From NCBI RefSeq assembly GCF_042660085.1, contig NZ_JBHSTI010000008.1, positions 1,749,876 to 1,781,875 on the forward strand: 32,000 nt of DNA. The letters run 5' to 3'. The notes under the pieces are model-generated. The model did not search any database and was not told the DNA's origin. It saw only the letters and a list, made by a program, of their open reading frames with translations. Of this stretch, positions 1 through 32,000 are shown piece after piece; position 1 is the first letter of the stretch; each line of letters starts with the position of its first letter. Position numbers and translations under genes: made by a program. Source of the DNA: Longivirga aurantiaca (GTDB lineage Bacteria > Actinomycetota > Actinomycetes > S36-B12 > CAIYMF01).

Positions 1-275
<275 letters not shown>

Positions 276-289
<14 letters not shown>

Positions 290-1418
290 GAGCGGCCTCC
301 ATCAGGTCGCAGAAACGGTCGAACAGGTACGCCGAGTCGTGCGGACCGGCGGCGGCCTCCGGGTGGTACTGCACCGAGAAGGCGGGGAGGTCGAGCGCGC
401 GCAGGCCCTCGACGACGTCGTCGTTGAGGCACACGTGGCTGACCTCGACCCGGCCGTACGGCGTGTCGCTCACGCGGTCGGTCGGCGCGTCGACGGCGAA
501 GCCGTGGTTCTGCGCGGTGATCTCGACCTTGCCGGTGGTGCGGTCCATCACCGGCACGTTGATGCCGCGGTGGCCGTAGCGCAGCTTGTAGGTGCCGAAG
601 CCGAAGGCGCGGCCGAGCACCTGGTTGCCGAAGCAGATCCCGAACACCGGGCGGCGCGCGTCGAGCGCGGCCTTCACGAGGTCGACCGCGTGGTCGGCGG
701 TGGCCGGGTCGCCGGGGCCGTTGCTGAAGAAGACGCCGTCGACCCCGACCTCGAGCAGCCGCTCGGGCGTGATGGTGGAGGGCACGACGTGCACCTCGAT
801 GCCGCGCTCGGCCATGTGCCGCGGGGTCGCGCCCTTGATGCCGAGGTCGACCGCCGCGACGGTGAAGCGCTTCTCCCCCACCGCAGGGATGACCTCGTCG
901 ACGTCGGTGCTGACCTCGTCGGCCAGCGCCGCACCGACCATCTGCGGGCTCGCGTGCACCTGGGCGAGCAGCTCGTCGACGGGGCGCTCGGCGGCCGCGC
1001 CGCTGAAGACGCCGACGCGCATCGCGCCGCGCTCGCGCAGGTGGCGGGTGAGCGCGCGGGTGTCGACGTCGCTGATGCCGACGATCCCCTGCGCCTCGAG
1101 CTCCTCGTCGAGGGTGCGCTCGCTGCGCCAGTTCGACGCGATGCGGGAGGGGTCGCGCACGACGTACCCGGCCACCCAGATCCGCCGCGACTCGGCGTCG
1201 GCGTCGTTCACGCCGTAGTTGCCGATGTGCGGAGAGGTCTGCACGACCACCTGGCGGTGGTACGACGGGTCGGTGATCGTCTCCTGGTAGCCGGACATGC
1301 CCGTGGTGAACACGGCCTCGCCGAACGTCTCGCCGACGGCGCCGTACGAGCGGCCGCGGAAGACCCGGCCGTCCTCGAGCACCAGCAGCGCCGGTGCGGC
1401 ATCGAGCACCCCGGTCAT
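276..1418 (-). CDS. carA: carbamoyl-phosphate synthase small (glutamine amidotransferase) subunit
   Basis: Lies inside track ORF 276..2417(-). The conserved protein starts at ATG 1418 ([53 protein letters not shown]). GATase motifs [10 protein letters not shown] and VQYHPEA are present. ATGA overlap with the pyrC stop. The upstream part of the track ORF is out-of-frame read-through across pyrC. Confidence 0.95.
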
Positions 1419-2737
1419 GAACCCACCACCTCGGTCTTCGCGGACCGCACGGCCCCGTCGAGCAACGTCGGGCGGCCGCGCAGGAACGTGGCGACCACCG
1501 AGGCCGGCAGCGTGATGCCGGCGTAGGGCGTGTTGCGGCTGCGGCTCTGCAGCGCGGTCGCCTCGACCACGTGCTCGCGCGCCGGGTCGACCAGTACGAG
1601 GTTGGCCGGCTCCCCTGCGGCGAGCGGCCGCCCGTGGCCGGCGAGCCGGCCGATCCGCGCGGGCGCGATCGACATGCGGTCGGCGACCCCGGCCCAGTCG
1701 AGCAGCCCCGTCTCGACCATGGCGGAGGCGACGACGCCGAGCGCGGTCTCGAGGCCGAGCATGCCCATGGCAGCCTCGGCCCACTCGCAGTCCTTGTCCT
1801 CGACCGGGTGCGGGGCGTGGTCGGTGGCGACGATGTCGATCGTGCCGTCGGCCAGCGCCTCGCGCAGGGCGAGCACGTCGCGCTCGGAGCGCAGCGGCGG
1901 GTTGACCTTGTAGACCGGGTCGTACGACCGCACGAGCTCCTCGGTGAGCAGCAGGTGGTGCGGCGTGACCTCGGCCGTGACGTCGATGCCCCGGGACTTG
2001 GCCCAGCGCACGATCTCGACCGATCCCGCGGTGGAGACGTGGCACACGTGCAGGCGCGACCCGACGTGCTCGGCGAGCAGCACGTCGCGGGCGATGATCG
2101 CCTCCTCGGCGACCGCCGGCCATCCGCGCAGGCCGAGGATCCCGGAGAGCGGGCCCTCGTTCATCTGCGCGTCCTCGGTGAGCCGCGGCTCCTGCGCGTG
2201 CTGCGCGACGACGCCGTCGAACGCCTTCACGTACTCCAGCGCGCGGCGCATGATCACGGCGTCGTGCACGCACTTGCCGTCGTCGCTGAAGACGCGGACC
2301 TGCGCGGCGCTGTCGGCCATCGCGCCGAGCTCGGAGAGCGCGGTGCCCCCCAGGCCCACGGTGACCGCGCCGATCGGCTGGACGTCGACGTAGCCGGCGG
2401 CGCGGCCGAGGTGCCACACCTGCTCGACCGTGCCGGCGGTGTCGGCGACCGGATCGGTGTTGGCCATGGCGAACACCGCGGTGAACCCGCCGGCCGCGGC
2501 GGCTCGCGAGCCGCTCTCGACCGTCTCGGCGTCCTCGCGGCCCGGCTCGCGCAGGTGGGTGTGCAGGTCGACGAGCCCCGGCAGGGCGATGAGGCCCTCG
2601 GCCTCGACGACGATCGCGCCCTCGGCGTTCGCGGCACCGGCGGCGGTCACCTCGGCGATGACGCCGTCGCGGAGGACGAGGTCGGCGGGCTCCCCGCCCA
2701 GGATCCGCGCGTTGCGGACGACGTAGGTCTCGGGCAT
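1415..2737 (-). CDS. pyrC: dihydroorotase
   Basis: ORF 1415..2737(-), 440 aa. Metal-ligand motif [12 protein letters not shown] and amidohydrolase-type sequence. Sits between pyrB and carA as in actinobacterial pyr operons. Confidence 0.95.
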
Positions 2738-2738
2738 C

Positions 2739-4334
<1,596 letters not shown>

Positions 4335-4566
4335 ACTTGGTCTGCGGCGACCCTACCCGACCCCCGGCGGGTCGCGGCGGGGCGCACCGAGGAGTGAGAC
4401 AGCCCACGCCCGGCGGGCCCCGGCGGCGACAGCGCGTCACATTGCCGCAGAGGTGTAACAGAACCGCCCCGACACGCTCGGTGTGCGATCCGGGGGGCGT
4501 CCGCACCTCGACCACACCCTAAGAGCCTCGCCCGAACGGCCGATGGAACCACCAGGCACGGGACGC

Positions 4567-4581
4567 GTTACGCTGCGTAAC
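4567..4581. promoter_or_regulatory. BldD-box palindrome upstream of bldD (candidate autoregulatory operator)
   Basis: GTTACGC-T-GCGTAAC has perfect 7-bp arms. It fits every fixed position of the Streptomyces BldD box nTnACnC(A/T)GnGTnAn as I recall it. It lies about 70 bp upstream of the bldD ATG in the pyrR-bldD divergent spacer. Confidence 0.6.
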
Positions 4582-4649
4582 ATCACCCGCGGGGTGGGAA
4601 CACTCGACGCCCGGGACGCAACGGGGATCGACGGAGGGACACGTCACTC

Positions 4650-5138
4650 ATGGCTACCGACTACGCCAAGGCGCTCGGCGCACGCCTCAGGGCCATCCGC
4701 CAGCAGCAGGGCCTCTCGCTCCATGGCGTGGAGGAGAAGTCGCAGGGCCGCTGGAAGGCGGTCGTGGTGGGCTCGTACGAGCGCGGCGACCGTGCCGTCA
4801 CCGTCCAGAAGCTGGCCGAGCTCGCGGACTTCTACTCGGTGCCCGTCTCCGAGCTGCTGCCCGACTCGTCGCCGTCCGTCGCGGCCGAGGCGCCCAAGCG
4901 GCTCGTCATCGACCTCGAGCGCCTCGGCCAGGTGCCGGCGGAGAAGGCCGGCCCGCTGGCCCGCTACGCCGCCGCCATCCAGGCCCAGCGCGGCGACTAC
5001 AACGGCCGCGTGCTCTCCATCCGCCAGGACGACCTGCGCACCCTCGCGGTCATCTACGACGAGGCCCCGAGCCAGCTCGCCGAGCAGCTCATCGGCTGGG
5101 GCGTGCTCAACCCCGAGGCCCGCGGCGCGATCGACTAG
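4650..5138 (+). CDS. bldD: BldD-family developmental transcriptional regulator (XRE HTH plus c-di-GMP-binding C-terminal domain)
   Basis: 162 aa. N-terminal HTH region AKALGARLRAIRQQQGLSLHGVEEKSQGRWKAVVVGSYERGDRAVT. The C-terminal domain carries RGD(114-116)-X8-RQDD(125-128). The sequence is colinear with Streptomyces BldD as I recall it. It is divergent from pyrR, the same neighbourhood as in Streptomyces. SD GGAGGG lies upstream. Confidence 0.9.
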   Translation: MATDYAKALGARLRAIRQQQGLSLHGVEEKSQGRWKAVVVGSYERGDRAVTVQKLAELADFYSVPVSELLPDSSPSVAAEAPKRLVIDLERLGQVPAEKAGPLARYAAAIQAQRGDYNGRVLSIRQDDLRTLAVIYDEAPSQLAEQLIGWGVLNPEARGAID

Positions 5139-5141
5139 CGC

Positions 5142-5193
5142 ACGTATGACGAAGGCCCCCGGCAGCGTGAGCGCCGGGGGCCTTCGTCGTACG
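5142..5193. terminator. bidirectional hairpin between convergent bldD and pyk
   Basis: ACGTATGACGAAGGCCCCCGGC-agcgtgagc-GCCGGGGGCCTTCGTCGTACGT has about 22-nt arms with one mismatch. It fills the 57-bp gap between the two stop codons. There is no U tract, which is common in high-GC actinobacteria. Confidence 0.6.
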
Positions 5194-5195
5194 TG

Positions 5196-6623
5196 CTAGA
5201 TGCCGCTGGGGATCTGGGTTCCCATGCGGTGCACGCGCATGCCGTTGGTCGTGCCGGGGACGCCCGGCGGCACGCCCGCGATGATGACGAGCAGCTCGCC
5301 GACGGTGGCGCGGCCGTTCTCCTGGAGCGCGGCGTCGACAATGCTCACCATCTCGTCGGTGCTGACGACCTTGGGCACGAGGTAGGTCTCGACGCCCCAC
5401 GAGAGCGCGAGCTGGCTGCGCACGCGCGGGTTCGGCGTGAAGGCCATGAGCGGCATCGCCGGGCGGTAGCGAGAGACGAGGCGGGCCGAGCGGCCGGTCT
5501 CGGTGAAGGCGATGACGCCGGAGGCGTGCACGTCCTGCGCCACACGGACAGCGGCGCGCGTGATGGACCGCGAGGTGGAGTCGTTGGGGTCGGTGACGAC
5601 GGGCAGCTGGTCGAGCGCCTCGCCCTCGACCTCCTCGATGATGCGGCTCATCGTGCGCACGACGTGCGCAGGGTGCGAGCCGACCGAGGTCTCGCCCGAG
5701 AGCATGAGGGCGTCGGTGCCGTCGAGGACGGCGTTGGCGACGTCGCTGGCCTCGGCGCGCGTGGGGCGCGTCATCGAGACCATCGAGTCGAGCATCTGGG
5801 TCGCCACGATGACCGGCTTGGCGCGGCGGCGGGCGAGGGTGATCGCGCGCTTCTGCACCAGCGGCACCTGCTCGAGCGGCAGCTCCACGCCCAGGTCGCC
5901 GCGGGCGACCATGATCCCGTCGAACGCGTCGATGATCGACTCGAGGTTGGCAACGGCCTGCGGCTTCTCGATCTTGGCGATGACCGGCAGCCGCACGCCC
6001 TCGTCGTCCATGATCTTCTGCACGTCGAGGAGGTCGTCGGCGCTGCGGACGAACGACAGCGCGATGATGTCGACGCCGAGGCGCAGGGCCCAGCGGAGGT
6101 CGGCGACGTCCTTGTCGGACATTGCAGGGACGCTGACGGCGACGCCGGGGAGGTTGATCCCCTTGTTGTCGCTGACGCGGCCGCCCTCGACGACCTCGGT
6201 CACGACCGACCGCTCGTCGACCTCGATCGCGCGCAGCGCCACCTTGCCGTCGTCGATCAGGATCATGTCGCCGGGGTGGACGTCGCCGGGCAGGCCCTTG
6301 TAGGTCGTGCCGCACATGTCGACGTCGCCCGGCACGTCGTCGATGGTGATCGTGAAGCGGGCGCCGGGCTCGAGCACCACCGGTCCGTTGGCGAAGGTCG
6401 CCAGCCGGATCTTGGGGCCTTGGAGGTCGACGAGGATGCCGATCCCCCGCCCGGCGGTGTCTCCAGCAGCACGGACCCACCCGTAGACCCGCTCGTGGTC
6501 GGCGTAGGAGCCGTGCGAGAGGTTCATGCGGGCGACGTCCATGCCGGCGTCGACGAGGGACTGGATGCCCTCCTGGCTCGCTACAGCGGGCCCGAGGGTG
6601 CAGACGATCTTGGCGCGGCGCAC
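5196..6623 (-). CDS. pyk: pyruvate kinase
   Basis: Track ORF 5196..6677(-). The conserved N-terminus begins at GTG 6623 (RRAKIVCTLGPA). Motifs MNLSHG, VDLQGPKIR and MVARGDLGVE are present. 475 aa from this start. Confidence 0.9.
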   Translation of the reverse strand: MRRAKIVCTLGPAVASQEGIQSLVDAGMDVARMNLSHGSYADHERVYGWVRAAGDTAGRGIGILVDLQGPKIRLATFANGPVVLEPGARFTITIDDVPGDVDMCGTTYKGLPGDVHPGDMILIDDGKVALRAIEVDERSVVTEVVEGGRVSDNKGINLPGVAVSVPAMSDKDVADLRWALRLGVDIIALSFVRSADDLLDVQKIMDDEGVRLPVIAKIEKPQAVANLESIIDAFDGIMVARGDLGVELPLEQVPLVQKRAITLARRRAKPVIVATQMLDSMVSMTRPTRAEASDVANAVLDGTDALMLSGETSVGSHPAHVVRTMSRIIEEVEGEALDQLPVVTDPNDSTSRSITRAAVRVAQDVHASGVIAFTETGRSARLVSRYRPAMPLMAFTPNPRVRSQLALSWGVETYLVPKVVSTDEMVSIVDAALQENGRATVGELLVIIAGVPPGVPGTTNGMRVHRMGTQIPSGI

Positions 6624-6685
6624 GTAGGTAACCCTATCCCTGCCGGAGTGTGGTTGAAAGCGGTTGCAGTTCAGCACGGGCTCAC

Positions 6686-6712
6686 GGCCCCCGCACCTCG
6701 GGTGCGGGAGCC
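6686..6712 (-). terminator. stem-loop downstream of gltD
   Basis: Minus-strand RNA GGCUCCCGCACC-CGA-GGUGCGGGGGCC forms a 12-bp stem with one G-U pair. It begins about 10 nt after the gltD stop and lies ahead of the pyk promoter region. Confidence 0.6.
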
Positions 6713-6722
6713 GTGCCGCGGC

Positions 6723-8169
6723 TCAGACGACGAGCGGTCGGGCCGTCGGAGGGATCGGCGCCGGGAGCGTGGTGCTGCCCGACAGCCAGGTGTCGACCCC
6801 CGCCGCGGCCGAACGGCCCTCGGCGATGGCCCACACGATGAGCGACTGTCCGCGGCCGGCGTCCCCGGCGACGAAGACGCCCGGGACGGTGCTCATGTAG
6901 GAGCGGTCGCGCACGATGTTGCCGCGCTCGTCGAGCTCGACGCCGAGCTGCTCGAGCAGCGGGCCGCGCTCCGGGCCGGTGAAGCCCATCGCGAGGAACA
7001 CGTAGTCGGCCGGCAGCTCCCGCTCGCTGCCGGGCACCGGCTCGAAGCGGCCGTCCTTGAACTCGACCTCGACGATCTCGAGCGCCCGCACCCGGCCGTT
7101 GCCGTCATCGACGAAGCGCTGGGTGTTGACGGCGTAGACGCGCTCGCCGCCCTCCTCGTGGGCGCTCGTGACCTTGTACGACATCGGGTACGTCGGCCAG
7201 GGCTGGCCCTTCGGCCGCGACTCCGGAGGCATGGGCATGATCTCGAGCTGGGTGACCGAGGCCGCGCCCTGGCGGTGCGAGGTGCCGAGGCAGTCGGCCC
7301 CGGTGTCGCCGCCGCCGATGATGACGACGTGCTTGCCGGCGACGTCGATCGGCGCGACATCGAGGTCGCCCTCCTGCACGCGGTTCGCACCGGGCAGGAA
7401 CTCCATCGCCTGGTGCACGCCCGCGAGCTCGCGGCCCGGGACGGGCAGGTCGCGCCACTGGGTCGCGCCGACCGAGAGCACGACGGCGTCGTACCGCTTG
7501 CGTAGGTCGGTGCCCGTGACGTCGGTGCCGACGTCGACGCCCGCGCGGAACTTCACGCCCTCGGCCTGCATCTGCGCGAGGCGGCGGTCGAGGTGGCGCT
7601 TCTCCATCTTGAACTCGGGGATGCCGTAGCGCAGCAGGCCGCCGACGCGGTCGGCGCGCTCGAACACGGCGACCGTGTGGCCGGCGCGGGCGAGCTGCTG
7701 GGCCGCGGCGAGACCGGCCGGGCCGGAGCCGATGACCGCGATGGTCCTGCCCGACTGGCGAGGTGCGGGCTGCGGCGTGATCCAGCCCTCGTCCCAGGCG
7801 GCGTCGACGATCTCGACCTCGACCTGCTTGATGGAGACCGGGTCCTGGTTGATGCCGAGCACGCAAGCGGTCTCGCACGGCGCAGGGCACAGCCGGCCGG
7901 TGAACTCCGGGAAGTTGTTGGTCGCGTGCAGTCGCTCGGACGCGAGGCGCCAGTCGCCCCGCCAGACCAGGTCGTTCCACTCCGGGATGAGGTTCCCGAG
8001 CGGGCAGCCGTTGTGGCAGAACGGGATGCCGCAGTCCATGCAGCGCCCGGCCTGCTTCTCCAGCGTCTCGGTCGGGAAGGGCTCGTAGACCTCGCGCCAG
8101 TCACGGATGCGGATGTCGACCGGACGGCGCGTGGGGCCCTCGCGACCGGTGGTGAGAAAGCCCTTCGGG

Positions 8170-8177
<8 letters not shown>
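6723..8177 (-). CDS. gltD: glutamate synthase (NADPH) small subunit
   Basis: 484 aa. Cys clusters [14 protein letters not shown] and [10 protein letters not shown]. Dinucleotide-binding motifs [12 protein letters not shown] and [12 protein letters not shown]. The start overlaps the gltB stop by 8 nt. Confidence 0.95.
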
Positions 8178-12705
<4,528 letters not shown>

Positions 12706-12905
12706 GGTCACTCCCGGTGGCTCGCCGATACCGGTCCGCGCGCTGGGAGCGGGATCCGGTGGGGTCGAGCAGGGGGACGACATTGGCCGCGCTGCTGTGC
12801 GCAGACTGTAACGCGCCGGGTGTACCGACGTGCAACAGGGGCGCGTGTGTCCCATCCCACGAGATCCCGCGTCTCACATGCTGGGAGCTACCGCGACCCA
12901 GCGGA

Positions 12906-13616
12906 TCAGGAGATGGACGTCCCCACGAGGGAGCCGACGCCGAAGGTGACCGCGGCGGCGGCGGCGCCCACGAACAGCTGGCGCAGGCCGGAGAACCACC
13001 AGGAGCGGGCGGTGACGCGCGAGACGACCGCGCCGGCCGCGAACAGGCCCATGAGCGACAGCACGAGCGACCAGGTGAGCGTGGTGGCGCCGAAGGCGTA
13101 GGGCAGCACCGGGATCATCGCGCCCGCCACGAACGACAGGAACGACGAGCCGGCGGCGAGCCACGGGTTGGGCAGCTCGCCCGGGGCCATGCCGAGCTCC
13201 TCGCGGGCGTGCACCTCGAGCGCCGCATCGGGGTTCTTCGCCAGCTGGCTCGCCATCTCCACCGCGAGCTCGCGGTCGATGCCGCGGGAGACCCAGATCT
13301 CGGCGAGCTCCTTGGCCTCGGCGTCGGGGTTGCGCGACAGCTCGCGGCGCTCGTTCTCGAACTCCTGCTCGGCGAGCTCGGACTGCGACGCCACCGAGGT
13401 GTACTCCCCCGCGGCCATCGAGAACGCGCCCGCCGCGAGGCCCGCGAGCCCGGCGAGCACGACCGCGCTGCGGTTGCCGTCGGCGAGGCCCGCCGTACCC
13501 CCGGCCACGCCTGCCATGAGCGCGAAGTTGGAGACGAGGCCGTCCATGGCTCCGAAGACGGCCGGTCGCAGCCAGCCGCCCGTGACGTCGCGGTGGTGCT
13601 CGAGGGGGATGCTCAC
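12906..13616 (-). CDS. VIT1/CCC1-family iron/manganese transporter
   Basis: 236 aa, GTG start with GTGA overlap on the lgt stop. N-terminal AVFGAMDGLVSNFALMAG, a central acidic helix (EYTSVASQSELAEQEFENERRE) and C-terminal TM helices are typical of the VIT family. Confidence 0.8.
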   Translation of the reverse strand: MSIPLEHHRDVTGGWLRPAVFGAMDGLVSNFALMAGVAGGTAGLADGNRSAVVLAGLAGLAAGAFSMAAGEYTSVASQSELAEQEFENERRELSRNPDAEAKELAEIWVSRGIDRELAVEMASQLAKNPDAALEVHAREELGMAPGELPNPWLAAGSSFLSFVAGAMIPVLPYAFGATTLTWSLVLSLMGLFAAGAVVSRVTARSWWFSGLRQLFVGAAAAAVTFGVGSLVGTSIS

Positions 13617-14638
13617 GGGGTCGAACCTACCGGCGGGTCGCCGGGCTCGCTCTCAGCGAGGGCACCCTCACCTGCGGCGGGGACGTCGTCGGCGCCGTCG
13701 GCGTCGGCGGATTCGTCGTCGGCGGCAGCGTCGTCGGCGGGCTCGGCGTCGCGTCCGCGCAACGACGCAGGGTCCTCGCGGCCCGGTCGGAGCCGCGCGC
13801 TCAGGACGATGTAGAGGATCCCGCCGACGATCACCACCAGGGAGGTGAAGACGTTGAGGCGGATCCCGAAGAACTGGTTGGCATCGTCGATCCGCATCGT
13901 CTCGATGATGCCGCGGCCGACGGAGTAGAGCGTGATGTAGAGCGCGAACACCCGGCCGTGGCCCATGCGCCAGCGGCGGTCGGCCCACACGAGCACGATC
14001 GCGACGAGCACGCACCAGATCGACTCGTACAGGAAGGTCGGGTGGAAGGTGGCGTACTGCTCGTAGCCCTCGGGGCGGTTGACCGGATCGATCTGCAGGC
14101 CCCACGGCAGGTCGGTGGGCGCGCCGAAGAGCTCCTGGTTGAACCAGTTGCCCCAGCGTCCGATCGCCTGCGCCAGGACGATGCCCGGGGCGATGGCGTC
14201 GGCGAACGGCGGCAGCGGGATGCCCCTGCGGCGTACGCCGATCCACGCGCCGACGCCGCCGAGGATGACCGCGCCCCAGATGCCGAGGCCGCCGTCCCAG
14301 ATGCGGAACGCCGCGAGCAGGCCCTTGCCGTTCTCGCCGAAGTAGATCTGGTTGTCCGTGATCACGTGGTACAGCCGGCCGCCGACGATCCCGAAGGGCA
14401 CGGCCCAGATCGCGACGTCGGCCACGGTGCCGGGCAAGCCTCCGCGCTCGACCCAGCGCTTCCCGCCGTACCAGATCGCCACGACGATCCCGAGCAGGAT
14501 GATGAGCGCGTAGGCGCGGATCGGCAGCGGGCCGAGGTACCAGACGCCCTGGCTCGGGCTCGGGATGGATGCCAGGACGCCCGACGTCCCCGGCGCCGCA
14601 AGGGCGCCGGGGACGTGGAGGCCGAAGAAGGTCGTCAC
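13613..14638 (-). CDS. lgt: prolipoprotein diacylglyceryl transferase
   Basis: Conserved core inside track ORF 13613..15118(-): SIPSPSQGVWYLGPLPIRAYAL, GGRLYH, GLGIWGA, AIGRWGNWFNQELFG. GTG 14638 (GTGA overlap with the dsbA-like stop) is the only canonical in-frame start between that stop and the core. There is a long acidic Ala/Asp-rich C-terminal tail. The start is uncertain because a strong hairpin lies in the first 20 codons. Confidence 0.85.
   Translation of the reverse strand: MTTFFGLHVPGALAAPGTSGVLASIPSPSQGVWYLGPLPIRAYALIILLGIVVAIWYGGKRWVERGGLPGTVADVAIWAVPFGIVGGRLYHVITDNQIYFGENGKGLLAAFRIWDGGLGIWGAVILGGVGAWIGVRRRGIPLPPFADAIAPGIVLAQAIGRWGNWFNQELFGAPTDLPWGLQIDPVNRPEGYEQYATFHPTFLYESIWCVLVAIVLVWADRRWRMGHGRVFALYITLYSVGRGIIETMRIDDANQFFGIRLNVFTSLVVIVGGILYIVLSARLRPGREDPASLRGRDAEPADDAAADDESADADGADDVPAAGEGALAESEPGDPPVGSTP
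14584..14616 (-). other. 14-bp GC-rich stem-loop just after the dsbA-like stop, inside the annotated lgt 5' end
   Basis: Minus-strand RNA ACGUCCCCGGCGCC-CUUGC-GGCGCCGGGGACGU is a perfect 14-bp stem. It starts about 18 nt after the stop at 14635. No U tract follows. Confidence 0.45.
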
Positions 14639-15429
14639 TTGTTGTCGGCGATGTACTTCTTGAGGGCGTCGATCGTGGCGTATGCGTCGTTCGGGACCTC
14701 CTGGCCGTCCAGGAACAGCGACGGCGTGCCGGGCACGTTCGAGTCGCGGAAGACCGTGTACGAGTTGACCGTCCACTGCTTGTACTTCTGGTCGGTGACG
14801 CAGGTCTCGTACGTGGTCGCCGCGTCGCCCGTGATTCCGGCGTCCTTGCCGAACTGGATCAGCTGCTCGTCGGTCCAGCCGTCGCCCTCGTTCTCGGGAG
14901 CAGGCTGGTTGGCGAAGATGATGTCCTTCACCTCGGCACCCTTTCCGGCGTCGACGGCGCAGCCGTAGGCGTTCGCGGCGCGGGTCGAGGAGTTGGGGTT
15001 CGGGCTCTTCGGGAAGTTCTTCTCGATGAAGGTCGTCGGGCGGTAGACGAGCTGGATCGTGCCGTCGTCCGCGAGCTTCTGGATGTCGGCACCGAGCCGG
15101 GCCTCGAACGCGGCGCACGCCGGGCAGCCGAAGTCCTCCCAGATCGAGAGCACCGGCACGTCGGCCTTGTCGTTGTACGGCACGCCCCAGGCGTAGTCAC
15201 CGCTCGTGAAGGTGCCCTGGGGCACGGCCGCGTCGGCCACGACGCCGGTGCTGTCGCCGCTGCTGCCCCTCGACCCGATCACACCGACGGCGATGATGCC
15301 GGCGACGAGCACGGCGATCACGGCACCGCCGATGATCTGGATCCGGCGGTCGCGCTTCTTCTGCTCGGCCTCGGCGGCGGCACGCGCAGCGGCGGCCTTC
15401 TCCTTGGTCGACTTCTTGCTCTCAACCAT
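14635..15429 (-). CDS. membrane-anchored DsbA-family thiol:disulfide oxidoreductase
   Basis: 264 aa. Lys/Ala-rich cytoplasmic N-terminus, one TM helix (IIGGAVIAVLVAGIIAVGVIG) and a thioredoxin-like domain with CPAC at aa 102-105 (nt 15115-15126). SD GAGGAG lies upstream of ATG 15429. Confidence 0.8.
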   Translation of the reverse strand: MVESKKSTKEKAAAARAAAEAEQKKRDRRIQIIGGAVIAVLVAGIIAVGVIGSRGSSGDSTGVVADAAVPQGTFTSGDYAWGVPYNDKADVPVLSIWEDFGCPACAAFEARLGADIQKLADDGTIQLVYRPTTFIEKNFPKSPNPNSSTRAANAYGCAVDAGKGAEVKDIIFANQPAPENEGDGWTDEQLIQFGKDAGITGDAATTYETCVTDQKYKQWTVNSYTVFRDSNVPGTPSLFLDGQEVPNDAYATIDALKKYIADNK

Positions 15430-15495
15430 CGTCGTGCTCCTCGGGCGGCGCGGACGCCGTGTCGTGGGGGCTGTGCAGGTCGTGGTGCGGGGCGA

Positions 15496-16038
15496 TCAGG
15501 CCGTGCTGTCGGTGCCGACGAGGTCGGCCTCGTCCTCGTCGTCGTACGCGGAGACGTCGACCGGGTCCCGGTCGAGCGAGAACTTCGTGCGGGGCCAGGC
15601 GACGAGCCACGTCGCCATGCCGACGAACAGGAAGTCGCGCAGCAGGTAGCTGGCGTACCGCAGCGTCTTGCCGTCGGCGCTGATGTCGCCGCCACCGCCG
15701 AAGCAGCCGCACTCGATGGAGTAGCCGCGCACCCAGACGCTCACCACGCCGATCATGAAGCCGACCATCAGCAGCGCGGTGCCGAGGGCGGCCCAGCGCG
15801 TGAACAGCCCGACGAGCAGCAGGACGGCGAGCAGGATCTCGAAGGCGGGCAGCGCCCACGAGAGCAGCGGCACGAGCGCGTCGGGCACGAGGCGGTAGGC
15901 GATGATCACCGACCGGGCGCCGTCAGACTCGAACAGCTTGGGCACGGCGGCGAACAGCAGGATGCCGGCGAGCGCGACGCGCAGGAGCGTGCCGATCCAG
16001 GCGCGGACCTCGGAGTTCACGGGCTGATCATCCCTCAT
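15496..16038 (-). CDS. MauE/DoxX-family integral membrane protein (candidate redox partner of the adjacent DsbA-like protein)
   Basis: 180 aa with four predicted TM helices and the conserved Cys pair in IECGCFGGGG, typical of the MauE family. Acidic C-terminal tail. An alternative start is the GTG six codons downstream. Confidence 0.7.
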   Translation of the reverse strand: MRDDQPVNSEVRAWIGTLLRVALAGILLFAAVPKLFESDGARSVIIAYRLVPDALVPLLSWALPAFEILLAVLLLVGLFTRWAALGTALLMVGFMIGVVSVWVRGYSIECGCFGGGGDISADGKTLRYASYLLRDFLFVGMATWLVAWPRTKFSLDRDPVDVSAYDDEDEADLVGTDSTA

Positions 16039-16138
16039 GACGACGTGGCGGGCCGGGACCGACCCCCTGGAGGGACGCTCGCACGGCCGTGGATGTTCCC
16101 CGATTCAACCAACCGATGCCCGGATGTGACCGGACGGC

Positions 16139-16938
16139 TCAGACGTGCGCGTGTCGGCGCACGCCCTCGGCCAGCTCGGCCGCCAGCCTTCCCACCGCCG
16201 CGACCCCGGCCGCAGGTGTCTCGGCGTCGAGCAGCAGGCGCACGAAGGCTGAACCCACGATGACACCGTCGGCGTATGCCGCGACGTCGGCGGCCTGGTC
16301 GGGTGTCGACACGCCGAGACCGACCGCGATCGGCAGGCTCGTGCGCGGACGGGTGCGCGCGACGAGCTCGGGGGCCGCGGCCGACACCGACTTCACGCCG
16401 GTCACACCCATGAGGGAGGCGGCGTAGACGAAGCCGGAGGTGATCCCGCAGACGACGTCGATCCGCTCGTCGGAGCTGCTCGGGGCCACGAGGAAGACCC
16501 GGTCGAGCCCGGCCTCGTCGGTGGCCGCGATCCAGGGGCCGGCCTCCTCGGGCGTGAGGTCGGGCGTGATCACGCCCGTGCCGCCGGCGGAGGCGAGGTC
16601 GCGCGCGAACCGCTCGATCCCGTACCTCTCGATGGGGTTCCAGTAGGTCATCACGAGCGTCGGCGCGCCGGTGCGGGCGACGGCCTCGGCCGTCGCGAGC
16701 ACGTCCCTGGTGGTCGTGCCCTGACGCAGGGACTGCTCGGCGGCGGCCTGGATGGTCGGGCCGTCCATGAGCGGGTCGGAGTACGGCAGCCCGATCTCGA
16801 CGACGTCGACGCCGTTCTCGACCATCACGCGGATGGCGTCGACGGCGCCGTCGACCGACGGGAAGCCGGCGGGCAGGTAGCCGACGAGGGCGGCCCGGTC
16901 CTCGGCCCGTGCGGCCGCGAAGGCCTCGTGGAGCGTGC

Positions 16939-16942
<4 letters not shown>
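16139..16942 (-). CDS. trpA: tryptophan synthase alpha chain
   Basis: Lies inside track ORF 16139..17971(-). Start is GTG 16942 ([27 protein letters not shown]), with GTGA overlap on the trpB stop. Motifs [19 protein letters not shown] and [13 protein letters not shown] are present. Confidence 0.95.
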
Positions 16943-18186
<1,244 letters not shown>

Positions 18187-18214
18187 GCGGGAAGTCTCTC
18201 AGTGGTCGGGCGAG

Positions 18215-19024
18215 TCAGCCACGCGCGTTCTTGACGGCAGGGTGGGCCCCCGCCGCGACGAGGTCCTGGACCGCCGTGCGCGGGTCGCCGCCGGTGACGA
18301 GGGACTCCCCCACGAGGACGGCGTCGGCCCCGGCGTGGGCGTAGGCGATGAGGTCGTGCGGCCCGCGCACGCCCGACTCGGCGATGCGCACGCAGCTCTC
18401 GGGGATCGAGGGCGCGACACGGGCGAAGGTCTCGCGGTCGACCTCGAGGGTCTTGAGGTTGCGGACGTTGACACCGATGACCGTGGCGCCGGCGTCCACC
18501 GCGCGGGCCACCTCGAGCTCGTCGTGCACCTCGACCAGCGGGGTGAGCCCGAGCGAGCGCGCGCGCTCGATCAACGAGACCAGCGCCTCCTGCTCGAGGG
18601 CGGCCACGATGAGCAGCGCGACGTCGGCGCCGTACGCCCGCGCCTCCCAGAGCTGGTAGCTGGAGACGATGAAGTCCTTGCGCAGCACGGGGATGTCGAC
18701 GGCGGCACGGACGGCGGCGAGGTCGTCGAGCGAGCCGCCGAACCGGCGCTGCTCGGTGAGCACGCTGATGATGTGCGCGCCGCCGGCCTCGTAGTCGCGG
18801 GCGAGCGCCGCGGGGTCGGCGATGGCAGCCAGCTGGCCCTTGCTGGGGCTCGAGCGCTTGACCTCGGCGATGACGGCGACGCCGTCCTGGCGCAGGACCG
18901 CCTCGGCGTCGATCGCCGCGGGGCGGGCGGCGGCGAGCCGCTTGAGCTCGTCGAGGCTCGTGGCCTCCTGCCGTGCGGCGAGGTCTTCGCGCACGCCGGC
19001 CAGGATGTCGTCGAGCACCGTCAT
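18215..19024 (-). CDS. trpC: indole-3-glycerol phosphate synthase
   Basis: 269 aa. [18 protein letters not shown] and VGESLV motifs of IGPS. Confidence 0.95.
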
Positions 19025-19073
19025 GCGGTGAGGCTATCCGTTGCGGTGCCGCGGTCGACCCGCCGGGTGGGCG

Positions 19074-19523
19074 TCAGGCCGCCGCTCCTGATCCCAGCCA
19101 CGCCAGCACCTCCACTCCCCCGACGTTGCGGACGACGGTGAACACCGCCAGCGCTCCGACCACGGGCCAGAGGACCGCCGGGCGCAGCAGCGCGTCGGAC
19201 ACCGCCTGGACGGGGTGCGCGCGCTCTCCGTCGGGGTCGCCGATCCACTCCCGGCGCAGCCAGGCCACCCAGAGCAGGACGACCGGGACCACGAGGACGA
19301 CGGTGAGCAGGTTGTGGTCGGCGGCACCGAGGAGGTCTCCGCGCGCCAGCGCGTGGGTGGCGCGCAGACCGCCGCAGAACGGGCAGTCGAGGCCGGTCAG
19401 CGCCTTGGTCGGGCAGAGCGGGTAGTGCCCCGGCTCGTTGGGGTCGACGAGCCCGACGTAGGCGACGCCGACCAGCGCAGCCGCGCCGACGGCGAGCGGC
19501 GCACGCGCGGCAGTGGGGATCAC
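19074..19523 (-). CDS. DUF2752-family membrane protein
   Basis: Lies inside track ORF 19074..19967(-). Start is GTG 19523, with GTGA overlap on the kinase stop. Cys motif CPTKALTGLDCPFCGGLRA followed by TM helices, as in DUF2752. Confidence 0.7.
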   Translation of the reverse strand: MIPTAARAPLAVGAAALVGVAYVGLVDPNEPGHYPLCPTKALTGLDCPFCGGLRATHALARGDLLGAADHNLLTVVLVVPVVLLWVAWLRREWIGDPDGERAHPVQAVSDALLRPAVLWPVVGALAVFTVVRNVGGVEVLAWLGSGAAA

Positions 19524-20914
19524 GGCACCAGGGTAGGCGCCGGGCCCGGCAGCACCACGCCGATCCGCGCGCCACCCTCCGGCGCGGTGCCCGCGAAGGC
19601 CCGCCCGCCCAGCCTCTCCGCGAGCCGGCCGACGAGGGCGAGCCCCACTCCGGTGCCGACGGTCCGGACGCCTCGGTAGCGCTCGTAGAGGGCCGCGGGC
19701 TCGAACGCCACCGCGACGTCGTCCGGCGTGAGCCCCGGTCCGCCGTCCCGCACCTCGAGGACCGCCGATCCGGGCTGCGCATGCAGCGCGATGACGAGCG
19801 GCCCTCCCGTCGGCGTGACCCGCAGGGCGTTCTCGCACAGGTTGTCGACGACCTGCCGCACCCGGAGCGGATCGGTGCGGACGACGAGCGTCGCCGGGAG
19901 CTCGGCGGAGAACCGGACGCCGACCTTCTCGCAGCGCGCCGACCAGACACCGGCCGCCTCGTGGCACACCGTCACGAGGTCGACGTCGACGAGCGACAGG
20001 CGCAGGTCGGCGGCCCCCAGCCGGGCGAGGTCGAGCAGGTCCGCCACGAGCCGCTCCAGCCGCTGCGCCTCCGTCAGCATGAGCGCGCCGGTCGCCGGCA
20101 CCTGCTCCGGACCGACGACACCGTCGGCGAGGGCCTCGGCGTACCCCGTGATCCCGGTGAGCGGCGTGCGCAGCTCGTGGCTCACGGTCAGGAGGAAGTC
20201 GCGCTGCCTCCCCTCGCTCTGCGCGAGGGCCGACGACAGGCGGTTGAGCGACTCCGAGACGCTCGCCACCTCCTCCGGGCCGTCGACGGGGAGCGCGACG
20301 TCGCGCGCACCCGTCGACATGCGCTCGGCCGCATCGGCCGCACGGCGCAGCGGGCGGACGAGGCGCCGGGCCGCGAGCAGCCCCACGCCCGCGGCCACCA
20401 CGAGCCCGATCAGGCCCGCCAGGAGGAGCCTGCGCAGCGCGACGGTGCCCTGCGAGGCGGCCGCGGCGGAGTCCTGGACGAGGAACACGGACCGGCCCGA
20501 CCCCGTGGGGCGCCCCTCGATGAGCACCGTGCCCCCGGACCCCGTGCTGCGGACGTCGCTGACCGTGCCGCCCGCGCGGGTGACCGCCAGGTCTGCCTCG
20601 GTGACGGGCGGGGAGGCGACGCCCTTCGGACGCACGACGTCGACCGAGATGCCCTGCGCCGCCAGCACCTGGCGCAGCCGCGCGCCGTTCATCATCTGGC
20701 CCATCACGCCGTCGTCCTGGCGGTCGATCACCTCGGCGAGCAGGTCCGCCTGGGTGCCGAGCTGCTGGCGCGCCTGGGTCTGGGCAGCCGCGCTGATGAG
20801 CGGGTACGACACGACACCGGCGACCAGCACCGCCACGACGGCCACGAGCGCGGTGACGAGGGCGAGCTGCGCGCCCAGGGTCGTGCGCCCGGACGACGCC
20901 GCGGGGGCGCTCAC
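19520..20914 (-). CDS. sensor histidine kinase (two TM helices, extracytoplasmic domain, HAMP, HisKA, HATPase_c)
   Basis: 464 aa, GTG start with GTGA overlap on the regulator stop. TM1 is around aa 15-40 and TM2 around aa 160-185. H-box LLTVSHELRTPLTGITGYAE. C-terminal G-boxes (DGGPGL, GVGLALV). Confidence 0.9.
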   Translation of the reverse strand: MSAPAASSGRTTLGAQLALVTALVAVVAVLVAGVVSYPLISAAAQTQARQQLGTQADLLAEVIDRQDDGVMGQMMNGARLRQVLAAQGISVDVVRPKGVASPPVTEADLAVTRAGGTVSDVRSTGSGGTVLIEGRPTGSGRSVFLVQDSAAAASQGTVALRRLLLAGLIGLVVAAGVGLLAARRLVRPLRRAADAAERMSTGARDVALPVDGPEEVASVSESLNRLSSALAQSEGRQRDFLLTVSHELRTPLTGITGYAEALADGVVGPEQVPATGALMLTEAQRLERLVADLLDLARLGAADLRLSLVDVDLVTVCHEAAGVWSARCEKVGVRFSAELPATLVVRTDPLRVRQVVDNLCENALRVTPTGGPLVIALHAQPGSAVLEVRDGGPGLTPDDVAVAFEPAALYERYRGVRTVGTGVGLALVGRLAERLGGRAFAGTAPEGGARIGVVLPGPAPTLVP

Positions 20915-21594
20915 GGCGTCTCGGCGCTGTAGCCGACGCCGCGCACGGTGCGGATCGGGCTCGCGTCGCCGAGCTTGGCGCGCACCTGGGCCACGTGGAC
21001 GTCGACCGTGCGGGTGCCTGCGGCGGCGGCGTAGCCCCAGACCTCCGAGAGCAGCTGCTCGCGCGAGAGCACCCGGCCGGGGCTCTTCATGAGGTGCACG
21101 AGGAGGTCGAACTCGGTTGCCGTCAGCTCCACCTCGGCGCCGTCGACACGCACCTTGTGCGCATCCCGGTCGACCTCGACGCGTCCGAGCACGAGGTGCG
21201 GCGAGGCGGTCACCACGCCGCTGCGGCGGACGGCGGCCTTCACCCGGGCCACGACCTCGCGCGGCGAGAACGGCTTGGTGATGTAGTCGTCGGCACCGAG
21301 CTCGAGGCCCAGCACACGGTCGATCTCGTCGTCGCGCGCCGTGCAGAACAGGATCGGCACCCAGTCGCCGTCCGCGCGCAGCCTGCGGCAGACCTCGGTG
21401 CCGTCGATCTCGGGGAGCCCCACGTCCAGGACGACGGCCACGGGGTGCAGGGCCCGCGCCGAGGCGAGCCCGCCGCGGCCGTCGCGCTCGACATGGACGC
21501 CGAAGCCCTCGCGGGACAGGTAGAGGCGGAGCAGGTCGGCGATGGCCGCCTCGTCCTCGACGACGAGGACCAGGCCCTTCTGCTCGGTGCTCAC
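20911..21594 (-). CDS. OmpR/PhoB-family response regulator
   Basis: 227 aa, GTG start. Receiver domain (LVLVVEDE, VVLDVGLPEIDG, ITKPF) plus a winged-helix output domain (LTATEFDLLVHLM, RTVDVHVAQVRAKL, IRTVRGVGY). Confidence 0.9.
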   Translation of the reverse strand: MSTEQKGLVLVVEDEAAIADLLRLYLSREGFGVHVERDGRGGLASARALHPVAVVLDVGLPEIDGTEVCRRLRADGDWVPILFCTARDDEIDRVLGLELGADDYITKPFSPREVVARVKAAVRRSGVVTASPHLVLGRVEVDRDAHKVRVDGAEVELTATEFDLLVHLMKSPGRVLSREQLLSEVWGYAAAAGTRTVDVHVAQVRAKLGDASPIRTVRGVGYSAETP

Positions 21595-21619
21595 GCGCTC
21601 AGCGTGGCAGAGCCGGAGG

Positions 21620-21637
21620 CACGCTCACGTGAGCGTG
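21620..21637. promoter_or_regulatory. perfect 18-bp palindrome upstream of the response-regulator gene (candidate operator or hairpin)
   Basis: CACGCTCAC|GTGAGCGTG lies in the 82-bp gap between the HGxxPAAW-gene stop (21677) and the regulator start (21594). A further related half-site pair, CACGCG-ctc-AGCGTG, is at 21592-21606. Confidence 0.4.
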
Positions 21638-21676
21638 ATGTTCGGGTCGTGCAAAGAGTCCGTAGGACCCGGGAGA

Positions 21677-21898
21677 TCAGTGCTCGGCGGGGGCGGTGCC
21701 CTGGCCGTAGCCCATCATCGACATGACCTTGCCGACGACGCCGCCGACGACGAAGAGGCCGACGCCGCCGATCCAGAACAGCGCCCAGTTGGCCGCGAGG
21801 ACCCCGACCGCGCCGATGACGAAGGCGACCATGCAGATGGTCACCGCGGTCCACGCTGCGGGCGTGTTGCCGTGGGAGTTGAACGGGCGCTCGCTCAT
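21677..21898 (-). CDS. HGxxPAAW-family small membrane protein
   Basis: 73 aa from ATG 21898 (MSERPFNSHGNTPAAWTAVTICMVAF), inside track ORF 21677..22855(-). Two TM helices. ATGA overlap with the upstream gene. Confidence 0.7.
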   Translation of the reverse strand: MSERPFNSHGNTPAAWTAVTICMVAFVIGAVGVLAANWALFWIGGVGLFVVGGVVGKVMSMMGYGQGTAPAEH

Positions 21899-22626
21899 GG
21901 GGTGTCCTCCGGTGCGTCGGTCGGCGTCATTGTGCCAGTCGCGGGGCCGGGAGACCTGCCCCGGGTCGGCTCCGGCTGCGTGTCGGGCGCGGGGTCCGCT
22001 GTCGGGTCGACGGTCGGGTCGACGCCCTGGTCGAGCTGCTCCCACGCGCTCGCCGGACCGGTCGGGGCGCCGGCAGCAGCCGAGGACCCGTCGCCGTCGG
22101 CCCTCTCGTACTTCCGTCCCATCACCGGCCAGGTGCCGCCGCGCAGCGCGGCCAGGACCCCGACGACCACGAGGAGCGCTCCCCCGACGGCGACGACAAC
22201 CCACCAGGGGCGCACCGACAGCTCGACGTCGACGTCGATCCCGGCCTTCTCGGAGACGAGCCGGACGACGTCGGCGCGGTTGCCCGCTCCGGTGCCGAAC
22301 CAGAGCGCGCCCACCAGCGCGACGAGCCCCTCGAGGACGAGCAGCACGCCGGTGACGGCGCGGCCGAAGCGGCGGGTGGCCACAAGCCCGGCGATCCCGG
22401 CGAGGGCGAGGATCGCCGAGGCCGAGCCGGCCGGCTGGATCTCGCGGCCCTTCAGCTCGACCGCCAGCGAGGGCAGGCCCTCCTGCAGGACGACCGCGCT
22501 GGCCCACACCTGGGCGTACCCGACGAACAGCAGCGCGGCGCCGACGGCCAGCAGGAGGAGCGCCCGGCGGTAGCCCCTGCGGTCCGGGGCGACGGCCTCG
22601 GCGAGCAGGCCCGCGTCGTCGCTCAT
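21895..22626 (-). CDS. Trp-region conserved membrane protein (TIGR02234-like)
   Basis: 243 aa from ATG 22626 ([37 protein letters not shown]), inside track ORF 21895..23988(-). Multiple TM helices. Its position immediately after trpE matches the conserved actinobacterial arrangement. ATGA overlaps on both sides. Confidence 0.7.
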   Translation of the reverse strand: MSDDAGLLAEAVAPDRRGYRRALLLLAVGAALLFVGYAQVWASAVVLQEGLPSLAVELKGREIQPAGSASAILALAGIAGLVATRRFGRAVTGVLLVLEGLVALVGALWFGTGAGNRADVVRLVSEKAGIDVDVELSVRPWWVVVAVGGALLVVVGVLAALRGGTWPVMGRKYERADGDGSSAAAGAPTGPASAWEQLDQGVDPTVDPTADPAPDTQPEPTRGRSPGPATGTMTPTDAPEDTP

Positions 22627-24206
22627 GCGCTGCCGGCCGGGCGCATCGTGGCGGCCATGGCCACGGCGCGCAGCACGGCCGCGGCCTTGTTGCCGCACTC
22701 CTCGTGCTCGGTCGCGGGCACCGAGTCGGCCACGAGCCCCGCACCCGCCTGCACGTGGGCGACCCCGTCCTTGATGACGGCCGTACGGATCGCGATGGCG
22801 GTGTCGAGGTCGCCGGCGAAGTCGAGGTAGCCGACGCACCCGGCGTAGACGCCACGGCGCACCGGCTCGAGCTCGTCGATGATCTCCATCGCCCGCGGCT
22901 TCGGCGCCCCCGAGAGCGTGCCCGCCGGGAACGTCGCCGCCAGCACGTCGTACGCCGTGCGCCCCTCGGCGAGGGTGCCGACGACGGTCGAGACGATGTG
23001 CATGATGTGGCTGTAGCGCTCGACCTTCATGAACTCCACGACCTCGACCGAGCCCGGCGCGCAGACGCGGCCGAGGTCGTTGCGGCCGAGGTCGACGAGC
23101 ATGAGGTGCTCGGCCCGCTCCTTCTCGTCGGCGAGGAGCTCCACCGCGAGCGCGTTGTCCGCCTCGGGGGTGGCGCCGCGGGGACGCGAGCCCGCGATCG
23201 GGTGCAGCAGCGCGCGACCGCCCTCGACCTTCACCAGCGCCTCCGGCGAGGAGCCCACGATGTCGAAGGCCACCTCGTCCGACAGCGAGCCGTCGTCGGT
23301 CACGACGGGCACGCGCAGCAGGTACATGTACGGGCTCGGGTTGGTGACGCGCAGGACGCGGTACACGTCCAACGAGGTGGCGGGGCTCGGGGCGCTGAAC
23401 CGCTGCGACAGCACGATCTGGAAGGCGTCGCCGGCGCGGATGTACTCCCTGCAGGCCTCGACGCCGGCCATGTAGGTCGCGGCGTCGGTGCGCGAGGAGA
23501 CCTCGCCGACCGCGGCGACGTCGTACGTCACGGCCGAGGCGGACGAGTGGGTGGCGAGGTCGGACTGCATGGCGTCGAGCCGGCGCACGGCGTCGGCCCA
23601 GGCGTCGTCGACCCGCTCGTCGGTGGCGTCGTAGTTGATCGCGTTGGCGATCAGGAGCACCGAGCCGTCGTGGTGGTCGAGGACTGCGAGGTCCGTGGCG
23701 AGCAGCATCGCGAGCTCGGGCACGCCGATCTCGTCCGGGTTGGTGTCCGGCAGGCGCTCCCACCGGCGGACGACGTCGTACGAGAGGTAGCCGACCATCC
23801 CACCTGTCAGCGGGGGCAGGCCGGGGAGCCGCTCGGTGTGCAGCGCGGCGATCGTGTCGCGCAGCGCCTCGACCGGGTTGCCGCTCGTGGGCAGGCCCAC
23901 GGGGGCGTTGCCGAACCAGCGGGCCTCGCCGCCGACCTCGGTGAGCATGGCCGCGCAGCGCACCCCCACGAACGAGTAGCGCGACCACGATCGGCCGTGC
24001 TCGGCGGACTCGAGCAGGAACGTGCCGGCGCGCTCCCCCGCGAGCTTGCGGTAGAGGCCGGTAGGCGTCTCGCCGTCGGCGAGCAGACGTCGTACGACGG
24101 GGATGACGCGCCGCTCACGGGCGAGGGCGCGGAAGGTCTCGAGGTCGGGCGCTGCCGACCCGGCGAACCCGCCGGGGTACGGCGACTGCTCGGCGGCGGG
24201 GCTCAT
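22623..24206 (-). CDS. trpE: anthranilate synthase component I
   Basis: 527 aa from ATG 24206 ([16 protein letters not shown]), inside track ORF 22623..24986(-). Chorismate-binding motifs [38 protein letters not shown] and GGYVGYL-like [19 protein letters not shown] are present. Confidence 0.95.
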
Positions 24207-24559
24207 GCGGTCACCAGGCGGTCCGCGTCGAAGCAGGTGCGGTCGCCGGTGTGGCAGGCGCCGCCCACCTGGTCGACCTTGACGAGGACGGTGTCGCCGT
24301 CGCAGTCCAGGCGCACCTCGCGCACGTGCTGCACGTGGCCCGAGGTGTCGCCCTTGACCCACAGCGACTGCCGCGACCGCGACCAGTACGTGGCCCGTCC
24401 GCTCGTCAGCGTGAGGCGGAGCGCCTCGGCGTCCATCCACGCGACCATGAGCACCTCGCCGGAGTCCCACTGCTGCGCCACCGCGGTGACGAGGCCGCGG
24501 TCGTCGAAGCGGACGCGGGCGAGCAGGTCGTCGGCTGGTGTCTCGGTCACGCGCGCCAT
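24203..24559 (-). CDS. hisI: phosphoribosyl-AMP cyclohydrolase
   Basis: 118 aa. [39 protein letters not shown] and [21 protein letters not shown] motifs. Confidence 0.9.
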
Positions 24560-24669
24560 TCTGCCGTGACACCGGCCCGGTGCAGTCCCGGGTTACGGCG
24601 GGTCGGCGTGGCAGGATCTGCATCGCGGTCGAGGGGCGGCCGTGACGGCCGGTGACGCAGGGGGATCCG

Positions 24670-25386
24670 ATGACCGACCAGCCGCGGGACCCGTTCGCGC
24701 CACCGGACTCTGCCGGTTCGTTCCGTCCGACCGGCTTCCCGCCGCCCGCGCCGCCGGTGCCGGCGTTCCCGCCGCCCACCGGCGCGCCGCTGCCCCCGCC
24801 TCCGTGGTCCGGCGACCCCTTCGGTGCGGCCGTCCCGCCGAAGCCGCGACGCAGGGGACGCGGCCTGATCATCGCCGGTGCGGTGGCGGCCGGCGTGCTC
24901 CTGCTCGGGGCAGCCGGCATCGGGGCCGTGCAGATGCTCGACGGCGCGCTCAGCTCGTCCCGGGCGGGGCTGTCGACCACGGGCACGGGCGGCGACGTCT
25001 GGATCAGCGACGTCGGCGCCGGGGACTGCTACGTGCTCGACGCCGAGGAGCGGCGCGAAGCGAGGGCGGGCTACGTGACCCTCGTCGACTGCACCGAGCC
25101 GCACGACGGCCAGGTGTACGCCGTCGTCCCGGTCGACTTCGACAGCTGGCCCGGCAAGCGCGAGGTCAACGACGCCGCCGAGAAGGGCTGCAGGGCGAAG
25201 GACGTGCTGCTCGACGACGCCATCTGGGACGCCACCGGGCTCGCGGGGAACTGGTACCTGCCGTTCGAGGAGGACTGGGACGTCGAGGACCACACCGCGC
25301 AGTGCGTGGTGGAGGCGGACGACGCGCTCGGCCTGCGCCGGTCGTGGCTCGCCAGCGACTCCGGCACCTCGACCGAGGCCGCCTGA
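24670..25386 (+). CDS. membrane-anchored secreted-domain protein, septum-formation-family-like
   Basis: Track ORF 24652..25386(+). ATG 24670 is preferred because AGGGGGA lies 5-6 nt upstream. Pro-rich N-terminus, one TM helix (LIIAGAVAAGVLLLGAAGIGAV) and an extracytoplasmic domain with four Cys, including GDCYVLD and LVDCTEPHDGQVYAVV. The family assignment is from a recalled pattern only. Confidence 0.55.
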   Translation: MTDQPRDPFAPPDSAGSFRPTGFPPPAPPVPAFPPPTGAPLPPPPWSGDPFGAAVPPKPRRRGRGLIIAGAVAAGVLLLGAAGIGAVQMLDGALSSSRAGLSTTGTGGDVWISDVGAGDCYVLDAEERREARAGYVTLVDCTEPHDGQVYAVVPVDFDSWPGKREVNDAAEKGCRAKDVLLDDAIWDATGLAGNWYLPFEEDWDVEDHTAQCVVEADDALGLRRSWLASDSGTSTEAA

Positions 25387-25392
25387 CCCTGG

Positions 25393-26181
25393 TCAGGCGC
25401 GGCGCAGCCAGCGCCCGCCCTCGCCGATCGTGAGCAGCAGGAGCATGGCGGCCGTCGCGGCGATGGCGAGCCAGTTGCCCAGGCTCACGCTCGCCGAGAC
25501 CCCTGCCCCGTCGACGCCGGTCGTGCGCTGGTAGAGCGAGCCGAGCAGGCTCAGCGCGGAGAGGACGACGAGCGTCCACCCTGCCCAGCGGTGCCCGCGC
25601 ACGGTCATCACCCCCATCACGAGGTAGAGGCACGAGGCCGCGGCCATCACCAGCCCCACGACCAGGACGGTTCCGAGGATCGCGGAGGCGAACTCGTCCA
25701 GCCCCTGGATATCCGGGTTCGCCGCCACCGCCTGCTCGATCTCGGACTTGGCCGCGAGGTAGCCGACGAGCGTGAGTGCCGCTCCCAGTGCCGCGAGGAC
25801 TCCGAACACGATCGAGATCACGCCGGCGGCGAGCACGGAACCGGGCCGCACGTCGGCGGGGGCCGCCGCCGCGCGGCGGTGGGCGTGCGCCGCCGTCGAC
25901 GCCGTGGGGTCCCAGACGGTCGGAGCGTCGTCGTACCCGGCGGCGATGCTGTTGTGCACGGGCACGGCGCCGTAGCCCGGAGCCGCGTGCGGTCCGGTGG
26001 GCACGGCCGCGTCCACCGGGAGGCCGAACTGGTTGACCGCGGGGGCGGGCTGCGTCGCCGCGTACTGCTGCTGCACGGGCGCCTGCGGCGCCGCGGGCAT
26101 GCCGAAACGGTCCGTCGCCGAGCCGGGCGGCGGCGTCGACCGGGGGCCGGTGGCGAAGAAGTCGTACTCCGGTGCAGCCAT
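25393..26181 (-). CDS. hypothetical membrane protein (Pro/Gln/Ala-rich N-terminus, about 4 TM helices)
   Basis: 262 aa from ATG 26181 (MAAPEYDFFATGP), preceded by GGGGAGGG, inside track ORF 25393..27084(-). The hydrophobic C-terminal half has clear TM segments. No family recognised. Confidence 0.5.
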   Translation of the reverse strand: MAAPEYDFFATGPRSTPPPGSATDRFGMPAAPQAPVQQQYAATQPAPAVNQFGLPVDAAVPTGPHAAPGYGAVPVHNSIAAGYDDAPTVWDPTASTAAHAHRRAAAAPADVRPGSVLAAGVISIVFGVLAALGAALTLVGYLAAKSEIEQAVAANPDIQGLDEFASAILGTVLVVGLVMAAASCLYLVMGVMTVRGHRWAGWTLVVLSALSLLGSLYQRTTGVDGAGVSASVSLGNWLAIAATAAMLLLLTIGEGGRWLRRA

Positions 26182-26337
26182 GGCGAGAACCCTCCCCGGG
26201 GCAGGAGGGACCTCCCACCCCACTATCGACCTCGGCAGGGGTGGACCTGCCCTTGAGCGCCGTACGGCTGACCGAGCGACCCCGACGTAGGCTGCGAGCA
26301 CGAGCCGCAGGGACGTGCGGCAGGTCTGGAGGACCCG

Positions 26338-26976
26338 GTGGCCAGCAACTCCGTCGCGCGTGCCGAGCGCGCCGCGCTCGCCGAGCTGATGACCGAGGTG
26401 GGCCCGGACGCGCCCACGCTGTGCGGCACCTGGACGACGCGCGACCTCGCTGCGCACCTGGTGCTGCGCGAGCGCCGCCCCGAGGCCCTGGGCCTCGTGA
26501 TCCCGGCGCTGCGCGGGCGGATGGAGTCGGTGCAGGACGGCATCGCGGCGCGGCCGTACGACGAGGTCGTGGCCGAGGTGCGGCAGGGTCCGCCCTTCTG
26601 GAACCCGATGGGGATCGGGCCGTTCGACGCCCAGGCCAACACCGTGGAGTTCTTCGTCCACCACGAGGACGTGCGCCGCGCCGCGACCGGGTGGACCCCG
26701 CGCGAGCTCGACGCGGCGACGACCGAAGCGCTCTGGAAGGTCGTCGGGACGACCCTGCGCGCGATCGCCCAGCGCTCGCCCGTCGGGATCGACGTCGCAC
26801 CCTCCGACGGCCCTGCTGCCGGCACGACGACGACGCTCAAGGGCGGCACGCCGTCGGTGACGCTGGTGGGGCCGGTCGGCGAGATCGTGCTCGCGGTCTA
26901 CGGCCGCGTGACGTCGCTCCTCGAGGTCGTGGGCGATCCGGCGGTGGCCGAGGCGTTCGCGTCGTTCCCGCGCTGA
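26338..26976 (+). CDS. TIGR03085-like / mycothiol-dependent (DinB-fold) maleylpyruvate-isomerase-family protein
   Basis: 212 aa, GTG start with GGAGGA upstream. The N-terminal ER..L..L....G..AP TLC..WT.RDLAAHL pattern and a later FFVHHEDVRRA are typical of this actinobacterial family. Confidence 0.7.
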   Translation: MASNSVARAERAALAELMTEVGPDAPTLCGTWTTRDLAAHLVLRERRPEALGLVIPALRGRMESVQDGIAARPYDEVVAEVRQGPPFWNPMGIGPFDAQANTVEFFVHHEDVRRAATGWTPRELDAATTEALWKVVGTTLRAIAQRSPVGIDVAPSDGPAAGTTTTLKGGTPSVTLVGPVGEIVLAVYGRVTSLLEVVGDPAVAEAFASFPR

Positions 26977-26983
26977 GGGACGG

Positions 26984-27754
26984 CTACCGGACCGGGTGCC
27001 CGGCCTCGCGCAGCGCCGCCTTGACCTCGCCGATCGTGAGGTCGCCGAAGTGGAAGACGCTGGCTGCGAGGACCGCGTCGGCACCGGCGTCGACGGCGGG
27101 TGCGAAGTGGGCGAGCCTGCCCGCGCCGCCGCTCGCGATCACCGGCACTGTCACGCGCGCACGGACGGCGCGCAGCAGCGGCAGGTCGTAGCCGTCCTTG
27201 GTGCCGTCGGCGTCCATCGAGTTGAGCAGGATCTCGCCGGCGCCGAGCTCGGCTGCCAGCACGGCCCAGCCGACGGCGTCGATCCCGGTGGATCGGCGTC
27301 CGCCGTGGGTCGTGACCTCCCAGCCCGACTCCGTCGTGACGCCCTCGGGGCAGCGCCGTGCGTCGACCGACAGCACGACGCACTGGGCGCCGAAGCGCTC
27401 GGCAGCCTCGCGCAGCAGCTCCGGCCGCGCGATCGCGGCGGTGTTGACGCCGACCTTGTCGGCACCGGCCCGCAGCAGGCGGTCGATGTCGTCGACCGTG
27501 CGGACGCCGCCACCGACGGTGAGGGGGATGAAGACCTGCTCGGCGGTGCGGCGGACGACGTCGTACGTCGTGGCGCGGTCGCCGCTGCTCGCGGTGATGT
27601 CGAGGAAGACCAGCTCGTCGGCTCCCTGGGCGTCGTACGCACGGGCGAGCTCGACCGGGTCGCCTGCGTCGCGGAGGTCGACGAAGTTCACACCCTTGAC
27701 GACGCGGCCTGCGTCGACGTCGAGGCACGGGATGACACGGACGGCGACCGACAC
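26984..27754 (-). CDS. hisF: imidazole glycerol phosphate synthase cyclase subunit
   Basis: Track ORF 26984..27793(-). The conserved N-terminus starts at GTG 27754 ([20 protein letters not shown]). Motifs LDITAS, TVGGGVR and ASGGAG are present. 256 aa. Confidence 0.95.
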
Positions 27755-27818
27755 GACGCACAGCCTAGGCGGGCGTGCTCGACGGGCCTTCATCGGTTCT
27801 CTGCCTTACCGTCGTCGG

Positions 27819-28229
27819 ATGACCGAGCACCCGGGCGGAGCGCAGTCCATCGAGGAGACGCAGCGGCTCGCGGCCAGCGCGTACCTGTCGTTGACGACGT
27901 ACCGGAAGGACGGCACCGCAGTGCCGACACCGGTGTGGGCGAGCACCGACGGCACCCGGCTCTACGTGTGGACCCAGGCCGACTCCGGCAAGGTGAAGCG
28001 GGTGCGCCACCGCGGCCACGTGCAGGTGGCGCCGTGCGACGCGCGCGGTTCGCTGCAGGGCGCCCCGGTCGACGCCAGCGCCCGGGTCGTCGACGCACCC
28101 GAGGAGCTCGCCAGGATCGAGGGACGGCACAGGGCGAAGTACGGCGTGCAGTTCACGCTGTTCCGCCTCGCCGGCAAGGTCTTCCGCCGCGGCCGCCCTT
28201 ACGCCGGCCTCGAGATCACCGTCGTCTGA
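27819..28229 (+). CDS. PPOX-class (pyridoxamine 5'-phosphate oxidase-like) probable F420-dependent enzyme
   Basis: 136 aa from ATG 27819 ([40 protein letters not shown]), in frame within track ORF 27198..28229(+). The LTTxRKDG...TPVW pattern is typical of the small PPOX/F420 family. Confidence 0.7.
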
Positions 28230-28248
28230 CCCTCGCCCCCCCACGTGT

Positions 28249-28316
28249 GCGATGGAGTCCGGGCCCCCGCCGGGCGACGATGGCCGAAGGCCTCGCCCGG
28301 TAGGGGGCTTCATCCG
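28249..28316 (-). repeat. structured intergenic repeat, copy A (short form, 68 nt)
   Basis: Sense (minus-strand) sequence: cggatgaagccccctaccgggcgaggccttcggccatcgtcgcccggcgggggcccggactccatcgc. It aligns to copies B and C but lacks their 31-nt side hairpin. It sits between the convergent PPOX and acyltransferase stops. Confidence 0.8.
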
Positions 28317-28363
28317 ATAGAGCCGAACGATCGAGGCATTCGTCGGGACGGCTGCCCTGAGGC

Positions 28364-29779
28364 TCAGGGTGCGGCCGGGGCGTCCGTACGGCGCTCTCCC
28401 CCGGCCCAGCGCAGCGCAGCGCCGGCGGCGAGCATGACCGCGATCGCCGCCGCGGCGTTGAGCGGCAGCCCGGTGTACTCGATCGTGCGGGTCGGGAACC
28501 CGCCGAGCCCCGTCGCGGAGATCACGAGCGTCGAGGCGCCGATGCCGAACGTCGCCACCGCCGCGACGACCGCGGCGGTCCGCGGCGAGGGACGCCGCCC
28601 GCGCAGCGGCGCGTCCCACCAGACCAGGGGGGCGTGCTCGAGCGGCCAGAGCAGGCGTACGACGGCCCACACGCCGACGCCGTACGCCGCGATGAACACG
28701 ACGCTGCCGAGCAGGTAGCCCCAGCCGTCCGGCACGGGGTAGCCGTCCGAACCGATCGTGACCGGCCGGTCGAGACCCAGTGCGTGCGCGGTCGTCGCCA
28801 CGGCGATGAGCACGGGCAGGTGCCAGAGGTACAGCGTCATCGCCACGAGGTTGACGCCGGTCACCGGGCGCCAGATGCGCGGCCGCTCGAGGAGGCGGCG
28901 CAACGGCGCATCCAGCAGCGTGACCAGCGCTGCCAGCACGACGGAGTGGATCGCGAGCACGATCGTGGGCGGCGCCATGTTGCTCACGGGCTCGCCCGGC
29001 ATGCCGACCATCGAGACGGGGTACGGGCCGAAGCGGATGAGCACGGCGTTCGCCGCGAAGCCGAGCGCCACGGCGGCGACCATGACCGGCCACGGGTAGG
29101 CGCCGAGGGTGCCGTGCGAGCGCAGCGCGCCGAGGTAGGCGGGGACGGCCCACGCGAGCACGAAGTTGAGCAGCGCCACCGCCTCGGGGAGGCCGAGGGC
29201 GAACCGCGCGAGGTCGACGAGCGCGACGAGGCCGAGCAGGAGCAGGAGCCCCAGCACTCCCCCGACGAGGCTCGTACGGCGGAACAGCGGCGCGAGCGCC
29301 GTCACCAGCAGGTAGGCGCCGAGGAACCACAGCAGCTGCGTGGTCAGCATCATGAGCGGCTCGGCAGTCTCGGCCGGCGCGAGCAGGGTGACCACCGTCG
29401 CGATCACGGCCATGAGCGCGAGGTAGATCCAGGCCGGCCTCAGAAGCCGTCGTCCGCGCCCCCACAGCCAGCTCGCGTAGTCGCCGCCGCGCGCGTGGTG
29501 CCGCTCGTACGACAGGGCATTGGCCGCGCCGCCTGCGAAGAAGAACAGCGGCATGATCTGCAGGAGCCAGGTGAGCGCCTGCGTCCAGGGGTACGCCGCG
29601 AGCACGTTGCCCAGCACCGGTACGCCGCCCGGCCAGACCACGACGGCCATGACCACGTGACCGGCCACGACGACCAGCAGCGCCGCCGCGCGGGCGCCGT
29701 CCACGACACGGTCGCGGTCAGGGGGCGTCTCGGCCGCAGCCCGCGCCGTCGGCACCGCCGCGAACACCCGCACGCTCAC
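28364..29779 (-). CDS. acyltransferase family 3 integral membrane protein
   Basis: Track ORF 28364..29881(-). The extreme N-terminus of that ORF lies in repeat copy B. Start is taken at GTG 29779 (SVRVFAAVPT), with an alternative GTG at 29773. About 10 TM helices and the N-terminal ...VDGARAAALLVVVAGH... motif are typical of acyltransferase_3. Confidence 0.75.
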   Translation of the reverse strand: MSVRVFAAVPTARAAAETPPDRDRVVDGARAAALLVVVAGHVVMAVVVWPGGVPVLGNVLAAYPWTQALTWLLQIMPLFFFAGGAANALSYERHHARGGDYASWLWGRGRRLLRPAWIYLALMAVIATVVTLLAPAETAEPLMMLTTQLLWFLGAYLLVTALAPLFRRTSLVGGVLGLLLLLGLVALVDLARFALGLPEAVALLNFVLAWAVPAYLGALRSHGTLGAYPWPVMVAAVALGFAANAVLIRFGPYPVSMVGMPGEPVSNMAPPTIVLAIHSVVLAALVTLLDAPLRRLLERPRIWRPVTGVNLVAMTLYLWHLPVLIAVATTAHALGLDRPVTIGSDGYPVPDGWGYLLGSVVFIAAYGVGVWAVVRLLWPLEHAPLVWWDAPLRGRRPSPRTAAVVAAVATFGIGASTLVISATGLGGFPTRTIEYTGLPLNAAAAIAVMLAAGAALRWAGGERRTDAPAAP

Positions 29780-29802
29780 GCCCTCAGCGTGGCACGGGGT
29801 TT

Positions 29803-29900
29803 GCGATGAAGGAATGGGCCCCGCCAGGCGACACTGGGCGAAGCCCTCGCCCGGTAGGGGACTTCGTTGCTCAGAGCGCAACGAAGTCGGCCTTCATCCG
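29803..29900 (-). repeat. structured intergenic repeat, copy B (long form, 98 nt)
   Basis: Sense (minus-strand) sequence: cggatgaaggccgacttcgttgcgctctgagcaacgaagtcccctaccgggcgagggcttcgcccagtgtcgcctggcggggcccattccttcatcgc. It lies between the dienelactone-hydrolase stop (29917) and the acyltransferase start (29779). Confidence 0.85.
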
Positions 29901-29916
29901 CGAGCGTCGAGACGGC

Positions 29917-30651
29917 TCAGGTGGCGTGGCGGTCGGTGAAGTCGAGGATGCGGGTCCACGCGTCGGCGCAGGCCTCGGCGTGGTCGGCGAAGCTGCGGTC
30001 GAAGAAGGAGTGCGGCGCACCGTCGTACACGTGCCGCTCAGCGTCGACGCCGCGGGCGGTGAGCCCCGCGATGAGGTCGTCGAAGCTCTCGGGCGCGATG
30101 CTCTGGTCTGCGCCCGCGAGCAGCATGAGGATCGGCGCCCGCACCTGGTCGGCCACGGGGTCGACGGTGTCGACGCTGCCGTAGAAGCCGATCGCGCCGT
30201 CGAGGCCGGGCTGGTCGGCCGCCTGGCGGTAGGAGTTGCGGCCGCCGAAGCAGAAGCCGACGGTGAACACCGACTCGGCACCGTCGGCGCGGAGCTTGTC
30301 GATGCACGCGGCGACGTCGGCCGCGATGCCGGGCTGGGTGGTCTGCGGGATGTGCGTCTGCCAGTCGAAGCCCTCGGCGCGGTCGTCGGAGTCCGCCGTA
30401 CGGCCGAACCAGTCGAAGGCGACGGCGTGGAAGCCGGCCTCGGCGAACCGCTCGGCGAGGTGCTTGTAGTAGTGGTGCAGGCCGCGGATGTCGGGGAGGA
30501 TCACGATCCCCTTCGTCGACGGCGCGGCCGGGTGCGCCTCGTACGCCAGGAAGCTGTTGCCGTCGGCGGCGGTGAGGCGCAGGTCGCCGTGGGCGCCGAC
30601 CTCCCCCTGGCGCGGCGGTGCGGGCGGGCGGGACTCGTCGCTGTGGCACAT
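29917..30651 (-). CDS. dienelactone hydrolase family protein
   Basis: Track ORF 29917..30678(-). ATG 30651 is preferred, with an alternative GTG at 30678. Alpha/beta-hydrolase pattern GIVILPDIRGLHHYYKHLAERFAEAGFHAVAFDWF, the nucleophile-elbow region VGFCFGG, and a C-terminal Y.GA.HSFF. Confidence 0.8.
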   Translation of the reverse strand: MCHSDESRPPAPPRQGEVGAHGDLRLTAADGNSFLAYEAHPAAPSTKGIVILPDIRGLHHYYKHLAERFAEAGFHAVAFDWFGRTADSDDRAEGFDWQTHIPQTTQPGIAADVAACIDKLRADGAESVFTVGFCFGGRNSYRQAADQPGLDGAIGFYGSVDTVDPVADQVRAPILMLLAGADQSIAPESFDDLIAGLTARGVDAERHVYDGAPHSFFDRSFADHAEACADAWTRILDFTDRHAT

Positions 30652-30703
30652 GGCTCGGACCCTACGTCGGCTGGGCACACCCTGGACCGAGGAACCGCGC
30701 GAT

Positions 30704-30800
30704 CAGTGAAGGCCGGATGTGTTGCGCTCTGAGCAACGAAGTCCCTACCGGGCGAGGGCTTCGTCCAGTGTCGCCCGGCGGGGGCCCGTTCCTTCATCGC
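30704..30800 (+). repeat. structured intergenic repeat, copy C (long form, 97 nt, inverted relative to A and B)
   Basis: Plus-strand sequence: cagtgaaggccggatgtgttgcgctctgagcaacgaagtccctaccgggcgagggcttcgtccagtgtcgcccggcgggggcccgttccttcatcgc. By eye it is about nine-tenths identical to the reverse complement of copy B. It lies between the priA stop (30812) and the hydrolase start. Confidence 0.85.
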
Positions 30801-30811
30801 GACCGATCGGG

Positions 30812-31591
30812 TTAGGGCATGACGCCGGGGATGCCGCCGTCGAGGCGGAACTCGCTGCGCTCGATGCGCGGCGAGACCGCGGCGAGGGCCTCGGGGAGCG
30901 TGAAGGCGCCGGCGTACAGCGCCTTGCCGACGATCGCGCCCTCGACGCCGATGCCGACGAGCTCGGCGATCGCGTGCAGGTCGGCCAGCGACGAGACGCC
31001 GCCGGAGGCCACGACCGGCTTGTCGGTGCGCTCGCACACCTCGCGCAGCAGGTCGAGGTTGGGGCCGGTGAGCGTGCCGTCCTTGCGGACGTCGGTCACC
31101 ACGTAGCGAGCGCACCCCTCGGAGTCCAGGCGTGCCAGCACCTCCCAGAGGTCGCCGCCGTCCTCCGTCCAGCCTCGCGCGGCGAGGGTCGTGCCGCGTA
31201 CGTCGAGACCCACGGCGACGCGGTCGCCGTGCTCCGCGATCGCACGTGCGCACCACTCGGGGTTCTCGAGCGCCGCGGTGCCGATGTTGACACGCGTGCA
31301 CCCGGTGGCGAGCGCGGCGCGCAGCGACTCGTCGTCGCGGATGCCGCCGCTCATCTCGACCTTGATGTCCATGCGGCCGACCACCTCGGCGAGCAGCGCG
31401 GCGTTCGAGCCGCGGCCGAAGGCGGCGTCGAGGTCGACGAGGTGGATCCACTCGGCGCCCTGCTCCTGCCACGCGAGCGCGGCCTCGAGCGGATCGCCGT
31501 ACGACGTCTCGCTGCCGGCCTCCCCCTGCACGAGACGGACGGCCTGACCGTCGGCGACGTCGACTGCGGGGAGGAGCTCGAGGTAGGTCAT
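30812..31591 (-). CDS. priA: bifunctional HisA/TrpF-type phosphoribosyl isomerase (PriA)
   Basis: 259 aa. [38 protein letters not shown] and [11 protein letters not shown] motifs. It ends in a rare TAA stop 11 nt from repeat copy C, after an extension of about 18 aa beyond the usual ...LPEALAAV end. Confidence 0.9.
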
Positions 31592-31669
31592 GCCCTCAGC
31601 CTAACGAGCGCCTCCGAGGCCGGGCCGCGTCGGTAGCCACGCCCGCGCTACTCCGGGATAGAGGTCGGG

Positions 31670-31689
31670 ACGTGCAGTTGAACTGACGT
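31670..31689. promoter_or_regulatory. lower-GC imperfect palindrome upstream of priA
   Basis: ACGTGCAGTT-G-AACTGACGT has arms ACGT(G)CAGTT and AACTG-ACGT, giving 9 matching bp with one bulged base. It lies about 80 bp upstream of the priA ATG in a 127-bp gap. Confidence 0.3.
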
Positions 31690-31718
31690 GATCGACCCTC
31701 AGGGCCCAGAAGTGCAGG

Positions 31719-31964
31719 TCAGACGGCGCGGTCGTAGAGCAGGACGCGGACGACGGGGAGGATCAGGAGCGAGAGCAGGAAGACCCAGAGGCGCGCCGAC
31801 CAGTCGGGCAGGAACCACCAGACCACGGCCTGCACCGCGACGAAGAGCACGAGCAGCACGAGGAAGCGACGCCGACGGCGGGGTGCCAGCGGGTCGTTCG
31901 GCGGGAACTTGCGGCGCCACCACCGGCCGAACCGCGTGCGGGCCTTGCCGACCGGCTCGGTCAC
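31719..31964 (-). CDS. small hypothetical membrane protein
   Basis: 81 aa, GTG start. Arg-rich N-terminus followed by two hydrophobic helices (FLVLLVLFVAVQAVVWWFL, LWVFLLSLLILPVV). A GTGA overlap with a short upstream reading frame that ends here suggests coupling to the preceding (off-window) gene. No family recognised. Confidence 0.35.
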   Translation of the reverse strand: MTEPVGKARTRFGRWWRRKFPPNDPLAPRRRRRFLVLLVLFVAVQAVVWWFLPDWSARLWVFLLSLLILPVVRVLLYDRAV

Positions 31965-32000
31965 CGTGCCCGCGACCGCTGCCCGCTGGGCGGCACGCCT

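Follow-up and report, generated by a model that had tools for sequence, protein, structure and literature searches.

The region between priA and hisF of Longivirga aurantiaca carries three copies of a short structured repeat, and this raises the question of whether they are a regulatory RNA, host-selected 3′-end hairpins, recombination sites or mobile DNA. We addressed it within a window of 32,000 nt of contig NZ_JBHSTI010000008.1, to which all positions below refer, and in related genomes and metagenome contigs.

Three homologous repeats occupy the gaps between priA and hisF

The insert is bounded by priA (30812–31591, minus strand), which encodes a bifunctional HisA/TrpF isomerase, and by hisF (26984–27754, minus strand; His_biosynth, 256 aa as in the relative L041). 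The first-pass annotation had placed the repeats correctly between these two genes but had swapped their names, calling priA hisF and vice versa. Between them lie a dienelactone hydrolase (DLH) family gene (29917–30653, minus strand), a gene for an acyltransferase_3 family membrane protein (28364–29779, minus strand; its GTG start at 29777–29779 was set by alignment with relatives) and a PNPOx/PPOX-family gene of 136 aa (27819–28229, plus strand).

All three homologous copies were recovered at the places and on the strands first reported, one in each of the three intergenic gaps of the priA–hisF interval. A search for the 20-nt core CCTACCGGGCGAGGNCTTCG that allowed up to three mismatches gave 3 matches in the window against 0.06 expected from shuffles; all 3 fell inside the 2.6-kb priA–hisF insert and none elsewhere in the 32 kb. 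Copies B and C are identical in 88 of 99 aligned columns (88.9%, including three 1-nt gap columns), and over the 68-nt core copy A is 77.9% identical to B and 81.2% to C, in line with earlier estimates of about nine-tenths and four-fifths.

Copy A had been delimited as a 68-nt repeat; it is actually full-length (28245–28344, minus strand, ~100 nt; 105.7 bits with the covariance model), with a diverged 5′ half, and lies where the acyltransferase and PPOX genes converge, between their stop codons. Copy B (29799–29904, minus strand; 116.4 bits) is in the sense orientation, 9–18 nt downstream of the DLH stop codon depending on the choice of element start. Copy C (30700–30804, plus strand; 98.7 bits) is antisense to priA-to-DLH transcription, with 7 nt between the end of its tail and the stop codon of priA; B and C, mutually inverted, lie on either side of the DLH gene. 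As proposed earlier, the copies are non-coding: indels are present, and the high-GC3 frames are those of the flanking genes.

The element is modular, with units nested in a basal hairpin

The repeat consists of a 5′ module, a basal hairpin, a tail and nested units. The basal hairpin is formed by GATGAAGG and CCTTCATC and is followed by a conserved GCAAAC-type tail; viewed as a terminal inverted repeat, (C)GATGAAGG ... CCTTCATC(G), it measures 8–9 bp, with 80% of cells paired in 24 copies. The 5′ module occurs as two variants, type-1 and type-2, and the loop of the basal hairpin holds 0, 1 or 2 REP-like units per copy, 21 of the 22 units lying within a basal hairpin. Each unit comprises CCCCTAC, a stem-loop-stem and GCGGGGGCC, with at least three alternative stems; it is ~45 nt long and includes an 8-bp stem CCGGGCGA/TCGCCCGG, a CCCC/GGGG clamp and a TA bulge. 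The loop and bulge bases are near-invariant across species. The clamp GTCCCCTA and the T-arm of the tRNA-Ala in L038 have only 9 nt in common, and a reading of a link between them was dropped.

Copies B and C are both long forms with a type-1 5′ module. In B the parts are the outer arm GATGAAGG (29891–29898), a 5′ hairpin (29862–29886), the nested hairpin unit (29819–29860), the 3′ arm CCTTCATC (29805–29812) and the tail GCAAAC (29799–29804); the corresponding parts of C are the outer arm GTGAAGG (30706–30712), the 5′ hairpin (about 30719–30741), the nested unit (30743–30784), the 3′ arm CCTTCATC (30791–30798) and the tail GCGACC (30799–30804). Copy A carries the type-2 5′ module ATCGTTCGGCTCTATCGGATGAAG (28308–28331) and a nested unit at 28262–28306, together with a decayed outer 5′ arm (28337–28344), the 3′ arm CTCCATC (28251–28257) and the tail GCACAC (28245–28250). 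The tail always has a pairing partner: type-1 copies keep the outer arm, the inner arm being turned into a separate hairpin, and type-2 copies keep the inner arm, the outer one being left to decay.

For copies B and C this anatomy overturns the single nested rod, running from the outer stem P1 to the apical stem P4, into which every copy had been folded, as P1 there encloses two hairpins, a 5′ one (CUUCGUUGC/GCAACGAAG) and a long one. A C(UUCG)G tetraloop would be out of register and was rejected as an interpretation of the apical CUUCG loop, which is either a UUC triloop or a CUUCG pentaloop.

Pairing does not support a strand-specific constraint

The first-pass annotation had argued from paired substitutions for a strand-specific constraint on RNA or single-stranded DNA. 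The variants that it quoted are all present: the third pair of P4 is C-G in A, G-C in B and G-U in C, P3 has a G-U pair in B, and the outer P1 pair, A-U in B, is G-U in C. The claim that substitutions keep the pairing held for P4 (G-C or C-G) and for the 5′ hairpin, which exists in two compensated types, but not for P2 and P3, where none of the changes in 14 pairs was compensatory; P1, with its 80% of paired cells, decays without compensation. In the window copies A–C, the departures from Watson-Crick pairing in P2–P4 are G·U. Among the 24 copies, however, A·C or C·A mismatches occur as well as G·U, and a strand-specific constraint is therefore not supported. In well-preserved copies, the single changes that affect the main hairpin comprise 2 G·U versus 2 C·A, and by paired position G·U variants are found at 12 and A·C at 8; by cell, the 64 G·U versus 14 A·C are mostly inherited subfamily states. 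Both strands fold about equally well (copy B, z = −5.4 sense versus −4.7 antisense), with a sense fold of −57.1 kcal/mol for copy B and stem-loops of −44 to −57 kcal/mol for the three window copies. The covariation score lay above all 500 shuffles, a result that related sequences can give with this tool even without structure.

These observations bear on the first-pass reading of the repeat as a dedicated structured RNA, whether cis-regulatory or a small RNA, whose structure is selected in a strand-specific manner. The G-C to C-G compensation in P4, the two 5′-hairpin types, the G·U pairs in A–C and the covariation score, within the limits that kinship sets to it, speak for such an RNA, whereas the uncompensated P1, P2 and P3 and the equal frequency of C·A and G·U among single changes speak against it. 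Copies also lie in both orientations relative to transcription, B sense and C antisense in the same presumed transcript, and orthologous copies are not conserved, whole modules differing or copies missing in close relatives. Nor does Rfam provide a match, as the first-pass annotation had supposed: the window region gave no gathering-threshold hit and chance-level matches only at E ≤ 10, and five variant-bearing loci gave chance-level matches only at E ≤ 1. We accordingly regard a dedicated RNA as quite improbable.

The family is dispersed beside unrelated genes

Beyond the window, ~25 further copies were found in metagenome contigs and in MAGs of four related species, where they adjoin housekeeping genes of unrelated kinds, in either orientation and almost always next to a stop codon. 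All these relatives, designated by L numbers, are MAGs or metagenome contigs, and the MAGs are labeled 'Candidatus Nanopelagicales' by NCBI. Six homologous copies are in four GTDB species-representative MAGs and ~14 in metagenome contigs; a covariance-model search returned 23 matches at 51–128 bits. Among the neighboring genes are those for a ClpC-like ATPase, PAC2, an S51 peptidase, OsmC, pirin and a class A penicillin-binding protein. The closest species-representative MAG has only 3 exact-core matches, which together with the 3 copies in the window suggests a low to moderate copy number.

Unrelated loci carry nearly identical copies. Between genomes whose coding DNA is only ~67% identical, copies are 86–98% identical, and the nested unit matches at 44 of 45 positions between the window and L007, where the DNA of the acyltransferase gene is only 67–68% identical. 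No transposase, RAYT included, was seen beside any copy among the neighbors examined, and no autonomous element with the same ends was found. IS30-family elements are inserted into two copies at two different internal positions, L027 being the intact allele of L030, and the element's end ACCGCTTGAAWCCGCC is unrelated to the repeat. The earlier impression that the repeat is not an IS end is thereby upheld, since the only IS seen nearby interrupts copies and does not bound them. Neither plasmids nor phages gave a BLASTN match to copy B, and viral contigs scanned for the core and for the short-form hairpin gave none either.

The position of the copies raises the possibility that they are host-selected 3′-end hairpins that would terminate transcription, independently of factors or in both directions, or would block 3′-exonucleases. 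All copies with called neighbors face at least one gene 3′ end, at 2–50 nt from stop codons; unidirectional gaps hold them in sense at two distinct loci and in antisense at four, and none was assigned to a clearly divergent gap by a crude GC3-based ORF caller, which left locus L007 unassigned. Either strand gives a very stable fold, copy A sits exactly between two convergent genes, and REPs are distributed alike (PMC3733652). Nevertheless, a scan of 27800–31000 for U-tract terminators returned 0 terminator-like sites on either strand (a sigma-70 promoter scan likewise found nothing), close relatives lack the repeat at the same junctions, and hairpin function leaves the near-invariant loop and bulge bases across species unexplained. 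Selection for 3′-end hairpins, which overlaps in part with our preferred reading as exaptation, is an unlikely reason for the maintenance of the family.

Modules and whole copies vary at the same locus

Comparison of the same locus among relatives revealed changes of whole modules. Upstream of an MFS gene (90–93% aa identity), L048 has 0 nested units, L013 one and L049 two, the latter of different stem types and in opposite orientation; in L025, L031, L038 and L049, unit a (sense) is followed by unit b (antisense). The B locus has a type-1 copy in the window, a type-2 copy in L024 (a relative at 89% nt), and a short form plus a half-unit in L041, whose priA is 98% aa identical. In L042–44, where DLH is truncated, a deletion fuses it to half of B, and in L045/46 the locus is empty, with a DLH–acyltransferase gap of 9 nt. 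The C locus has the long form in the window, the short form in L024 and L041, and a remnant in L042, and is empty in L045/46. Extra non-family sequence comes with the insert at filled B and C loci compared with empty relatives. No direct repeat indicating a target-site duplication was visible at the B and C junctions, for which the empty-site relatives are too diverged to give exact junctions. Only B and C have CAGTGTCGCC, all other copies having CATCGTCGCC or a close variant, a sequence pattern suggestive of concerted evolution.

A further explanation is that the copies are attC-like or dif-module-like recombination sites that brought DLH, the acyltransferase gene and the PPOX gene into the priA–hisF interval as cassettes. 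One copy per gap of the insert and none elsewhere in the 32 kb, inverted copies on either side of DLH, and a priA–hisF gap that varies in content among relatives, which may have a cupin gene or two MCP genes or lack DLH, would all suit cassettes. However, L045/46 have DLH and acyltransferase in the same order without repeats, which largely refutes this reading, and most copies elsewhere adjoin core genes with no sign of a cassette. Whereas attC sites have R″/R′ cores (RYYYAAC / GTTRRRY), a uniform orientation and an adjacent intI, no such cores are visible here, the ends are GATGAAGG / CATCGCAAAC, the copies differ in orientation, A and B being on the minus strand and C on the plus strand, and no integrase or recombinase gene is among the neighbors. 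Cassette exchange is very improbable.

The variable number of nested units invites a more specific proposal, namely that the unit (CCCCTAC-stem-GCGGGGGCC) is an actively mobilized ssDNA element with its own lineage-specific enzyme and that the loop of the GATGAAGG/CCTTCATC hairpin is its landing pad. Such mobilization would account for the 0–2 units per locus, for the location of 21 of 22 units inside the basal hairpin and for the 98% conservation of the unit at ~67% gene identity. We advance it as a speculative possibility with the odds against it; if true, Actinomycetota, from which REP/RAYT-type systems are, to our knowledge, essentially undescribed, would possess a 'repeat within a repeat' system of two tiers.

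Discussion

Copies A, B and C are probably modular palindromic interspersed repeats, members of a BOX/BIME-like mosaic family of uncultured high-GC Actinomycetes that spreads as selfish DNA. The family is uncatalogued and is a new BOX/BIME-like family. Six diagnostic 13–14-mers, searched on both strands, had no match in literature full text, a literature search on actinobacterial REP or MITE elements yielded no relevant description, and neither the tagged-REP survey nor the prokaryotic MITE review mentions an actinobacterial example. The behavior of the family resembles that of selfish mosaic repeats in other bacteria (pneumococcal BOX, enterobacterial REP/BIME) and points to selfish repeat DNA rather than to a locus-specific or dedicated regulatory RNA, and we infer that it spreads and homogenizes as such. 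Copies may be pasted by a putative trans-acting enzyme recognizing the near-invariant hairpin unit, and/or may be subject to gene conversion for which the shared basal arms would provide homology. The cross-species conservation could instead reflect a host function, whether in binding a protein or as a functional RNA. As a side effect on the host, a very stable stem-loop would be placed just after priA, DLH and the acyltransferase gene, where it could stop or stabilize transcripts in either orientation; some REPs act as a barrier to 3′-exonucleases and stabilize upstream mRNA.

Whereas small interspersed palindromic repeats have been studied in depth in Proteobacteria and streptococci, descriptions from high-GC actinobacteria are scarce. 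With the sequence signature and covariance model of the present family, such repeats can be annotated in MAGs of uncultured Actinomycetes; left unannotated there, they give rise to spurious ORFs and to gene calls that are too long, the 596-aa 'acyltransferase' in L042–44 being one. Furthermore, the repeats accompany rapid local change in a core operon, comprising gene truncation, module exchange and insertion-sequence targeting. The family does not open a long-standing question and would gain in interest only with a hairpin-specific enzyme or a host function.

Comparison with known repeat systems

IS200/IS605-derived PATEs rely on imperfect sub-terminal hairpins recognized as single-stranded DNA, and recognition of this kind would fit the invariant bulge and loop bases of the present unit. 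Unlike PATEs, the copies have no linked TnpA or TnpB gene and no conserved tetranucleotide target visible at their 5′ junctions, and the expected strand asymmetry is not evident. With MITEs (Correia/NEMIS, RUP) the repeat shares a length of ~100 nt, the lack of coding capacity, a stable stem-loop, an 8–9 bp terminal inverted repeat (CGATGAAGG / CCTTCATCG), intergenic location and presence/absence polymorphism among relatives. It differs in that no target-site duplication and no parent insertion sequence with the same ends were detected and in the asymmetric conserved tail (GCAAAC) outside the inverted repeat.

Copy number in REP/BIME families usually exceeds 100 per genome, whereas that of the present family is apparently low. 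The present units are, in addition, nested in a second repeat (21 of 22) and not free-standing, and they lack the hallmark of REPs, a conserved tetranucleotide, GTAG, on the 5′ side of the hairpin foot (PMC3479197): their sense 5′ side is CCCCTAC, and the other strand alone has a GTAG, which follows the stem on its 3′ side (TCGCCCG-GTAG-GGGAC). In several respects the family resembles REP/BIME/REPIN elements, which RAYT (Y1 HUH) transposases mobilize. The ~45-nt nested unit corresponds to the short imperfect palindromic unit of 20–40 nt, and in both families the palindromes are imperfect and GC-rich, are flanked by a conserved motif, contain an occasional G-T pair, have stems in alternative complementary versions and are placed after coding regions, in unidirectional and convergent gaps (for REPs, PMC3733652). 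Both also form mosaic clusters with two unit types in opposite orientation and are targets of insertion sequences (PMC3733652, PMC3479197).

The pneumococcal and Streptococcus suis BOX elements (A-Bn-C) have no evident sequence relationship to the present family, as judged by eye and from base composition. The present family is 65–70% GC in an actinobacterial host, whereas BOX is AT-rich; this composition and the host make homology to streptococcal boxA, boxB or boxC very unlikely. The middle units here alternate in orientation, whereas those of BOX are in tandem, and no target-site duplication was seen here. In organization, both are small non-coding interspersed modular repeats whose copies cluster and insert into each other, with an uncertain mobilizing agent (PMC3049150). 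In both, the terminal modules pair together and the middle module folds alone, and the number of middle modules, 0–2 in the present family and likewise variable for boxB, differs by strain at one locus (PMC3049150).

Three full-length repeat copies between priA and hisF

The first-pass annotation had described three homologous repeats between priA (30812-31591) and hisF (26984-27754), with the two gene labels reversed. The repeats themselves were confirmed, as homologous segments at 28245-28344 (-) (copy A), 29799-29904 (-) (copy B) and 30700-30804 (+) (copy C). With up to three mismatches allowed, the 20-nt core CCTACCGGGCGAGGNCTTCG had exactly three matches in the 32-kb window, compared with 0.06 in shuffled sequences. 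B and C were 88.9% identical over 99 columns, including three single-base gap columns, and A shared 78-81% identity with them across the 68-nt core. Rather than a 68-nt element, A proved to be full-length with a diverged 5′ half. All base-pair variants quoted previously were found in the copies, and their non-coding status held: the copies are intergenic, and the high-GC3 frames there are those of the flanking genes. A search of Rfam returned no family match for the repeats, either at the gathering threshold or at E≤10. "Unknown structured repeat" is a fair label.

An exact match to the repeat's 3′ arm, the 9-mer CCTTCATCG, also occurs at 27788-27796 (+) in the divergent gap between hisF and the PPOX-family gene, with no partner arm nearby; random expectation in the window is ~0.24 occurrences, so a repeat remnant is unlikely. 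Elsewhere, four successive units of a 15-nt periodic repeat (CGTCGTCGGCG-type) at 13669-13754, apparently within a coding region, presumably encode, on the minus strand, a short peptide repeat that is acidic or rich in alanine. The region from trpE/hisI to hisF contains two ORFs of high GC3 (24646-25386 (+) and 26272-26976 (+)) that had no Pfam match; related loci (L041-L046) carry genes without Pfam matches at the corresponding positions, the correspondence being positional.

Modular anatomy of the repeat

Comparison of the copies delineated a basal element of ~57 nt, GATGAAkGCCGGrATTGTTCGGCTCTATTGGATGAAGG-TCG-CCTTCATCGCAAAC, in which the inner GGATGAAGG pairs with CCTTCATC, followed by the tail GCAAAC. 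This element stands alone as a short form in loci from related genomes and metagenome contigs (L013:1170-1238, L024:1057-1125 and L041:10782-10850; also L048 and L049). The long form, represented by the window copies, is the basal hairpin with one further unit nested in its loop, (T)CCCCTAC-CGGGCGA-GGsCTTCGsCC-ATCG-TCGCCCG-GCGGGGGCCCA. A double form (L025, L031, L038 and L049) contains a second unit with unchanged clamps, another stem (CTGGCG...CGCCAG) and the opposite orientation, and a third stem variant, CTGCGCATC...GATGCGCAG, is free-standing in L038. Overall, 21 of 22 units lay inside a basal hairpin.

The 5′ module exists in two types. Type 2 (A, L005, L011, L013 and L024) keeps the inner arm GGATGAAG while its outer arm decays. 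Type 1, seen in B, C and the majority of metagenome copies, retains the outer arm GATGAAGG, and its inner arm, altered to GCAACGAAG, forms a separate hairpin with TTGTTGC upstream. The single nested rod originally drawn for B and C is replaced by an outer stem enclosing two hairpins. In both types the 3′ arm CCTTCATC always keeps one pairing partner, the clearest sign of structural constraint.

Further minimal hairpins of the form ATGAAGG-CGA-CCTTCAT, and tails that occur twice (CCTTCATCGCAAAC then CCTTCATCGCACAC), adjoin full copies (L013:2589-2607; L048:3830-3848; L034:181-199; L037:5360-5387), and the smallest reiterated unit is therefore only ~20-25 nt. In L038 (874-1103 (-)), a tRNA-Ala gene ends in 12 nt (CCTAGCCTCCAC) that are repeated ~150 nt downstream, directly after the stand-alone third-stem unit, whose clamp AGTCCCCTA equals the tRNA T-arm/acceptor stretch over 9 nt; this likeness may reflect either chance or a small scar of integration. 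A permuted tmRNA called by ARAGORN over this tRNA gene and the repeats (L038:533-1124 (-)) is very probably a false positive due to the hairpins.

Base pairing on the two strands

Among 24 aligned copies, G·U/U·G pairs occupied 64 cells and A·C/C·A mismatches 14, the G·U pairs being mostly inherited subfamily states; counted by position, the ratio was 12 to 8. In the main hairpin, the single changes carried by well-preserved copies were two of G·U type (in B and C) and two of C·A type (in L008 and L016). Judged by the refuting condition given with the earlier proposal itself, strand-specific pairing was not upheld, though on small numbers. Both strands of copy B fold almost equally well (z = -5.4, versus -4.7 on the opposite strand). 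No compensatory change was present in the 14 pairs of P2 (the C-run/G-run stem) and P3 in the aligned copies; the apical hairpin P4 showed one (G-C to C-G, 4 of 23); the 5′ hairpin has its two types; and the outer stem P1 paired in 80% of cells, with mostly decay. The covariation score lay above all shuffles, a result that, as the tool warns, related sequences can also give. Selfish mosaic repeat DNA is the best reading of the element, in preference to a functional, strand-specific RNA.

A dispersed family beside gene 3′ ends

The core pattern, searched against a single genome for each GTDB species, gave 16 loci, of which six were true full-length homologues and ten were chance matches within genes. 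The six span four MAG species, labelled 'Candidatus Nanopelagicales' (two), 'Actinomycetota' and 'Actinomycetes' (one each). With the same pattern, JGI metagenomes yielded ~14 more copies; these lay on 13 of the 24 contigs matched, a small number of related samples supplying most of them. A covariance model built on 14 full copies matched 23 times in ~0.25 Mb of sequence, at 51-128 bits, and also picked up weaker copies that were short or degenerate. The repeats are a dispersed family rather than a local curiosity, and their neighbours are ordinary genes (ClpC-like ATPase, PAC2, S51 peptidase, OsmC, pirin, epimerase, class A penicillin-binding protein and Rieske oxygenase).

Genes were called by a crude method based on GC3. 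Every copy for which it called neighbours faces the 3′ end of one gene or more, often 2-50 nt away, and at the loci it resolved (all but L007) no copy occupied a clearly divergent gap. In unidirectional gaps, two distinct loci had the copy in sense orientation and four in antisense. Along the priA-DLH-acyltransferase direction of the window (DLH, dienelactone hydrolase family), B is sense and C antisense; A lies between convergent stop codons.

Turnover, homogenisation and insertion at the repeats

Orthologous copies are not conserved. The nearest relative of the window genome is MAG GCA_038316965.1, with a 98% identical priA product. At the B locus, from the DLH stop to the acyltransferase start, the window has a long type 1 copy, L024 (89% DNA identity over 2.3 kb) a long type 2 copy, L041 a short form and, after it, half a unit plus a further tail, and L045/46 (priA 89% identical) a 9-nt gap with the repeat absent. 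L042-44 (priA 96% identical) carry a deletion that starts within DLH and ends in the loop of the unit: at 10835-11240, ~85 codons of DLH remain and run into the 3′ half of repeat B. The repeat has therefore served as an end-point of deletion, possibly via a CGAGGGCTTCG-like stretch common to DLH and the repeat. This DLH fragment and the acyltransferase are called as a single 596-aa 'acyltransferase'. At the C locus, the long form of the window corresponds to short forms in L024 and L041, a remnant in L042, and a short gap without the repeat in L045/46, where the conserved priA stop-DLH ATG spacer is ~20 nt. Next to an MFS gene (90-93% aa identity), one and the same upstream site holds zero, one and two nested units in L048, L013 and L049, respectively; downstream, L013 has a short form, L049 a long type 1 copy and a short form in tandem, and L048 none.

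The priA-hisF gap (window 26984-31591) is itself a variable spot of the lineage. It holds DLH, acyltransferase and PPOX genes in the window, an additional cupin gene in L041, two additional GAF-MCP chemoreceptor-like genes in L045/46, and quite different genes in L047 (RidA-like; a 1298-aa Kelch/beta-propeller protein).

Near-identical copies occur at unrelated loci (for example L027, L032, L035 and L037), and the unit is identical at 44 of 45 positions between the window and L007, the acyltransferase genes being 67-68% identical in DNA. A derived loop sequence, CAGTGTCGCC, is present in B and C (29819-29860 and 30743-30784) and absent from every other copy; its exclusivity to these inverted neighbours, ~800 bp apart and flanking DLH, points to gene conversion or local copying between them.

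IS30-family elements interrupt two copies at different internal positions (L030:4765-5120 (-) and L034:1-100 (+)). Both end in ACCGCTTGAAWCCGCC, the C-terminus of the L030 transposase matched NF033563 at 92 bits, and the L030 locus has its uninterrupted allele in L027. These insertions suggest that the palindromic repeat is a preferred IS30 target.

A probable new family of palindromic interspersed repeats

Dispersed and modular, turning over at the same locus, homogenised between neighbouring copies, used as insertion-sequence targets and placed beside stop codons independently of orientation, these elements probably constitute a new family of palindromic interspersed repeats that are small and modular, in the same general class as pneumococcal BOX and enterobacterial REP/BIME, in a phylum (Actinomycetota) where such repeats have hardly been described. 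Their spread may involve a trans-acting enzyme recognising the near-invariant unit and/or gene conversion between copies through the shared basal arms; a strong stem-loop at the 3′ ends of transcripts would be a by-product. Any particular mobilising enzyme is a far less secure proposition than this general class, and it seems improbable that a putative enzyme directs the hairpin unit specifically into the loop of another repeat.

The repeat did not qualify as an attC site, an intrinsic terminator or a member of an Rfam family. It resembles a MITE in part, having a terminal inverted repeat, with no target-site duplication seen. In unit design and distribution it is near to REP/BIME (PMC3733652), although the unit lacks the GTAG 5′ of the hairpin foot that defines REP (PMC3479197). 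Closest in architecture is BOX, whose A-Bn-C modules likewise have a variable middle module (PMC3049150).
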